Below are positions 1-64,000 of a stretch of DNA of 64,000 nucleotides, piece after piece; position 1 is the first letter of the stretch; the number at the start of each line of letters is the position of its first letter. Under the pieces are notes generated by a model, which was not told the origin of the DNA, ran no database searches, and worked only from the letters and a program-made list of their open reading frames with translations. Position numbers and translations under genes: made by a program. The stretch is from Promethearchaeota archaeon (GTDB lineage Archaea > Asgardarchaeota > Lokiarchaeia > Sigyniarchaeales > SOKP01), in NCBI GenBank assembly GCA_048940645.1, contig JBHLOI010000009.1, forward strand, positions 1 to 64,000, written 5' to 3'.

Positions 1-2388
1 AAATTAGCAATTGAGGAATACATAGATATTTCAACAAAGAGTGGATTTCCTTCTTATCAATTAAATGAAATAGATATTGTGTCACTAGAAAACTTGAATC
101 AATCTATTTCGGAAAAACTAGAGCTCAAAGAATGGGTCAACGTGATTGATTTATGTGATGAATTAATTGAATTAACTAATGATTTATCATTACAGATATT
201 CAACAATTCCCATCCAACATTGTTATTGTATAAATACTATGCCCAAGCAATAAAAAAACAAGCGCTAGAAAATAATAGAAAACATTTGATTGCCTTAAGT
301 TCGAGCTTTGATACATTTCAAATGCTTGAGCCTGAAATGACAGAGAAAGTTAAAATCTCTATTAAGTTGATTAGCGCTAGCCTTCCAAATATCGTTGAAT
401 TAGGTGTTCAAAATCTTGCCGGAGTATATAGATTTTTAAATGAAACTGGAGCTGTTCTTACACATTTAACGTCAAGTCCTAATAAGACCTCAACAATATA
501 TTTGGAATATTCCTTTAATGAAAATGTGGATTATGGTACTCACTCGTTTAACGTCATATTTAGGGAATTTAATTATAATACATATTATCATAAAAAAATC
601 GTCGTTAACTTGGTTGAAGATACTGACACCACCCCGCCAATAATATTGATCGAGTATATGGATGGGGATGGAACTGATGGAAATTCAGGGTCCTGGGACG
701 TGTTTGCCTATGATCGAGAAAGTGTTATTAATAAGAACATGATTAGAATTTATATTGATGAATCATTAGTGGGCAATTCATTTGGGATATATGATGTGCC
801 GGTGGAACTTGGGAATCATACAATTAGGGTGGAAGTCTGGAATAACGACCCCACAACACCTGAATTTGCTCATAAATCAGTTATTCAACTTATAATTGAT
901 GATGATTCTACCCCGCCTACAATTTTAATAAATTACATTGGAAGCGGACTTGATGTAGACCCTGGATTTTTTGAATGGGAGGTTTATGATCTAGGTTCTG
1001 GGATACACGAAATAAACATTACTATACAATACCAATCAACAGAAGGATCAAATGATTATAATATGTCATTTATTGGGACTAAAACGGGTAAGTGGGATAT
1101 TCCATCTAATTTAGGTATTTATTCCATTAATATTGCCGCAAGGGATGGCGACAATGACAGGACATTACTTTTAGATTCTTTAATAAACAAAGCAATGCTT
1201 ATTCAAGAGATCTTGGATGATGACATAGACCCTCCCGAAGTTACTAATTTAGAGATTACTCCTGGTATTTTTGAAGTAAATATATCATTAACTGCATCAG
1301 ACGAGAGTGGAATAAAGAATATGCTTATATTGGTTAATGGTACAATTGTTGAACCTATTGGACAAATGCAAGATGGAAACAACTATTTCTTTACGTTATC
1401 GAATCAATGGCTTTTTGAAAGAGGATATTCTGAAGTAGAAGTGTTGGTAGAAGATGATGATGATGATCGTCCCAATGATTCTTTAATCTCATCGATTTCA
1501 GGGAGCTTCAAAAATGTGTTATATCAGATGTTTGAGTATGTAGATTGGCAGTTAGAAGAGCTGAAGAGCTTTATTGAGGAGAACGTATGCTCGAAATATA
1601 GTTCTAAAATAGTAAAGAAATTAACTCAAGCACAAGAGCAGTTAATAGAAGCATTTGACTTAATTGAAAATGGTACTATTTCCTGTGGTTTGTTGAAGGC
1701 TTATTTGGCAAAAATTTATCTCAGTATTGCTGAGCTCAAAACAGAGATTTTCTACAAATTAGGACGGATTAATGATAATAATGCATCATACATAATCCAA
1801 TCGCTTCATGATATAAGAAACAATATCGTATATTTAAAGGGCGCATCAACCGGAGAAAAATATGGAGTTGATATTTCATATATAGAGGTTGAGCTTTTAG
1901 ACCTTTTTGATTTTGCCGAAGATAATGTCAAAAGCATGAGTGTAATATGTGCGATAAGGGTGGCAGCAGAAGCATTAGAGCTTTCAATAATAGAACTCTC
2001 ATTTGATGAAGATCCTAACGATCTATTAGATTTGTTAGATTGTGCTCAAAATGTATTAGAACATGCCATCCGCAAGATTGACCACCTTTTACGTAAAGAA
2101 AGAATCTCACAGGAATTAGCTGATTACATGAAAAATGAAATTTATCAACACATTGAAGCTATCGAATTGATTAAGGTTAGTATAGATTATGAAGAACCAC
2201 TTCCATTGGGAAATACTAAAACTTCAAAAAAGCCCCAAGTTGATACCTCAGAAAGATATGTATCTATAACAAATACGCCAAAAATACATAGATTTATAAT
2301 AATCTTTCAGCAATTCATCTTCCTAGGGATATGTTTTATCTTGATACTAAAAAATCTATTTTTAAGATTGAAAAAATTTAATAAATAA
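1..2388 (+). CDS. Large secreted/surface protein with acidic Ig-like repeats, helical C-terminal region and C-terminal membrane anchor (5'-partial)
   Basis: Frame is open from base 1, upstream of the called GTG at 79. Repeated D-[TD]-D-x-[TD]-P-P linkers (DTDTTPP, DDDSTPP, DDDIDPP) precede beta-rich segments. Hydrophobic C-terminus followed by basic residues. Confidence 0.7.
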   Translation, partial: KLAIEEYIDISTKSGFPSYQLNEIDIVSLENLNQSISEKLELKEWVNVIDLCDELIELTNDLSLQIFNNSHPTLLLYKYYAQAIKKQALENNRKHLIALSSSFDTFQMLEPEMTEKVKISIKLISASLPNIVELGVQNLAGVYRFLNETGAVLTHLTSSPNKTSTIYLEYSFNENVDYGTHSFNVIFREFNYNTYYHKKIVVNLVEDTDTTPPIILIEYMDGDGTDGNSGSWDVFAYDRESVINKNMIRIYIDESLVGNSFGIYDVPVELGNHTIRVEVWNNDPTTPEFAHKSVIQLIIDDDSTPPTILINYIGSGLDVDPGFFEWEVYDLGSGIHEINITIQYQSTEGSNDYNMSFIGTKTGKWDIPSNLGIYSINIAARDGDNDRTLLLDSLINKAMLIQEILDDDIDPPEVTNLEITPGIFEVNISLTASDESGIKNMLILVNGTIVEPIGQMQDGNNYFFTLSNQWLFERGYSEVEVLVEDDDDDRPNDSLISSISGSFKNVLYQMFEYVDWQLEELKSFIEENVCSKYSSKIVKKLTQAQEQLIEAFDLIENGTISCGLLKAYLAKIYLSIAELKTEIFYKLGRINDNNASYIIQSLHDIRNNIVYLKGASTGEKYGVDISYIEVELLDLFDFAEDNVKSMSVICAIRVAAEALELSIIELSFDEDPNDLLDLLDCAQNVLEHAIRKIDHLLRKERISQELADYMKNEIYQHIEAIELIKVSIDYEEPLPLGNTKTSKKPQVDTSERYVSITNTPKIHRFIIIFQQFIFLGICFILILKNLFLRLKKFNK

Positions 2389-2397
2389 TAATTAACC

Positions 2398-2414
2398 TTT
2401 TTTCTTTTTTTTTT
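2398..2414 (+). terminator. Archaeal oligo-T terminator
   Basis: T-tract (ttttttctttttttttt) starting about 10 nt after the stop of 1..2388. Confidence 0.5.
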
Positions 2415-2627
2415 ATCTGATTTCTTTTAATATTATTATTTTTTCCCTTTTTTAATGAAAAAACCAAATAAATTACTAATAAATACTAAGTCTAAGAACA
2501 ATTAGTATTCTAGTAAGCAATTAAATAGTATTTTGGGTACGTTGTGATTCATATGAAAATTGCTGATGTGTTATGAGCGAGTAATAAATTATAAAAGGAA
2601 GAAATATTTAGGAAAATAGATATTTAG

Positions 2628-3953
2628 CTATTCTATTGGTTCGATATAATCTACAATTTTAGCAACTTTAATTGGCTCTTCTGGTTTTTCTTCTTCGAGA
2701 ACTTCTGCTTCCGCTAATTTTTGTCTATCAAGTATTTCTAGGTGTTTTATTTTTGTGAAAAACCATATGAATAAAGGAAAGATAGCACCAACAATGGCAC
2801 AGATGATGAATAAATTAACTATACCAAATATTTCTGCTAATGGCCCTGCAATAAGTGCCCCAATTGGAGCAATTGCCATAGAGATCATATGGTCAATCGA
2901 CATTATTCTCCCAATTTTATCTTTTGAAACAATTATTTGTAAGATTGCAAGATATGTGGAAACTGTGATTGGAAATAAAACCCATCCTGGAAATAATGAT
3001 ATCATCATTAAAACAAAATTTCCTTTGGTTGCTAGAATCGCTGGTATCATCCCAGCGAAAAATATCGATGCCCCAATTATATTGATCTTAATTTTATGCT
3101 TCCAAGTTTTCTTAATTGACATAATTACAGAGCCGAGGATGTTTCCTACTTGAGATACTGTCATTAACAAGGCTAAATCAAACGCAGATCCTTCATGTGT
3201 ATATCTGACAAAATAAGGTAATAACACATTCCAAGGGCGGCTAATAAAATTCCATATCATCGCGAGAGCAATCATTGCAAATAATCCCGGTATCATTTTG
3301 ATCGTTAATAATCCCGTTTTAAAGTCTTTGAACATTGAACTTTTAATAACTTCTTCACTACTAATATGTATCTTAGGAATTTTTATCAACATTAAAGGAA
3401 TTAGGGCAATTAAAAATGTTCCTACGTCGAGTAGCAAAATTTGTGTCACTGGAAAAAAAGCTAAAAGTGTGGCGGCAATAATTGGACCAACTCCAAAAAT
3501 TATTCCAGATGATAAGAAGTTAAGTCCATTTATTCTACTTAATTGATCTTTAGGAACCATGGTAGGGATTAAAGACTGAACAGTAGGGTATTGAAATGCA
3601 TACAAAGCCGCTCTAAAAGTGTTAATTCCTAATACAAACCAGATATTTTGAAAATCTAGGAGAAAGAATGCAAAAAGTAAAAGAGTTGCTATTGCTTGCA
3701 TAGAATCGGAAATTACGATGATACTCTTTTTATTCCAACGATCGGCAATAACTCCCGAAAAGGGTGTTACGACGATCTGGGGAATAAACATTAAAAATAC
3801 TGAGATCGAAAGATAGACAGCACTTCCCGTCTCAATGGTGATCCACCAGGTAATTACAAATCCAACAATGAGACTTCCTAGCATTGAGAATTGCTGACCA
3901 AATAAAAAATATAAATAATGCCTAAAGCTTCTTTTTGATGTAGTGTTCTCCAT
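2628..3953 (-). CDS. MFS efflux transporter (MefA/DHA3-like)
   Basis: About 12 hydrophobic helices; MFS motif A-like GVIADRWNKK; N-terminal GQQFSMLGS typical of the DHA3 family. Confidence 0.9.
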   Translation of the reverse strand: MENTTSKRSFRHYLYFLFGQQFSMLGSLIVGFVITWWITIETGSAVYLSISVFLMFIPQIVVTPFSGVIADRWNKKSIIVISDSMQAIATLLLFAFFLLDFQNIWFVLGINTFRAALYAFQYPTVQSLIPTMVPKDQLSRINGLNFLSSGIIFGVGPIIAATLLAFFPVTQILLLDVGTFLIALIPLMLIKIPKIHISSEEVIKSSMFKDFKTGLLTIKMIPGLFAMIALAMIWNFISRPWNVLLPYFVRYTHEGSAFDLALLMTVSQVGNILGSVIMSIKKTWKHKIKINIIGASIFFAGMIPAILATKGNFVLMMISLFPGWVLFPITVSTYLAILQIIVSKDKIGRIMSIDHMISMAIAPIGALIAGPLAEIFGIVNLFIICAIVGAIFPLFIWFFTKIKHLEILDRQKLAEAEVLEEEKPEEPIKVAKIVDYIEPIE

Positions 3954-3997
3954 TGTTTTTACAGCTCTAATCTTTTTAATTCTTTATAAGAGCTATG

Positions 3998-4012
3998 TAA
4001 ACGATGTCTAAA
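3998..4012. promoter_or_regulatory. Putative operator TAAACGATGTCTAAA (imperfect palindrome TARAC-n3-GTYTA), copy 1
   Basis: Identical 15-mer at 34108-34122; lies 45 nt upstream of the MFS start. Confidence 0.3.
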
Positions 4013-4239
4013 ATAGATTTAAATTATAAAGTACATCTGAACTACAAACTACACATGAAGTTTTTAGTTTTATAAACACGGAAACAATTTGTAATACAGA
4101 AATGAAATTTGACTTCTTTTTAGTCTTTATTATTACTCGATTATATTTTTTCTAATTCGAGTATCTAAATATTTTTAATCGAACTAAGAGGTAAGGAAGA
4201 AAAAAGTATTAAAACTTCTTGCATTGGTAGAAACAAATT

Positions 4240-4701
4240 GTGGAAAATAGATTAATTTTAAAATTATTATATCATCTTAGAATTTTAGAGATAAGTTTTT
4301 ACATCTTCGCTTTTAAATGGCATTTAAACAATAAAAGGAAAATACCAAATAAAATTTCAACTAGAGACATTTTACGACTTTTTTATTTTGACTTTTTAAA
4401 AATACCAAAAAAAGATTGTGAAATCATTGAGATAACTAACAATAAATTGATTACAAGATGTAAAAACAAATGTCCAGTACTAGATCTTTCTCTAAATCTA
4501 AACATAGATACAAGAAAGTCTTGCAGACAAATCTCTGAAGGACCCTGTAAATATTTCTTGAAAAAACTTGATAAGAATATTATCTTTAAAAGAAACTATG
4601 ATCATATAAGGCCGTATTCGGAGGATTGTGAAGAGGAAATTACAATAATTAATAATTCGAAAAGAGGTAATTATTATTTCAAACCTCTCCAGAAATTCTG
4701 A
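4240..4701 (+). CDS. Hypothetical Cys-containing protein (possibly V4R/DUF6125-like ligand-binding fold)
   Basis: Spaced Cys pattern CKNKCP...SC...PC...DCEE. Confidence 0.5.
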   Translation: MENRLILKLLYHLRILEISFYIFAFKWHLNNKRKIPNKISTRDILRLFYFDFLKIPKKDCEIIEITNNKLITRCKNKCPVLDLSLNLNIDTRKSCRQISEGPCKYFLKKLDKNIIFKRNYDHIRPYSEDCEEEITIINNSKRGNYYFKPLQKF

Positions 4702-4792
4702 TTTCTGTTTTGAAAAACTATATGATAATTGTTATTTAAAAAAAAAAGAAATTTAAAAAGAAATTTTAAAAATGATATCTGTCATAACCTCT

Positions 4793-5239
4793 TTATTCGG
4801 CTCCGAAAAAACTTTTATAGGTTATAATCAATCCTACTATCTGAATAATCATAACAATCATTAAGATGATCATATCTATATCCATACCGAAAATTATGGT
4901 GCCCATGAGCAACATTGGCAAACTAAAACCAACAATTGCTATTAGGGCAGCTATCCAAGCCCACTTCTCTTTTTTTCGAAACCCGAAGTTAATTATAAAA
5001 ATATATGCAATTCCAAGGCTCATGTATGTAATTCCTACTACCCTTAGGTAATAGCTAAATATAATCATCAATTCGGGATCAAAAGCATTTAACTCCGCTT
5101 CAGTCTTTCCAATATAAACTAAAGCTCCGGTAATATCTGGACTTCCAGTAGCTACATAGAGGATGCCATATAGTAGCAAAACCACAACCGTAGCAAGAAT
5201 TAAAATTGTACCAATATTAAATAATTTTTTTTGTTCCAT
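4793..5239 (-). CDS. 4-TM membrane protein
   Basis: Four hydrophobic segments; GFRKKEKWAW loop. Confidence 0.75.
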   Translation of the reverse strand: MEQKKLFNIGTILILATVVVLLLYGILYVATGSPDITGALVYIGKTEAELNAFDPELMIIFSYYLRVVGITYMSLGIAYIFIINFGFRKKEKWAWIAALIAIVGFSLPMLLMGTIIFGMDIDMIILMIVMIIQIVGLIITYKSFFGAE

Positions 5240-5412
5240 TTTTTTCTACTCATATCAATTAATTTTCGCCAAGAGTGTATAGACTCTTATGTAAAAGAAT
5301 ATAAATCAATATTTAACATTTTTGTCGAATTTAAGATTAACTTTAGAAATGAAAGTCTATTACCATCTTTTTGATTGGACAGGGAAAAGAATTTAAAATT
5401 AATGATGATCTA

Positions 5413-5658
5413 TCATAGCAAAATCACTAACGTTATTATCACAACTATGCTAAAGATGATACACCATAACGACCAAAGTAATTTTTCATTTCTTACGAGA
5501 TGATTTTTTTTATCAACACTTACCTGCTCGCCACATCTAGGACAGTATGAGGGAATTTTTCCCAAATTATAATAGGCAGGAATGCCACGAGTTCGATAGA
5601 TTCGCGCTCCGCAGTTACCACATTTAGGTTTTCGTAAAAATTTTTTACTCGATGTCAT
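5413..5658 (-). CDS. Small zinc-ribbon protein with C-terminal TM helix
   Basis: CGNCG and CPRCG motifs; hydrophobic tail. Confidence 0.7.
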   Translation of the reverse strand: MTSSKKFLRKPKCGNCGARIYRTRGIPAYYNLGKIPSYCPRCGEQVSVDKKNHLVRNEKLLWSLWCIIFSIVVIITLVILL

Positions 5659-5800
5659 TTTTTCAAATCTAATTAATTCTTTAAAGCTCCTAATAATCTT
5701 TATTTATATCTTTGTATATAACTCCATATATTCACAAATATTAGAATATTTAAATGTGTTGATTTAAACCCTCAGCCAAATAGGAGAGAAATAAATTCCC

Positions 5801-5838
5801 GAAAGGTAAATTCAGAGTCTGATTTCAAAGAAAATTCC
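5801..5838 (+). repeat. Intergenic repeat A, copy 1 (38 nt)
   Basis: gaaaggtaaattcagagtctgatttcaaagaaaattcc; 35/38 identical to 6884-6921; central TCAG-n3-CTGA dyad. Confidence 0.85.
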
Positions 5839-5956
5839 ATTGAAAAACACTTTTCTATATATCAAATCAAAATATTTAATTATTAAGCCTTTTAGAATGC
5901 TAATATTAAAAATATTAAGAATATTTTGTCTTTTTAAAGAATATTTTACAATGACA

Positions 5957-6020
5957 AGCGTAATGGGAGCGAAACGGTTTGAGATAATGAGAGGTGGAGT
6001 ATGTTCTAGAGCAAGGATTT
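5957..6020 (+). repeat. Intergenic repeat B, copy 1 (64 nt, G-rich)
   Basis: Ungapped 51/64 identity to 6773-6836. Confidence 0.85.
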
Positions 6021-6170
6021 TATTTTTCTTACTTTTTAAAATTCATCATAGAATGCTATCTTAATAAAATTATTTAACAAAAATGATAATATATTTATAA
6101 TTTTCAATCTAAATACCTTTAAGACAAAAATTAAAATCATATTACCAAGTAGAGGTGAATCATGAAGTAG

Positions 6171-6737
6171 ATGAAGTTTAGAAGTGTTGATCTTGATGAT
6201 GATCTTATTTTATCAAAATTAGAAGCAAATACAGACGGTTTACGTAGGTTTTTCAACTTTGATAAATATTTTTATGAATACGGATACGTTGACCATGGAG
6301 AAGGTCTTATCTCTTATATGACAGGTGTAGGGTATAAAATAGATACAGAGGGAAAAGTTGTGATAATCATGTATTTCGTTAGGCCAGAAGGCCCTATATC
6401 AATTTTGAGAAGAATACCCGATGATTTACTTGAATTATCACATTTAAAATTTCTTTATTTATTCTGTGATATTAATGCAATCGAGACAATACCAAGTACA
6501 ATAAAAAGCAATAATATTTTTGAGGTAAAAATTCTTTCAATAGAGCCACCATCTAATTTAGATCCAAATTCATTAAATCCACACACATTTTACCCAGATT
6601 GGAATTTAAGATGCAATATTTTTGATATATACAGACATTATAGGGATGGATATATATCGGGCTATGAACTAATAGTAATTCGTAAAGATGTAGTTAAAGA
6701 TTTTGATTTTTTAAAAGAAATTGTTAAGAAATATTGA
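6171..6737 (+). CDS. Hypothetical protein with one or two degenerate LRR-like units
   Basis: GAGGTGA SD upstream; LRRIPDDLLELSHLKFLYL...IETIPSTI resembles an LRR. Confidence 0.65.
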   Translation: MKFRSVDLDDDLILSKLEANTDGLRRFFNFDKYFYEYGYVDHGEGLISYMTGVGYKIDTEGKVVIIMYFVRPEGPISILRRIPDDLLELSHLKFLYLFCDINAIETIPSTIKSNNIFEVKILSIEPPSNLDPNSLNPHTFYPDWNLRCNIFDIYRHYRDGYISGYELIVIRKDVVKDFDFLKEIVKKY

Positions 6738-6772
6738 AATAAATTTTTAAGGCTTAGTGTGTGAGGGTCTGT

Positions 6773-6836
6773 AGCGTGACTGGAGCGGAATGGTTTGAGA
6801 TGAGAAGGGCTGGAGTATGTTCATGAGCAAAGATTT
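6773..6836 (+). repeat. Intergenic repeat B, copy 2
   Basis: Matches 5957-6020. Confidence 0.85.
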
Positions 6837-6883
6837 ATTTTTTCTTTTTTATATTTATCCCAATTTTCTGTGAAATTTGGATG

Positions 6884-6921
6884 GAAAGGTAAATTCAGAG
6901 GCTGACTTCAATGAAAATTCC
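6884..6921 (+). repeat. Intergenic repeat A, copy 2
   Basis: Matches 5801-5838. Confidence 0.85.
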
Positions 6922-6956
6922 TTAAAAAAAATAAAGAACAAGCCATAACCAAATTT

Positions 6957-9374
6957 TTATTTTATTGGCAAAAACATTTGATTTTTATAGGCTTCATAGA
7001 CCATGAAATTAGCTTCTTGATCTGTGATATTCATTTCTCGCACGAGGGTAAAAGTGATTTCTGCAGGGTAAAACCCATCAGATCTTGATTTAAGATCGTT
7101 TAAAATGGTTATAAATGATTCAGGAGCATCATATTTATTTAGTTGTTTTACATTAATGATGCATTTTTTATTTAGGTTCATGTCAATTCCTGTTTCAATT
7201 GTTTCCTCAAAATCATTGAAAACTTGGAGTTCACCGTCAAAGTTTTTTAAATCATTAACATGCTTAATTTCATAAGCTCTTAAAACTTGTCCACACTGTT
7301 TTTTTATTAAATCTCCAAGACTGCTGTGAGAAACTAAACCTAATCTAAGATATTCACCATCCATGAGGGTTATTGTAAATTCATTATACTCAATAATGTT
7401 ATCTCCACCTTCGCCCCGAACTCGCAGACCCATCTGTTTTGCAAGTTCATTTTTAAAACTTCCTATAGCAGATATAAAGCCAGTGAATAAATTTTCATCC
7501 AATCCAATACCACCATGAAGGGCAATTTTAGATAGACATAAGCCTGATTCATTATGTATGGCCAAAATTGTAAGAATGCTTGTGAGATCTTTAAAATATT
7601 GAGCTTTTGATAACTGTTCTTCAGTTAGCATTCTTGTTTCTTTTACTTTTCGCCTAGATGGCAGCCTTCTCATGACAATAGCAGCAATTATAATAACCGA
7701 TATTACAATAATACTAATGATGATGATAATAATTACATCGAGGGAAGGGGGTTCGTTATTCGGGACTTGAGAGGTATCTTTAATTAAATTTACAGAATTA
7801 GAACCAATATTCCAAGCAATATCTCGAGCATAAAAGGTAATAACGACATTACCATCAGTTAAAGCATTCCATGCGTCCTGGTTAATTGTCCCGTTCTCTG
7901 TAAAGTAGTATTTTATACCACTATTATTTATTGTATACCACATAGAATAAATGTAAGGTTCATTGACTGATAAATTAAATTCAGGAGCATTTGTTCCATA
8001 ATCACTTGAAGTCGGAGTATTGATTTCAATAATGGGAGCCCCATGATCCACAATAGGAAGACTGTCATTTGCATTCGCTCCACCAGAAATATTATACGGA
8101 GTATCACCAATATGATCATTATTTAAATCCACGCCAGTATAATTATCCCAATAATTCCCAACTATAGTATTATTCCAAAAAGTTGCCGTTCCGTTATCAA
8201 AAACATGAATTCCATTTGAAATAAAGGAATTTTTATAAAATTTATTATTAACATCAGAGGGATCGTCAAGTTGTACACCAATGTTACTATTATCTTTAAT
8301 TATATTATCGTGAATCTCATTGTCGTCGCAGTTTATAATTATGTGTATTGCATAACTTCCTGTATCATTTATAAAATTTCTAGTTATTTTGCTCCCATCA
8401 CAAGCACTCATCAAAATTCCGGTAGAACCACCCGAAATTGTATTATGAATAAGTTCATTTTGATGAGCTATTAACATATAAAATGCTCCAGAAGAGCAAT
8501 CTATTATTTGATTATTTGATACTGTATTTTGATCTGAAGTAACCAACATGATTCCATAATTATTAAGAGCTTCAATTACATTTAGTGAGATATTGTTCTG
8601 ATGACAATCACTATCAAGTCTTATACCATAATCTTGCTGAGATGTTATCGTGTTTTTAATTATGTTATTAATTATCAAGTTTTCCTCGCAAGATTTTTCA
8701 ATATTTATTCCATAAATACTATTATCGCATACTAGATTTCCCAGAATATCATTATTATCGCAATTACTTCCAAGATATATCCCAATATCTTGGAGGTTCG
8801 TACCCTCATTTTTTATGGTATTTTCAATAATTTTATTATCAAAACAATTTGATGTCAAATTAATCCCACACATACCATTATTCATTAGTGTATTTCTTAA
8901 AATGGTATTATTATCGCAAGCAACCAAATTTATTCCTGAGTGTGTGTTATCTGAAAGAATATTGCCGAAAAGAACTCCATTATTAGTATTCTCTAACTTA
9001 ATTCCATTAAAAGTACCAAAGATAGTAACATTTGTAATTTTAAAATACACATTGATGGAATTTTCAATAAAAATACCACATCCTATTGGAGAATCAGTTG
9101 CATTAATTATCATGTTTTCAATTAAATAAGGGTTGTCCCAAGTACCTGAACCAGAACACCAATCAGATTGATTAGCAATGGTCCAATTTAAACCAGTAAT
9201 ATAGATAAACGTGAAATTATTCCAAAATCCTGCTGGTTTTAAATTAAACAATCTAACTTTTAAATCCTCACGAACAGTTTCAATAGAATTTTTAATATTA
9301 TTTTGAGTAGAAATTGGAAAAATTATCAGAAATAGCACTAAAAAAATAAAAATATTTCTCGATTTTACTTTCAT
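6957..9374 (-). CDS. Single-pass membrane protein: signal peptide, NosD/right-handed beta-helix, Ig-like domain, TM, cytoplasmic longin/roadblock-like domain
   Basis: Asn-rich GIxL...NNxIxxN repeats; GNYWDNY motif; TM VIIIIIISIIVISVIIIAAIV; cytoplasmic IHNESGLCL...LFTGFISAIGSF resembles Asgard longin-like domains. Confidence 0.8.
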   Translation of the reverse strand: MKVKSRNIFIFLVLFLIIFPISTQNNIKNSIETVREDLKVRLFNLKPAGFWNNFTFIYITGLNWTIANQSDWCSGSGTWDNPYLIENMIINATDSPIGCGIFIENSINVYFKITNVTIFGTFNGIKLENTNNGVLFGNILSDNTHSGINLVACDNNTILRNTLMNNGMCGINLTSNCFDNKIIENTIKNEGTNLQDIGIYLGSNCDNNDILGNLVCDNSIYGINIEKSCEENLIINNIIKNTITSQQDYGIRLDSDCHQNNISLNVIEALNNYGIMLVTSDQNTVSNNQIIDCSSGAFYMLIAHQNELIHNTISGGSTGILMSACDGSKITRNFINDTGSYAIHIIINCDDNEIHDNIIKDNSNIGVQLDDPSDVNNKFYKNSFISNGIHVFDNGTATFWNNTIVGNYWDNYTGVDLNNDHIGDTPYNISGGANANDSLPIVDHGAPIIEINTPTSSDYGTNAPEFNLSVNEPYIYSMWYTINNSGIKYYFTENGTINQDAWNALTDGNVVITFYARDIAWNIGSNSVNLIKDTSQVPNNEPPSLDVIIIIIISIIVISVIIIAAIVMRRLPSRRKVKETRMLTEEQLSKAQYFKDLTSILTILAIHNESGLCLSKIALHGGIGLDENLFTGFISAIGSFKNELAKQMGLRVRGEGGDNIIEYNEFTITLMDGEYLRLGLVSHSSLGDLIKKQCGQVLRAYEIKHVNDLKNFDGELQVFNDFEETIETGIDMNLNKKCIINVKQLNKYDAPESFITILNDLKSRSDGFYPAEITFTLVREMNITDQEANFMVYEAYKNQMFLPIK

Positions 9375-9680
9375 TTTAAACTACCCCTTTTTTCCCTTAT
9401 AGCGGAATAAAATTATTCTATAAAAAAAATAAAGTTCATAAATATAGGTTTTTGCCTTTACAAAAAATTATTAAAATATTTGTGTAAAGGATAGCAAAAT
9501 TCTTCATTCTTTACTTAACCTAACTATATTATTATGATTTATGATTTAATCAAAAAATTTAAAATAAAATTATGATAAAGGTTATCAAAGAGTAGATTAA
9601 ATGGAGGGGAATTAAATCATGCAGAAAGCCTTTGTTAAAAGATTTAAAAAATAAAAAGAAATTAAATATATAATTGATTT

Positions 9681-10058
9681 TTATTGTCTTTCTCGTATGT
9701 AAAAAAAGATGTTGATAACGATTAACACGGCCTCAATTATCACAGTAAAATCAAATGACCCTGCAACTGCAACCATAGCCCATATATCAATACAAAGGAT
9801 AACGATAAGCCAGAGGATCCCCAACTCCCACACAATTCTTACTTGCTCCCATTCTTTCCTTATTAATCCTATCACAGAAAAGATTCCAAGGACTAATAGA
9901 GATCCACCCACTTGACGGATAGTAATAGAGCAAAACTGAGGAGGAACAACCCAGGAAGCATATATTTCTGGAATTACCAAAAAAAACACAGTAAAAATAA
10001 AGGAAACAATAGCATTTACTAAAAACATTATTTTTGCTGCTTTTGATAGTTCTACCAT
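9681..10058 (-). CDS. 4-TM membrane protein
   Basis: Four hydrophobic segments; GAGGT SD. Confidence 0.75.
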   Translation of the reverse strand: MVELSKAAKIMFLVNAIVSFIFTVFFLVIPEIYASWVVPPQFCSITIRQVGGSLLVLGIFSVIGLIRKEWEQVRIVWELGILWLIVILCIDIWAMVAVAGSFDFTVIIEAVLIVINIFFYIRERQ

Positions 10059-10214
10059 TTTTTTCTTACCTCTTTTTTTAAAAGTTATAGGATTTCTTTT
10101 TTATTTTAATGGAATTTTGAAAAAGAGTAAGAAGATATTTTATTTAAATATTGACAAAAATGTTAAAAATGCTAATTCTTTAATTTTATTCGCAAAATGC
10201 TTTTTTTCACCGAT

Positions 10215-12536
10215 CTAATTAAAAAGGCTAATAAAATCTGGATTATCTCTTATTTTTTTGAAATATTTTGAGTTCTTAAGCTCTTTAAATCCAGGATGTC
10301 CCTTCTTTTTAGCTTCTTTTAGGTATTGAATCACCTTTTCTATTTGACCTTTTTTCAAGTAAAACCATGCAAGATTTTCATAAATAACTGGATGCATTTG
10401 ATCTAGTTTTTGTAACCCTTCATTAACGATTTCTACCAAATTTTCATCTATTTTGTCAGCAACTATGTAAGCATCTGTCATATTTACCCAAAGAGAAGGA
10501 ATCATTTTTCTTTTCTTTTTATTCCAATAATTACTCACTAATTTCAAGGCTAATTCGCTAGCTTCTTTCGTTTCTTTTCTATTTAATGCATAAAGCACAT
10601 TGGAGAGCGAATACGGATTATTTAGAACTTTATCATTTTTCAAAGAGAATTCAAGGTATTCATCAATAACATCTTGTCGACCTAAAAGAAATGCTGCATT
10701 AATAATACCTGCTATGAACATTGGTTCAGAAAATCCTTGTTTAATTGCTTTTTCAAACACTAACAAAGCTTTATCCCATTTGTTTTTAAATGTATAGATT
10801 ACTCCTAATTCATTAAATAATCCTTTAGGGCAATTGGGTAAGTCAATAGCTAATTCCATGATCTTAGTACCTAAATTCACATCAGATTGGTCAGATTCTT
10901 TAACAACGGGCTCATAATTTTTCGTAGTTATTTTAACATTTGTAATTTTTTTTCCAATTTTATATAATTCTTTGGCTCTCTTATCAGTTGGAATCTCCTT
11001 CAGATATTTTTCGATAAATTGAATTGGATTTTTCGATTTTTTTATTTGTTCAATGATTACTATTTTAGGTTCCTCTTTTACTGCTATGATTCTTGGATCC
11101 ATTTGAACTTCACATCCCTTATTTTTCAATTCAGATATCCATTGGTTTATGGAATCTGAAAAATCGGCGAATTGATTTTTCCTTAAATTTAATTGCTTTA
11201 GTGATTTCAACTTTACAATCGAATCAGGGAGATTGTTTAATTTATTATTCTCTACATGAAGGTGTGTAAGGCTAGTAAGGTTCCCTATGGAGTTAGGAAG
11301 ATGTGTTAATTGATTATTGCGTAAATCAAGTCCCTGAAGGGATTCTAAGTTACCTATTTCCTCGGGGAGAGAAGATAATTTATTATAACGTAAGCCCAGC
11401 ATTCTAAGTAAAGGTAAGCCACCAATCGATATAGGTAAGGAAATTAATTCATTTTCTTGTAGTATTAATATTTCAATCTCTTTTAAATTACCAATTTCAT
11501 CAGGAAGGGTGGATAATTTATTTTTTTCTAACCCTAATAGTTTGAGCGATTTCATAGCGCCAATTGCTTTTGGGAGTGCTTTTAATTGATTATCGTCTAA
11601 AAAACACTCTTTAACCAGTTTTAAATTACCAATTAACTCTGGTAGTGATGAAAAATTATTGCGTTGTAAATCTAATAAATAAAGGTTTTTAAGATTAAAT
11701 AGGGATTCATGGAGTGTTTTTAAACCCATTCCTGCCACTCCGACTCCATTTACATGCTCCTCTTTTACCATAATTCCAATCGTACCAGCCTCGATAAAAT
11801 CAACAATATTGAGATTTCTTCCAATCAAAGCTTCCATTATTTCTATGGCTTCAATTTCGTAGGCAGGTAATTTAATTCCGTGAAATTCCTTCTTTTCTGT
11901 GTTTAATTTTTTATCCTTAATCTCTAATATTGATATTAGTCCATTCACATTCCTAGGGGGATTAGCGAAATTTTGATTCTTAAGCACCTTGATTACGTCT
12001 GGATACTTTTCCTTATTTTTTTCAAAAATAACTCTAGTTAATATATATGGACCGATAAAGCATCTCTCTAAACTAGCCTGATATTCTTTACTATCATGAA
12101 CTACTATTTTATTAAGATTTTCGTTTAATGCCTCAAAGAACTTAGGGATCTTTTCCCAACCGTATTTTGGGTCAAATAAAATTTGAAAATCTTTAGCTCC
12201 TTCATTAATGAAAAGATATTCCTCAATTGTTATATGCTTTTTTTTTTCCCAGAAGTCAGACGGAAATTTTCCAGCAACCTTCTTTATTGGAATTATACTT
12301 TTAAATGGAATAATTCCCTTAAATTCAACATGTATATTTCCTTTTACTGGTAAAGTACCTATATCAGATAATTCAAAATAACTATCATAAACACTGATAT
12401 TTAGATTCACAGGAGGAAAAAGAATTTTTGCATCAGAATAATCCTCTGCATTTCTTCCTTGGATTAAGAATGCAACTTTTTCTCTAAAAGTTATAAAAGG
12501 TAAATCTTTTTTTCCACCTTTCTTAGTTTTTGAAAT
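10215..12536 (-). CDS. LRR + TPR-like protein (probable ATT start at 12536; ORF track starts at GTG 12410)
   Basis: About 8-9 LxxLxLxxNxLxxLPxxIG repeats; C-terminal TPR-like helices (YENLAWFYLKKG); frame open 42 codons further upstream to an ATT preceded by GGTGG. Confidence 0.8.
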   Translation of the reverse strand: MSKTKKGGKKDLPFITFREKVAFLIQGRNAEDYSDAKILFPPVNLNISVYDSYFELSDIGTLPVKGNIHVEFKGIIPFKSIIPIKKVAGKFPSDFWEKKKHITIEEYLFINEGAKDFQILFDPKYGWEKIPKFFEALNENLNKIVVHDSKEYQASLERCFIGPYILTRVIFEKNKEKYPDVIKVLKNQNFANPPRNVNGLISILEIKDKKLNTEKKEFHGIKLPAYEIEAIEIMEALIGRNLNIVDFIEAGTIGIMVKEEHVNGVGVAGMGLKTLHESLFNLKNLYLLDLQRNNFSSLPELIGNLKLVKECFLDDNQLKALPKAIGAMKSLKLLGLEKNKLSTLPDEIGNLKEIEILILQENELISLPISIGGLPLLRMLGLRYNKLSSLPEEIGNLESLQGLDLRNNQLTHLPNSIGNLTSLTHLHVENNKLNNLPDSIVKLKSLKQLNLRKNQFADFSDSINQWISELKNKGCEVQMDPRIIAVKEEPKIVIIEQIKKSKNPIQFIEKYLKEIPTDKRAKELYKIGKKITNVKITTKNYEPVVKESDQSDVNLGTKIMELAIDLPNCPKGLFNELGVIYTFKNKWDKALLVFEKAIKQGFSEPMFIAGIINAAFLLGRQDVIDEYLEFSLKNDKVLNNPYSLSNVLYALNRKETKEASELALKLVSNYWNKKKRKMIPSLWVNMTDAYIVADKIDENLVEIVNEGLQKLDQMHPVIYENLAWFYLKKGQIEKVIQYLKEAKKKGHPGFKELKNSKYFKKIRDNPDFISLFN

Positions 12537-12587
12537 TTATATCGACCACCATATTTTTTATCAAAAAAATTGAAATTTTTAAGTTAA

Positions 12588-13268
12588 TTAAGCTTTTGCC
12601 GCTTTTTTTGCCCTTCTTTTATCTTTCCATCTCCATCCTGTAAATCCCTTACTTTTTTCCTTGGCATATTGTTCTAAAACAACTAAGATTTTTTTTCGCG
12701 ATTTCCTTTTAAAATCTCTACCTGATTCAAATTCATAACTTCGTTCATAATCTGCTCCTTTAAAAATTAGTTTGAAATACACAAATCTTGGACCTAATAT
12801 TATAGGACCTGGTGTTGGTATTACTGTCATTGACTCTCTCTTTGCAATTTCAATGGAATCAAAATCAGCCCAGTCAATTCGAAAATAAGGTTTATGAGGT
12901 ATGTTGATCTCGATATACTTATCAGTAATTGTAAACCTTCTAAGTTTAGACAACCCTCGTAAATAATGCCTTGCCCAAAATATGAAGCCGATCGTTAATG
13001 GCCAAATAATTGGAATTGCAATAAGTCCATATGCACCATATTCAAACGGAATCGCAATTGTTACTAAAACCATAAAAGCAACAAATATTACTATACAAAC
13101 AATACTACCGATTAGAGATCTTTTGTAATGCTCAATAATTTCAAATTTTCCCTCCTCTACATCCGAGAATTTAAATCCACATTCAATACAAAATTGATTT
13201 GAACCAGAATTAACCTGATTACATGAAGGGCAAACTTTTTCTGGATTTTTAATATTCATTTTCTTCAC
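12588..13268 (-). CDS. Zinc-ribbon + 2TM + PH-like beta-domain protein
   Basis: CPSC...FCIECG; two TM helices; FTITDKYIEI...IDWADFDSIEI resembles bacterial PH-like domains. Confidence 0.7.
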   Translation of the reverse strand: MKKMNIKNPEKVCPSCNQVNSGSNQFCIECGFKFSDVEEGKFEIIEHYKRSLIGSIVCIVIFVAFMVLVTIAIPFEYGAYGLIAIPIIWPLTIGFIFWARHYLRGLSKLRRFTITDKYIEINIPHKPYFRIDWADFDSIEIAKRESMTVIPTPGPIILGPRFVYFKLIFKGADYERSYEFESGRDFKRKSRKKILVVLEQYAKEKSKGFTGWRWKDKRRAKKAAKA

Positions 13269-13336
13269 GCTAATTATTTAATTTTAAAAATATGAATAAT
13301 GAATATATAGGGCATAAAAGTAATTAAATCTTTGAT
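13132..13336 (-). repeat. Duplicated promoter + Zn-ribbon coding module, copy 1
   Basis: Nucleotide similarity to 18660-18873, including non-coding gaataatgaatatatag and taattaaatctttgat. Confidence 0.85.
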
Positions 13337-13455
13337 ATTTAGTGTTTAATTTTTTTACTACAGTATCTTGAATTTGCTAATATTTTAAATGTAGATATGC
13401 ATTAAATAAATACATAAATAAATCCAATTTTATCCTTAGGAGCTGAAAATTAGAA

Positions 13456-15129
13456 TTGAGGAAAAGAAGCATTTTTATGATAATAATAGTCTCTATTTCT
13501 ATTATAGTACAGTTATTTGGAATTCCATATTTAGGAATCAAACTTACCTCTCATGATGTAGAGTTTGATTATGTATACGATTGGAATCTTATAGGGACTG
13601 GTGGATGGTATGAGGGTTATAAAGAGACTTTCAGATCTACTGGTACCTATACTGTAGACTTTAGTGGAAATATAGCAAGTGTAATAGGAAGAGTATCTTG
13701 GACATTTACAGAGAATTATTATGATTCATCTAGTAGCAGTGATGAGGTCTATATTTTTACTTATTCACTAATTAATGGTTCTTATTTAACAGGAACAGAT
13801 CAAGAATATAATACATCTGGTATGAATGTATGGTTTCATATTCCTGGGGGCATATCTTCTTCAGAATACTCAATTCTTGACACAAATTATACTTTAATGC
13901 CTGATGCAACTATTTGGGTAGGCTATTTAATGCCTTTCGCTGGAAAGCGTTTGCATTCTGAAGGTATATATTATAGGGACGATGAATATGGTGAATTTAC
14001 CGCAAATTATCAAGTTGATAACTTTTTTACTCCTGAGGGGTATCTTATTGGAGAATTGTACCATGAACAAGATGAGGGTTTTGATGATCTCACAGGATAT
14101 TGGTCTGAATTTAAATTGGATTCCGTTCTTTTTATTAAATCTTCTAACTATCTCAGGCCGTTCAATATTGGTATATACCTTTTAGCATATTGGTTTCCAA
14201 TATTTAGCTTTTTAATTCTATTGTATGTCGTTTATGAACGCTTAAGATGGAGACCAATCATAATAAGCAAAGAATTAAAAGATGGAGAAGTGATTATTGA
14301 ACGAGATATTCCTAGAGGTATTACTTTTTCAGTAGATTCTGCTTATTCCGAGATAATCCCCTCTTATTTAGTTCGGGCAAGATCCCAAGGAAAAAGAATA
14401 ATTTGTGCTCATAATCAAAAAGTATTAGAAGGTATTGGTTTTATTGAACCTAATGGAAAAATTGGTACTTTTTATGGAAGCTATACTCCTGAAATGATAA
14501 AATATGTCAAAGTTAAGTATGCATTTACAGAAGTTTCAAGAAATCCTAATTTCAGAGTTATAGAAAAGTATGATATCTTTCAAATTGAAAATCTTCAAAT
14601 GCGGGATTTTACTTTTGACACTAATTACATCAAACCAACCACTCCACAATATCTCCACAGCATTATGAAGATGGTGGCAAATGAAGATACAGGAAAAAGA
14701 AAATCACGATATGCAAAATGGGTTGAAAAATCTTATGAGGATGATATTTCTGTGATTGCGAAAGCTTCAAGGCAAGATAGTTGGGTAAAATCTGTTCTAA
14801 CGGAGTTATATTACCATAATTATCCAAAACCTGAAATGATAATGGATGAAGTGCTTATGGGTGTAGGTTTTGCAACCGCTGGAGAAACAACTGGATGGTT
14901 ATATGGTCTTTATGTACATCCTGCCTTTAGAAATCGAGGGATTGGGAGAATGCTAGTATTAGCACGCCTTTCTGCTCTTAAGGAAATGGGTTGTGGTTCT
15001 GCAATTACAGAAATAGCAGAATGGAATAGTCCAGCGAAAAAAATATATGAAGATTTAAATGCTGAGAAAGTAGGAAAAATTAATCTTTTGGGAAAAAAGA
15101 TGCCTAAAGTTAAGGTGAGACGATACTGA
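13456..15129 (+). CDS. Membrane protein with extracellular beta-rich domain and cytoplasmic GNAT acetyltransferase
   Basis: N-terminal hydrophobic signal/anchor; TM IGIYLLAYWFPIFSFLILLYVV; acetyl-CoA motif LYVHPAFRNRGIG and NSPAKKIYEDL. Confidence 0.85.
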   Translation: MRKRSIFMIIIVSISIIVQLFGIPYLGIKLTSHDVEFDYVYDWNLIGTGGWYEGYKETFRSTGTYTVDFSGNIASVIGRVSWTFTENYYDSSSSSDEVYIFTYSLINGSYLTGTDQEYNTSGMNVWFHIPGGISSSEYSILDTNYTLMPDATIWVGYLMPFAGKRLHSEGIYYRDDEYGEFTANYQVDNFFTPEGYLIGELYHEQDEGFDDLTGYWSEFKLDSVLFIKSSNYLRPFNIGIYLLAYWFPIFSFLILLYVVYERLRWRPIIISKELKDGEVIIERDIPRGITFSVDSAYSEIIPSYLVRARSQGKRIICAHNQKVLEGIGFIEPNGKIGTFYGSYTPEMIKYVKVKYAFTEVSRNPNFRVIEKYDIFQIENLQMRDFTFDTNYIKPTTPQYLHSIMKMVANEDTGKRKSRYAKWVEKSYEDDISVIAKASRQDSWVKSVLTELYYHNYPKPEMIMDEVLMGVGFATAGETTGWLYGLYVHPAFRNRGIGRMLVLARLSALKEMGCGSAITEIAEWNSPAKKIYEDLNAEKVGKINLLGKKMPKVKVRRY

Positions 15130-16331
15130 CTAAAATTATATCGAAAAATATTTCTAAGTACCATCAATTTTTACTTGATTCAAGAAATATTGTTCTTTAT
15201 GAAACAGAACCTGAATTCCGAAAAATTAATCCTCAATTCCATTCATTAGAAAAATGGATAAAAATATATTTAGGTCCGGCAACGGCAGAATTACATAAAT
15301 TGGATAACAAAACTCAGCACGCCATTAGAGATGAAAACCGAAACGCAATTATTCCAAATTATTATACTACTATTAATGACAAAACCTTTTATTTGTCCGT
15401 AAAAGGATGTGGGGCATATGAGGACATGTTTTTTGGAGGAACGTTAACTCCTTCAAAACTAAAAGATTCTTGTCGAGATTCACAGCTTTATTCCAAATTA
15501 AAAGATCTTTCTACGGGATTAGGATTCATCATGGCCGAATCCTGGATGGGTGAAAGCCCTTATGGAGCCCAAGGACACATTAATGCATTTGACGAATTAA
15601 AATATTCTATGATTGCAAAAAAAGATTCAATAAACGGTGCTCATTTATGTCCAGCTATAGGAGTTGTTCAAATACCCCAAAAAATAGAAGAATTAGCCAG
15701 AAAATTCTTCTGGTTCCGAACTTATAAAAAACATTTTTATCAAGTAATACGGCTTGTTCCATCAAATATAAGGCTATATTTTGAATCGGATTATGTCATT
15801 GCAAAACCAAGTTCAATTTTCTCTCTATTTCAAATTGATACAGTTGAAAAAGTTGAAAAATTTGAACTTAATTTTATTAAAAGTGGGATCGCATTATTAT
15901 CTCTATATTCAAGGTCGGCTAATATTAATGGGAATGAAATAACGGGGATTATTTATCAAGATGTATGGTTTGATAAAGATTGTGTGGTTGCCCCAGATGG
16001 TACCATTTACTTTGCGGATATTGAAGGCCTAATTTGGAAGACTGTTCCACTAAAAGAGATTAATGAAATTCAAAACAAAGAATGGCAAAAACTAGTTTAT
16101 GAATTTCTTTTTGCACTTTTTAAAATTGATTCTTATCGTTATGTTTTACAAGAGAGAGAAACTAATTGGTCTAAACAGCGTGAAGAATTGGCTTTCTTAA
16201 TACATCATGCTTTAAATAAAGACTTATTTTGTTATGCTGAAAATCGTAACAATAATTTAATTATTAATATTGGGGGAGAATCAATTCCTCTAATTGAAAT
16301 TCCAATATTAGAAATGGTGAATAATATATGA
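15126..16331 (+). CDS. Uncharacterised protein-kinase-like/SelO-like protein (probable CTG start at 15126; ORF track starts at TTG 15300)
   Basis: LSVKGCG resembles the SelO LQLKGxG motif; DVWFDKDCVV...IYFADIEG resembles catalytic-loop/DFG motifs; frame open from 15114; AAGGTGA SD 7 nt before CTG. Confidence 0.55.
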   Translation: MTKIISKNISKYHQFLLDSRNIVLYETEPEFRKINPQFHSLEKWIKIYLGPATAELHKLDNKTQHAIRDENRNAIIPNYYTTINDKTFYLSVKGCGAYEDMFFGGTLTPSKLKDSCRDSQLYSKLKDLSTGLGFIMAESWMGESPYGAQGHINAFDELKYSMIAKKDSINGAHLCPAIGVVQIPQKIEELARKFFWFRTYKKHFYQVIRLVPSNIRLYFESDYVIAKPSSIFSLFQIDTVEKVEKFELNFIKSGIALLSLYSRSANINGNEITGIIYQDVWFDKDCVVAPDGTIYFADIEGLIWKTVPLKEINEIQNKEWQKLVYEFLFALFKIDSYRYVLQERETNWSKQREELAFLIHHALNKDLFCYAENRNNNLIINIGGESIPLIEIPILEMVNNI

Positions 16332-17836
16332 AATGTGAAAGAGTATTAGAGATTTTAGAATCTATTAAGAATAAGACAGATATAATTATGTCTTATGAAG
16401 AAGCATCTGAACTATTCCAATATAATTTGATTTCAGAATTTGAATTACAAGGCTCAAGTAAACATATAGAACATGATTTAAAAGGTTTAAAAGGACAATA
16501 TATTCAAATATCATCAGAAATTAGAGACTCTTATAGGAATTTAATCTCCATGGAAGGAGAATATAAACGTTTATCTCCGGTAAAAAAATTCTTATCTTAT
16601 TTTAAGATTGGATTCGGAAGTTCATTGAAAAGTGAAATTGGAGAATTAAAAGTTTTAATTGAAAATAAAGACGATTTGGTAAAAAGTATCAAAAGTCAAA
16701 TTTTAAATTTAAATACTGAAAGAGAAAAAATTGAAAGAGCTGTTAAAGTTAATGGAAAAAGGGTAGTTCTTACACCTTTAGGGGATAGTATGATAGATGA
16801 AATTAAATCTCGTAGAAGATTTTTCTTTAGGGAACTCAGTGAATTAATAGAAGTTATTAATCTCTTAGATGCAGAATTCACTAATATTATTACTCAAGTG
16901 GGTAATATAATGAAAATCAGCAACTTTTCTGCAATATGGGCACTCTATTTAATCAATACAAATAAACTAAACCTTGTAAGTCTTATGAATAGCATCACTA
17001 TGAGTGAGTATGATTATAATAAAGCTCAGGAAAGGATGATGGGACTATCGTTTTATTTAATGAATAATCCAGACGTTATAATCCCTACATCAAATCGAAG
17101 TGCTTCTAGACTCGAAAATGCACTTGAATACAAGTCAAGAGAAAATAATCCTAAAGATGAAATATTTAATATACTTGATCGTACTAATTATTCAATTTAT
17201 GCTGAAAAAGCTATTTCCTTAATTGGAAAGTTATTTGCTATAAAAATTGAAAAATCTCCAGATGCGAGATATGAAGTTGATAAATATTTAGAAAATCTTG
17301 GAATTCTTGTTGATTTTCATTCAAACCTACCTATGATAGGTAAAGAAACTATTCTTTATAGTCATTTAAAGAATTTCACCGGTGAAGAAATGGTACATGT
17401 TCTTTTAATTTTAGCCCTTTCTACAAATTTAGACTCATACAACTATTTTTTCAAAATAATGGAGAACATACCCCAGGGTACCAAATTTTTCTCTGCTGTG
17501 TGTTCATTATTTCCTTGGGATCCCGAAGAAACATGGATGATCATGCTCCGAGCACAATCAAATATTTTAAAAGCCCAGAGTGCAAAATTTATACCTGAAC
17601 TAATAGAGTATTCATTGTTGATGAGTTTAAATCCAAGAATTATATCTATCGAAAATAATTTCTCGCAAGAAGATCTTAATAGATGGCAAAGCCTAATTAT
17701 TCCACTAATCCATTTAAGTAGTTATTCTTATCTTGAGAAAGATTTAGAAACCTATATAAGAAGAAGGCCTTTAGCTTATATCATTGCTCCTAGATACTAT
17801 TTCTACTCTTCATTACATTATCATGTCATCGGATAA
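16328..17836 (+). CDS. Hypothetical protein with N-terminal coiled coil, helical body and aromatic-rich C-terminal tail
   Basis: ATGA overlap with the upstream gene; heptad-like region at aa ~45-140; ends YIRRRPLAYIIAPRYYFYSSLHYHVIG. Confidence 0.75.
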   Translation: MKCERVLEILESIKNKTDIIMSYEEASELFQYNLISEFELQGSSKHIEHDLKGLKGQYIQISSEIRDSYRNLISMEGEYKRLSPVKKFLSYFKIGFGSSLKSEIGELKVLIENKDDLVKSIKSQILNLNTEREKIERAVKVNGKRVVLTPLGDSMIDEIKSRRRFFFRELSELIEVINLLDAEFTNIITQVGNIMKISNFSAIWALYLINTNKLNLVSLMNSITMSEYDYNKAQERMMGLSFYLMNNPDVIIPTSNRSASRLENALEYKSRENNPKDEIFNILDRTNYSIYAEKAISLIGKLFAIKIEKSPDARYEVDKYLENLGILVDFHSNLPMIGKETILYSHLKNFTGEEMVHVLLILALSTNLDSYNYFFKIMENIPQGTKFFSAVCSLFPWDPEETWMIMLRAQSNILKAQSAKFIPELIEYSLLMSLNPRIISIENNFSQEDLNRWQSLIIPLIHLSSYSYLEKDLETYIRRRPLAYIIAPRYYFYSSLHYHVIG

Positions 17837-17926
17837 TTTTTTTGATGATTCTTTCATTAGGAAAGGCGACTGTTAATATGGAAACTAATGAATTCAGCGA
17901 AGAGTTCATGACTTAATAAGCAGTTT

Positions 17927-18793
17927 TTATCTCATGGTGTGTGCACCATAATCCTTAAAATAGCGTTGATCTTTTTTTAATATCTCTTTTTTTATTTGTT
18001 TATTCTTTACTTTCTTTATTTTCTTCTCATATTTTTTTATCAATTTTTCAATTTGCCCTTCTAATCTTTTAATTTTACTATCTGCCGGAACTAACTTTTC
18101 CGCATAGCCTGACTGTCTCAATTTTACCCGACAATATGCAACGACTTTTTTAGCACCACCTTTGACAACGTCGCTTTCTACTCCTGTCAATTCTTTCCCA
18201 TTTAGAAGTAGGGTATGCCTTGGTCTTTCCATGGGTTTTACGTTGTCAACATCCCAATGACTAAGTCCCAGATTTAAATGTTTTAATTTTATAAGGTTTT
18301 CAAGACCTTTAATTGTAACAAAGAGATTTCCTTTAAGGTTTAACCTTTTTAAATTTATCAGATTATTTAAGCCCTGAATTTCTCTTATTTTGTTATAGCT
18401 TAGATCCAAATCAATTAAATTGGATAAGTTTTTTAAGCCTTTTATCTCAGATATTTCATTTCCTCTTAGATCCAATTTTAATAAATTCTTAAGAGTTTCA
18501 AGTCCTTTAATTTCACCAATTTGATTATTACTTAGTTTTAATATTTTTAGATCCGTTAGAGCTTCTAGACCGCTGATCTCGGTGATATCCTTTATCTCTT
18601 TCCCTGAAAGATCAAGAGTTAAAATACCTTCTTTTTCTACTCCTCTATATTCTTTACCTTCAATAATTTCAAATTTTCCAGACTCTACATCTGTGAATCT
18701 AAATCCACATTCGAAACAAAATTGGTATAAGATTGAATTAACCTGATTACAAGAAGGACAAACTTTTTCTTGATTGCTATTATTCATTTTCAC
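17927..18793 (-). CDS. Zinc-ribbon + SDS22-like LRR protein
   Basis: CPSC...FCFECG; repeats of LxLxxNxIxEIKGLExL. Confidence 0.85.
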   Translation of the reverse strand: MKMNNSNQEKVCPSCNQVNSILYQFCFECGFRFTDVESGKFEIIEGKEYRGVEKEGILTLDLSGKEIKDITEISGLEALTDLKILKLSNNQIGEIKGLETLKNLLKLDLRGNEISEIKGLKNLSNLIDLDLSYNKIREIQGLNNLINLKRLNLKGNLFVTIKGLENLIKLKHLNLGLSHWDVDNVKPMERPRHTLLLNGKELTGVESDVVKGGAKKVVAYCRVKLRQSGYAEKLVPADSKIKRLEGQIEKLIKKYEKKIKKVKNKQIKKEILKKDQRYFKDYGAHTMR

Positions 18794-18873
18794 ATTGATT
18801 CTTTAATTTTAAAGTTAGTTAAAAAAATGCGAATAATGAATATATAGAACATAATAATAATTAAATCTTTGAT
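18660..18873 (-). repeat. Duplicated promoter + Zn-ribbon coding module, copy 2
   Basis: Similar to 13132-13336; similarity ends right after codons GKFEIIE. Confidence 0.85.
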
Positions 18874-18904
18874 CTGTATACTATTATTGGAGAAATATTA
18901 AATC

Positions 18905-20062
18905 TTAGAAATCAATAGGTTTACCCACGTAAGCATATTCAAATATTTTTTTGAAATCGTTTTCATCCAAACCCCTCGGATTAAATGGAGTCAAAATGTC
19001 TCTTTTTGCTAACAGTGTTAATTTTTCTAAATTTTTTTTCCATTCATTCTCGTCGTTAATTATTTCTTTTAATGAACTAGGGATTTCAATATTGTGTAGA
19101 AAATCTCGTAAAAAATTGGCTAACATAACAGTTGGATTTTTAATCTCAAGAATATTTATAGTTTTTAAAATTTCGATATAAGACTCAGTACATTTATCCT
19201 TATTAAATTCAATCGTATACGGCAACATTATGCCTACAGTAATACCATGTGGAATATGATAAATCGCTCCCAAAGCATGACCACAAGCATGAGCAAGACC
19301 ACAACTAGAATTTGCCATTCCTATACCTGCCAATGAGGCCGCATTGTGTAATTTTTCCCTTATCTTAATATTATTACTATTATTTTCAAGAATTATAGGT
19401 AGATATTCAGCTATTAATTTAATGGCATGAAGATTTACAGCATCACTGAAATCTGACCTTAACCTACTGGTCATACCCTCAATCGCATGAACCAAAGCAT
19501 CCATGCCTGTTGATGCGGTAAGATTCTTGGGCATTTTCAAGCTTAATTTAGGATCTAGAATAACTGAATGGGGAATTATTTCTTGTGATGCGATTGGAAT
19601 TTTTTGTCCTGTTTCTGAATTAGTAATAATTGCTGCGGGCGTATGTTCAGCTCCAGTTCCAGATGTAGTAGGAATTAAAATTAATCGTGATTTTTGTCCC
19701 AAATTATAAGTCGTTATTGGATTGCATTCATATATTGAATTCCTTTCACTTTCATAAAGAAAATACATCATTTTTGCAACATCCAAAACAGATCCCCCTC
19801 CAAAACCAATAATTAGATCAGGTTTAAAGTCAAGAACTAAATCTTTGCCTTTTAAAATAACTTTGTCTTTGGGATCTGGTTCAACTTCATCAAAAAATAC
19901 AATCTCTTTCTTCTTTAAGAACCTTGTAATTTGTTCCCCAAAAAGATTTTTAACTACTCTATCGGTTATAATTAAAATTTTTGTCTCAGTAACTTTTTTC
20001 AGCTCTCTGAGGGAATTTTCCCCATGGAATATAGTTGGAATTCTTATTTTATTTAAAGACAC
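18905..20062 (-). CDS. Iron-containing alcohol dehydrogenase
   Basis: GGGSVLDVAK, PTTSGTGAE, DALVHAIE, GLAHACGH and IPHG motifs. Confidence 0.92.
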   Translation of the reverse strand: MSLNKIRIPTIFHGENSLRELKKVTETKILIITDRVVKNLFGEQITRFLKKKEIVFFDEVEPDPKDKVILKGKDLVLDFKPDLIIGFGGGSVLDVAKMMYFLYESERNSIYECNPITTYNLGQKSRLILIPTTSGTGAEHTPAAIITNSETGQKIPIASQEIIPHSVILDPKLSLKMPKNLTASTGMDALVHAIEGMTSRLRSDFSDAVNLHAIKLIAEYLPIILENNSNNIKIREKLHNAASLAGIGMANSSCGLAHACGHALGAIYHIPHGITVGIMLPYTIEFNKDKCTESYIEILKTINILEIKNPTVMLANFLRDFLHNIEIPSSLKEIINDENEWKKNLEKLTLLAKRDILTPFNPRGLDENDFKKIFEYAYVGKPIDF

Positions 20063-20184
20063 ATAATTTCACCCAATTAAAATTGATAACTCTTAAAAGT
20101 AAATAGTAATATAAAATTATTTCTCTCTACAGATTTAAGAGTTTTTCTATTTTAGAAAAATGTACTTTAGTGAAAGTTGATGTA

Positions 20185-21852
20185 TTAATTAAGTTCCCTT
20201 AAAAACTCTTTACTTATTGAGGAATTAAGGGAATCATAGAAAATCGAGTAATATTTCTGGTAAAATTCTTTCTTTCTGTTCATTATTAACTTTTTTTCTT
20301 TATATTCAGACGTACCTGAACTCCAAAATATCTTCCCGTTTGGAGTTATATCAATTGAGTCGTCTTTCTTAATGATTTTACCCTCCTTAATCACATATTC
20401 TATGCTTTCTAAAGACTTTCTTATCTTTTCAAAATCCTTTGAACTGTTTATTTCATTGATATTAATATTTAGTATATTTAAATCGCCATCTGCATTTTTT
20501 CCTAAATTTCCTTTAATGCTTCCTATGCCCAAGGACTTAGCTGGGCTTGAACGAGTTAAAATTATGAAATCATTAAAGGTAAGTTCTTTATCGTTATTGA
20601 TAATTTTATTATTTCTTACAAAATCCTTGTTCATACTCTCTAAAAACTTATTTCTAACATTTGAACTTAAAAGTAAAATTGCGATTTCAGGTATTTTTTT
20701 GATATGGGAATAATTTGGAAAATTAACCGATAATTGCATTTGCCACATATTATTAATATTAAGAGCCAAGTCTATAGCGTTTGCCCACAAAATACAATCT
20801 GTTTCATTTTGTTTATTGAATGTTCTTAGTGTAGAAAATATATCTCCTTCTGACTCAACTGCAGTTGTAATTACTTTAAAAGGATTTTCAGCTATATACA
20901 AGGAGTTTATTAATCTTCTATCGCTGCTAGTTAAAGGATTAATTGGATCAAACCCTAAAAACCCAAGATCAAGATCATAATCTTGATTCTCATTATAGAA
21001 TTTGATTAAATCTAAATTATCACCATCAATATTGTATGAGGATGCATGAGCAAGATGAAATATCTGTGACCGTTTAATATTCAACTTATTTTTAGGAGTT
21101 GGTATTAAATTTAGAGATTTTATTCGATGTAAGATTTGCTTTAAATTTTCCTTAGCATCATTTTGTTCATAACCTTCTACATGGACGTGAACTGAATGAG
21201 GTAAGCCTAAACTCTCATTATATTTTACCATTTTTTCATAAACATCAATAGGAGAAAAGTTGAACAATCTACCTTTATTTGATAGATCATTTCTTAATTT
21301 TTGAAAATTCCAATTTTCAGCTTCAAAAGGATTATAGACCTTGAAACCAAATCCCTTTGTTTTGAACAATAAATCTGAAAGAAAAGTCGAAGCTTCATTC
21401 ACCATTTCTCGCTGGTATTCTAATTCTAAAGCCCAGATATTACTAATATTCAGTAACATAGCCTTATCTAACACCGGTAACTGTTTAAAGTTGAAGATTG
21501 TTTGTTTTGATAAGGAGGGATATACATTAGCCTCAAGAATAAATGTATAACCATTTAATATATATTGTTTTGCAATATACTCTAAACTTAGGTTATTCCA
21601 ATATTCTTGAAAAGGTTTATGTTTACTACCAAGTAATCGTACCCAATTTATTTGTTGAGATGCTATATGAGAATGAATATCGATAGCTGAAGGAATAACT
21701 GTTTTATTTTTAGCATTTATTTCTTTAATATCATTTTGATTCGAGAACCTTTCTACAATTTTACCGTTTTCAATAAGAATATCTTTAATTTCACCTTCAA
21801 TTTTACTAATGGGATCGAATATAATTCCGTTTTTAACAATTAATTTACTCAT
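20185..21852 (-). CDS. fwdA: Formylmethanofuran dehydrogenase subunit A-like amidohydrolase (divergent)
   Basis: DIHSH, GYTFI, KVYNP, LPHSVHVH, TRSSPAKSLG and KGNLGKNADGD motifs; cluster context. Confidence 0.85.
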   Translation of the reverse strand: MSKLIVKNGIIFDPISKIEGEIKDILIENGKIVERFSNQNDIKEINAKNKTVIPSAIDIHSHIASQQINWVRLLGSKHKPFQEYWNNLSLEYIAKQYILNGYTFILEANVYPSLSKQTIFNFKQLPVLDKAMLLNISNIWALELEYQREMVNEASTFLSDLLFKTKGFGFKVYNPFEAENWNFQKLRNDLSNKGRLFNFSPIDVYEKMVKYNESLGLPHSVHVHVEGYEQNDAKENLKQILHRIKSLNLIPTPKNKLNIKRSQIFHLAHASSYNIDGDNLDLIKFYNENQDYDLDLGFLGFDPINPLTSSDRRLINSLYIAENPFKVITTAVESEGDIFSTLRTFNKQNETDCILWANAIDLALNINNMWQMQLSVNFPNYSHIKKIPEIAILLLSSNVRNKFLESMNKDFVRNNKIINNDKELTFNDFIILTRSSPAKSLGIGSIKGNLGKNADGDLNILNININEINSSKDFEKIRKSLESIEYVIKEGKIIKKDDSIDITPNGKIFWSSGTSEYKEKKLIMNRKKEFYQKYYSIFYDSLNSSISKEFLRELN

Positions 21853-21856
21853 TTAA

Positions 21857-22231
21857 TTATGCCTCCTTTATTTTGTTAATAACTGAATTAAGATCATTAA
21901 TTTTTTCTTCAGTAACCTCGACATCCACTTTCATATTTTTGTATATCAGCTCTGAATTTTCTACTCCCGTTATTTGATTTGACCAGATAGATATTGGCAT
22001 AAGAACAGATCCTTCAGGTACATCTTCATCCTCTACGCCTTTGACAATTATTGTTCCAAAATTGCTTGAAATTTTTAAATTTGGCTTGCTTTTGGGATTT
22101 AATTTATCGAAGTCTTTAGGATTAATTAAAGCTATAGCTAATTTTTCTACTAAGGATTTTCTGTCGCCCAAAGAAAATTCCTTTGATTGATCGTTTTCCA
22201 TGCGTCTTACAGTATTAAGAATGAAATTCAT
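21857..22231 (-). CDS. fwdD: Formylmethanofuran dehydrogenase subunit D-like (molybdopterin dinucleotide-binding fold, divergent)
   Basis: INPKD...ISSNFGTIIV...VPEGSVLMP..WSN; ATG at 22231 follows a GAGGTGA SD (ORF track starts at 22240). Confidence 0.8.
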   Translation of the reverse strand: MNFILNTVRRMENDQSKEFSLGDRKSLVEKLAIALINPKDFDKLNPKSKPNLKISSNFGTIIVKGVEDEDVPEGSVLMPISIWSNQITGVENSELIYKNMKVDVEVTEEKINDLNSVINKIKEA

Positions 22232-22232
22232 T

Positions 22233-23540
22233 TCAATCACCTCTATCAGTCTTAAGTTTTTGAATAATTTGATTTAGTATCTCCTCATCTGTAGGAATCT
22301 TACTTGGTGGGTTTATAATTCTCTTTAATTCGATTGGGATATGATCTAATCTATAAACTAAACCACTACATTCAATTCCAGTTATAGCTGTAGGCAATAC
22401 AATGCTAGCTAGCTGTAAAGTGGCAGAATCACGATTATCTATTAAGATTATTGGTTTTTTAGCTAATTTCGAACTTAAGCTCATAGGAAAATGTGAAATA
22501 GGATCAGTTCCGATAAATATAGAACAATCAAAATCTTCCTTTTCTATTTTTGAAATAATAGTCTCATCCGTTTTGGATATCTGGTTATCTCTGAATTGTA
22601 GAGCACCGTTTTCTCCAAACAGAGATAATGCTACATGGTCAAATCCATTCATATTGAAATGTCCGCCCATCATAACCAGAGTTATTCTTCCCCTTTTTTG
22701 TTTTAAATTAATCATTTGTACTAACTCTAGTAATTCATTGATTAAATTCGAGTTTTTCTGGGGCGTTAACAAACCTTGCCCTACAAAAATCACACCATAT
22801 TCAGCTCCACTTAGATGTTGCAATAATCTTTTCATGTCATCTTTATCAAGACCAGCGACTCCTTCAGAAGGAATACTATCCGCAGCACAACATTCTTCTT
22901 TCAATACTTTAATTAAATCTAAATCTTTTCCTGGTGTTATCCTTAATGCAACATCTCTTACTCCCATAGTATTAAAAGATGCAGTTTTAACAGGATCGAT
23001 TATTATAAGCGTTTTAATTTCTCGTCCTGTCATCCGAAATTTACCTCTAGAAAAAAGTACTTTGTTTAAAAGTCGGGGGATTGATTCAGCAGCATTAAAA
23101 CCCCATAGTAAAATTAAATCCGCTTTATTTATGATTTCTGTAATTGTTGTAAGAGTAATTCCCGAATTAATAGCATTATCTAATACTTTTCCTTGACAGA
23201 TTGAAGCATTAGAATCAATAAATCCATTAATTAATTTTGCTAACTCAATTCCTTTTAATTGAGCTTCACAACTTGAATTAGAAAGCCCATATATTAGTGG
23301 CTTTTTTGAATTTTTTATAAGGTCAACCACTTTTTGTAAAGCATCATCCCAAGATGCTTTTAGAAGGTTTTCATCCTTACGTATTCTGGGACTCAAAATC
23401 CTATGTTGAGAGGTAACTTGGTCAAATTTTTCTTTTCCTTTAAGGCAAGCACCAAATACCTCATCAATGTAAATGCCATCAGTTTTAACAATAATATCAT
23501 CACATAGCAAAGAACAACCAGAACAGACGGATCTTTTCAT
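22233..23540 (-). CDS. fwdB: Formylmethanofuran dehydrogenase subunit B-like (divergent)
   Basis: CSGCSLLCDDI...ACLKG [4Fe-4S] motif; ADLILLWG; GHFNMNG; TAITGIECSG..YRLD. Confidence 0.88.
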   Translation of the reverse strand: MKRSVCSGCSLLCDDIIVKTDGIYIDEVFGACLKGKEKFDQVTSQHRILSPRIRKDENLLKASWDDALQKVVDLIKNSKKPLIYGLSNSSCEAQLKGIELAKLINGFIDSNASICQGKVLDNAINSGITLTTITEIINKADLILLWGFNAAESIPRLLNKVLFSRGKFRMTGREIKTLIIIDPVKTASFNTMGVRDVALRITPGKDLDLIKVLKEECCAADSIPSEGVAGLDKDDMKRLLQHLSGAEYGVIFVGQGLLTPQKNSNLINELLELVQMINLKQKRGRITLVMMGGHFNMNGFDHVALSLFGENGALQFRDNQISKTDETIISKIEKEDFDCSIFIGTDPISHFPMSLSSKLAKKPIILIDNRDSATLQLASIVLPTAITGIECSGLVYRLDHIPIELKRIINPPSKIPTDEEILNQIIQKLKTDRGD

Positions 23541-23576
23541 AAGTAATCACTAAAAGGATATTAATATCAGTATTAA

Positions 23577-24041
23577 TCATACATATTCTATTTTTACTGC
23601 CTCACGAGGGCAATAAGTTTCACAAACTCGGCATTCTCTTTCTCTACCCTCTGCCTCAATTCTTCGGCAATATTTAAGTTCAAGTAATTCACATTTTCCA
23701 CCTTTAACTTGAAATAATTGATGTTTTTCAGGCGGATAGTCGGGAGCTTTTCCACTTAGCGAAGAAGGACAATATCTTGCATTTACGGGACAAATAGTTA
23801 CACAAATTCCACATCCATCACAGAGTTCAGTATCAACATTTATTCTTAATTCTTTTTCTACACCTTCTTCAGAACCAAGCAATTCTTTTAAGGTTTCATA
23901 CTGTTTTTTATACTTTGGTTCTAAAAGTGGAGGGCAATCATCAGCTTTTACTTTACCTTGTAAAAGATCTAAAGCAAAAGCCATACAAGTCTTTCCGCAT
24001 AGTTTACAATTTGTTTTTGGCAAATATTTGTATAATTCCAT
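23577..24041 (-). CDS. Fe-S cluster domain + 4Fe-4S ferredoxin (FwdG-like polyferredoxin)
   Basis: LPKTNCKLCG..CMAFA..CP; CDGCGICVTICP; CRVCETYCP. Confidence 0.85.
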   Translation of the reverse strand: MELYKYLPKTNCKLCGKTCMAFALDLLQGKVKADDCPPLLEPKYKKQYETLKELLGSEEGVEKELRINVDTELCDGCGICVTICPVNARYCPSSLSGKAPDYPPEKHQLFQVKGGKCELLELKYCRRIEAEGRERECRVCETYCPREAVKIEYV

Positions 24042-24201
24042 GAAATTTTGAACAGGGATGACATTTCACCTATTTAAGTTGAATTTATTAAATCTCTCTC
24101 GTGAGTATAAATATTCCCTACTATATTAATTTCTTTAGATTATTGATTATAAATTTTAAGTAATAAACTCTTATCATAAAAAATAGAAAATATAAATAAT
24201 T

Positions 24202-25128
24202 TTACTGATGATTCCATAATTGATTTTTAAGTGTATCGTAAATTTCCATAATACTTATACTAGCAGAGGAATTTGGGGCATAATTAACAACCGGTTCAGC
24301 ATATGACATTGCTTCGGGTATTGATAAATCAAAATTAATTTTTCCCAGGATATTATAATCGCTTTCTTCAATGAGGTGCTTAAATTTTTCTTGAAAGGGG
24401 CTTTGTAAATCGGCTTTATTTATTACTATACCAAAATCAATTTCAAATTGTTCTACTAATTCTAATGTTCTTATTAAATCATGTAAACCTGAAGGAGTGG
24501 GTTCTGTAATAGTAATAACATAATCTACTCCTGAAATTGCAGATATTACGGGACATCCAATTCCAGGAGGTCCATCAATTAAAACCATATTTGATTCTTG
24601 AAATTCCCTTAAATTTTGGGCAAATTGTTTTACATCAGCAACTAATTTACCAGAAGTAGTACTTCCTAACCTAGTTTTACCATATACTAAGGGAAATTGG
24701 AATATTGTTTCATAGGATGTTATCTCACCACTTTTAACACTTCTAATTTCAAAAGCATGTTCAGAACATAATACTTTACATGAACCGCATCCTTCGCATG
24801 CTAAATAATCGATTTCTGGTATTTGATTGTCATCAAACCATCTTAATGCATTAAATTCGCAAAAATGATTATCAATACACTCTTTACAATGGATGCATCT
24901 TTCTTCTACTAATGTTGCTTTTAAAGTTGCGAAAATATCTTCCGAATGAATTTGATCCTTATGTTTCGGAGTTAAAATTAATGCTAAATTTGGAGCATCA
25001 ACATCACAATCAAGCACTATAGGATTGATACTAGAATCATTACTACCAAGAGTGCTTAAAGATGCGGTTAATGATGTTTTACCAACACCACCCTTTCCTG
25101 AAATAACTGCTACAATCTTTCTTTTCAT
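24202..25128 (-). CDS. MinD/ParA-family P-loop ATPase with inserted 4Fe-4S domain (COG1149-type)
   Basis: SGKGGVGKT, DCDVDAPNL, CIHCKEC, CEGCGSC, DGPPGIGCP; ATG at 25128 forms an ATGA overlap with the upstream gene. Confidence 0.9.
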   Translation of the reverse strand: MKRKIVAVISGKGGVGKTSLTASLSTLGSNDSSINPIVLDCDVDAPNLALILTPKHKDQIHSEDIFATLKATLVEERCIHCKECIDNHFCEFNALRWFDDNQIPEIDYLACEGCGSCKVLCSEHAFEIRSVKSGEITSYETIFQFPLVYGKTRLGSTTSGKLVADVKQFAQNLREFQESNMVLIDGPPGIGCPVISAISGVDYVITITEPTPSGLHDLIRTLELVEQFEIDFGIVINKADLQSPFQEKFKHLIEESDYNILGKINFDLSIPEAMSYAEPVVNYAPNSSASISIMEIYDTLKNQLWNHQ

Positions 25129-26045
25129 GTTTTTATGCCGCTCCATTTGGTTAAATTTTCATAAATTATTTGAAAAGACTTATATCCTTTTCCCTGTGTA
25201 TCGAAACGACCATGACTATCCATTAATGGAACTCCAATGCAGTATGATTTCACTATATCTTCATCTAATGGAATATCACCCAATACTTGAATATCATTAT
25301 CATTAAGTTCATTTAAAAATTGGTCTCTAAAACCCAATAGAGATGATCTATTTACAATAACTCTATACTCTTTTTTTAGAAGATCAATTAATTCAATTAT
25401 TCTTAATAAGTCTAATCTTCCAAATCTTGTAGGTTCTGTAACTGGTATTACATAATCAGCTCTTTGAATCAGTTCTTCAACATCACAATGAGCTCCTGGA
25501 GCTGTATCAAAAATAATAACATCATACTTTTCAAGTTTATCTATTAAAAATTTATCTATTTTCTCCATTAAAGCTTTCACAATAACAGTCGATCTAGCTT
25601 CTGATGGTTTTAATTCACCGATTAGCAAATCAATATTATTAACTCTCGAAGTATAAATCAAACCAATTACTCTTGAATCTGCTATTATGGCCTCTGTTGG
25701 GCAAATTTTAAAACATAATTTACATCCAGAGCAAACATTCAATACGGGAATTGGAATAGCATCTTTAATATGCAATAAAGCATGAGATATACAATTTTCA
25801 GCGCATATCCCGCACTTGGTACATTTAATTTCATTAATGGTGGGTTCAAAAAAAGTTACTTCGCTAGGATTCTCAAGCTTTCCATTCATTAATAGATATG
25901 TATTGGGATTTTCAACATCTCCATCAACTAGTAATACATTGAATCCGCGATTTTTGAATAATGTGGCTAAATTTACAGCTACTAAAGTCTTTCCAGTACC
26001 TCCTTTCCCACCAGTAATACAAATAATTTTTGGCTTTTTTAACAT
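25125..26045 (-). CDS. MinD/ParA-family P-loop ATPase with inserted 4Fe-4S domain (COG1149-type)
   Basis: GGKGGTGKT, DGDVENPN, CTKCGIC, CSGCKLCFKICP, EPTRFG. Confidence 0.9.
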   Translation of the reverse strand: MLKKPKIICITGGKGGTGKTLVAVNLATLFKNRGFNVLLVDGDVENPNTYLLMNGKLENPSEVTFFEPTINEIKCTKCGICAENCISHALLHIKDAIPIPVLNVCSGCKLCFKICPTEAIIADSRVIGLIYTSRVNNIDLLIGELKPSEARSTVIVKALMEKIDKFLIDKLEKYDVIIFDTAPGAHCDVEELIQRADYVIPVTEPTRFGRLDLLRIIELIDLLKKEYRVIVNRSSLLGFRDQFLNELNDNDIQVLGDIPLDEDIVKSYCIGVPLMDSHGRFDTQGKGYKSFQIIYENLTKWSGIKT

Positions 26046-26090
26046 GATATTAATTATCTAAACTAGAATTAGTATAACTCAGAATTGACT

Positions 26091-26522
26091 TCAATTTCTA
26101 GGCCCCATACCTCGACCACCGCCCGCACCTCTTCTCGCTCCCATTCCATGATGGGGTGAAACATTTGCAGAAGTAGTCAATTGTAATTTACGGTTAATAT
26201 ACAAATCTACAATATCTTTTACCGTAATCACTTGATCAGGCGCTTGATAAATTTTTATATTCAAAGAACTTAGAGATTGAGCTGCATTAGGACCTAAAAA
26301 ACCAACTATTACTTCATTAGCCCCATTATTCCCAACAAGTTGTGCTGCTTGTATACCTGCTCCCCCCATTGCTTCTGCTGCCGGATTTGGAACTGCTCTA
26401 ACTTCTTTAATTTCTTTATTTTCAATAGTAACAAAAGTAAAACTTGGACATCTTCCAAACCGGGGATTCATTTGCTCATTCAATCCTCCAATTCCATTTG
26501 AGGGTACTGCAATTATAACCAT
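26091..26522 (-). CDS. NifB/NifX-family (COG1433) protein with Gly/Arg-rich tail
   Basis: RFGRCPSF, NPA..GGAGIQAAQ; GMGARRGAGGGRGMG tail. Confidence 0.9.
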   Translation of the reverse strand: MVIIAVPSNGIGGLNEQMNPRFGRCPSFTFVTIENKEIKEVRAVPNPAAEAMGGAGIQAAQLVGNNGANEVIVGFLGPNAAQSLSSLNIKIYQAPDQVITVKDIVDLYINRKLQLTTSANVSPHHGMGARRGAGGGRGMGPRN

Positions 26523-26583
26523 TCTTTATTTAAACCTCATTTTTTTAATTAATTTTTTATAATTTTACATTAATAATTAAGAT

Positions 26584-26991
26584 TTAATGGTGATGATGTT
26601 TATAATTATCATCAGCCTCGGTGTGAATCTTCTCAACACCATATCCTTTACCACCACCTGGAGTGCAAAGGCTGACACCACCCATCGTCTTAATTTCGCC
26701 ATTCAAAATTCTTTTAATTACATCGTCAATAGTCCCTTGAACCCCTACGATAACATTTATCCCATATTGTTCAAAAAAATCTCTTGCTCTATGACCCATT
26801 CCCCCAGCAATCATATAATTTGCTCCATGTTTGTTCACAAATTCAGGAATACTCCCAACAATATGTCCGGGATTAGGAAATTCCTCTCTCTTTACTAATT
26901 TATCATTTTCAATACTAATAAAAGTAAATGTTGGAGCTCTGCCAAAATGCGCACTAACTTGATTAGAGTCAGTACTTATTGCGATTTTCAT
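26584..26991 (-). CDS. NifB/NifX-family (COG1433) protein with His-rich tail
   Basis: HFGRAPTF, NPGH, GGMG; ends HHHH. Confidence 0.9.
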   Translation of the reverse strand: MKIAISTDSNQVSAHFGRAPTFTFISIENDKLVKREEFPNPGHIVGSIPEFVNKHGANYMIAGGMGHRARDFFEQYGINVIVGVQGTIDDVIKRILNGEIKTMGGVSLCTPGGGKGYGVEKIHTEADDNYKHHHH

Positions 26992-27024
26992 ATACTTATC
27001 ACCTCAAAAGTTATTATAATTATA

Positions 27025-27384
27025 TTAATGACCCCTACACATTGGACCAGTTACCGGTTCTAATTTTCCTTGTAATAAAAGTTCAATATTGTCTTTCAAA
27101 TTGCCATTTACACCTTTATGAAGTCGAATATTATATTGAATAAACCCCATATAAGGTCTACCTCCAATACCCCCTACAATCATTTCAGTAACTTCCTTTT
27201 TTACCATATTAATGACTGGTTCCATACAACCTCCATGTCCTTGATTTTCTATAGAAAAAGCTTTTTTATAACTATTTGCATCATCGATTTCAATCCCGAC
27301 AAAGTAATTACAGTGACCAAAATGCTCAGATATGTGATCGATTAAATCTGGTCCATTAGAAGGAATTGCTATTATTCTATTCAT
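27025..27384 (-). CDS. NifB/NifX-family (COG1433) protein
   Basis: HFGHCNYF, HGGC, GGIGGRP; ATG at 27384 (ORF track starts at GTG 27399). Confidence 0.88.
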   Translation of the reverse strand: MNRIIAIPSNGPDLIDHISEHFGHCNYFVGIEIDDANSYKKAFSIENQGHGGCMEPVINMVKKEVTEMIVGGIGGRPYMGFIQYNIRLHKGVNGNLKDNIELLLQGKLEPVTGPMCRGH

Positions 27385-27421
27385 ACTTATTCTTTTCACA
27401 TTTTTAGATTTTTTGATAAAA

Positions 27422-27435
27422 TGAATAATTATTCA
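27422..27435. promoter_or_regulatory. Palindromic operator TGAATAATTATTCA between TATA box and NifX operon start
   Basis: Perfect 14-bp palindrome; TATA-like ttatataa at 27443-27450; core recurs at 29442, 43422, 35038 and 35098. Confidence 0.6.
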
Positions 27436-27650
27436 AAATTACTTATATAAACATTTTCTAATTTAAAAACTTAATCTTAATTGTTTAGAATAAAATTTGA
27501 ATTGTTTTTACACTTTGGTGTATCTACTTTTAATAAAAATTTCATAGTTTCTGGAAACATAATGGATAAAAATCTACTAAAGATTTTAATAACTTTGGGT
27601 AAAATATCATAAGTGATTTCCTAACTGGAGTTTTAATCATCAAAGAAGAA

Positions 27651-27794
27651 TTGAAATGTTTTGATATTTATTCAAAAGAATTAGTTTTAAAGATAGAATA
27701 TATTTATAAATATATATTAAAAGACCGGAATGAAGATTTTAATATTTTCGGTCAGGTGGAAGATATTGTGAATAAGATTTTCTCAAAGCATTAA
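27651..27794 (+). CDS. Possible small ORF (47 aa, below track cutoff)
   Basis: Open frame LKCFDIYSKELVLKIEYIYKYILKDRNEDFNIFGQVEDIVNKIFSKH ending 20 nt before the next gene; start uncertain. Confidence 0.25.
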   Translation: MKCFDIYSKELVLKIEYIYKYILKDRNEDFNIFGQVEDIVNKIFSKH

Positions 27795-27814
27795 ATAAAT
27801 GCTCGTGATTCTAT

Positions 27815-28183
27815 ATGGATGCAAGTAAAAAAGAAAATAATCTGGAGGATATTAATCAATTAGTTATTTTCATTTTTTGGTTAAAATTTTCATTTGGGAT
27901 TATTGGAGGCATTTTACACTATAGTATACAAAAGGTTTTATTTGAAAAAGTTCTTTTTTATATTCCGGATTTACTAAGGGGCTTTATACTATTTATTGAA
28001 ATTTTTGGATATATATCTCTTTTCCATATTTTATTCTATCTAATAATAAGATTCTCTAAAACTTATTTTACAAAAGGAAAGCATGTGAAATTCAGCAATT
28101 GGCGATTGGCATTTAAGTCTTCAGGTATCTTCTTCGCAATATTTTTAATTAGTGGTAGTTTATCCTTTTATATTGGATTTTAA
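27815..28183 (+). CDS. 3-TM membrane protein
   Basis: Three hydrophobic segments. Confidence 0.6.
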   Translation: MDASKKENNLEDINQLVIFIFWLKFSFGIIGGILHYSIQKVLFEKVLFYIPDLLRGFILFIEIFGYISLFHILFYLIIRFSKTYFTKGKHVKFSNWRLAFKSSGIFFAIFLISGSLSFYIGF

Positions 28184-28205
28184 ACAATTTTGGTACAGAT
28201 TTTAG

Positions 28206-29432
28206 ATGCAAAAAAGAATTAAGCTCATAATAGTGGTTATAATTGCAATATACATTATTATATCAATAGTTTCATTCATAGTACTGCCCTCCTTTATGCC
28301 AATTAAGAATCCTATGGATGTGGACTATATATCAGAAGGAGAATATGCAGGGAATTACTTGGTTTCTGACGTTTCTGGTCCAGCGCGAATTATTGATGCT
28401 TCTGGAAAAGAAAAATGGCACACAAATCTAAATGGTGATTTTATTCACGACTGTGATATGCTACCCAATGGAAATATATTAATAGCTGATATTTCGTACG
28501 ATAGGGTAATAGAGGTAGATATAGATAACTCATCTTCCATTTTGTGGTCCTGGGATGCACGTAATCCATTGGATATTAATTGGACTTTATTTGCTTATGA
28601 ACAGGGATGGGATGAAATTGATTATACACCTGAAATTAGTTTTTTTGGGATATATTGGACTCATTTAAATGATGTTGATTTTATTAATGGTTCTCAATTT
28701 GGACGGAATTATAATTCAATCCTAATATCATTAAGAAATTTCGATTTAGTCTTAGAAGTTAACTATAGTGAGACAAAGGAAGTAATTTGGTGGTATGGAG
28801 AACCTGGTAACTATTCACTTCTAAATCATCAACACAATCCAGATCGTTATGAAAATGGTAATACTGTAATATGTGATTCTGGAAACGAAAGAATTATCGA
28901 AATTAATACTACTTCTAAAGAAGTTGTGTGGGAATTAAAAGACATCTATCCGTATGGAAAATTCAGATGGGTAAGAGACTGCGATGATATAGGCGATAAT
29001 AAAAGATTAATTACAGATTCAGGTAATAATCGTTTATTAGTTTATGATATGAATTCTATGAAGATTGTCCGAGAAATAAAATCCCCCTTTTTTTCTAATC
29101 CTTATGAAGCAGATTTATTAGAAGATGGAAGACTTATAGTTAGCGGCCTAACGACAGGCACAATAATAATCATGAATTTTGATACTGGAGAAATATATGG
29201 CTTGATAGGATTTCCAAATTATTGGGTTCTTCCAATTTCAATAATTATTGGGGTAATGATTTATCATTTTGCACAATTTATTAATGCACTGAAAAGAAGT
29301 AATAAAAGAAATATTAGGAAATTAATAGATTTTCAAGTGTATAAAAGAATAATCTATATTATTTGTGGAGTCATAAGTTTATTCTTCTTTACCACAATAA
29401 TCGCATTCCTATTGATGCTGTTTTTTGGATAA
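28206..29432 (+). CDS. Membrane-anchored arylsulfotransferase-like beta-propeller protein
   Basis: HDCD, WTHLNDVD, ISLRNFD and HQHNPD motifs; N-terminal anchor and two C-terminal TM helices. Confidence 0.75.
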   Translation: MQKRIKLIIVVIIAIYIIISIVSFIVLPSFMPIKNPMDVDYISEGEYAGNYLVSDVSGPARIIDASGKEKWHTNLNGDFIHDCDMLPNGNILIADISYDRVIEVDIDNSSSILWSWDARNPLDINWTLFAYEQGWDEIDYTPEISFFGIYWTHLNDVDFINGSQFGRNYNSILISLRNFDLVLEVNYSETKEVIWWYGEPGNYSLLNHQHNPDRYENGNTVICDSGNERIIEINTTSKEVVWELKDIYPYGKFRWVRDCDDIGDNKRLITDSGNNRLLVYDMNSMKIVREIKSPFFSNPYEADLLEDGRLIVSGLTTGTIIIMNFDTGEIYGLIGFPNYWVLPISIIIGVMIYHFAQFINALKRSNKRNIRKLIDFQVYKRIIYIICGVISLFFFTTIIAFLLMLFFG

Positions 29433-29441
29433 CAAAATTAA

Positions 29442-29453
29442 GAATAATTATTC
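29442..29453. promoter_or_regulatory. Palindromic operator GAATAATTATTC upstream of mrp
   Basis: Exact copy of the 12-bp core. Confidence 0.45.
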
Positions 29454-29623
29454 AAAAATTTTTTATAATATTTTTCATTTGATACTTGTGAAAATATAAT
29501 TTAAATCTTGTTGGAGTTTTCAAAATATTAAGAATAAATTAAAGGACTTTAATGATTCCTTAATTATTATAATAAAAAATTAAGAAAAGAAGTTAAAAAT
29601 CTAAAATTAGATGAGTATAGATT

Positions 29624-30493
29624 ATGGAAGAAAATGAAATTCCTGATATCGATTTGAAAGAAACTATCCAAGAGTCCCAGCAAGAAATTTTGGATGAACG
29701 CATGGAAAATATAAGAAAAAATATGGAAAAAATCAAGCATAAAATAGTGATTATTTCGGGAAAGGGTGGTGTCGGTAAGACCACTGTGGCTGTAAATCTT
29801 GCTATGAGTCTAGCAAGTATAGGTTTGAGAGTAGGTTTATTAGATGTGGATATTACTGGACCTAATGTAAATAAGATGCTTGGAATTAACCCTGAAATCA
29901 GGCCACGGGTTGATCCTGAGGCAAAAAAATTTTATCCTGTAAATGGGCCACTAAATATAAAAGTAATGAGTATGGCATTTTTAACACAAAACAGTGATAC
30001 TCCAGTTATTTGGAGAGGTCCAATGAAGATGGGAGCCGTACGGCAGTTTCTTGGTGATGCAGTATGGGGCGAACTTGATTATTTAATTTGTGATCTACCA
30101 CCTGGTACTTCTGATGAGACTTTAGATATTTTGCAATTAATACCTGATGAAAATATAGTTGTTGTATCCACACCTCAAGAGGTGGCTCTCATGGATGCAA
30201 GAAAAACCATAGCGATGGCACAAACAATGCAGAGAAAGGTTCTGGGAATTATTGAGAATATGTCTGGTTTTAAATGTCCTCATTGTAATAATTATGTTGA
30301 TCTTTATCCCCCAGGGGGAGCTGAAAAAGCTTCTAGAGATTTTGGGATTACTCTTTTAGGAAAAATACCATTTGAAACTGAAATTAGTCAACAAGGAGAC
30401 CAAGGGTTACCATTTGTTTTAAAGAATCCGGAAAATGAAAGTGCAAAAGCGTTTAAATCAGTTGTTAAAAAAATTAGGGAAACTTTAGAATAA
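29624..30493 (+). CDS. mrp: Mrp/ApbC/Nbp35 Fe-S cluster carrier ATPase
   Basis: SGKGGVGKT, DVDITGP, VIWRGP, DLPPGTSD, ENMS..CPHC. Confidence 0.93.
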   Translation: MEENEIPDIDLKETIQESQQEILDERMENIRKNMEKIKHKIVIISGKGGVGKTTVAVNLAMSLASIGLRVGLLDVDITGPNVNKMLGINPEIRPRVDPEAKKFYPVNGPLNIKVMSMAFLTQNSDTPVIWRGPMKMGAVRQFLGDAVWGELDYLICDLPPGTSDETLDILQLIPDENIVVVSTPQEVALMDARKTIAMAQTMQRKVLGIIENMSGFKCPHCNNYVDLYPPGGAEKASRDFGITLLGKIPFETEISQQGDQGLPFVLKNPENESAKAFKSVVKKIRETLE

Positions 30494-30642
30494 AATCTTT
30501 TTCTATTCTTCCCACTTTTGTTTTTCAAATAATTTATGTCCTTTTAATAACAAGACTTCAGAAATTCTGCAATTTAAAACTTTTCACGCTATATATACTA
30601 ATTCTATAAATATGAAAACAGTTTAAAAGGATTAATATTATT

Positions 30643-31176
30643 ATGTTATTGCATTTTTTGAAATCATCTAATTACAAGTTAAGGGATTTAAAAATTAGTT
30701 TAGAAATTGAAACTGAAGTTTCAAAATTATTAAAAGGAATTGTTATTTGTAAAGAAACTGGGGTATATTTATTAGATTTAATTTTAGATTCAGAAATTAA
30801 TCCCGTTTTACTCTCTTCCTTTGTTGGAGCACTCTCTCTATTTGGAGAGGAGAATATGGGAAAAATCCAAGAGATTACCATTAAAGGCTTGGATATACAG
30901 ATGATAATTGTGAATAAGCATAACCTTATTTTAATTGCAATAATGGATAAGGAATTTCTGAAACACGATATTCGAAAAGAAGCCGAAAAATCATTAGATA
31001 TGTTTTATTCTCTTTATAAGAATGAAATCGATGAGTGTGTTGATGTATGTATGTTTGATTCATTTAAAAAAATCTTATATAAGCAAATTAAAGAATATTT
31101 TGAAAAAATTAAAGGTTCAGGAGATTTTGGATTTTTCACAGAAGCGATTACACGTATGAGAAACCATGAAGAATAA
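30643..31176 (+). CDS. Longin/roadblock-like protein (start uncertain)
   Basis: ICKETGVYLL...LLSSFVGALSLF...EITI pattern, resembling the cytoplasmic domain of 6957..9374. Confidence 0.65.
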   Translation: MLLHFLKSSNYKLRDLKISLEIETEVSKLLKGIVICKETGVYLLDLILDSEINPVLLSSFVGALSLFGEENMGKIQEITIKGLDIQMIIVNKHNLILIAIMDKEFLKHDIRKEAEKSLDMFYSLYKNEIDECVDVCMFDSFKKILYKQIKEYFEKIKGSGDFGFFTEAITRMRNHEE

Positions 31177-31266
31177 TCTACAAAGTGTAAATATTCGCCA
31201 TCTTGATTAAAAATTAGATGGGTTTTTTTTAATTTTTGAAAGTTTTAATAATAAAAAAAAATAAAG

Positions 31267-32610
31267 TTATAATTCTGCTATAGCTTTTTGTTTTGCTACT
31301 TTCTCCTCCTCTGTAAGTTTGACTTCTCCTCTTTTAACGAAAAACATTAGGATTAATGCAATTATGAGAAAGACGGCAGCATTTAATACTAGAGTATAAG
31401 GTGGACTAATTAATGGATTATTAAATAGGTCAGTAAGGCTCCCCAATATATAAGGCCCTGTAATGGCTGCTAAAAAACTAAAAAAGTAATAAATACCTGT
31501 ATATGTGCCTACTTTTTCATTTGTAGGAGCTAATTCCCATATGATAACAATTGAATTAACATTAACAAAAGACCAACCTATTCCTCCAATGGCTAAAAAT
31601 ATAATTATGAAAAGTAAACCATCTGCTCTCATATTCCATCCAATAAAGAAAATTAAAATTAAACATATTATCATTGTTGTCAATCCTATTTTGATCGCAT
31701 TTCTCCTACCAACTTTTCCCGCTATTATCGCGAATGGATAAGCAAATATTATGATAGGTAATGCTACAAAAAAAGCCAAAAATCCTGAGACATCTTCACT
31801 TTGCAACAAAACATTTGTACCATATATAGTAAGCAGTGCTGCTAATCCTTGAAAAGCGACAAAGTAAAAGAAAATTGCTAATCCCATTATTAGAGTACTT
31901 TTATCTTCTTCTTTTAATACATCCTTAAAACTTGTAATTATACTTGGCTTCTTCTTTGCTTCCTTGACTTTTTCCCCTTCTAATTGTTCTCTCTCGAGTA
32001 ATGCTTTATAGCTATATGATTCCTTTTCATCTACCTTCCATATCAATATAAATAAAGACACCACCATTAAAACTGAAACTATAATAAAAGCACCTTGTAA
32101 TGTTATTAATCCTGCAACTAAGCTTAATCCATATCCAATTACTCCTCCAAGTCCTCCCAACATATTAATAATCGCATTTCCTTTGCTCCTATGTATAGGT
32201 TCAATAAAATCTGGCATTAATGAAACAGCTTGTGATCTATAAAATCCCATAGCAATACCAAAAAACACTATCCAAATTGTTAATAGTGGTAAATTGTTTT
32301 CTCCTGTTGGAATTAAAGCAAAAAAAATCGCACCAGCAGGTATACCAATTATAATATAAGGCATCCGTCTTCCAAACCTAGAACGCGTATTATCAGAAAT
32401 CGAACCCATAATGGGTTGAAGGATAACACCAATTATATTATCAATTGCCATCCATATTCCTACAAGACTTAAAAGGGTTAAAATGCTTTCTAATAGCTTA
32501 CTCACTCTTGCATTATATAAACTCCATGCTACTTCAGTGGTAAAAAAAGCTAAAGCTATGAAAAAGGTCAATTTAATATTGAATTTTTCCTTAGGTTTAG
32601 TTTCAGACAT
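31267..32610 (-). CDS. MFS sugar transporter (GPH/SLC45-like)
   Basis: QPIMGSISDNTRSRFGRRMPY; about 12 TM. Confidence 0.9.
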   Translation of the reverse strand: MSETKPKEKFNIKLTFFIALAFFTTEVAWSLYNARVSKLLESILTLLSLVGIWMAIDNIIGVILQPIMGSISDNTRSRFGRRMPYIIIGIPAGAIFFALIPTGENNLPLLTIWIVFFGIAMGFYRSQAVSLMPDFIEPIHRSKGNAIINMLGGLGGVIGYGLSLVAGLITLQGAFIIVSVLMVVSLFILIWKVDEKESYSYKALLEREQLEGEKVKEAKKKPSIITSFKDVLKEEDKSTLIMGLAIFFYFVAFQGLAALLTIYGTNVLLQSEDVSGFLAFFVALPIIIFAYPFAIIAGKVGRRNAIKIGLTTMIICLILIFFIGWNMRADGLLFIIIFLAIGGIGWSFVNVNSIVIIWELAPTNEKVGTYTGIYYFFSFLAAITGPYILGSLTDLFNNPLISPPYTLVLNAAVFLIIALILMFFVKRGEVKLTEEEKVAKQKAIAEL

Positions 32611-32742
32611 TTTTTCTCAAAATTTATAATTTAAATTTAAGATTTTAAAAATAGATTATTTTTTGCTGTTTAAAAAAATTTATAATTTTAATAAAGATCA
32701 ATCCTCAAAAAAATAGTATAAAAAAAATAAGAAATAAAAAAA

Positions 32743-32895
32743 TTATAATTCAATTTCGATTTTAATATGCTTTATTTCTTCAGGAATCTTCTTGGCTGAT
32801 TTTAAATAGCCTAGGATTATATTTTTTAGCATAGATTCCATTAGTTCGTTTAATGGGATATCTTTCTCATTAATTTCTAAATTTACAGAGCTCAT
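32743..32895 (-). CDS. Small 50-aa protein missed by the ORF track (resembles the C-terminal domain of MobB-type proteins)
   Basis: ATG..TAA ORF MSSVNLEINEKDIPLNELMESMLKNIILGYLKSAKKIPEEIKHIKIEIEL, followed by a T-rich terminator on the minus strand. Confidence 0.65.
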   Translation of the reverse strand: MSSVNLEINEKDIPLNELMESMLKNIILGYLKSAKKIPEEIKHIKIEIEL

Positions 32896-32976
32896 AATAT
32901 CTAAACTGCTACTTTAGCTTAAAAATCTTAAGTTTATTTTTTATTGATTTATTTATTGAATTACAATTTGCTATTT

Positions 32977-33945
32977 TTAAAATGCATAAGGCTTGCTTAA
33001 AGCTTGTTTAAAAATAATTGGTTTGAGCATATTGATTAACGGTTCAAAAACTTCCTCCTTAAAGAAGTAATATCCCTTCTTAAGTAAAATGAGATATAAA
33101 GGAGAAGGAGTAGAATCTAATAATATCCTCTTAAATAAGAAATAATATTTTGATCTTTGAAAAATTAACTGATCCTTAATGTCATCCCCTAAATTATTAT
33201 CTTTCTGAATTTTATTATTAAATTTAATGAAATATGGCATAATTTGTCTTATAAGCTCTTTGGATTCTTTTTCTTTATAGTATGAACCAATAATGAGCGA
33301 ATTTTGATCTAGAACTAGCATGCCAGAACAATTTATTTTATTGCAAAATTCACTTATAGTTTTTTTAATTAATTGTGTTTTTGGGTATAATTTTAATAGG
33401 ATCTCTGATACTGTAAATATTATTGAGGGTAAATTATAGATAGAGGTTATATAGAAAGATAGCTTTTTGTAATAAGTTTCCTCATGAATTTTCTGTTTTA
33501 ATTTACTAATAATTTCATCCCAATTTTCTTTAATATCTTCAGGGAAATCAGGATCATATTTATGAAAAAATATATTAATAGGGGGGTTTATTTTTAACGC
33601 GTAAAATTGGTCAATTACATCTTTTAAATAACTGATAGCTTCAGGAATTCTTTCCTCATTTTGGATATCTATCACGAAGATTGCAATCTCAGTATTATCA
33701 AAATACATATTTGGATTTCTTAAGTAAGAAATTCGGTAAGTATCTTGCCCTCCCAAATCCCATTCACTTATTTCAATATCCAAAAAATCAAAAATTCTTC
33801 TTTGTGCTCCTTTTGTTGGTGAGATTACAGCAATTTTGGAAAATTCCTTCTTTAAAGTTAAAATTATTGAGGTTTTCCCTGCAGTATCTAATCCTGTAAA
33901 AAGAATTTTTCTAGCTCTATCATTTTCTTCTTTTAAGTATTCCAT
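32977..33945 (-). CDS. Small GTPase (Rag/Arf-like) with C-terminal roadblock/longin-like domain
   Basis: G1 GLDTAGKTS, G2 PT, G3 WDLGGQ, G4 HKYD, G5 TSI; C-terminal LVLDQNSLIIG; ATG at 33945 follows a GGAGG SD. Confidence 0.88.
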   Translation of the reverse strand: MEYLKEENDRARKILFTGLDTAGKTSIILTLKKEFSKIAVISPTKGAQRRIFDFLDIEISEWDLGGQDTYRISYLRNPNMYFDNTEIAIFVIDIQNEERIPEAISYLKDVIDQFYALKINPPINIFFHKYDPDFPEDIKENWDEIISKLKQKIHEETYYKKLSFYITSIYNLPSIIFTVSEILLKLYPKTQLIKKTISEFCNKINCSGMLVLDQNSLIIGSYYKEKESKELIRQIMPYFIKFNNKIQKDNNLGDDIKDQLIFQRSKYYFLFKRILLDSTPSPLYLILLKKGYYFFKEEVFEPLINMLKPIIFKQALSKPYAF

Positions 33946-34107
33946 TTTCAGATTCCTCCTAAATAAAGAATACAAAATCGTTTAAATAAAATTATATTAT
34001 TTAGGTGACAATATTTAATTGAATTTCATAAATATACAATTATTTCTATCTGTTTTAAATAGACAATTTTAAGAGATAAATAGACAATTTGCTTAGAACT
34101 TAATTTC

Positions 34108-34122
34108 TAAACGATGTCTAAA
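34108..34122. promoter_or_regulatory. Putative operator TAAACGATGTCTAAA, copy 2, next to two aaatagacaattt direct repeats
   Basis: Identical to 3998-4012; half-site repeats at about 34057-34069 and 34078-34090. Confidence 0.3.
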
Positions 34123-34168
34123 TCTACCCTTTAACTTAAAAACTTTGAGCTTACTTTTTATTGATTTT

Positions 34169-34555
34169 TTAAACAAGGGTTGAATTCAAATGTTCTAATG
34201 CAATTCTAACCTCAGGAGTAATGTGATGTTCAATTTTACAACAAATCTCATTTAACTTTAAATCGTCTTTTAAATTTAAGATATTTTTGAAGAACTTTTT
34301 TAATTCTTTATTTTTTCTTAGGATACTTTGAGCAACCTTTTTACCTTTAACTGTTAAGTGTATTGATTTTCTTGGACGCCAAATAATAAAACCTTCATTT
34401 TTCAGTTTATAGAGCATCTCAGTAACAGACGAAGGTTTAACTTTCAAAAATTCAGCAATCTCTGAATTTAAAACCCATCCACCCTTTTTTTTTTTAGAAA
34501 TAAGATAGATTGCTTTTAAGTAATTTTCGTGGCTTTCTTTATAATCCTTATACAT
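34169..34555 (-). CDS. DtxR/MntR-family metal-dependent regulator
   Basis: ENYLKAIY, HTH IAEFLKVKPSSVTEML, LTVKG, CCKIEH. Confidence 0.9.
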   Translation of the reverse strand: MYKDYKESHENYLKAIYLISKKKKGGWVLNSEIAEFLKVKPSSVTEMLYKLKNEGFIIWRPRKSIHLTVKGKKVAQSILRKNKELKKFFKNILNLKDDLKLNEICCKIEHHITPEVRIALEHLNSTLV

Positions 34556-34609
34556 TATATTGTTTGGAACTCCTTTATCCTAAATAGAAAAATATAATAA
34601 TAAAAAATA

Positions 34610-34987
34610 TTATTCTTTTAACTCTAAATCCTCAATCCTTTTTGCGATATCTTCGATTGCGTTTTTAATTTCATTCATTTCAGATTCCATATACTCTTTT
34701 TCCTGCTTTAACATAGTTAATTGGTCTTTTTGACTTAATACTGGAGCAGGTGTATATACTGAAGGAGCTATTGTATATGGTTGATAAAGAGGAACTCCTC
34801 CTCTCCACCTTCCCCAATAACCTCTCCCACGACCTCTCCCCCACCCCATACCTCTTCCCCAGCCTCTTCCTAAGCCCATACCATATCCTTTAGTATATCC
34901 GGGTGTACTATAACCTGCACAATAACCTAATACCCTTCCTGTCATTGGACCTTCTCCCCTCGGACCAGTTCTATCTCCACCAGGCAT
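34610..34987 (-). CDS. DUF5320-family Gly/Arg-rich protein
   Basis: MPGGDRTGPRGEGPMTGR..GYC start; RG-rich middle; C-terminal coiled coil. Confidence 0.9.
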   Translation of the reverse strand: MPGGDRTGPRGEGPMTGRVLGYCAGYSTPGYTKGYGMGLGRGWGRGMGWGRGRGRGYWGRWRGGVPLYQPYTIAPSVYTPAPVLSQKDQLTMLKQEKEYMESEMNEIKNAIEDIAKRIEDLELKE

Positions 34988-35036
34988 TTTTTATATCATC
35001 TCTATTTTTTTAATTTTATTGTTGTTTTTATTATTT

Positions 35037-35050
35037 TGAATAAATATTCA
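35037..35050. promoter_or_regulatory. Operator variant TGAATAAATATTCA upstream of DUF5320
   Basis: One mismatch from the TGAATAATTATTCA palindrome. Confidence 0.5.
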
Positions 35051-35096
35051 TATATTATCCTAAGTAATTATTATAAAATAAATTATTTAAATATTA

Positions 35097-35110
35097 TGAA
35101 TAATAATTCA
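35097..35110. promoter_or_regulatory. Operator variant TGAATAATAATTCA just upstream of the MBL gene
   Basis: One mismatch from the palindrome; lies in the divergent promoter region. Confidence 0.45.
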
Positions 35111-35125
35111 TTATTTGCAGAACTT

Positions 35126-35812
35126 ATGAATAAAGATCCATCTTTTAAAATTAGGATTAATTTTGATAATAAATGTTCCGAAATAGGGTTTTTAACTGGT
35201 TTTGGGTTTTCAGCTTTAATTTATAGTTATTCTACGCGGGACTATTTACTATTTGACACAGGAGGAAACGGAAAGATTCTAATTCATAATATTAATCAGT
35301 TTAAAATTAATATTGTATTAATTAAAAAAGTCATAATTTCTCATAATCACCATGATCACACCGGAGGTTTATTCGATATATATAATGCAAATAAAAATAT
35401 TGAAGTTTATGTACCCTTTAATGATTTGAATTCTTTTAGGAAAGCTTTTTCAGGGCTTTTAGTTCATGGTGTATTAGGCATGACAGAAATTGAAGATAAT
35501 ATATTTTCTTCGGGTCAATTTACGGGAAGTTTTATTTCAGAACATTGTTTAATTTTAAGATTAAAAAATAATGAATTGATCTTATTAGTAGGATGTAGTC
35601 ATCCAGGTTTAGAGAAATTTATTTTAAAAGCGCGAGAATTAGGTTCAATAAAAGGAATAATTGGAGGTTTTCATGGGTTTCAAAATTTATCATATTTAGA
35701 AGGAACTGAATTTATTGGAGCTTGTCATTGTACGCAACATATAGAGTTAATTAAACAAAAGTTTCCTAAGGCATTCTATAAGGTATGTGTAGGTACCACA
35801 TTAATCTTTTAA
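35126..35812 (+). CDS. MBL-fold metallohydrolase (COG1237-type)
   Basis: LFDTG, SHNHHDHTGG, GCSHPG, GGFH, CHCT; ATG at 35126 preferred over track start 35036. Confidence 0.88.
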   Translation: MNKDPSFKIRINFDNKCSEIGFLTGFGFSALIYSYSTRDYLLFDTGGNGKILIHNINQFKINIVLIKKVIISHNHHDHTGGLFDIYNANKNIEVYVPFNDLNSFRKAFSGLLVHGVLGMTEIEDNIFSSGQFTGSFISEHCLILRLKNNELILLVGCSHPGLEKFILKARELGSIKGIIGGFHGFQNLSYLEGTEFIGACHCTQHIELIKQKFPKAFYKVCVGTTLIF

Positions 35813-36025
35813 CTCTTTTCTGATATCGCCATTAGAAAAGATATTATCAGGATAAATTTCTCTATCATATCTCACACACTTTTCACTAAATAATTTCTTC
35901 CTTTGGCAGTAATTTTGATAATTATATATTTTTAAAGGAATAGGATCAATTTCAAGTGATCTCTCTAATTGCCTGTTTGATACCAGTCCGCATAAAGGAG
36001 TGTCTTTTTTATAGATAAAGGACAC
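35801..36025 (-). CDS. Hypothetical small protein
   Basis: 74-aa ORF with three Cys in an otherwise empty interval. Confidence 0.35.
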   Translation of the reverse strand: MSFIYKKDTPLCGLVSNRQLERSLEIDPIPLKIYNYQNYCQRKKLFSEKCVRYDREIYPDNIFSNGDIRKELKD

Positions 36026-36140
36026 AAATTAGACTTGAACTTTTTTGTGACACTTCAGTAAATCGGAGTGTATTATAATCGTAAAAAATAAAATAATATT
36101 ATTATATAAAACATTTTTGCTGAAAACGTAGAGTATTTTC

Positions 36141-38540
36141 CTAAAATTTGAGTTCTAAACGATCTATGATATCGTTTTGGATAGGTGTCCCAAGATCGAT
36201 GAAAGTAGCATTATATCCTCCAACTTTTACAATTAAGTCTGGATAATTTTCGGGATGTTTTTGAGCATCTTTAAGTGTGTCTGTTGATACTACAGTAGGT
36301 TGAATTTGCATTCCTCCAGAATCGAAATAAGATTTTAATAGATTATAAAATTTCTCAATATTTTCTTCATTTTGTAAATTCTGAGGATGGATTCGCACAT
36401 TCACAGCAACTCCATTTGTGGCATTTTCATAATTTAATTTTGCTAATGAATTCAAAATCGAGGTGATTCCGTTTTTTTCTACTTTATTTACTGGAGATAA
36501 ACTATTTGATAGAGCTTGCATTGCTTTTCTTCCATCAGCAGTTGGTTGGGTGAAAAAACCTTCCATAACATGAATACCCATAGAATAAGCCCCTGCGTTA
36601 TATCTACCTCCTCTTATGGGTTCATGTCTGGTTACTTCTGACGTAAATAGGTTCCATAATTTTATAGCTAAAACATCAATTTCCTCTTTATCATTTCCCC
36701 ATTTATCATATTTATTAATTAATTTCTGTCGAAACTCTTCTTGGCCTTCGAAGTTATTATTCAGAATTTCTACTAATTCAGGTAAAGTCAACAACTTTTC
36801 TTCATAAACGACATTTTTTATATTATAGAAAGAATCAACTAAGGTGGCAAACCCATAAGCCGTGATCGATGAATAATTATATTTTGCTCCTCCACAAACA
36901 TAGTCTTTTCCACTTTCCAAACAACCATCTAAAGTAGCTGATATAAAAGGGTGTTGCATATATTTCATAGCCTCTTGATCTCCAATTTCAGCAATCTTTT
37001 TGCTTCTTTCAATATTATATCGAAGTTGTTTAATAAAAGCGGTATATAAATCGTCAAATGTAGAAAAATCTGAGATATCACCTGTTTGTAGGCCAGCAAT
37101 AGTTTTTGACATATTATTATAACCATTATTTAATGTTAATTCTAGTACACCAGGTAGATTCAAAAACATACGCGCTGTGGCAGCAAAACTATTTCCTTGA
37201 CCTGTAGGTTCAACACATCCAATTAGTACATAATCTCGAGCATCCTCTAGACTATAACCACCCTTTATTAAAGCAGGAATAATTATATCATCATTATAAA
37301 ATGCAATTCCAGAAGTGTGTCTAAATAATTTGATAGCTTCTTTAAAAAAATCTTTTGGAGTATTTTTATGAATTCTTACGGACAAATCAGTCGTAAGAAC
37401 CTTAATATTTTTATAAGCTTCAAGGAATAAATATGAAATTTCATTTGTTGCATCATTCCCTTGTGTATCCATTCCAGATATCGTAATTGTTTGAGTATTT
37501 TGACCAAGGGCATTGGCTACCATTGTAAAATCAGTAGGTAATAGAGTCACGTTCCACGTTAGCTTTAAATTTAATTCCTCTATTAACTCTAAGGCTAAAT
37601 CACGAGTTAAAACGCCTGATTCGATATCGTTTTCATAATATGGCCGTAGGATCTGATCTAAACGTCCTAATGCAACAACACTTCTCTGATAAATAATATT
37701 AAAAATATTCTGGGTAAACCAAATAAATTGAACAGCTTCATAAAAAGATGTTGGAGGTTCTGAACAGAATTTATTCATCATTTTTCCAATTACTTCTAAT
37801 TCACTGCTACGATTTTCATTTAATTCTGCCTTAGCCATAGAAAAAGCTAAATCTGCAAACCTTTTAGAAAAAACTATAGCAGCTTTATAATATATCTTTA
37901 TTGCTTCATAGAAATCATATTTTTCTTGAAAATCTTTATCATTCTTATTTAATTTAGCTTGATATAATTTAGCTTTTTCAATAATTCCCTTATATCCTAA
38001 ATTTAATACTTTTTTATATCCTGCGCATAAATGACCTTCTGTAGGACCTACTTGTATGGCAATATTAGGAGCTAATGAAGAAACTATTCCTGTTCCAGTT
38101 ATAAGCTCTTCTTCAAGGAGTCTCTTATTGATTCTACCCCCAATAAGTGCTTTATCCTTCCAAAAAGGGATAATTTCTAATAAATCCTCAATTTCTTTTT
38201 CCTCTATAAAAAAAGGTTGAAGTTTTCTTCTTGCTAATTTCTTAAATGTTATTTTTTTCTCTAGACTATTATCATATCTTTGTAGGTCTAAATTGACTTT
38301 TTCACCTAGATTCTTGCTAGTTTCATTTCCAACCAACAATTCATTCTGTCTAATGAAAATCGTCATATTTCTTAATGTATGGGCTACTGATTTCGCTCTT
38401 TTAATGACTTCAGAGTCATTTGGATTTCTTTTATAAATTTCAGTAAAAAATTTCATGCGTTCAATGCATAATTCATACTTACTTGATAAGAGGTCTTCTT
38501 TTAATCTATTAATTCGCTCAGAATTAGTTGTAGTATCCAT
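36141..38540 (-). CDS. Glycyl radical enzyme (PFL2/diol dehydratase-like superfamily)
   Basis: ELLVG, GRLDQ, Cys loop GCVEP, TADGR, glycyl loop LIVKVGGYNATF. Confidence 0.92.
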   Translation of the reverse strand: MDTTTNSERINRLKEDLLSSKYELCIERMKFFTEIYKRNPNDSEVIKRAKSVAHTLRNMTIFIRQNELLVGNETSKNLGEKVNLDLQRYDNSLEKKITFKKLARRKLQPFFIEEKEIEDLLEIIPFWKDKALIGGRINKRLLEEELITGTGIVSSLAPNIAIQVGPTEGHLCAGYKKVLNLGYKGIIEKAKLYQAKLNKNDKDFQEKYDFYEAIKIYYKAAIVFSKRFADLAFSMAKAELNENRSSELEVIGKMMNKFCSEPPTSFYEAVQFIWFTQNIFNIIYQRSVVALGRLDQILRPYYENDIESGVLTRDLALELIEELNLKLTWNVTLLPTDFTMVANALGQNTQTITISGMDTQGNDATNEISYLFLEAYKNIKVLTTDLSVRIHKNTPKDFFKEAIKLFRHTSGIAFYNDDIIIPALIKGGYSLEDARDYVLIGCVEPTGQGNSFAATARMFLNLPGVLELTLNNGYNNMSKTIAGLQTGDISDFSTFDDLYTAFIKQLRYNIERSKKIAEIGDQEAMKYMQHPFISATLDGCLESGKDYVCGGAKYNYSSITAYGFATLVDSFYNIKNVVYEEKLLTLPELVEILNNNFEGQEEFRQKLINKYDKWGNDKEEIDVLAIKLWNLFTSEVTRHEPIRGGRYNAGAYSMGIHVMEGFFTQPTADGRKAMQALSNSLSPVNKVEKNGITSILNSLAKLNYENATNGVAVNVRIHPQNLQNEENIEKFYNLLKSYFDSGGMQIQPTVVSTDTLKDAQKHPENYPDLIVKVGGYNATFIDLGTPIQNDIIDRLELKF

Positions 38541-38662
38541 ATTTTGACTCCTTGAAAAAATTATCAGATTTTTATTTTATTATCTTAATTCTATAAAAAT
38601 TTTAAAATTTTAAAAGATAAGTCCTTAATAAAATTACTCATACAATTAGTGATCTATAAAAT

Positions 38663-39514
38663 TTGAAAGAAATCAAAAACAAAACAGCAGTAATCACAGG
38701 TGCAGGAAGTGGGATCGGCCGAGCGCTTGCTATTAAATGCGCTCAAGAGGGTATGAAAGTAGTACTTGCTGATATTAATGAGAAAAGCCTAGAAAGGGTC
38801 AAAAGAAAAATCCAAAGAGCGCGAGGAGAAGTTTTAACTATAAAAACTGATGTTTCAAAATATAATGAAGTTGAAAATTTAGCTCAAAAGACAATTGAAA
38901 ATTATAAATTAATTCATTTATTAATCAATAATGCTGGTGTAGCAATACCACGGCTTGCTTGGCAATATACTGTAAATGATTGGGAATGGGTATTAGGGGT
39001 AAACTTATGGGGTGTAATTTATGGTATTCGCGTTTTTGTACCGATCATGCTTCAGCAGGAAATTGAATGTCATATTGTGAATACCGCTTCTATAGAAGGT
39101 TTAGGTTCCATTGGTCCTGGAGGTGCAACATATAGCGTTTCTAAGCATGGAATAGTTGCCCTTTCTGAGGTATTAAAGTATAACCTTGAGGAAATTGGAG
39201 CAAAAATTAATGTTTCTGTATTATGTCCTGGATTAGTTGATACAAAAATCTTTACATCTGAATTAAACCGTCCTAAGGAGTATCAAATCAAAGAAATCAA
39301 GAAGATCGACATCCACGATCGAGATAGAGAAGTAGAGATGTACCGGAAAATATTGACAGAATCGCCTATGATATCACCTGAACAGGTGGCAGATGATGTA
39401 TTTCAAGCCATCAGACAGCAAAAATTTTATATTTTAACGCATACTCAACCTATTATTAAAGATCTAATAAAGGAGCGAGTGAATGCTATTTTAAGAGCAT
39501 TTGATGAGCAATGA
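38663..39514 (+). CDS. Short-chain dehydrogenase/reductase
   Basis: TGAGSGIG, NNAG, YSVSK. Confidence 0.93.
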   Translation: MKEIKNKTAVITGAGSGIGRALAIKCAQEGMKVVLADINEKSLERVKRKIQRARGEVLTIKTDVSKYNEVENLAQKTIENYKLIHLLINNAGVAIPRLAWQYTVNDWEWVLGVNLWGVIYGIRVFVPIMLQQEIECHIVNTASIEGLGSIGPGGATYSVSKHGIVALSEVLKYNLEEIGAKINVSVLCPGLVDTKIFTSELNRPKEYQIKEIKKIDIHDRDREVEMYRKILTESPMISPEQVADDVFQAIRQQKFYILTHTQPIIKDLIKERVNAILRAFDEQ

Positions 39515-39586
39515 GTAAAAAAACACAGATTCTTTTCTTTGTCTGAATTATATTATTATAATTTATAAATTAAAAAGTGATTAAAT

Positions 39587-40441
39587 ATGAATTTTAAAAC
39601 TATTAAATTTGAATTAAAAGAAAATGGAATAGGGTTATTAACTTTAAATAGACCTGAAAAGCTGAATGCTATGTCCTTTCAGATGATTGAAGATTTGAAT
39701 CAATTATTTGATCATTTGGTAATAAATTTAGATTGTCGTGTGTTAATTTTGAAAGCTGAGGGAAGAGCTTTTTGTGCTGGTTTGGATTTAAAAGAATCAA
39801 CAATCTTACAATCGAAAAAAAAACCACAAGAATTAAAGGAGAAATTTTTCTTCATTAATGTCCCAGAAAAGGATACAATAAAAGCCAAGATGTATGCTCA
39901 ATGGTATACTAGTCAACTTATAGTTAAGATGCGGAAAATCTCCCAACCAATCATAGCATTAATTAATGGTCCAGCATCAGGAGCAGGTTTTGCATTTGCT
40001 TTAGCAGCCGATATACGAATAGCTGGTCAAAAAGCGCGATTTAATAATGCATTTATTAATATTGGTTTTTCTGGTTCTGATTTAGCAAGTAGTTATCATC
40101 TCCCTAGACTTATTGGGATGTCAAGAGCAGCAGAAATACTCTATACTGGTCGCTTTATTAGTGCCGAGGAAGCAGAAAAAATAGGATTAGTATCTAAAGT
40201 TGTCGATGATACCGCGTTATTAAATGCTGCTATTGATTTAGCTGAAGAATTACTTAAGAAGAGTCCCCTAGGATTACGTATGACTAAGCAAGCTATTAAT
40301 TTATCCCTTGATTCTCCAAGTTTAGAAACCATGATCCAATTAGAAAATCGCACCCAAATGTTATGCTCGGTTTCTGATGATTTAATGGAAGGGGTGCAAT
40401 CTTTTTTCGAAAAGAGAGACCCAAAATATCCCTTAAAGTGA
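39587..40441 (+). CDS. Enoyl-CoA hydratase/isomerase (crotonase) family protein
   Basis: LNRPEKLNA, FCAGLDL, GAGFAFALAAD, FFEKRDP. Confidence 0.92.
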   Translation: MNFKTIKFELKENGIGLLTLNRPEKLNAMSFQMIEDLNQLFDHLVINLDCRVLILKAEGRAFCAGLDLKESTILQSKKKPQELKEKFFFINVPEKDTIKAKMYAQWYTSQLIVKMRKISQPIIALINGPASGAGFAFALAADIRIAGQKARFNNAFINIGFSGSDLASSYHLPRLIGMSRAAEILYTGRFISAEEAEKIGLVSKVVDDTALLNAAIDLAEELLKKSPLGLRMTKQAINLSLDSPSLETMIQLENRTQMLCSVSDDLMEGVQSFFEKRDPKYPLK

Positions 40442-40471
40442 TTAACTCTTTATTATTTTTCATTTCATAAG

Positions 40472-41374
40472 ATGAATCCCGAAAAAATTTATCAAGAGCT
40501 TAAAAGTAAACTAATAGAAGATTCAGAAGCAATTGAATTACTGATTACATTGCTAGAATCTAGTGAGGATATAAATCTTAGAATTAGAAGTTTAGAGATT
40601 TTAAGCAAAATAGATCTTGTTAATCTTAGAATTTTTAAAATTCTGGAGAATCTTCTTATTTCAGATGAAAATGAAATAATAAGATCGATTGCTGCAGAAA
40701 TTATAACGAATTGTTACATGGATAAAAGCTTAAAATCATTAAAATGGGTCATTATAAATGATGAATCTCCAATTTTGCTTAAAAAGATTAAACAACTAAT
40801 TGAGAATAAAGATCTAAATTACTCTAAAGCTTTGTTAGAGGAATATCATAATAAACTAAAGAAGATAGCCTCCATATACAGAATTAATTTTGAAGAATTA
40901 CAGCTACTTTTAGATCTAAATATAAAATTAAATGGTCAAAATTTATATCAAATGGATGCAATATTCAGCTTTATCTATGACAATAATTTTATGTGTGCTA
41001 TAAAAAAGGGGCATATTAATGAATTAAGTATGTCATTATATAATGAATTACCTACTAGTGTTGGATATTTATCTAGATTAGAACATTTAAATCTCAGCTG
41101 TAATTATTTAAGTGAATTGCCAAGTTCCTTATCAAACCTTAAACTACTTAAAACTCTTGATTTAAGCTGGAATAATTTTACTAATTTCCCGGAAGTAATA
41201 AAAAAGGTACAATCTATCGAAATACTCGATTTTAGTAATAATAATGTGGAGAAATTACCTCCATGGATAAACTTTTTAAACAATTTAATTTTTCTAAATG
41301 TAGAAAATAATAATATTGAAAAGATTCCTGAATCAATAAGATATTTAAAAAAGTTGAAATTTTTTTATTATTAA
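40472..41374 (+). CDS. HEAT-repeat + LRR protein
   Basis: LENLLISDENEIIRSIAA (HEAT); C-terminal LxxLxLSxNxLxxLP repeats. Confidence 0.85.
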   Translation: MNPEKIYQELKSKLIEDSEAIELLITLLESSEDINLRIRSLEILSKIDLVNLRIFKILENLLISDENEIIRSIAAEIITNCYMDKSLKSLKWVIINDESPILLKKIKQLIENKDLNYSKALLEEYHNKLKKIASIYRINFEELQLLLDLNIKLNGQNLYQMDAIFSFIYDNNFMCAIKKGHINELSMSLYNELPTSVGYLSRLEHLNLSCNYLSELPSSLSNLKLLKTLDLSWNNFTNFPEVIKKVQSIEILDFSNNNVEKLPPWINFLNNLIFLNVENNNIEKIPESIRYLKKLKFFYY

Positions 41375-41494
41375 CAATAATTCAGAAGCAAAACCTCGCT
41401 TGTTTTTTTTATCCAAGAATAAAAAATATACTTTAAGTAAATTTTAATTCACGCCATATTTTAGTTATAATAATTAATATTAAAGAGATTTAAA

Positions 41495-42340
41495 ATGGAT
41501 TTCAAGACTATTAAATTTGAGTTAATGGAAAATGGAATAGGCATAGTTAGTTTAAACAGACCAGAAAAATTAAATGCTATTTCCTTCCAAATGGAAGAGG
41601 ATTTGCATAACTTACTAGATGCATTAATGGTTAACTTAAATTGTCGGGTTCTTATCTTTAAGGGAGAAGGGAGAGCATTTTGCTCTGGTACTGATCTCCA
41701 GGAAGGCTTGATCTTAAATTCTAAAAAAACACCTCTAGGATATGAAACCTTTCATTATCTTAATATCCATGAACCTGTAAAAAGGAAACTATACCATCAA
41801 TGGAGAATTAGTCAAATTTATGTAAAGATGAGGAAAATAAGTCAACCAATAATAGCTATAATACAAGGAGCCGCAGCAGGAGGGGGATTTGGGTTTGCTA
41901 TGGCATCTGATATACGAATAGCAAGCGAAGATGCAAAATTCATTAACGCTTCAATTAATATTGGACTATCGGGGGCTGATACAGGTGGTAGCTATTTTCT
42001 TCCACGATTAATTGGAATGTCTAAGGCAGCAGAAATCCTATATACTGGTAGAGTTATTGCTGGAAAAGAGGCTGCAGATATTGGTTTAGTATTTAAAGTT
42101 GTTAAAACAGAGGAGCTTTTGAATTCAGCACTTAAAATTGCTGAAGAGATGTTGAAGAAAAGTCCCTTAGGATTACGTATGACTAAACAAGCTATTAATT
42201 TATCAATGGATTCTCCAAGTTTGGAAAATATTTTACAATTAGAAAATAACTCGATTGTTTTAACATTTAGTTCAAAAGATATAAATGAAGCTTCAAGTGC
42301 TTTCTTCGAGAAAAGGGACCCTAAATATCCCTTGCTATAA
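41495..42340 (+). CDS. Enoyl-CoA hydratase/isomerase (crotonase) family protein, paralog of 39587..40441
   Basis: Same motifs; high similarity to the first copy. Confidence 0.92.
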   Translation: MDFKTIKFELMENGIGIVSLNRPEKLNAISFQMEEDLHNLLDALMVNLNCRVLIFKGEGRAFCSGTDLQEGLILNSKKTPLGYETFHYLNIHEPVKRKLYHQWRISQIYVKMRKISQPIIAIIQGAAAGGGFGFAMASDIRIASEDAKFINASINIGLSGADTGGSYFLPRLIGMSKAAEILYTGRVIAGKEAADIGLVFKVVKTEELLNSALKIAEEMLKKSPLGLRMTKQAINLSMDSPSLENILQLENNSIVLTFSSKDINEASSAFFEKRDPKYPLL

Positions 42341-42356
42341 AAAAAAAAGATAATAA

Positions 42357-42794
42357 TTATTGATATATATCATAGGAATCTTTTTCCTTTTTCTCATGGT
42401 CTTCTTTTTTTTTCATGAATTCTTTTAATAATTTACTCCCCGTCTCATCACGTTTAAGTACCAGCTGAGTAAGTATATTTTGTTTCCTTTGGAGTTCAAG
42501 TAATGTATTTGCAATATGATTCATTAATTCAAATTGAATATGACACATATTTCGTTTCTCTTCTTCTCCACATTCTTCGCAATATTCTGCACATGAACGC
42601 CAATCTTGAAAAAATAAATCTATGTTTACATCCTCTACAGATAGCATATACTTTTCGCATTCTTCACAGTTTTTATCAGCCTTAATTTTTAAATCGTGAA
42701 TTAGCTTTTTTATAGTTTCAATTAACTTCCATTTTTCTGTTTCAGAAAGTTCTATAAATTCCTTTTCAGTTAAATCTACTATTTCTTCAGTCAT
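42357..42794 (-). CDS. Hypothetical helical protein with CxxC motifs
   Basis: CEEC and CAEYCEEC motifs; coiled coil. Confidence 0.65.
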   Translation of the reverse strand: MTEEIVDLTEKEFIELSETEKWKLIETIKKLIHDLKIKADKNCEECEKYMLSVEDVNIDLFFQDWRSCAEYCEECGEEEKRNMCHIQFELMNHIANTLLELQRKQNILTQLVLKRDETGSKLLKEFMKKKEDHEKKEKDSYDIYQ

Positions 42795-42893
42795 TCTAAT
42801 TTACCTTTGTAATGTGCCTATTATTATAAATGTATAATAATAGGATGAGATTTAAATTTTATAAGAAAATAAAAAAAGAGAATAATAAATATT

Positions 42894-43403
42894 CTACTTT
42901 CTGATTTGAACTTTTGGACGGATTGGAGAAGCTCCACCAAAATTGGTAATAACAGGGCAATGAGTAAATACCTTGTCCATTAATTCATTAATTTTTTCTT
43001 CTGGAGCATCAGCTTTAATTCTTATCACAGGTTCCAATTTATCGTAACCCGCAAGTTTATTATCGTCAATTCCAAAAATTGCTCCAAGATTGATATGCCC
43101 ACGAGAAAAGACTTTCAGTTCTTGGATATCGATATCCATAATTTTGGCCCAAAATTTAGTAACTGCTATAATACAAGCACCAATAGAAGATAGAATTACT
43201 AATAAGGGAGAAGGTCCTTTATTTGTTCCATCTAATCCACCAGGAGCATCTATAAGTAGTTCAAAAGGCTCTCCGGCAGGATTCCCCATTTTACAGTTTA
43301 CTTGCATACCATCAGAGAGCATTTCACATTCAATATTAAAGTTTTTCTCCCCTGCGTTCCAATCAACATTAATAGCTTCATATGTCTCTTTAAAACTTGG
43401 CAT
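42894..43403 (-). CDS. OsmC/Ohr-family protein
   Basis: GPSP...SIGACI and HCPV Cys pair. Confidence 0.88.
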   Translation of the reverse strand: MPSFKETYEAINVDWNAGEKNFNIECEMLSDGMQVNCKMGNPAGEPFELLIDAPGGLDGTNKGPSPLLVILSSIGACIIAVTKFWAKIMDIDIQELKVFSRGHINLGAIFGIDDNKLAGYDKLEPVIRIKADAPEEKINELMDKVFTHCPVITNFGGASPIRPKVQIRK

Positions 43404-43421
43404 TTTTGATCACTTTTTAAA

Positions 43422-43433
43422 GAATAATTATTC
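43422..43433. promoter_or_regulatory. Palindromic operator GAATAATTATTC between TATA box and the OsmC-family gene start
   Basis: Exact core; ttatataa at 43441-43448, nearly the same spacing as at the NifX promoter. Confidence 0.6.
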
Positions 43434-43626
43434 AAAATTTTTATATAAGATAAATAAACATTGTTTTTAAAATTGTTGATAGAATTAATTTACATTTTTT
43501 AACCTAAATTTACTGATTTTTCTTTTAAGATTTTTGAATTGATTATAATCTAAAAGGACAATTTTTATGACTATTATTATTATATTTAGGTTAATAATGA
43601 GAAATTACAATTTTGGGTAGATAATA

Positions 43627-44139
43627 ATGGAAAAAAAACCAGTATCTGAATCTAAAGTTGAAATTGCCCAAGTGATGTATCCAGAACATGCAAATCCCGC
43701 TGGGAATGTTCATGGAGGGCATATTCTCAAATTAATAGATCAAGCAGGAGCTATTGTGGCTGCTCGGCATACGCATAAAAATGTCGTAACAGCGAGCGTT
43801 GATAGTATGTCATTTATATCTCCAGCATATGTGGGAAATTTAGTATTCGCGAAAGCATCGCTAAATTATGTTGGTAGAACTTCTATGGAAGTAGGAGTCA
43901 GGGTTGAAGCAGAATGTTTAAAGACAGGTAGACATACGCATATTGCATCAGCTTATCTAACTTTCGTAGCTTTAAATCAAGAAGATAATCCCATTCCAAT
44001 CCCTCGACTCATAACCGAAACTGAAGAAGAAAAAAGACGTCATGAGGAGGCAAAAAAAAGGAGAGAAAATAGGATGACAAAAAGAAAAGCGCATAAACAA
44101 CCCCAAGAACCTTGTATAGTAAGACCTGAAAAGTTATAG
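43627..44139 (+). CDS. Hotdog-fold acyl-CoA thioesterase (YciA-like)
   Basis: HANPAGNVHGG, GRTSMEVGV, YLTFVAL. Confidence 0.93.
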   Translation: MEKKPVSESKVEIAQVMYPEHANPAGNVHGGHILKLIDQAGAIVAARHTHKNVVTASVDSMSFISPAYVGNLVFAKASLNYVGRTSMEVGVRVEAECLKTGRHTHIASAYLTFVALNQEDNPIPIPRLITETEEEKRRHEEAKKRRENRMTKRKAHKQPQEPCIVRPEKL

Positions 44140-44297
44140 AAACTTGAAAAACCTCTATCCACATATTTTTAATTTTTAATATAAAATTCTCTCTTCGACA
44201 AGAAAATTGACTCCAAACCTTTTTAAAATAATTTACATATTTTATATTTTATATAATTTTGTCTAATCCAATAATAAGTTTTTACTGGTGAGAATAT

Positions 44298-46340
44298 TTG
44301 AAAAGAAAATTCATTTATTTATTTTTAATATTCATTCTCTCTCTTAATATGACCCTTATTTTTCCTAATAACACTATGAATGAACCTTTTACAAATTCTA
44401 ACATACCAGAAGAAGGGGTATTTCGATTATCTTCGATAAACGAATGGGATTCTGATGGAAAAGAAATATGTACAGCAGTTTATAATCAAACAAATCCTCA
44501 AATATGCTATGATGGGGCAGGGGGTGCTATTATTATATGGGAAGATTTAAGAAATCCGGTTACACAGAAGGATATCTATGCTCAAAAAATTGATTCAAAT
44601 GGAAATAAGTTATGGGACAATAATGGAGAAGCTGTATGTACGTCAATTACATCTCAAATAAATCCTCAAATTTGTAGTGATGGAAATGGAGGAGCAATTA
44701 TAACATGGCAGGATTTTAGAAGTGCCACTGATTTCGATATTTATACTCAAAGCATCGATTCCAATGGAAATATAAAATGGAATATTAATTGTATTCCCAT
44801 TTGCACTTCGGAAAATAACCAATATGCTCCCCAAATTTGCATTGATGGAGTCGGGGGCGCTATTATAACATGGTATGATAATAGAAGTGGTGACTTTGAT
44901 ATTTATGCTCAACGAATTGATATCGATGGAAATATAAAATGGAATCCTAATGGTACTTTAATTTGTACAGAGATAAATGACCAATCATTACCTCAGATTT
45001 GCAGTGATGAAAACGGAGGAGCAATTATTACATGGCAAGATTATAGAAATGGTGTTCCTGCATTTGCTGATATATATTCTCAAAAAATAAATTCAACTGG
45101 AGAAGTGAAATGGACTATTAATGGAGAAGCTATATGCACAGAGAATGGAGTTCAAGCTAATGCTCAATTATGTAGTGATAAAACTGGAGGGGCAATTATT
45201 ACCTGGCAGGATTTTAGGAATTTTGCAGATTATGATATTTATGTTCAAAGGGTTAATTCTACAGGTAGTGTGAAATGGGTTATTGAGGGGTTAACTATCT
45301 GTGCTGCAAGTGATGACCAAGAGAATCCAAAGTTATGCACAGATGGAATTGGAGGTGCTATAATTACATGGGAAGATTATAGAGATGGTATAGATTATGA
45401 TCTATATGCCCAAATGGCTAATTCCAACGGAAATATTACATGGATACCTAATGGGGTAGTCATTTGCACCATAGCCAATGATCAAACTAATCCTCAAATT
45501 TGTAGTGATGGAGGTGGAGGTGCTATTATAACATGGCAAGATTATAGAAGCGCTATAAACTATGATATTTACTCTCAGCGAGTAAATACTAACGGGAATA
45601 TGACATGGACTGAAAATGGTGCTCCTATATGTACTTCAAACAATGATCAAAAAAACCCTCAAATTTGTGTCGATGGAACTGGAGGAGCAATTATTAGTTG
45701 GCAAGATTACAGATATGGATCAGATTACGATATTTTCGCTCAAAATATAAAGAATGAAGCACCATTTAGTATTTGGGATTTCTTAATAGAATATGGTTTA
45801 TATATTGGTATCGGTATAGCTTTACTTGCTCTTATTACTGCTATTGCTCTTCGAAGGAAATCAATAAAAGGGAGGAGACTCCGTGTATTTATTAGTCATG
45901 CTGTGGCTGATTTTGAGGTATATAAAATTAAAGAAATAGCTGAATATTTAGAGAAACAAAAGGAAATATCCGATGTATATTATTGTGAAGAGGATCTTGT
46001 AGGTAATATTGATGATTGGATGAAGAGGACTGTACCTCGTTGTCAACTTTTAATCTTTTTTTCCTCCGATAATTCTTTAAAATCAAGAGATTGTATGAAT
46101 GAATTAAAACTAGCACGAAAATATAATATTCAAATCACCCCAATTTTAGGAACTAATCTAAGATGGGAAGATCTAGAAGGACTAAATATTAACAGAGAAC
46201 TTGGAATGGTATACGATCCAGCTGAATTTGATAAGTTTCGCAAGGATCTGAATAACTATGTCTTAAAATTTAAAGAAGACTTAGAAAAAGAAATCCTTGA
46301 AAAAAAAGAAGGAAGGAAAGAGAAGAAAATGAAAACCTAA
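44298..46340 (+). CDS. Single-pass receptor-like protein: signal peptide, 8-repeat beta-propeller, TM, cytoplasmic TIR domain
   Basis: Eight ~55-aa repeats; TM GLYIGIGIALLALITAIAL; TIR motifs VFISHA and SLKSRDCMNEL..ITPI. Confidence 0.88.
   Translation: MKRKFIYLFLIFILSLNMTLIFPNNTMNEPFTNSNIPEEGVFRLSSINEWDSDGKEICTAVYNQTNPQICYDGAGGAIIIWEDLRNPVTQKDIYAQKIDSNGNKLWDNNGEAVCTSITSQINPQICSDGNGGAIITWQDFRSATDFDIYTQSIDSNGNIKWNINCIPICTSENNQYAPQICIDGVGGAIITWYDNRSGDFDIYAQRIDIDGNIKWNPNGTLICTEINDQSLPQICSDENGGAIITWQDYRNGVPAFADIYSQKINSTGEVKWTINGEAICTENGVQANAQLCSDKTGGAIITWQDFRNFADYDIYVQRVNSTGSVKWVIEGLTICAASDDQENPKLCTDGIGGAIITWEDYRDGIDYDLYAQMANSNGNITWIPNGVVICTIANDQTNPQICSDGGGGAIITWQDYRSAINYDIYSQRVNTNGNMTWTENGAPICTSNNDQKNPQICVDGTGGAIISWQDYRYGSDYDIFAQNIKNEAPFSIWDFLIEYGLYIGIGIALLALITAIALRRKSIKGRRLRVFISHAVADFEVYKIKEIAEYLEKQKEISDVYYCEEDLVGNIDDWMKRTVPRCQLLIFFSSDNSLKSRDCMNELKLARKYNIQITPILGTNLRWEDLEGLNINRELGMVYDPAEFDKFRKDLNNYVLKFKEDLEKEILEKKEGRKEKKMKT
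44445..45752 (+). repeat. Eight intragenic tandem repeats (~165 nt; W..NG..ICT...Q..PQIC.DG.GGAIITW.D.R...DIY.Q)
   Basis: Counted in the translation. Confidence 0.9.
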
Positions 46341-46492
46341 TTAAGATATAATTTTTTTTACTTTTTTTCGACATTTTAACAGTTTTGTTAATTAGTATCA
46401 CTAATAAAGTAAGAAAATTGCTTAAATCTTAAAAAAAAATCTTCTTCTGGTAAAAATATGGGAAATATAAAATAAAAATTAGATTTTGTTTT

Positions 46493-48220
46493 TTAAAAAA
46501 TACCTGCATCTTTGAGAATTTTCTTATGATCAAATGCTAAGTCCATAGTTCTAATCTTATCAATTGGGATTGTTTCAGCTGAAACTGCATCATCTCCACC
46601 TGCCATTCTTGAAAGATCTCGTACAAGGCGACATTTGAATGCTGTCGATACGATTTTACCTCGGGGATCACGTCCTTTCTGATCATATACTCCAATCTTA
46701 TCAATAATTTCTACGACAAGATTAGTCTCTTCTCTAACTTCTCTGATTATTGCTTGTTCAGGATCTTCGTTATATTTAATAAAACCACCGGGGAGTGCAT
46801 ACTTTCCTTTAAAAGGGGCATACTTTCTTTTAATTAATATTATATTTTGATTATCATCTTGAATAACCGCATCAGCTGTATATCCATATTCCGAGGACTT
46901 GGATTTTATTCTGCTATAAATAAAATATCCTATTGTTATAATTAAGAAAATTCCCAAAATTACCGAAATAATTAAATGCATTAATACAGATCCAGGGTCT
47001 AAAGCACTTACGCTTGAAGCAATTCTAATTGCATTTACATAATCTATTATAAATCCTGCACCTAATATGACTTGTAAGTAATATAAAGCTTTTTTAGTTC
47101 TTTTTTGGATTGCTTCGCTCCTTTTAATATATAATTCCTGCATTGAATCATAAAGCATTTTGAATTTTTCATTTGTTCTATTAATAATTACTTCCAAACG
47201 GAATTTTCTTATCAAATGCGTTAAAACTCTTGTATAATGTTGACGTGGGTTCCAATCTAATTCACTATAGATAAGACTCATCTTCGTTTGAATCATCCCC
47301 CTTAAAAACCTAAGATTCTTAGTTTTCTCCTCGATCTTTTGTAAACTCATAAATACGTCGGAATAGCGTTTCATAAATAAAACGTCAAGTGAATTATTGA
47401 TTGACATTAAAGCGAAAAGAACAGCCCTCATCTTAGGGGTAGGTTCTAAGATATGGTCTTTTATATATGGAAACTCTGTTTCATAATTTCTTTCTACCAT
47501 ATAAATGAATCCAGAATTTCTTTTAATATAGTGTAATTCAGATAAGCGATTAGATAGATTTTTTTTAACTCTTCTTTCAAAATAGTTCTCGCTATAATCA
47601 CCCCATTGACCTGCATATACCTGAGTCCAATATCCGAGAGCCTCCTTATATCTATCTATACTTTCCTCATTCCATTGAACTTCCATAGGTAGGGTTTTAT
47701 TAGAGATAACGAAAACGTATATCGGACTTTCTGTATCAAGAAGAAGGAACTGATTTTCTCTCTTTTTTCCAAATTTTTTAAGGATATCAATCGTTATAAA
47801 GGGAATCTGTTGAATCAAGTCCGATGTAATTTTTTCTTTCTTATATGGCTCATTTTTATAGTATTCGACTTCTAACTTGAAATAACCAAGTGTATTATAG
47901 ACTAAATCTCTATTATCTTCAGTATACGGGTTATTTTCATCAGTATAAGGGAAATTTTGAAAAAATGGCTCCCAATCGCACTCAATTGAAATAGAATTGG
48001 CCATTTCCCTCAATATCTGCTTTTTTTCTTCAGCATAAGGATATTTTTCTAAATATATAAATGCTTTCTTAAGATCATTTTCATTTAGGTTTTTTAATCT
48101 CTCCAATAAAAGAGCTTCTATTTCTTCTGCCTTAGTTTCTCCAATGAACTCGTTTGTATTAATAAACGCACTAATATACCAGAATTCTTTTGCATAAACA
48201 AACCGTAACTTTTCTTCCAT
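46493..48220 (-). CDS. Membrane protein: large N-terminal soluble/helical (CorA/DUF155-like) region, 2 TM, C-terminal Nudix hydrolase domain
   Basis: Nudix box GFIKYNEDPEQAIIREVREETNL; RDPR and LAFDH motifs; long stalk helices before two TM helices. Confidence 0.8.
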   Translation of the reverse strand: MEEKLRFVYAKEFWYISAFINTNEFIGETKAEEIEALLLERLKNLNENDLKKAFIYLEKYPYAEEKKQILREMANSISIECDWEPFFQNFPYTDENNPYTEDNRDLVYNTLGYFKLEVEYYKNEPYKKEKITSDLIQQIPFITIDILKKFGKKRENQFLLLDTESPIYVFVISNKTLPMEVQWNEESIDRYKEALGYWTQVYAGQWGDYSENYFERRVKKNLSNRLSELHYIKRNSGFIYMVERNYETEFPYIKDHILEPTPKMRAVLFALMSINNSLDVLFMKRYSDVFMSLQKIEEKTKNLRFLRGMIQTKMSLIYSELDWNPRQHYTRVLTHLIRKFRLEVIINRTNEKFKMLYDSMQELYIKRSEAIQKRTKKALYYLQVILGAGFIIDYVNAIRIASSVSALDPGSVLMHLIISVILGIFLIITIGYFIYSRIKSKSSEYGYTADAVIQDDNQNIILIKRKYAPFKGKYALPGGFIKYNEDPEQAIIREVREETNLVVEIIDKIGVYDQKGRDPRGKIVSTAFKCRLVRDLSRMAGGDDAVSAETIPIDKIRTMDLAFDHKKILKDAGIF

Positions 48221-48414
48221 TCTCTTTTGCCCTCATTTTATTTACATGAGATAAAGTTGTTAAATTATAATTATACTGTTATATTATTTATTACTTTTTT
48301 TTTAATAAAAATAATATTAGTTATCAATTTAAATTAAGATTTTATTACTGATTTTTATAAAACTTTTATATAAAAACGGATAAGGATATTTTATATAAAA
48401 AAAAGGTAATTGAA

Positions 48415-49773
48415 ATGAATGAAGTAAAAAAATCTCCCAAGTTAAAACGTAAAGTTTCTCTATTTGCATTGACTATATATGGAGTGGGTAATGTACTTGG
48501 AGCAGGAATTTATGCATTAATTGGACAAGTTGTAGGGATAACGGGCAATCTTTCATGGCTAGCATTTATTTTAGCAGCTATTACTGGTGCATTTACAGGA
48601 CTATCTTATGCTGAACTTTCAGCTATGTATCCTAAGAGTGCAGCCGAATTTGTTTATACAGAAGAAGCATTTAAAGTGCGAATTTTATCATTTATTTTAG
48701 GATGGATCATCATCTTTTCAGGTATATTTTCTGCCGCTACGGTTGCACTGGGTTTTGCTGGATATATCTCAGAGATATTGGGATTTGATTTGGCAATTAT
48801 AAAAATTATATTCGCTATTGCTTTAATCCTCGAATTGAGCATTATCAACTTTATTGGTATAAAAACTTCCACCTGGACAAATGTCATATTTACATTAATA
48901 GAAGCTTTCGGTTTAATATTCATAATTGTTATTGGTATCCCAAAATTTGGTACTGTAAATTATTATGAATTGCCCACCCTTTCAGTTATGCCTATCTTAT
49001 CTGCAGTAGCGTTAATATTTTTTGCATATATAGGCTTTGAAGATATTGCTAATATTGCTGAGGAGGTTAAAGAACCCCAAAGGAATCTTCCTAAGGGTAT
49101 AATATATTCCATAATAATTACTACAGTACTGTATTGCCTAACAGCTCTCTCAGTTGTTAGTATCGCACCATATAGTGATATTGCCAATTCTGAAGCTCCA
49201 TTGAATTATGTTGCTAGAGTTGCTATAGGCCCCATAGGAGGAATAATAATGTCTATTATAGCATTATTTGCTACTGCGAATACAGTTTTAATAATGTTAA
49301 TTGTAACTTCAAGAATGATGTATGGAATGGCAAGAGATAAAGCATTACCAGAATCTTTATGCAAAATCTCACGAACATACAGAACTCCAACTATCTCGGT
49401 TCTACTGACAATGATATTTGCAATTATTCCTGTCTTTTTCGGAGATATTGAAATTGTGGCACAAGCTACTGTTTTTGGAGTCTTAATTACCTTCTTCTTA
49501 GTAAATATTAGCTTAATTGCATTGAGAAGAAGTCGACCAGACGCTGAAAGACCGTTCAAATTGAAGCCATCTATTAGTTGGGTTCCATTAGTTGCCTTAT
49601 TTGGAGCTATAATATGTCTATCATTATTATTTACATTTAATTGGCTGATAGTTTTAATTCAAATAATAATAATTGCATGTGGAATAGTTGTTTTCTATGT
49701 CATGAAATATGTAACAAAGATAGAAACAAAAGCTTTATCAAAAATTCAAGCAAAAAGTACTACAAATAAATAA
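48415..49773 (+). CDS. APC-family amino acid permease
   Basis: GNVLGAGIY, SYAEL, FAYIGFE, RPF motifs. Confidence 0.93.
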   Translation: MNEVKKSPKLKRKVSLFALTIYGVGNVLGAGIYALIGQVVGITGNLSWLAFILAAITGAFTGLSYAELSAMYPKSAAEFVYTEEAFKVRILSFILGWIIIFSGIFSAATVALGFAGYISEILGFDLAIIKIIFAIALILELSIINFIGIKTSTWTNVIFTLIEAFGLIFIIVIGIPKFGTVNYYELPTLSVMPILSAVALIFFAYIGFEDIANIAEEVKEPQRNLPKGIIYSIIITTVLYCLTALSVVSIAPYSDIANSEAPLNYVARVAIGPIGGIIMSIIALFATANTVLIMLIVTSRMMYGMARDKALPESLCKISRTYRTPTISVLLTMIFAIIPVFFGDIEIVAQATVFGVLITFFLVNISLIALRRSRPDAERPFKLKPSISWVPLVALFGAIICLSLLFTFNWLIVLIQIIIIACGIVVFYVMKYVTKIETKALSKIQAKSTTNK

Positions 49774-49839
49774 TCACTTTTTTCTTTTTAGAAATAGGAA
49801 TTCTAAAGATTTTTAAAAGAAAATTTTGATATTATTTTT

Positions 49840-50589
49840 ATGACCTATACATCATTTAATAACTATATTTTACCAATATTCTTCTATTATATTGGCCTTA
49901 TTGTTTTCAGTATCATTATGACAGTATTAATGATAAAGAAGTGGAGAGAGCGAAAAGTAAACCCCCCATTTTATCTTTCTATCGTATTTGCCTTATTTAC
50001 AGTTGCATTAATAGCTCTTACTATTGGCTTAGGTGAAGCGGTAGTAACTCGTTTTTTTAAAGAAATATATAGAATATCCTTACCAGTTGCCTATAGTGTT
50101 ATTATCATAGCAGATATTTTTTTATTTATTTTTGGGAAAGAAATTACCAATAAAGGTAAAAATGCATTAATTCCTTTAATTGTTCTTGGAGCCGCTATAA
50201 TTGCCATTTTATTCCTTCCCTGGAACTGGTGGGGTGTCCCTCCTGAAGATTATGCTGGGCAGCTAAACATCCGTCTTTACTCAACGCTTTCTGTCATCCT
50301 TTACTCGTATGTTATTTACATCTTCATCGCAATGGTTTGTATAAAAGCAAGAAAACAAGCAAAAGAGGCTAAAGTAAAAGCAGGTTTGACACTCCTATTT
50401 TTATCTATGATTTCTATGATAGCATTCTTTTTAATGTTTATTTTTGATACTTTACTTATCACATTAGTAAATCATCCCGGTTATTCTGAATTCGTTTACA
50501 TTGCTTGGATTTTCGCGATTTTGTTTTTCGTGTTTACGTATCTGTCATTGATCATGCCAAAATGGCTTGTAGACAGGATTGAAAAATAA
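49840..50589 (+). CDS. 7-TM membrane protein
   Basis: Seven hydrophobic helices; C-terminal MPKWL. Confidence 0.75.
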   Translation: MTYTSFNNYILPIFFYYIGLIVFSIIMTVLMIKKWRERKVNPPFYLSIVFALFTVALIALTIGLGEAVVTRFFKEIYRISLPVAYSVIIIADIFLFIFGKEITNKGKNALIPLIVLGAAIIAILFLPWNWWGVPPEDYAGQLNIRLYSTLSVILYSYVIYIFIAMVCIKARKQAKEAKVKAGLTLLFLSMISMIAFFLMFIFDTLLITLVNHPGYSEFVYIAWIFAILFFVFTYLSLIMPKWLVDRIEK

Positions 50590-50646
50590 TTAATAATTTT
50601 TTCTTCATTTTTTTATTTAGTTAACAGCTCGAAATTATTTCTTTAA

Positions 50647-51795
50647 TTATTTACTTTCAAGAGCTTCCAGTAGAAAATCCGTTATATATTTGATTTCCTT
50701 ATCAGATTGAGTTTTATAGTTTACATAACGATAATTAAATACACATAGAGGACAGGAACTAATGAGTTCTTTTGTTTTGACTTCTTGAAATATTCTTTTA
50801 CCAATTTTTATTGAAATAGAGCTGTCTACACCTCGAATTCCTGAACCAGCGCCACAGCAAGGAGTTTCATTACGATTATTCTTTAATTCATGTATTTTTG
50901 AACCTGCTTTTTTCAATAATTCTCTTGGCTCCTTATAAATTGTTCTATTTTTTAACTTTCTTCCGGCTCGACAAGGATCGTGATAAGTTAATTCTCTCTT
51001 TAAGGTATTAAATTTAATTTTTCCACTTTTTTCTAATTCATCTATAATCTCAATTACATGTTTAACATGAATATTCCATCCGTCAACGTATTTAGGGTAT
51101 ACGTTATTAAAAGCATATAAACATCCGCCGCAAGTTACAATAAGATTTTTAATCTTATTTTTTTTGAATATTTCAAAATTTTCTTCGAAAATCTGCTTAG
51201 CAAGTTCTAGTTTTCCAGCAGAATAGACATATTCTCCACAGCATGGTTCTTTTTCTAATATTTTAAAATTGTAATTACATGTTCTTAGAAATTCATATGA
51301 GGTACTCGCGCTTTCTTTTACCCGAAATGAAGACATGCATCCAAGAAATAATAAGTTATCTGAATCTTTTTTCTCAAAAATTTCATTTTCTCTATAATTC
51401 TTAGGAAGCCAATTTAACCTTTCGTTTGGATCTCCATTAACAGAATTATGCGAATCTTCGATTCCTTTTATGATTTTATTATGAATGTCCAATGGGCCTA
51501 CATTTTTTTCTATAAGTTTTATTTTGGAAGAATGAATAATTTCAGAAATCTCAATGTTTTGCTCACAAAAAAGATTACATAAACCACATAAAGTACACGT
51601 ATAGATGCTATGGAGGTCCTCTTGAGTAATATTTTCATTAGTATAAATTTTATGCGCAATTTTAAGCCTTCCATTCGGTGATTGGAGTTCATTCTGGGTT
51701 ACATTATAAGTTTCACATACTTCCATACAGCTTTTACAGTCTACACAAGATTCTATTTTTTCTAAAGTATATTTGTCATCCATACTATAATCCAA
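50647..51795 (-). CDS. HdrD/GlpC-like Fe-S oxidoreductase (2x4Fe-4S + two CCG domains)
   Basis: CVDCKSC, CTLCGLC, PCCG, YHDPC, CCGAG, SCPLC. Confidence 0.9.
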   Translation of the reverse strand: MDYSMDDKYTLEKIESCVDCKSCMEVCETYNVTQNELQSPNGRLKIAHKIYTNENITQEDLHSIYTCTLCGLCNLFCEQNIEISEIIHSSKIKLIEKNVGPLDIHNKIIKGIEDSHNSVNGDPNERLNWLPKNYRENEIFEKKDSDNLLFLGCMSSFRVKESASTSYEFLRTCNYNFKILEKEPCCGEYVYSAGKLELAKQIFEENFEIFKKNKIKNLIVTCGGCLYAFNNVYPKYVDGWNIHVKHVIEIIDELEKSGKIKFNTLKRELTYHDPCRAGRKLKNRTIYKEPRELLKKAGSKIHELKNNRNETPCCGAGSGIRGVDSSISIKIGKRIFQEVKTKELISSCPLCVFNYRYVNYKTQSDKEIKYITDFLLEALESK

Positions 51796-51930
51796 ATTTT
51801 AATTTAATAAAATATTTTTCTTAATTTCGAGTTAAATAAACTAAATTTTTTTTACATAATTATAAACATTTTTAAACAATTACATCATAATTTTAATTTA
51901 AAAGAAATTCAATTAATAGGGTTTATCTAA

Positions 51931-54900
51931 ATGTCAAAGAAGAGATTCATTATTCTATGTCTAATGGTTGTTCTATTTTTAAGTTGTAATTTTACTCTGA
52001 ATATGGTTAATTTTGAGAATAAAATGATTTTTCAAAAAGAGCTTTGTCTTAAAAGTTCTGGTTACTGGGTTCTTAATAGTATTATTATCGATGATACAGG
52101 GGGAGGAGATTACCTATGGATAACAGCAGCAGCTGAAGATTGGTGTAGCGGTAGTGGCACATGGAATAACCCTTACGTAATTGAGAATGTCACATTTAAT
52201 GCTAACAATGCAGGTAGTGGCTTATTAATTCGTAACTCAAATAAATATTTTATAGTCAGAAATTGTACTTTTCATAATTCAGGTTCTTTCACAGGGGAAT
52301 ATAACGATGCAGGGCTTAGTCTAAATAATACTAAGAATGGTAAACTTATCGATAATGAATGCTCATTTAATAATGGATATGGAATCTCCTTAGATTGGAA
52401 TAGCGATAATAATACTGTTGAAGGAAATATCCTAAAAAATAATTCAATTGATGGGGCGATTTTAAGATATAGTTATAACATTACTTTTTCAAGAAATACC
52501 GCAATATTTAATGTTGGAACTGGAATTACTACACTTGGAGCTAATAATTCTAAAATTTTTCAAAATACAGCTATATATAATCAGGCTGGTATATGTATTG
52601 CTAGTGGGAGTAAAAATATTACAGTATCTGATAATATTATAAGGCATAATACAATTGAGGGACTCTATTTAAGGGTAGGATCTACGAATAATACGTTTAA
52701 AAATAATCTAATATCATATAATGGCTTAGGCAACGGGTATGGGATAGGACTAAGAATGGATGGCACCACTTTTAATAAAATCTTAAATAATGATATAAAA
52801 GACAATAGGAACGGGATTGAAATGCTTACTTATGATAATAATCATCATAATATCATCTTTAATAATGAAATAGAAGATAATGAACTATATGGATTAAGTA
52901 TCCAAAATGGCAGTAATGATAATCTTATATATGGGAATCTTTTTAGTAATAGTCCAAATAATGCTTTTGACAATGGAGCTAATAACAGTTGGGACAATGG
53001 AGTCTTAGGGAATTGTTGGGATGATTATAATGGCACTGGTCCATATATCATTTGGGGGAATGCAGGGAGTCAAGATAATTTTCCAATGTTTAACAATTAC
53101 AATATTCCAGGTGATATTGGTATTATTCCCTTAAATCAGACTATTAAAATCGGTTTAATTAATGATATGAATCATATAACTGGAAAAGATACTTTGAAGG
53201 GAGCTAACTTGGCAGCCAAAGAAGTCAATGAAGCTGGTGGAGTCTTAATTAATGGTTCTATCTTCTATATAGGTCTTACGTCACATAATACTTTTGAGTA
53301 TGAAATACCTCTTAATATAAATAACGGAGTTAACGCTGTCTATAATATGATTTCTAATTACAATCCAGATTTTATTATTGGAGGAACACAATATGATGCA
53401 GTAAATGCATACACTGAAACTATTATGGATGCTAAAATTCCATTTATTTCAACAGGATGTAGTTTAAATACTCTTACTCAAAATGTAATAGATAATTATA
53501 ATCGGTATAAATATTTTTTCAGGGCAATGATTAATGCTTCACAAATATTCACAGAACTAATGAACTTTCAAGCATACCTAACTAACTATTTAAGTAGTCC
53601 ATCAATTTTAAATAGACCAATTAATAAAATAGCATTTCTTTATGAAGATTTATATTATTATTCTAATCTTATGAACACACTAAAAACTTATTTACCTATA
53701 GTTGGGATAGAAATTGTAAAAGAGATTAAGTATGACTCAAGCACTAGTAAAAGTGAATTTGAACAATATTGGAATGAAATAGATAATGCAGGAGCTCAGC
53801 TTACGTTAGTAGGTTCTTTTTTTTCAGACAAGGTAAAGATAATCAGTGAAACTTATGGTGAAATTAAACCTAGATGCTTATTATTTAGTACATATTATAA
53901 TTCGACGAAAGAATATTGGGATGGAAGCAATGGAAAATGTCAATATGAAATTTCCTATCAAAGTATCTATAACATTTCTAGAACTTCGCTAACAAAACCT
54001 TTTTGGAATAATTTTATAAATGAATATAACCATGAACCCACGTTCCACAGTGCGAGTGCATACAATGCCATTTATCTTATCGTAAATGCAACTAAAGACA
54101 GTCAATCGTGGAGTGCTGATAAAATAGTAGGTAGCTTAGAAAAAATTAATACATCCAATTCCTTTCCTGGAGTTTGTGGACATATAGCTTTTAAATCTTC
54201 TCATGGGATTTATAATGCTTTAGGCTATGGTTCAGGTTTAATGTGCCAATGGCAATCAGGTGGAACTAAAGTAGTAATTCCAAATGGGAATTTGATTTAT
54301 TCTGATTCCTTAGCAACTGGAAGTTTAGAAACCCCTGATTGGGGAATTAATATTCGTTTTACAATAAATTCTCCCAGTAAAAATAATGTATTTGCTGAGT
54401 TCTCCCCAGATTTTAATATTGAGATTTTAGATGCAGTAGACAAAATCTGGTACACGTTAAATTCTGGATCAGAAAAATATTTTATAACGAATAATGAAAC
54501 AATTGATCAAACAGCTTGGATGGCTTTATCTGATGGGGTTGTCAAGATTACGTTTTATTCTAATGAGACTTCAGGAGAAATCTATAGGAGATTTGTTCAT
54601 GTAATAAAAGACACTGAACCTCCGCAAGTTACAATAGAACCTATGGATACCACTACATTTGGAAGTGAAGCACCTACGATAATACTCAATATTCAGGATA
54701 CGTCTAATATAACAGAAAGTTATTATAGCTTAGATGGAGGAGTAACAAAAATACCATTTACCGGCAATGAAGTTACAATTAATCAAACGCTCTGGGATGT
54801 GTTAGGAGAAGGAATAGTAACAATTAGTTTTTACATTATCGATTCAGTTGGTAAGGAAACCATTGTATACGTAGATGTTTATAAAGATTTACCAGGTGAT

Positions 54901-56145
54901 GACTTTCTCTTATATATTATTATAGGTGTTATAGCTCTTGGTTTAGGAGTTGTGAGTACTATTGTTTATACCCAATATAGAAGAAAAAAGAGAAGAAGAA
55001 CTGAATGGATTAAACTTAAAAAGAAAAAGGGCTTAATCTCACCAGAATTAGCTGAAGGTAAAAACTTAATTTTTATAAGTTATGCAACAACAGATTCAGA
55101 CCTATTCCAAATCCCATTAATTACCGATATTTTAGTCCAATACCCCGAGATCGATGATATACTTTATTGGGAATCCGATATGCATGATGACATTTATGAA
55201 TATATGGACGATAACCTAAAACTCTGTTCTGTTTTCCTTCTGTTTTGTTCACAAAATTCCCTCTATTCGGAACCTGTTAAAATGGAATGGCGTTCAGCGT
55301 TAAAATTAGATAAGAAAATAATTCCCATTTTCATTAATCCAAATGATATTCCCCCATTATTAACTACCAAATTAGGTGTGCAATTTAATGAAAGTGAAGT
55401 TTATGATTCAATAGAAGCAATATACCAAATGCTTCTCAAAAAGCTGGAAATAGTTTCTACTAGAGAATTTTGTAAATATTTAATTCCAAAAATGGTTTCC
55501 GACCAATATTTTGAAGAAAAAACAGCAGTAATGGTGAAAAAAGATATTGAAATTGAAAGCGATAATACTATTGATGATCTACAAATACAATTTATTTCAA
55601 TTTTAGAAAAGAATAACTTTCAATTTCTCAAAAAACCAATAGAAATTGAAGAAATAGAGAAATCAGAATCCCATTTAATATCTCTAAGATTTTTTGCTGA
55701 AGATAAATTTGAAAAACTAGAAATTGGATTAACTGCTACTATTCAAAAAGTTGAAGATTATAAGAATAAAATTTATCTTAGAGTCATGGGGAATAGAGAA
55801 TGGATGGTAAATGAAATTTTAAGCGATCTTGCTAATAAATCATATCCATTAAAAACTGTCACTGAATTATTAAGAGAATATTCAGAAAAAATTGATAATT
55901 TCATAGATCATATAGACAATCTTGAAGAATTTCTTAGAAAAAATCTTGGTCCAGAAATTGAGGAAATTGAAGAAACAATATATCAATATTTAAGTAAGCA
56001 AATTGAAAAAGACGATTTTATAAAGAAAGGGCTCCAAATTCTTGGAAAGCGATTTATACTAGTTTTCATAGAAAATTTACCAAAAATACTTCATGAAAAG
56101 GAAGAGTTAGAAGATAAAGGCAAGGAGATTGACATTCAACTTTAA
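51931..56145 (+). CDS. Single-pass receptor-like protein: signal peptide, NosD beta-helix, type-I periplasmic-binding (Venus flytrap) domain, two Ig-like domains, TM, TIR domain, C-terminal domain
   Basis: Asn-rich beta-helix; IKIGLI...GANLAAKEVNEAGG...YKYFFR...AYNAIY (LivJ-like); TM at ~54904-54969; TIR IFISYA...SLYSEPVKMEW...IIPIF. Confidence 0.88.
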   Translation: MSKKRFIILCLMVVLFLSCNFTLNMVNFENKMIFQKELCLKSSGYWVLNSIIIDDTGGGDYLWITAAAEDWCSGSGTWNNPYVIENVTFNANNAGSGLLIRNSNKYFIVRNCTFHNSGSFTGEYNDAGLSLNNTKNGKLIDNECSFNNGYGISLDWNSDNNTVEGNILKNNSIDGAILRYSYNITFSRNTAIFNVGTGITTLGANNSKIFQNTAIYNQAGICIASGSKNITVSDNIIRHNTIEGLYLRVGSTNNTFKNNLISYNGLGNGYGIGLRMDGTTFNKILNNDIKDNRNGIEMLTYDNNHHNIIFNNEIEDNELYGLSIQNGSNDNLIYGNLFSNSPNNAFDNGANNSWDNGVLGNCWDDYNGTGPYIIWGNAGSQDNFPMFNNYNIPGDIGIIPLNQTIKIGLINDMNHITGKDTLKGANLAAKEVNEAGGVLINGSIFYIGLTSHNTFEYEIPLNINNGVNAVYNMISNYNPDFIIGGTQYDAVNAYTETIMDAKIPFISTGCSLNTLTQNVIDNYNRYKYFFRAMINASQIFTELMNFQAYLTNYLSSPSILNRPINKIAFLYEDLYYYSNLMNTLKTYLPIVGIEIVKEIKYDSSTSKSEFEQYWNEIDNAGAQLTLVGSFFSDKVKIISETYGEIKPRCLLFSTYYNSTKEYWDGSNGKCQYEISYQSIYNISRTSLTKPFWNNFINEYNHEPTFHSASAYNAIYLIVNATKDSQSWSADKIVGSLEKINTSNSFPGVCGHIAFKSSHGIYNALGYGSGLMCQWQSGGTKVVIPNGNLIYSDSLATGSLETPDWGINIRFTINSPSKNNVFAEFSPDFNIEILDAVDKIWYTLNSGSEKYFITNNETIDQTAWMALSDGVVKITFYSNETSGEIYRRFVHVIKDTEPPQVTIEPMDTTTFGSEAPTIILNIQDTSNITESYYSLDGGVTKIPFTGNEVTINQTLWDVLGEGIVTISFYIIDSVGKETIVYVDVYKDLPGDDFLLYIIIGVIALGLGVVSTIVYTQYRRKKRRRTEWIKLKKKKGLISPELAEGKNLIFISYATTDSDLFQIPLITDILVQYPEIDDILYWESDMHDDIYEYMDDNLKLCSVFLLFCSQNSLYSEPVKMEWRSALKLDKKIIPIFINPNDIPPLLTTKLGVQFNESEVYDSIEAIYQMLLKKLEIVSTREFCKYLIPKMVSDQYFEEKTAVMVKKDIEIESDNTIDDLQIQFISILEKNNFQFLKKPIEIEEIEKSESHLISLRFFAEDKFEKLEIGLTATIQKVEDYKNKIYLRVMGNREWMVNEILSDLANKSYPLKTVTELLREYSEKIDNFIDHIDNLEEFLRKNLGPEIEEIEETIYQYLSKQIEKDDFIKKGLQILGKRFILVFIENLPKILHEKEELEDKGKEIDIQL

Positions 56146-56204
56146 AAATCTATATGACTAATTCTTTATTTTTTTTCTTTAATTATTTGAACCTAATTTC
56201 TCAC

Positions 56205-56960
56205 TTATTCCCAAAAATCCTTGATTTCATTAATATTTTTATATCCAACTACGTTATCTCTTATGAAAATATCGAAAGGCAAATCTTTTTTTCTATATTT
56301 TCTAGTAATTTTTAGTAAAATTGCGTGTTCCGGGATGTGATATATTTCTTTATATTTTTCTCCGACGCCATCAGAATATTGATATTGTTGGAGGACAAAT
56401 GTACCTCTAAATTTATATTTCTTGAGGAAGGTAATAATTTTGTGAATATCTTCTGGTTTCAATAATTTTTCCACATATGTCGTTCTTATTTCAAAATCAA
56501 TCTCATTTCGATTGTTAATTATATTAAACGTCTCAATAATAAGTTCAGGGTTTATATCAACACCAGTAATTTTTTCTAATCTGATTTTCTTTAATGGTCC
56601 TTTCAAGTCTAAGGAAACTCTACTGATATAGGGAAGTAATTTTGTAATTAGAGCTGGCTTTGTTCCATTTGTGTCTATATTAATGTATCTACCAATTTTT
56701 TGGATTTCCTTACAAAGAGCGATTATATCTTTTTGAAGGGTTGGTTCACCTCCAGTAATACTTACAGCGCTCACTAATAAATTACTCTTAACATGTTCTA
56801 GTATTTCACTAACTTTCATATCTTTACCTACATTAAGATTCAATAGATATTTATTATGACAGAATTCACATTTTAAATTACAGCCAACTGTAAAAATTAC
56901 CATTGAGGATTTCTCTGGAATGTCTTTTGTAGATATATCAATAATTCCCCCAACTCTCAT
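56205..56960 (-). CDS. nrdG: Radical SAM glycyl-radical activase (anaerobic RNR activating protein-like)
   Basis: FTVGCNLKCEFCHN, TGGEPTLQ, DTNG, DLKGP, EIRTT. Confidence 0.8.
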   Translation of the reverse strand: MRVGGIIDISTKDIPEKSSMVIFTVGCNLKCEFCHNKYLLNLNVGKDMKVSEILEHVKSNLLVSAVSITGGEPTLQKDIIALCKEIQKIGRYINIDTNGTKPALITKLLPYISRVSLDLKGPLKKIRLEKITGVDINPELIIETFNIINNRNEIDFEIRTTYVEKLLKPEDIHKIITFLKKYKFRGTFVLQQYQYSDGVGEKYKEIYHIPEHAILLKITRKYRKKDLPFDIFIRDNVVGYKNINEIKDFWE

Positions 56961-56969
56961 ATAAAACCT

Positions 56970-57866
56970 CTAAAAATTCTCTCGAATAAAATTCTCTATT
57001 TCAAATAATGTTAGTTCAAAAGGTCTAGGAGACTCCATTTTTAATGATGTCAAGGCAGCTGAAAATTTTAAGGATTCTTCTGGATTCTTTGATATTCTAG
57101 ATCCTAAATAACTAATAAAAGCTGTGTCTCCTCTGCCGGTCCTTCCTACTATTGTTTTATTCTTCCATGGAAAAAAATATATATCATCTAAAGCGTTTAC
57201 TGTGATTCCTTTCTGATGAGTTGCTAGTATTTCTTGAGGACCATAAGTTCGTAATTCTATTAAAGCATCATTAATATTATTTTGTTTAGTAAGGATATTA
57301 GCTTCTTTCTGATCAATCTTGAGATAATCTACTTTTGACAAAATAATTTCTTTTTCTTTTTCTAACAAATCTTTATAATAAACATTATCATTGTCTCTGA
57401 ATCGCATAAATCCTTGAATGTCTAATGCTAACTTTCCTCTATATCTTTTTTTAAGAATACTTAATAATTTAAAATTGACTTCTCCATCCATTATAGGACC
57501 TATAACAAACATTTTTGGATTGATATTAGGAATGTTTTCTTTCTTAAATGGCCCTGCAAAGCCTAATAATTTATAATCCCTAAATTCGATATTTTTCGAA
57601 GAATAAATATTCCATAGACCTGAAGTCTCGTTAGAAGGATAAGCAAAATATACGATTCCTTTTTTTTTAAAGGTTTCTAAAATAGGGAAATCTTCTTTTT
57701 TCAATAGCGTTATAATTGATACTTTTAATCCCATATGACTTCCAGCAATTCCTCCGTAATAAACAGCACCACCTATTGACTCTCTACTTATACCATCCAC
57801 TTCAATGATATCTTTAGCAATGTGTCCCAATATTGTAATATCAGAATCAATTCTATCTTTATGCAT
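56970..57866 (-). CDS. PfkB-family carbohydrate kinase
   Basis: GHIAKD, GGAVYY, LDIQG, GRTGRGDTAF. Confidence 0.85.
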   Translation of the reverse strand: MHKDRIDSDITILGHIAKDIIEVDGISRESIGGAVYYGGIAGSHMGLKVSIITLLKKEDFPILETFKKKGIVYFAYPSNETSGLWNIYSSKNIEFRDYKLLGFAGPFKKENIPNINPKMFVIGPIMDGEVNFKLLSILKKRYRGKLALDIQGFMRFRDNDNVYYKDLLEKEKEIILSKVDYLKIDQKEANILTKQNNINDALIELRTYGPQEILATHQKGITVNALDDIYFFPWKNKTIVGRTGRGDTAFISYLGSRISKNPEESLKFSAALTSLKMESPRPFELTLFEIENFIRENF

Positions 57867-58085
57867 AATAATAATTAAAATAATTGATTAAAGATTTAAG
57901 AAATTATCTAAGTTTGGTATCAAATGTTTTAGATAAGATTTATGATTTACTAAAATAGTCTTTTTAACCGTTAGAATCAAAATATAAAGAAGAGTAGACT
58001 TTTTTAGCCAAATATATTAGATTAGACAATTTTTATCTAATTACTAAATTTAAAAAGTAGATCTTATAAAAAATACTGTTAAGAT

Positions 58086-58289
58086 TTATTCATATATTAA
58101 TAATGAACTTGGCTTATTGTTAATAAAGCTCATAATAATTCGTTCTTCAATTTCATGAAGTTTTAATTTTTCTACTTTATTACAATTCCAATCATAACAT
58201 TTTCTATCATTTTTATATACCACACCACAATGAATTGTGTGATATGAACCATCAGCATATTCTTTGCCACAAACTAAACATTTTTTCAT
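58086..58289 (-). CDS. Small Cys/His-rich (zinc-finger-like) protein
   Basis: CLVCG...HC...CYDWNC. Confidence 0.55.
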   Translation of the reverse strand: MKKCLVCGKEYADGSYHTIHCGVVYKNDRKCYDWNCNKVEKLKLHEIEERIIMSFINNKPSSLLIYE

Positions 58290-58609
58290 TTTTTTTTCAC
58301 ATTCATTAAAAAAATTTTTAATTTTTTTTTTCTTACTATAATTAATAGTATCATAGTTTCTTATTTAAACCTTCCCATTAAATTCCCCACTTATCATAAA
58401 ATATAAATATTAAATGTAAATCGACAAAAAAATAAAATCTACATAACTACTTTGAACAAAAGTTGCTTTAAAAATATTATTACTGAACAATGTTCAATTT
58501 TTAAAAGGTCTTATTTAATATTTATGGTTAAATTTTGAAAAATGTTTAGAATAAATAATGAAAGTTGATGAATTTTTAATTAAAATTTCACTTGTTGATA
58601 ATAAATCTA

Positions 58610-59341
58610 TTAATAATCACTTAGAGTTTGGATTAACGCTTTAACAAAGGTATTTACAAACATTTTGCACCTCTCAAAGTTCACTCTAAGTTCTTTGGCG
58701 ATTTCAATTTGAATAGCATTGATCTTATCTTTATTGTAAAATTGGCGGGTAATATATCCACCAGAGTAAGGTAAGTTATAATTTGTCAAAGTTAAACCAT
58801 TGTCAACTAAAAATCTTCTTGATATTTCTTGTTCTAACTGGAAATAACCCCAATATTTATCACAATCTTCCTTATCTGATTCTTGAAATAATGATAGGCT
58901 ATTTCCAAAAAGATGACCAAAAATAATTTCTGGATAATCTCTTTCTGGTTTGGAAAAGCCATGAATGTCGAGAATTAGACATCGATCATAAGTAGACACA
59001 CATTCTAGGACAAATTTAATCAATTGATCGTGATATGCATGATATATATTACGAGCTTCATCTGAAGATTGATTAAATGCCATTTGAGAATGAGCAGGGC
59101 GATTAAGATCTATTTTACTTCTATGTACTTTATTTAAGATATAAAATATACTAACATTTAATTTTTGTTTTTTAAATTCATGGATTATTTGTTTTGCTAT
59201 AAAATATGTGTTTTTATCAGGAATCCGAGGTCCTTGTAATTTATCTGGTATTCTTCTTGGTTTTTTAAAACCTCCATGCGTACAAGATAAAATTATGGGT
59301 GATGTGCCTATTGAAATTTCAAAATACCGTTTCAAATCCAT
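58610..59341 (-). CDS. N-formylglutamate amidohydrolase-family protein
   Basis: SCTHGG, DLNR, YH, LDIHGF, YSGGYIT, AIQIEI. Confidence 0.85.
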   Translation of the reverse strand: MDLKRYFEISIGTSPIILSCTHGGFKKPRRIPDKLQGPRIPDKNTYFIAKQIIHEFKKQKLNVSIFYILNKVHRSKIDLNRPAHSQMAFNQSSDEARNIYHAYHDQLIKFVLECVSTYDRCLILDIHGFSKPERDYPEIIFGHLFGNSLSLFQESDKEDCDKYWGYFQLEQEISRRFLVDNGLTLTNYNLPYSGGYITRQFYNKDKINAIQIEIAKELRVNFERCKMFVNTFVKALIQTLSDY

Positions 59342-59573
59342 TTTGATTAAAGTTTTATTATCTATTTTAATTTGGTGAAATAAAATGAGGAATTATTCTT
59401 TTATTTTTTTATGTCGCTAAGCTGTTTTTATAAATCGTCAATAAGATGGCAAATTTTCGCTATGGGATTATAAAATATTTTCATAACCTTTTTTAACTGT
59501 AATAATTTTTCATAATTACAATTTAGTAAAATTTGTAACTACTATTTAATTAAAGAGTTAGGTAAGGGATATA

Positions 59574-59861
59574 ATGGCTATTGATGATCTTATTAGTTTC
59601 TTGAAGAAAAAGGGTTTTAGAGATACATTGACAGTGCTAACTCAATTTAAGAATTTCAAGGTTGATAAACACACCTTTTATAGTGAATTGAATAAATTTA
59701 GCTATTACAATTCTTTTTTCCGCGTCAAAGATGATCTAATTGATAAAGGATTAATCGAAATTGAGCAAAACAATAAAAAGAAATACGTAAAGCTGACTGA
59801 AAAAGGTTTAGATGTATACAATAGATTGGTTGAAATTAATAAATTGATAAATTCCAGATAG
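59574..59861 (+). CDS. Winged-helix DNA-binding protein
   Basis: DLIDKGLIEI...YVKLTEKG. Confidence 0.75.
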   Translation: MAIDDLISFLKKKGFRDTLTVLTQFKNFKVDKHTFYSELNKFSYYNSFFRVKDDLIDKGLIEIEQNNKKKYVKLTEKGLDVYNRLVEINKLINSR

Positions 59862-59953
59862 CACTGAAACGTATTTATCCAGTCAAATATTTTGACATCA
59901 TTTTTTTAAATTTCCTTTATTTTTTCATTAAAAATAATAAAAAAAATCAATTT

Positions 59954-60604
59954 GTGTCTAATAATAGAATTATGATACTTAAAAAACTTGTAGTTGGACC
60001 CCTATCAACTAATTGCTATGTTTTTGGTTCAGATGAAATAAATGAAGTGGTTATAATTGATCCTGGGGGTGATAGTGATCGAATTATTGAAACTGTTGAG
60101 AAATTTAAAGCAAAACCTATCGCTGTATTACTCACTCATACTCATTTTGATCATATATTGAAACTCGGAAAAATATTGCGTCATTTTAAAGTTCCGTTAA
60201 TGTATAATAAAAGGGAATTTGATTCAAAGGTTTTTACTCAAAAAGAAGCAGATAAATGGTTAGTTGAGGGAGATACCATAAAAATTGGTGAACTAAATCT
60301 GCACGTATTAGAAACACCAGGACATTCTCCCGGATCTTTATGTTTCTACTCAGATGATGTAAAAATGTACAAGGAATCAAAGATAGACGGAATTATCTTT
60401 TCAGGGGATTTAATATTTCGAAGAAGCATTGGGAGGTCTGATATCAATGGTGGTGACCCTAATCAATTATTTGAAAGTATTAAAAATAAGATAATGTATA
60501 ATAAGGCTTTCACTGATAACTTTTTAATTTTTCCGGGTCATATGGGTATAACATCTATAAAAGATGAACGCAAGTTGAATATGTTTAAAAATTACTTTCT
60601 TTAG
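59954..60604 (+). CDS. MBL-fold hydrolase (glyoxalase II-like)
   Basis: IDPG, THTHFDH, TPGHSPGS, SGDLIF, PGH. Confidence 0.92.
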   Translation: MSNNRIMILKKLVVGPLSTNCYVFGSDEINEVVIIDPGGDSDRIIETVEKFKAKPIAVLLTHTHFDHILKLGKILRHFKVPLMYNKREFDSKVFTQKEADKWLVEGDTIKIGELNLHVLETPGHSPGSLCFYSDDVKMYKESKIDGIIFSGDLIFRRSIGRSDINGGDPNQLFESIKNKIMYNKAFTDNFLIFPGHMGITSIKDERKLNMFKNYFL

Positions 60605-60737
60605 TGACTTTTAGCTTTTTCTTTACAAATTTTTTTAAATATTACCTTAATAAATAAGATGATAATTTTTTAAGTACATAATATATTATATTATTAAAAA
60701 TTAGTTTTCAATTAGGATTAATTGAGTGTAGATTGAT

Positions 60738-61022
60738 TTGATTAATAGAAGCGAAGTTAAAGCTATAATTCGTAGGTTTGAGGAGCGAGAAGGTATTAGG
60801 GGAGTTATCATCTGTGACTCAACAGGGTTACCCATAGATTCAAATATGGATATTAACATAACTGAAGAGGTAGCAGCTTATGTAACATCCTTGATTGGAA
60901 AAGGAAAACAAGTGGTTGATGCATTAAAGGAAGGTTCTCTAAAATTTATAAGATTAGAGACATCTAAGGGTGAAACTATGGTAGCATTAGAGAGCAATTT
61001 AATTCTAATCATATTAAAATAA
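60738..61022 (+). CDS. Roadblock/LC7 (LAMTOR2-like) protein
   Basis: GIRGVIICDSTGLPIDS; alpha-beta-beta-alpha-beta-beta-beta pattern. Confidence 0.88.
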   Translation: MINRSEVKAIIRRFEEREGIRGVIICDSTGLPIDSNMDINITEEVAAYVTSLIGKGKQVVDALKEGSLKFIRLETSKGETMVALESNLILIILK

Positions 61023-61260
61023 TCTCTGGGATTTTTTTTTAATTTTAAATTCTTCATACTATCGTTATTAAAATTATCTGAAAATTCTTAATTATTTAAC
61101 GAAATTATTGATGAATTGTTATTTCGATTTTCCTTTTTTATATATTTGATAAATTTAAATTTCTTTGAATTATATATATATTTAAGAAAAATTCTCCACT
61201 CAATTTAGAAAGGTATAACTAATTTTATAATAATTAAAAAGGAATAAAAGTTGAATATAG

Positions 61261-61611
61261 ATGGACAAAAAAGTAATTGAACAGAAGTTAGCAGAATTAA
61301 TGGATATCATACCTGAGTGTGAAGGATTAATTGCTGCAGATGCGAATGGTAAAGTTATTATTGGTCAAACTATAACTGAGACGGATCACAACGCTATAGC
61401 AAAAGCATGTACAAGCATTATAAAAGAGTCAAATACACTGGGAAAGGATATTAGTAAAGGTAAATTAAAAACCACTACTATCGAATTGGATGAGGGGTTT
61501 GCAGTTTTAGTAGGATCAGATGCGTTAATTTTAATTGCACTCGCTGGACTTGATGGTCGAGCTTCATTAAGTCTTTTAAAACGTAATTTGATTTCAATTT
61601 TAAATCTTTAA
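61261..61611 (+). CDS. Roadblock/LC7 (MglB-like) protein
   Basis: EGLIAADANGKVIIG; TIELDEG..VLV; C-terminal helix. Confidence 0.85.
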   Translation: MDKKVIEQKLAELMDIIPECEGLIAADANGKVIIGQTITETDHNAIAKACTSIIKESNTLGKDISKGKLKTTTIELDEGFAVLVGSDALILIALAGLDGRASLSLLKRNLISILNL

Positions 61612-61662
61612 TAAAAATATCCTCTTTTTTTAAAATAAAAAAAATAAGGAATTATTAATAGT

Positions 61663-64000
61663 TTAATTTTTCTTTTTTTCTTTAAGACCTTTTTCTTCTA
61701 ATAGAGAATCAAGATCAGTTTTTTCAGTTTTCTCTTTTTTCTTTATATCCGTAACTTTGACATATCTTCCTCGTTTACGTTTCTTCTTTTTTGGTTCCTC
61801 AACTGGGGTTTCTATTCGTTTTATCAGTTTTCTCATGATAGTATACATAATTATCCAGAATAAAACTATAACACTAATAATTATAAAAGTTAATAATGAA
61901 TTAATATAATCCATTAAGGGTATATCAAATACTTCAAAAGTAGCTGAAGCTAAAAATGTTAAATTCTCACCTGTTAGAATATTATGAGCATCAATAGAGA
62001 CATTAAAAATTATTTGGTTCATGGCAGGAACATCAATTTCGACAATAATCATTGTTGATTCATTTGGTCTTAATCGATTTAATTCAAGATAATTAATTCC
62101 AACGATTCTACTTGGTAGAGTAGGCTGGGTGATAATTGATATATTTGATGCAGGGATAGATAACTGAGAATCTCCCGTATTTAAAATGTTAATACTTATT
62201 GTGGCTTTTCTATTTCTGAATAAAAGGGGTGTATCTTTACGGATAGATAATGTGAGGTCATTAATTTCTCGATATAAAACAACAGTTACATTTTGAGAGT
62301 TGCTTAAGGTATAAATATCTCCTGACCAGGTTAATCTAAATATCAATTGATCTTCTTCATTTAAGGTTAATGTATCAATCTCAAAATTAATATTACCTTC
62401 ATTGCTAGAAAATTGAGAAGAAATTTGTTCCCATGAACTATCACCAAAATATTGAAGGGTAACATTCTTAAATGGAATAGCCTCTCCAAATTCAGTTGTT
62501 AGAAAGGCGCTAAGATTAAAAGTCTGACCTCGAATAGGTGTTATGGGATTTACTGTGATATTTGAAAATTTACTATTTTCTTTTAAAGTAAATGATGCAA
62601 TAAAATCATTATAACTACTCACATAATTTTCATCGAAAATATTGACAACAAATGTTGTTTGATTGGGTAAATAGATGCATTCCTCTCGTTCAAAGGGTTT
62701 TAATATATTTGCACCCGTAATTTCTCTATTATATTTTAAAGCCAGTAAGTAACCTTCAAAATCATTTTGAGTACTATTAACTATCAAGGCATAATTCTCA
62801 CTTCTGTATAGCCCCAATTCGACATCTTCATTTCCATATTTAATAATAATTGTTAGCTTAGTCATCACTCCGCCTTTTCTTACAGGTGCGTTAATGCCCT
62901 GCCAGATTCCATCATTCTCTAAATGTGGGATAGTGAGGTCTAGCACAAACTCTTGAGTATCTTGACCTAGAGGATATCCTTTCAATTTTAATGTTTTATA
63001 GCTTGAGGTAGCTTCGTCAATAATCCAATCCTCTTTTGCTAGTGAGACTAATTGTGCTTTAACTTTTACATCAACATCACTTAGTTCAAACATATTTTGA
63101 AGAGAAACATTCACCCTAATTTGTTCGTCAGGGTTTAGAATAGTTTCATTTTGGAGAAAACTGTTTAATTTAATTGGAATTTCTATATTTCCTATCTCAA
63201 AATTAAATACTTGGTTAATATTATAATTTTGAACAGGATAATAATTAGGTCTATCTGTCACATTAACAGTTCCTATAAGGATAGAATAATCTGTGTATAC
63301 TTCATCTACAGTACCATTAAGAATATTTTGATTTAAGGTGGGATAATAAACACAATCATCCATTTCTACATTATAAGTATCAATATATAGTTTGAGCTTT
63401 TTACAGCCAATAGCAGAACCATTAGTCCAAAAAAATCCTAAATAATAATTTCCGAAATAATTTAAAGTATTTCTGATTTGTAGAAGTGTATCATTATTAA
63501 AGTCATACCTTAACACATCACCCTTTATAATACCGGTTAAATCATCTCTTTCTCCACCTGGATACTCCCCACCAGGGATTTCAGGGTAGAACAATATTAC
63601 ATTAGCATCCCCGTCCTGTGGAGGATTACCATTTATATTTTGAATATCAACACTAGCTGTCATATCGTCTCCAAACATAAATCCGTTTGTTTCCCAAAAA
63701 ATTCCACCATAATTAATGAAGCTATGCATTTCATAAATAAGATTTGGACTTGTTAATTCTATAGTATAAGTTCCAGAATTTGCGTTCACTAAAGTTTTAT
63801 TTACTATAGTTTTATCATATCCTAATTTGTATATATCATCCGATTCTCCCTCAGTTTTATAATATAACTCATCCCCAATTGGATTAGTTAAATTATGCGC
63901 ATCGTAAGCACTCGGATATATAAACCAGAACTCAAGGAAATTCCAATCATCAAAATTAGAATGGATTAAACTTAAATCAAAACTTAAAGTCCACTCAGGT
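61663..64000 (-). CDS. Large membrane-anchored surface protein with Ig-like/CARDB-like domains (5'-partial)
   Basis: Frame open from 63789 to the window end; beta-rich with many NxS/T sequons; C-terminal TM followed by a Lys-rich tail. Confidence 0.75.
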   Translation of the reverse strand, partial: PEWTLSFDLSLIHSNFDDWNFLEFWFIYPSAYDAHNLTNPIGDELYYKTEGESDDIYKLGYDKTIVNKTLVNANSGTYTIELTSPNLIYEMHSFINYGGIFWETNGFMFGDDMTASVDIQNINGNPPQDGDANVILFYPEIPGGEYPGGERDDLTGIIKGDVLRYDFNNDTLLQIRNTLNYFGNYYLGFFWTNGSAIGCKKLKLYIDTYNVEMDDCVYYPTLNQNILNGTVDEVYTDYSILIGTVNVTDRPNYYPVQNYNINQVFNFEIGNIEIPIKLNSFLQNETILNPDEQIRVNVSLQNMFELSDVDVKVKAQLVSLAKEDWIIDEATSSYKTLKLKGYPLGQDTQEFVLDLTIPHLENDGIWQGINAPVRKGGVMTKLTIIIKYGNEDVELGLYRSENYALIVNSTQNDFEGYLLALKYNREITGANILKPFEREECIYLPNQTTFVVNIFDENYVSSYNDFIASFTLKENSKFSNITVNPITPIRGQTFNLSAFLTTEFGEAIPFKNVTLQYFGDSSWEQISSQFSSNEGNINFEIDTLTLNEEDQLIFRLTWSGDIYTLSNSQNVTVVLYREINDLTLSIRKDTPLLFRNRKATISINILNTGDSQLSIPASNISIITQPTLPSRIVGINYLELNRLRPNESTMIIVEIDVPAMNQIIFNVSIDAHNILTGENLTFLASATFEVFDIPLMDYINSLLTFIIISVIVLFWIIMYTIMRKLIKRIETPVEEPKKKKRKRGRYVKVTDIKKKEKTEKTDLDSLLEEKGLKEKKKN

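Follow-up and report, generated by a model that had tools for sequence, protein, structure and literature searches.

What do three genes of a Loki-type Asgard archaeon do that are packed so closely that each start codon overlaps the preceding stop, and do they belong together at all? They lie on the + strand, as do all features for which coordinates are given below, in a stretch of 64,000 nucleotides (the window), and encode a membrane receptor-like tandem-GNAT protein (gene 1, 13456..15129; an open reading frame of 557 aa from a TTG at 13456), a SelO-like protein-kinase-fold enzyme (gene 2, 15126..16331; 401 aa), and a protein with an N-terminal domain carrying a coiled-coil hairpin, an all-helical domain and a disordered tail (gene 3, 16328..17836; 502 aa). 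We describe them as an undescribed archaeal module present in several phyla, for which we propose protein modification of the gene-3 tail.

The 4-nt overlaps and Shine-Dalgarno sites noticed in an earlier, sequence-only reading of this DNA are there: the gene-1 stop TGA (15127-15129) is overlapped by the CTG start of gene 2 at 15126 (CTGA), the gene-2 stop by the ATG of gene 3 at 16328 (ATGA), and a GGTGA sequence resembling a Shine-Dalgarno site (15114..15118 and 16316..16320) stands 7 nt ahead of each start. Given that the reading frame of gene 2 is open from 15114 and holds no ATG, GTG or TTG upstream of 15300, its start has to be non-canonical. The alignment of gene-2 homologues begins at 15126, and in 46 distinct gene-1/gene-2 junctions, taken from Loki-type and Thermoplasmata loci with gene 1 upstream, the four in-frame bases are CTGA in 17 cases, TTGA in 15 and GTGA in 4; in Loki-type loci they are preceded by a conserved AAGGTGAG. 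These patterns speak for a start at 15126 that is weak and coupled. The TTG start of gene 1 is likewise supported, the aligned codon being ATG in a homologous locus (L021).

That the triplet is not a chance arrangement follows from its conservation across many genomes. The order GNAT, gene 2, gene 3 recurs between unrelated flanks (for example in L001, L002, L003 and L006) and accounts for 55 of 91 loci. In a further 30, gene 2 and gene 3 are accompanied by a divergent tandem-GNAT gene and a separate gene for the ectodomain, so that gene 1 has undergone fission or fusion between the two layouts; the triplets of Thermoplasmata, Bathyarchaeia and Nitrososphaerales have gene 1 split into two genes. 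Homologues of gene 1 adjoin gene 2 in nearly all loci, wherever the flank is long enough gene 3 lies downstream of gene 2 and shares its strand, and no fifth conserved gene was found across the loci. Among 301 Asgard genomes, gene 2 occurs in 20, gene 3 in 21 and the gene-1 ectodomain in 20, with all three in 19; the three exceptions are two loci cut at contig ends (G297, G273) and one with gene 1 only (G267), where such a cut is presumed. The three genes are thus a conserved unit, present or absent together, and self-contained as the sequence-only reading had held; the search for the triplet that it had called for located the homologues side by side in several archaeal phyla. Its remark that this is no described system also stands, with no account of the module in Pfam, NCBIfam, PADLOC or the literature searched.

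Within this range the distribution is uneven. Among 153 relatives located in genome contigs, the 80 best come without exception from Archaea. Gene 2 is present in 13 of 27 congeneric species (with this query it was not found in several 100%-complete ones), and in the tree Bathyarchaeia and Nitrososphaerales are nested inside a Thermoplasmata clade, which suggests that the module passed between phyla. Patchiness, such transfer and a self-contained cassette with variable flanks would suit an anti-virus or conflict system in which a membrane sensor and a nucleotidyl transferase work with an effector or scaffold protein, and defence was one of two functions put forward earlier. We nevertheless regard a defence role as very improbable, positive evidence for it ending with the patchy distribution. 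PADLOC 2.0 left genes 1 and 2 without a match and gave gene 3 a weak, single one to LmuC (E 0.014) over the coiled-coil stretch; the three proteins lack any nuclease, protease, pore or NADase domain; the neighbours are housekeeping genes (UvrC, RuBisCO, aIF-2B, aminotransferase, amidohydrolase) rather than defence or mobile genes; and the module is single-copy and strongly conserved, gene 2 being 60-78% identical within Loki-type genomes. As for the flanking genes that had been taken for accessories, their LRR and Zn-ribbon domains are present, but not even the closest relatives have such genes next to the triplet, and they are ruled out as parts of the module.

Gene 1 has the shape of a single-pass receptor. 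An N-terminal hydrophobic segment, either signal anchor or signal peptide (13477..13545; Kyte-Doolittle window 19, peak 2.31; RKR before the segment), is followed by a domain of ~205 aa rich in aromatic residues, Ser and Asp and presumed extracellular (13546..14160), and by a transmembrane helix (14161..14238; hydropathy peak 2.15); numbered from the ATG at 13477, the two hydrophobic segments span aa 1-23 and 229-254. The ectodomain belongs to no known family: a Pfam search gave no match, the ESM Atlas returned archaeal hypothetical clusters only, and in type-B loci it is a gene of its own. The C-terminal GNAT (14689..15126) is intact, matching PF00583 with 42.1 bits at a cut-off of 20.7 and carrying an R-x-x-G-x-G (14929-14946) whose R and two G do not vary in an alignment of 24 sequences that covers every clade. 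Ahead of it, at 14263..14688, lies a degenerate GNAT-like half that lacks this segment, the acetyl-CoA loop, and was recognised when hhalign compared the N half with the C half (probability 78.5%, E 1.7e-5, 70 columns). Hydropathy and the Pfam match therefore agree with the domain order read earlier from the sequence, extracellular domain, membrane helix and cytoplasmic GNAT, and the second, degenerate GNAT fold that had been suspected is borne out. The best solved relatives of the intact domain, and its nearest in sequence, are the protein N-terminal acetyltransferases RimI (E 5.1e-8), Naa30 and Ard1; all gene-1 matches fall in classical GNAT families, including phosphinothricin and aminoglycoside N-acetyltransferases that act on small molecules, and none in the HlyC family (PF02794). 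An inactive-looking half preceding an active one is also found in MshD. Unlike RimI-type and tandem-GNAT enzymes, however, gene 1 fuses its GNAT to a transmembrane helix and an ectodomain, a receptor-like layout that none of the GNAT relatives examined shares.

Gene 2 gave no Pfam match even at E <= 10 and no NCBIfam match; its profile found nothing among PDB sequences, SelO included, and hhalign against E. coli SelO returned a probability of 0.2%. Its structure model has a pLDDT of 94. When this model was compared with 48,161 PDB chains, SelO (6eac_A) ranked first (Z 13.4 over 261 residues, rmsd 4.1), followed by the NIS synthetases SbnC, AcsD, AsbB and IucA (Z 10.3-11.7 over 265-291 residues, with the kinase-like part alone aligning), while protein kinases reached Z ~9. 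Foldseek likewise placed YdiU/SelO on top, with SidJ also among its matches, and the nearest named family in the ESM Atlas was the YdiU/SelO cluster (PF02696; TM 0.53), although TM-scores to SelO are modest overall (0.3-0.53). The kinase-like, SelO-like character noticed earlier is thus upheld by the modelled fold, according to which gene 2 is a new protein-kinase-fold family with SelO/YdiU as nearest known structure.

The motifs point the same way. In the alignment of 41 gene-2 sequences, invariant residues comprise K93, G94 and G96 of VKGCG (15399..15413), which corresponds to the lysine motif LKGxG of SelO; R209, P212, S213 and R216 of RLVPSNIR (15750..15773), spaced as the gamma-phosphate arginines in RVAPSxxR of SelO; and, in a stretch holding a catalytic-loop-like FDKD and a DFG-like ADIEG (15969..16028), D283, K284 and D285 as well as D298, E300 and G301. 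K93, R209, R216, D283/D285 and D298 follow the order of K107, R170, R177, N247 and D256 in E. coli SelO, and 69 residues separate the second Arg from the catalytic loop (70 in SelO); in the absence of a sequence-level link, the equivalence is drawn from order, spacing and fold rather than from superposition or alignment of residues. In SelO, the Lys and the two Arg grip the gamma-phosphate of a flipped ATP (PMC8097203). SelO/YdiU (PDB 6eac, 6lna) thereby has in common with gene 2 the protein-kinase-like fold, the KGxG Lys, the RxxPSxxR pair, an acidic catalytic-loop residue and a DxG-like Asp. It differs in a Lys-to-Arg-pair distance shorter by ~50 residues, the surplus in gene 2 including an invariant ESWMGESPYGAQG block; an Asn at the metal-binding place taken by D285; and a Cys/Sec C-terminus that gene 2 lacks. 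The gene-2 family is moreover archaeal only in the present sampling and always encoded with two fixed partners, and no canonical SelO was found in the 301 Asgard genomes.

The same residues bear on whether gene 2 could be an ordinary protein kinase, albeit an atypical one, with gene 3 or gene 1 as its substrate in a receptor-kinase-like two-step signalling path. Its beta3 Lys, HRD-like D283 and DFG-like D298 are all invariant in a kinase fold, the gene-3 tail offers Ser, Tyr and His, and with Asp in place of the SelO Asn and D283 as a residue that could serve as HRD-like base, phosphotransfer would be feasible. Yet SelO outscores every kinase structurally, the SelO-type arginine pair is invariant, and Pfam contains no Pkinase, APH, RIO or ABC1 match, so that we consider this reading improbable. 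The motifs shared with SelO speak for NMP transfer or for adenylation; of the acetylation plus phosphorylation or AMPylation proposed earlier, the GNAT and the SelO-like fold hold, and phosphorylation is the less favoured chemistry.

Hardly probable at all, in our view, is a small-molecule pathway in which gene 2 acts as an NIS-synthetase- or kinase-like enzyme on a metabolite that the GNAT acetylates, on the model of aerobactin synthesis by IucB and IucA/IucC, and gene 3 serves as scaffold or regulator. The resemblance of gene 2 to NIS synthetases and the small-molecule acetyltransferases among the GNAT matches would fit. Like SidJ, NIS synthetases (IucA/IucC, SbnC, AcsD) are carboxylate-adenylating enzymes of the same fold; gene 2, however, has no IucA/IucC or other Pfam match, neither their N-terminal domains nor the calmodulin-dependent architecture of SidJ, and the SelO-specific KGxG and RxxPSxxR motifs. 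The conserved neighbourhood offers no gene for a monooxygenase, decarboxylase or transporter, and the ectodomain and an obligate gene 3 with an invariant tail would be left unexplained.

Gene 3 itself combines a small N-terminal domain, into which a coiled-coil hairpin (aa 44-137) is inserted, with an all-helical domain (~aa 170-470). Its model (pLDDT 84 overall, <50 for aa 472-502) had no Foldseek match at E <= 0.001, and sequence matches were of the generic coiled-coil kind. The C-terminal tail (...RRRPLAYII-PRYY-SSLHYH-IG, 17738..17833) is the best-conserved region of the protein, though predicted to be disordered. All 69 distinct intact homologues, from three deep clades, end in Gly, and 65 of them have H-x-H within the last 16 residues, with a variable spacer of 2 to 13 residues ahead of the Gly; the Loki-type form is ...PRYY..SSLHYHxIG. 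The coiled coil and Tyr/His-rich tail described earlier are thus confirmed by model and alignment, and the homologues indicate that H-x-H with the invariant C-terminal Gly, rather than Tyr/His richness, is the most telling feature. Gene 3 had also been cast as partner or substrate: it is an obligate partner, and a plausible candidate substrate. The complex prediction suggested at the time, run for genes 2 and 3, gave an ipSAE of 0.55 (best control 0.00) and the verdict 'weak support', a mark attained by 58 of 80 solved complexes and 2 of 110 mismatched pairs, yet at ipSAE <=0.60 by only 7 of the 80 and by both mismatched pairs. Contact agreement between runs was at least 41% and partner pLDDT at least 76; the prediction comes without interface contacts and so does not place the tail in the gene-2 active site.

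The invariant Gly invites another reading, which we consider unlikely: gene 2 would adenylate the terminal Gly carboxylate of gene 3, and the membrane GNAT would hand the activated C-terminus to an acceptor, which might be a lipid, a second protein or a component of the envelope, amounting to tagging without E1-type enzymes. Adenylation of this kind is also the chemistry of SidJ, NIS synthetases and the kinase-fold MceJ/MchC. The latter, a remote homologue of SelO, joins salmochelin to a microcin C-terminus together with the acyltransferase MchD/MceI (PMC3281104; PMC7472721). Going by its description, that pair resembles the present module: a remote SelO-type enzyme and an acyltransferase are matched with the conserved C-terminal tail of a cluster-encoded protein. 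Conservation of the Gly across spacers of varying length, NIS synthetases and SidJ among the structural matches and the membrane location of gene 1 all accord with this reading. Against it, the partner is a classical, membrane-anchored tandem GNAT of acetyl-CoA type, nearest RimI/NATs, whereas MceI and MchD are HlyC-family enzymes; the candidate substrate is a multidomain cytoplasmic protein of 500 aa and no small tag or secreted peptide; and neither siderophore or export genes nor an acceptor, protease or deconjugase gene are conserved across the loci. The conserved His, in Loki-type tails also Tyr and Ser, is equally suited to side-chain modification. MceIJ is reported to be ATP-dependent (Nolan and Walsh 2008).

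Nucleotidyl transfer to the gene-3 tail is what we favour, at about an even chance: a SelO-like enzyme would modify this tail, while the membrane-bound GNAT serves as sensor or co-enzyme. Gene 2 would be an active, highly divergent SelO-like enzyme that probably binds its NTP in the flipped, SelO-type orientation and transfers a nucleotidyl moiety (AMP or UMP) instead of phosphate. Its target would most likely be the disordered C-terminal tail, which presents H-x-H...Gly-COOH in all lineages; YdiU-type enzymes reportedly modify Tyr and His, according to Yang and colleagues in 2020. In gene 1, the third obligatory component, the transmembrane helix connects the ectodomain with one degenerate and one intact RimI-like GNAT; the protein might either sense an outside cue and acetylate gene 3 or gene 2, or carry out acyl transfer as one of two steps in a joint reaction. 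Transcription of the unit may end just behind the tail codons: oligo-T runs act as termination signals in archaea, and a run of seven T (17837..17843) immediately 3' of the gene-3 stop is likely the terminator, as predicted from its sequence.

Genes 1, 2 and 3 recur together among unrelated neighbors, in Lokiarchaeia and in three archaeal groups beyond them, as would be expected had the sequence-only reading been right to treat them as one unit, and among 98 homologous loci, each one with enough flank contains all three components. No further gene common to these loci was found (no fifth conserved gene), and a small-molecule pathway, which fits the data less well, seems very improbable. Two architectures exist. 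Type A, in which gene 1 is fused, occurs in Lokiarchaeia and some Thermoplasmata/Methanomassiliicoccales. In type B, hosted by Bathyarchaeia, other Thermoplasmata and one Nitrososphaerales MAG, genes 2 and 3 are accompanied by an ectodomain/TM gene and by a tandem-GNAT gene of 260-290 amino acids that is transcribed divergently. Such fission or fusion of gene 1 is classical evidence for a functional link among the components. In the type-B loci L004 and L055-L098, the ectodomain/TM gene lies downstream of gene 3 and the tandem GNAT is divergent. In a quick gene-2 tree with long branches, one branch (SH-aLRT 100) separates all type-B loci from the rest, and Bathyarchaeia and the Nitrososphaerales MAG are nested among Thermoplasmata, a nesting that suggests transfer of the module between phyla.

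The module is accessory and present in single copy. Among 301 Asgard genomes, gene 1 is matched in 20, gene 2 in 20 and gene 3 in 21, with 19 genomes common to all; of the three exceptions, G297 and G273 are cut at contig ends and G267 presumably likewise. The carriers all fall within a single order, in two of its families. The module is present in 13 of the 27 species of the window's own genus, and several 100%-complete congeners gave no match with any of the three queries. Nearly all homologues of the three proteins derive from Loki-type Asgard MAGs (Promethearchaeota), and the best 80 of 153 relatives located in genome contigs are all archaeal. The window itself has a G+C content of ~30%, in an assembly that is 89.6% complete and comprises 126 contigs. 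For one MAG batch (L012/L025, L013/L028 and L018/L035), NCBI titles name Hodarchaeota, Hermodarchaeota, Odinarchaeota or Thorarchaeota, while the genome collection assigns the same sequences to the window's own genus or family, so that this batch seems to carry unreliable labels at the phylum level.

Three ORFs on the plus strand fill positions 13456-17836, and their junctions agree with the operon originally read from them, including its 4-nt overlaps (CTGA and ATGA) and GGTGA sites. The CTG at 15126 overlaps the gene-1 stop (TGA, 15127-15129), and the ATG at 16328 overlaps the gene-2 stop (TGA, 16329-16331); GGTGA stands 7 nt upstream of the gene-2 and gene-3 starts (15114-15118 and 16316-16320). 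Gene 2 has no canonical start codon before 15300. Given that the alignment of full-length gene-2 homologues begins at 15126, and that the in-frame four bases at 46 distinct junctions with gene 1 upstream (Loki-type and Thermoplasmata) read CTGA in 17, TTGA in 15 and GTGA in four, preceded in Loki-type loci by a conserved AAGGTGAG, there is good support for placing a weak start with translational coupling at 15126. Conservation of a weak start over the gene-1 stop suggests that gene-2 expression may be kept deliberately low and coupled. In loci L002-L047, the gene-2 start codon at the position equivalent to 15126 is variously CTG, TTG or GTG. The gene-1 TTG at 13456 lines up with the ATG of one relative ((M)RKRSIF... 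versus MRKRTIF...), and a T7 run directly follows the gene-3 stop.

Gene 2 has no match in Pfam, NCBIfam or PADLOC. Its alignment-based AlphaFold model (pLDDT 94, pTM 0.92) adopts a predicted protein kinase fold, and exhaustive comparison of this model with 48,161 chains ranks Pseudomonas syringae SelO first (Z 13.4 over 261 residues, rmsd 4.1), ahead of NIS synthetases (Z 10.3-11.7) and ordinary kinases (Z ~9), which agrees well with the kinase-fold, SelO-like protein perceived in the sequence. Foldseek likewise ranks YdiU/SelO first (E ~1e-4), and PF02696 is the nearest named family in the ESM Atlas (TM 0.53). While SelO, an AMPylase, is thus the nearest relative by fold and shares its motif order with gene 2, profile similarity is undetectable: the gene-2 profile returned only chance matches among PDB sequences, hhalign found no similarity to one Escherichia coli SelO sequence, and gene 2 is therefore placed in a separate family. 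A profile search of 1.84 billion proteins recovered 137 clusters at 50% identity, so the family is small; no SelO was found among the 301 Asgard genomes. Judged by its invariant residues, gene 2 is a catalytically intact, new and rare branch of the kinase-fold superfamily. Distant gene-2 paralogues (P0241, P0254, P0282, P0284 and P0298) stand alone on contigs with mostly archaeal-type genes and yielded no clue to function. Lone distant paralogues at L100, L101, L105 and L107 score 40-140 bits, none with a Pfam family; one follows a peptidase-M16 pair, and another lies beside redoxin and HTH_5 genes.

The invariant residues follow the SelO order: KGxG with K93, R-x-x-P-S-x-x-R with R209/R216, D283-K-D285, and D298; in E. 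coli SelO the residues in this order are K107, R170/R177, N247 and D256. The second Arg is separated from the catalytic loop by 69 residues in gene 2 and by 70 in E. coli SelO. The Lys and the Arg pair of SelO hold the gamma-phosphate of a flipped ATP, making the enzyme an AMP transferase (PMC8097203). Because gene 2 keeps these gamma-phosphate motifs, its predicted chemistry is not phosphorylation but NMP transfer or adenylation; this main argument concerns motifs, not a superposition. Plain kinase signaling by gene 2, although consistent with the modeled fold, fits the data less well and is improbable.

Gene 3 likewise lacks a family match in Pfam, NCBIfam and PADLOC; that the triplet is a defence system, which fits the data less well, appears quite improbable. 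Its model (pLDDT 84) contains the coiled coil expected from sequence, as a long hairpin (aa 44-137) interrupting a small N-terminal domain, followed by an all-helical domain (~aa 170-470); in the tail, pLDDT drops below 50. VIA-align gave generic matches to the hairpin only, Foldseek nothing for the model at E <= 0.001, and the ESM Atlas nothing usable for the C-terminal part. Few parts of the protein are as well conserved as the tail. Gly is the last residue in all 69 distinct intact homologues, which represent three deep clades, and 65 of the 69 carry H-x-H inside the last 16 residues, with a spacer of 2 to 13 residues to the terminal Gly. Loki-type tails end in SLHYHxIG, those of type-A Thermoplasmata/Methanomassiliicoccales in THPxHxHTVxxFG, and those of the type-B clade in HPAHVHGxGGFxG. 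Type-B tails have Gly-rich spacers (up to GGGVGGGGGG) ahead of the terminal Gly. Complex prediction, proposed in the sequence-only reading and run for genes 2 and 3, gave an ipSAE of 0.55 (best control, 0.00), with contact agreement of at least 41% and partner pLDDT of at least 76. This result is rated as weak support. Of 80 solved complexes, 58 attained the mark, as did 2 of 110 mismatches; those that attained it with 0.60 or less comprise only 7 of the complexes but both mismatches.

Gene 1 shows the receptor-like layout first perceived in it, with a ~205-aa domain that hydropathy places between a signal-anchor segment and a single TM helix, the sidedness of this domain being predicted. The domain is rich in aromatic residues, Ser and Asp; no family could be assigned to it, and the ESM Atlas returned unnamed archaeal clusters only. 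The cytoplasmic 290 aa terminate in what is by sequence a bona fide GNAT domain (PF00583, 42.1 bits), with R-x-x-G-x-G invariant in all clades and the N-terminal acetyltransferases RimI (E 5.1e-8), Naa30 and Ard1 as its closest relatives. The suspected second, degenerate GNAT gains moderate support, as a profile built from the 140 aa before the intact GNAT half can be aligned with that half (hhalign probability 78.5%, E 1.7e-5) but misses the CoA loop. If gene 1 is a receptor-shaped acetyltransferase, its layout would represent an unusual route of transmembrane signaling.

We consider it an even chance that gene 2 works as an active nucleotidyl transferase of the SelO-like kind on the gene-3 tail, with gene 1 as obligatory membrane partner (sensor, regulator or co-enzyme). 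A serious, though rather unlikely, alternative is conjugation without ubiquitin-type enzymes, in which gene 2 would adenylate the terminal Gly of gene 3 and the membrane tandem GNAT would ligate it to a lipid, envelope component or protein. The Gly would be invariant, as observed, if its free carboxylate were the reaction site. A precedent comes from MchC/MceJ, remote SelO homologues that act with an acyltransferase to join salmochelin to the microcin C-terminus (PMC3281104; PMC7472721). The present module resembles this system in its SelO-type enzyme, acyltransferase and candidate C-terminal target, and differs in that its GNAT is of the RimI-like, acetyl-CoA type and its gene-3 protein is large; both points argue against conjugation. 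The MceIJ reaction is ATP-dependent, and NIS synthetases and SidJ provide further precedent as kinase-fold enzymes that adenylate carboxylates.

No description of the module turned up in the paper library searched, in line with its initial designation as an undescribed system; its folds are known, and its novelty lies in the family, in the partnership and in the signature of the tail. The physiological partners of the SelO AMPylase are still poorly known. Since the gene-2 branch has its own candidate substrate and membrane partner built in, its chemistry is directly testable in vitro, with the H-x-H...Gly-COOH tail posing side-chain NMPylation against C-terminal activation. Should the modification fall on the Gly, the archaeal lineage closest to eukaryotes would possess a new protein-tagging chemistry. 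C-terminal Gly tagging is known from E1-type enzymes and the Pup ligase; conjugation would add a third chemical route, in Asgard and other archaea, and make the module categorically new.

The LRR/TPR and Zn-ribbon genes beside the triplet are real. Their proposed accessory role was rejected, as they are not kept beside the triplet in its closest relatives and lie outside the module. There, NIF3, PEMT/ICMT or methyltransferase genes stand upstream, and the amidohydrolase gene (20185 in the window) lies directly 3' of gene 3. Only in the window, compared with L020 and L021, do LRR/Zn-ribbon and Fe-alcohol-dehydrogenase genes (17927-20062) separate the two; this segment is therefore a local insertion. 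The FwdA-like amidohydrolase gene and those after it (20185-24041) share synteny with the sequence that follows the triplet in L020 and L021. The window contains no tRNA and no Rfam feature. A direct repeat of ~210 nt (13132-13341 and 18660-18878; 83-84% identity, ~5.53 kb apart) brackets the triplet and the LRR gene body. Each copy takes in the 5' end of a minus-strand gene (12588-13268 and 17927-18793, respectively), which encodes the Zn-ribbon N-terminus, together with the region upstream of it. The copies resemble a promoter-plus-Zn-ribbon module that has been duplicated, and the triplet could be lost by recombination between them.

Follow-up and report, generated by a model that had tools for sequence, protein, structure and literature searches.

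The window (the whole stretch of DNA analysed, 64,000 nt) contains two convergent genes, P0001 and P0002, which together with the features discussed below are listed in Table 1. A first-pass annotation, made from the letters alone, had placed two open reading frames here about 150 nt apart, and both are indeed present with that arrangement. Runs of T follow each of the two stop codons, which points to separate transcription ends, so that P0001 and P0002 would make up two transcription units and not an operon. The second TIR receptor in the window carries, in order, a signal peptide, a beta-helix/NosD region, a periplasmic-binding-protein domain, a transmembrane (TM) helix at aa 987-1015 and a TIR domain. 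Other neighbours in the window are a thioesterase, an OsmC protein, an amino-acid permease and a CCG/Fe-S protein. The possibility that the window is part of a defence island was considered and rejected, the surrounding genes being metabolic. PADLOC returned no system match for the TIR protein, and the Nudix domain of P0002 alone matches the candidate PDC-S07. The window genome (3.83 Mb) has just five TIR genes, two of them within 4 kb of the P0002 gene. Other TIR genes of this genome are fused to, or lie beside, small GTPases, and the TIR domains here could therefore be adaptors and not enzymes.

Table 1. Features of the P0001/P0002 locus (positions in the window).
Feature	Position	Strand	Remarks
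P0001	44298..46340	+	Receptor-shaped TIR protein, 680 aa, TTG start
TIR_2 core of P0001, aa 530-619	45885..46154	+	Pfam PF13676
Convergent spacer, 152 nt	46341..46492	.	T-runs after both stop codons
P0002	46493..48220	-	575 aa, weakly CorA-like N-terminal part fused to Nudix
Nudix domain of P0002, aa 447-570	46511..46882	-	Pfam NUDIX, E 2e-18
TM hairpin of P0002, aa ~376-440	46901..47095	-	Predicted structure and hydrophobicity
Cytoplasmic α/β domain and stalk helices of P0002 (predicted), aa 1-375	47096..48220	-	Without Pfam family
Second TIR receptor, 1404 aa, 3.7 kb from the P0002 gene	51931..56145	+	Same TIR subfamily

P0001 has the layout of a receptor, as had been proposed from its letters. 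A misassigned start was considered and rejected, since translation from the TTG codon gives a proper signal peptide and a TATA-like box lies about 40 nt 5' of it; the hydrophobic stretch in question (aa 3-24) would serve as a signal peptide or an anchor. The ectodomain (aa ~53-490) is built of eight repeats of about 55 aa each (spacing 54-57 aa), every one with paired Cys residues and a GGAIITWQD core, and an NCBIfam-type profile search gave only weak matches of these repeats to the TIGR04275 beta-propeller repeats. A TM helix at aa 492-521 is followed by RRKSIKGRR and then by the cytoplasmic TIR domain, which scores 34.1 bits against the TIR_2 cut-off of 28 (E 4e-8), was recovered again in the genome search, and extends over aa 523-670 by a family-specific HMM.

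A PDB search with the single P0001 TIR sequence retrieved nothing meaningful, and solved TIR proteins were reached only with a profile of 12 sequences. All 12 related TIR domains of that profile have the Glu that is Glu602 in P0001 (CMNEL, nt 46101-46103), and its aligned counterparts in solved structures are the Glu of SEWVKKE (9m0n) and that of GVLKE (SPARTA TIR-APAZ protein 8qlo). The Glu of these VKKE/VLKE motifs is the catalytic residue of the two solved proteins. By this alignment, the conserved Glu anticipated in the first-pass annotation is in place, and we infer that P0001 carries the residue expected of an NADase-competent TIR domain, with NAD+ cleavage as its putative activity. One could instead suppose a non-enzymatic adaptor domain that, in the manner of animal Toll-like receptors, docks directly onto P0002 or some other protein; the Nudix domain would then have nothing to do with TIR chemistry. 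A weak match of the TIR profile to SEFIR-type adaptor domains (E 0.01) would fit such a role, as would the small GTPases found with other TIR genes of the genome. Nevertheless, we consider this very improbable, because the Glu at the catalytic position does not vary among the aligned domains and because the associated genes (Nudix, SIR2 and nadA, see below) all concern NAD+ or ADP-ribose.

The Nudix domain of P0002 contains both the RDPRG and the LAFDH (aa 561-565) motifs that had been read from its translation. Its Nudix box (consensus GX5EX7REUXEEXGU) is intact (GGFIKYNEDPEQAIIREVREETNL, aa 478-501, nt 46718-46789), the single deviation being an Asn where the consensus has its penultimate Gly. 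The best NCBIfam matches are NadM-Nudix (3.8e-17) and NrtR (5e-13), and PDB profile matches include 2qjt/2qjo and 3gz5/3gz8, while the best PDB match is 2yyh, named an 8-oxo-dGTPase domain by its depositors. Foldseek with the P0002 model retrieved 3gz8, which is ADPR-bound, and 2qjo at E about 1e-9. By its closest relatives and motifs, the domain is thus of the ADP-ribose type (NadM-Nudix/NrtR, COG1051-like) suggested earlier, with a putative substrate of that kind. NadM-Nudix and NrtR, the best matches in both sequence and structure, have the RDPRG and LAFDH motifs in common with P0002; they differ in their fusion partner, which is an NMN adenylyltransferase in one case and a winged-helix DNA-binding domain in the other, whereas the partner in P0002 is a membrane protein. 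Clades A and B, and almost all members of the P0002 family, have an intact Nudix box. As with NrtR, some members have lost the catalytic box; these form two lineages that retain RDPRG and LAFDH, which suggests that ligand binding is important even where there is no hydrolysis.

The remainder of P0002 had been described as a long helical domain with two TM helices. Long helices are predicted, but they follow an α/β domain, so the first 375 aa are not purely helical; TM2 (aa 404-439) is strongly hydrophobic, but TM1 (about aa 376-402) is amphipathic. The whole N-terminal part of 445 residues (α/β domain, stalk helices and TM hairpin) occurs in the family also without the Nudix domain, and its invariant residues within aa 1-375 include W83, G112, W183, W198, Y202, D208, E228 and an NLSNRLSELH motif. 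None of the 38 family members scanned matched CorA (PF01544) or any other Pfam family in this part, and hhalign of the P0002 family against the same lineage's own CorA gave a probability of 0.35%. The GMN motif is absent from the end of TM1, where the family consensus reads LFGAG (FGAG in its place) and the organism's own CorA has YGMNF. The sole sequence bridge from the P0002 family to CorA is indirect and distant, namely P0237, a distant member that matches Pfam CorA with GVN for GMN.

Foldseek with the full-length model of P0002 returned Nudix matches only, and the N-terminal part was therefore folded alone. With this model, Foldseek retrieved dozens of CorA chains (probability 0.84-0.98, E 5e-3 to 4e-2), and VIA aligned 216-244 residues (model residues 7-443) to CorA, MRS2 and ZntB at Z 6.0-7.1, values that fall short of 8 and count as no more than middling in the tool's documentation. 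In a wide VIA search, helical-hairpin matches to the TM/stalk region dominate and CorA entries stand at Z 6-6.7. The predicted fold of the N-terminal part weakly resembles the divalent cation channels CorA, MRS2 and ZntB across the whole chain. The predicted order of elements is that of this superfamily (MIT), with an α/β cytoplasmic domain, a long stalk helix and a C-terminal TM hairpin, and the alignment is collinear; P0002 differs in being about 90 residues longer, in lacking GMN and in having a Nudix domain after TM2.

We then looked at the surroundings of P0002-type genes in related genomes. Among the orthologues of P0002 (clade A, 67-92% identity, 19 evaluable loci), 15 have a TIR gene directly adjoining, within about 1 kb. 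The number of TIR genes per locus ranges from zero to four (one to four where present), and they lie upstream or downstream, convergent or divergent, on either strand, across three syntenic contexts. The partner TIR genes belong to one TIR subfamily with at least two distinct sub-lineages, and their sensor regions include Cys-paired repeats, LVIVD with TSP3 repeats, a beta-helix with a periplasmic-binding-protein (PBP) domain, a beta-helix alone, three WD40 propellers, or small proteins. Surface sensing, as proposed in the first-pass annotation, suits most partner TIR proteins, which are membrane receptors, but not the WD40-TIR and zinc-ribbon-TIR proteins, which are soluble. In the genomes examined that have few TIR genes (2-5), one adjoins a P0002-type gene; for the window genome, a TIR gene would be an immediate neighbour by chance at about 2x5/3600 = 0.3%, a rough estimate that is post hoc for this window. 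A genome of a different family, G042, encodes a 32%-identical paralogue that forms a row with two genes, TIR-zinc-ribbon and SIR2_2-TPR, and is divergent from a third, zinc-ribbon-TIR, so that two of the three TIR genes of G042 flank it. A word-indexed search for further context of this clade gave one more relative, on a 1.9-kb contig.

The expected co-occurrence of the two gene types thus holds for clade A and the G042 paralogue, but not for the family at large, since TIR neighbours were absent at about 65 loci of other clades. The metagenomic relatives P0117 (64% identity) and P0120 (57%) likewise have no TIR neighbour, and some genomes with a P0002-type gene have no detectable TIR gene, e.g., G059, which is 94% complete. 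The loci of other clades and the TIR-free genomes imply that the ancestral role of the family need not involve TIR. Moreover, the loci of clade A are all closely related, and the linkage may go back to only one or two evolutionary events. The TIR linkage of clade A looks non-random.

A first alternative is that there is no coupling at all: P0002 would be a housekeeping protein of NAD+/ADP-ribose turnover in Lokiarchaeia, whose clade A copy happens to sit at a variable spot where receptor-TIR genes build up, undergo rearrangement and disappear. Almost every genome of the genus has a P0002-type gene, as do related families, whether or not a TIR gene is nearby. Four clade A loci have no TIR gene, G007 has the same flanks as the window but no TIR genes, and in G021 the TIR neighbour is a pseudogene, so TIR genes appear to be gained and lost between conserved flanks; the variable orientation and the separate terminator-like T-runs of the convergent window genes fit the same reading, as does the sister clade, which is linked to nadA and not to TIR. 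On the other hand, adjacency that spans three syntenic contexts and at least two TIR sub-lineages is harder to accommodate, as are genomes with only 2-3 TIR genes that place one beside a P0002-type gene and the independent G042 paralogue with its two TIR genes and SIR2 gene. We judge an absence of coupling to be somewhat unlikely, while taking it seriously.

The sister paralogue of P0002 is commoner than clade A, and in 28 of its 66 loci it lies directly next to nadA, a gene of NAD+ synthesis, in divergent orientation; none of its neighbours is a TIR gene. At two loci (L078 and L135) nadA comes after the gene of clade A as well. The P0002 family is tied to NAD+ through its nadA neighbours, which adds a genomic link to NAD+ synthesis genes to its likeness to NrtR and NadM. 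A second alternative builds on this. P0002 could be a membrane-anchored ADPR pyrophosphatase whose only task is to dispose of the ADPR that membrane-bound NADases of the TIR (and SIR2) kind release, its CorA-like part being an anchor or oligomerisation scaffold without gating; AMP and ribose-5-phosphate would return to metabolism, and nadA would serve to rebuild NAD+. The Nudix box preserved in almost all members, the nadA neighbours and the NadM-Nudix type of the domain agree with this, and a stand-alone 141-aa Nudix gene, 47% identical and present in most of these genomes, fits a general ADPRase activity. Against it, the 445-residue part, conserved with many invariant residues and found also without Nudix, is more than an anchor needs, and two lineages dropped the catalytic box yet kept the ligand-binding motifs. 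Clean-up as the only function of P0002 therefore seems doubtful to us.

Among known systems, Thoeris (TIR ThsB plus effector) is similar in that one or several variable TIR genes lie beside a single conserved non-TIR gene, a layout that we presume to be comparable to that of clade A. The TIR proteins of both have the conserved Glu, and several Thoeris effectors are, as is P0002, membrane proteins, which in Thoeris bind ADPR-derived signals. In contrast, Thoeris TIR proteins are cytoplasmic phage sensors, whereas the majority of those described here have a large ectodomain and the layout of a type-I membrane receptor, and P0002 has none of the Thoeris effector domains (SLOG, Macro, DUF2270, SLATT and so on). 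Thoeris is also anti-phage, while the P0001/P0002 locus does not lie in a defence island and has no known defence phenotype. A survey of Thoeris types I-XI lists neither Nudix nor CorA among the effectors (bioRxiv 10.64898/2025.12.03.692087). The CorA effector of type III-B CRISPR is bound by a nucleotide messenger and is always accompanied by a messenger-degrading enzyme, which is sometimes fused to it (PMC10600005). Compared by description only, it is, as P0002 appears to be, a divergent CorA-family membrane protein with a unique N-terminal cytoplasmic domain (PMC10600005). Its messenger is SAM-AMP from Cas10, whereas the presumed producer for P0002 is a TIR protein, and its degraders are NrN, DEDD or SAM-AMP lyase. 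The enzyme fused to it is a DHH or DEDD phosphodiesterase, whereas in P0002 it is a Nudix domain.

Taking the observed architectures, catalytic-type residues and TIR, SIR2 and nadA linkage as its parts, we tentatively favour, at a little short of an even chance, an NAD+-centred module of two parts: TIR receptors would cleave NAD+, and the ADP-ribose-type product would be both ligand and substrate of the CorA-like/Nudix protein. The producers would be one or more TIR proteins, in the window P0001 and probably the 1404-aa receptor, with varied and mostly extracellular sensor domains; on activation, the TIR Glu would cleave NAD+ to give ADP-ribose or a related nucleotide. P0002, putatively a distant membrane protein of the CorA superfamily with its C-terminal Nudix domain on the cytoplasmic side, would be the receiver. 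Its Nudix domain would bind and hydrolyse the nucleotide, ending the signal or clearing the product, and the CorA-like body may turn nucleotide binding into ion flux.

A bolder version of this module, which we think unlikely, is an Asgard transmembrane pathway that would combine the designs of two animal systems: Toll-like receptors convert an outside cue into an ADPR-type nucleotide that gates a CorA-type channel through a fused, self-resetting Nudix domain. TRPM2 is an animal channel gated through a C-terminal cytoplasmic Nudix domain of the ADPR type (NUDT9-homology), and the parallel with P0002 is conceptual: the resemblance drawn in the first-pass annotation stands, but the channel parts are not homologous (a 6-TM TRP against a CorA-like 2-TM body), and the Nudix domains are of the NUDT9 and the NadM/NrtR type, respectively. 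Toll-like receptors share the ectodomain-TM-TIR layout with P0001, whose ectodomain does not consist of leucine-rich repeats. We know of no sign of common descent between either animal protein and its counterpart here. If true, the pathway would be a prokaryotic counterpart of the ADPR-gated TRPM2 and the first TIR signalling route for cell-surface sensing tied to NAD+ economy, and not to phage defence.

Signalling from TIR through a nucleotide to an effector is already known from bacterial Thoeris and from plants, and type III CRISPR has CorA effectors with fused degraders. The archaea described here, the lineage nearest to eukaryotes, apparently put this logic together from other components. 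The P0002 family is undescribed and narrow: a set of 1.84 billion representative proteins contains only 116 clusters of it at 50% identity, and the labelled genome records found to encode it are all Promethearchaeota or mislabelled. If the link is real, it would make tractable the question of whether TIR signalling across membranes by receptors is older than the eukaryotes. It would also provide a new class of ligand-gated membrane protein and assign a role to a conserved gene of Lokiarchaeia, annotated in databases as '8-oxo-dGTP diphosphatase'. Should the TIR link fail, the close association with nadA would still make the P0002 family a candidate for a part in NAD+ homeostasis of archaea.

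Both genes of the convergent pair described in the first-pass annotation, the TIR receptor P0001 and the Nudix protein P0002, are present as given there, and T-runs follow each of them within the 152-nt spacer, which argues for separate transcription units. P0001 has a hydrophobic N-terminus (aa 3-24) and eight repeats at intervals of 54-57 residues; every repeat contains two Cys plus the core GGAIITWQD, and the repeats weakly match the beta-propeller model TIGR04275. The protein also has a TM helix (aa 492-521) with a basic stretch directly after it and a TIR domain (aa 530-619) scoring above the curated cut-off of Pfam TIR_2. A second TIR receptor gene lies 3.7 kb from P0002; its product combines a signal peptide, beta-helix/NosD, a type-I periplasmic-binding-protein domain, a TM helix and a TIR domain of the same subfamily as the WD40-TIR partners in other genomes. 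The window also holds four consecutive same-strand ORFs, possibly encoding paralogous enzymes, with a 799-aa ORF upstream on the opposite strand. By the NCBI names of close homologues, the organism falls within Promethearchaeota (Lokiarchaeia-type Asgard archaea). Elsewhere in this genome (G000), one protein starts with a Ras-like small GTPase and ends in a TIR domain, and another TIR gene adjoins small GTPase genes and the gene for a 1155-aa protein; in this archaeon, TIR domains are part of signalling proteins of several types.

Features at the P0002 locus and at related loci (G, genome; C, contig; L, locus)
Feature	Location	Strand	Description
P0001	window 44298-46340	+	680 aa, TIR protein
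P0002	window 46493-48220	-	575 aa, Nudix at C-terminal end
Second TIR receptor	window 51931-56145	+	1404 aa
Four ORFs in a row	window 38663-42340	+	281-300 aa
GTPase-TIR protein	G000:C55:10538-12331		598 aa
TIR gene near GTPase genes	G000:C46:7039-8394		
nadA of G000	G000:C99:589-1539		quinolinate synthase
nadA beside clade B gene	L108:6951-7958		further examples: L097, L106, L145
4-TM protein	L017:3831-4274		~145 aa; equivalents in L016, L020, L022, L071, L073
Box-less family member	L048:3356-5032 (G041)		REUXEE lost
Box-less family member	L051:453-2135 (G003)		REUXEE lost
G042 gene row	L054:2-5460 (G042:C17)		CorA-like-Nudix, 619 aa; TIR+zinc ribbon, 249 aa; SIR2_2+TPR, >443 aa
G042 divergent gene	within L054:2-5460 (G042:C17)		triple-zinc-ribbon-TIR, 320 aa
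Split family gene	G017:C77:195748-197418 (L032)		in-frame TAA

The Nudix domain with RDPR/LAFDH motifs that had been claimed for P0002 was borne out, as aa 447-570 match Pfam NUDIX (E 2e-18) and contain an intact Nudix box (aa 478-501) together with RDPRG and LAFDH. In NCBIfam it is matched best by NadM-Nudix bifunctional enzymes and by NrtR, a repressor that responds to ADPR; the structures 2qjt/2qjo (NadM-Nudix) and 3gz5/3gz8 (NrtR) were among the best PDB matches in a family profile search and were recovered by Foldseek too, 3gz8 being an ADP-ribose complex. Because the box is unbroken across nearly all family members, the domain should be a hydrolase. Pure clean-up of ADPR by such an enzyme strikes us as an improbable role for P0002. 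In two lineages (G041 and G003) the catalytic residues are gone but RDPRG and LAFDH are retained, which hints at selection on ligand binding itself; NrtR-type sensors likewise keep ligand motifs without catalytic residues, and these two members may be sensor-only, non-hydrolysing versions.

Residues 1-445 of P0002 found no match in Pfam, NCBIfam or PDB sequences. AlphaFold models of this N-terminal part, built from input alignments of 38 and 31 sequences, were confident (pLDDT 87) and predict an α/β domain, long stalk helices and a TM hairpin. Searched with Foldseek, the model retrieved dozens of CorA chains (probability 0.84-0.98, with weak E-values); a second structure comparison placed CorA, MRS2 and ZntB at Z 6-7.1, with 216-244 residues collinear over model positions 7-443, and CorA, CmaX and MRS2 were also retrieved in a wide structure search. 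Shape matches in the ESM Atlas (TM 0.6-0.67) included some clusters named CorA-like as well as clusters carrying different C-terminal enzyme domains. The GMN motif is absent from the P0002 family, and hhalign of the family against the lineage's own CorA was negative. In an exhaustive profile search the family amounted to only 116 clusters among 1.84 billion representatives, the most distant member being P0237, a 486-aa metagenomic protein that matches Pfam CorA just under the cut-off (E 1.6e-5) over the stalk and TM region, carries GVN at the position of CorA's GMN, and may be an evolutionary intermediate between CorA and the P0002 family. P0002 is not a Mg2+ CorA; its N-terminal part is probably a distant CorA-superfamily scaffold. 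A CorA-type receiver coupled to an enzyme that ends the signal has a close precedent in the type III CRISPR CorA effector, which binds SAM-AMP and is always accompanied by a SAM-AMP-degrading enzyme, sometimes fused to CorA (PMC10600005).

Within the genus, nearly all genomes have a full-length P0002 homologue; related families have such homologues too, and one family has the N-terminal part without the Nudix domain. In the tree, the P0002 orthologues form clade A (67-92% identity), with clade B (~50% identity) as its sister. TIR genes were mapped at 140 fetched loci with an HMM built from the same genomes, and one lies within ~1 kb of the clade A gene at 15 of 19 evaluable loci. The convergent arrangement of the window recurs in G021 (where the TIR gene is a pseudogene), G033, G026, G030, G019 and L068; the TIR gene lies upstream in the same direction in G015, G008, G002, G004 and G012, and is downstream or divergent at L071, L073 and L135; TIR genes flank the clade A gene on both sides in G026 and L071, and four loci (G007, G018, L072, L078) have no TIR neighbour. 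The adjacency spans three distinct syntenic contexts, and TIR genes are scarce per genome (five in G000, three in G008, two in G002, three in G012). The partners belong to a single TIR subfamily with widely differing sensor parts, most being type-I membrane receptors and the WD40 and zinc-ribbon ones soluble; adaptor-type docking by these TIR domains seems very remote to us. A small 4-TM protein and a WD40-TIR protein are encoded in a cassette that occurs on either side of the clade A gene. The conserved 4-TM protein, which belongs to no Pfam family, is always encoded before the soluble WD40x3-TIR gene (~1230 aa) and could be the membrane partner of its product.

No TIR neighbour was found at any of ~65 loci outside clade A, a paralogue in G042 excepted, and in five genomes with clade B only, a Pfam TIR_2 search placed no TIR on the relevant contigs. 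The co-occurrence across Asgard genomes by which the proposed pairing was to be checked holds at most clade A loci and for the G042 paralogue but fails at those other loci. The P0001 query found no TIR in the 100% complete genome G017, where the split family gene may be a pseudogene. The G042 paralogue (32% identical, from another family) is an independent case: of the three TIR genes in G042, two flank it. The gene row and the divergent gene together resemble a compact locus for NAD+-centred conflict or signalling, in a Lokiarchaeial family other than that of the window.

At 28 of 66 loci, nadA (Pfam NadA, E 3e-107) stands right beside the clade B gene in divergent orientation, with a gap of 5-166 nt, an arrangement suggestive of common control with de novo NAD+ synthesis. 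nadA also directly follows the clade A gene at L078 and L135 and sits just behind the TIR cassette at L071 and L073; G008 and G004 carry the full row of 4-TM protein, WD40-TIR, A, convergent B and divergent nadA, and in G000 nadA is on a separate contig. With nadA, TIR and SIR2 as neighbours, the P0002 family is therefore tied to NAD+.

The most economical reading, which we hold tentatively, is an NAD+-centred module for signalling and its termination, in which TIR proteins would consume NAD+ and the CorA-like/Nudix protein would handle their ADP-ribose-type product. Against this module, the clade A loci are closely related to one another, gene orientation varies, TIR genes come and go while their flanks stay fixed, the family clearly has an ancestral role that does not depend on TIR, and the CorA resemblance is weak; that the TIR genes and P0002 have no functional coupling is somewhat unlikely in our judgement. 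Among known kinds of system, the module would recall Thoeris-like TIR signalling, a CRISPR-CorA-like receiver and an NrtR/TRPM2-like Nudix sensor. Nudix and CorA are both missing from the effectors in a recent survey of TIR signalling (bioRxiv 10.64898/2025.12.03.692087), and the putative module would be based on a narrow, hitherto undescribed Asgard protein family.
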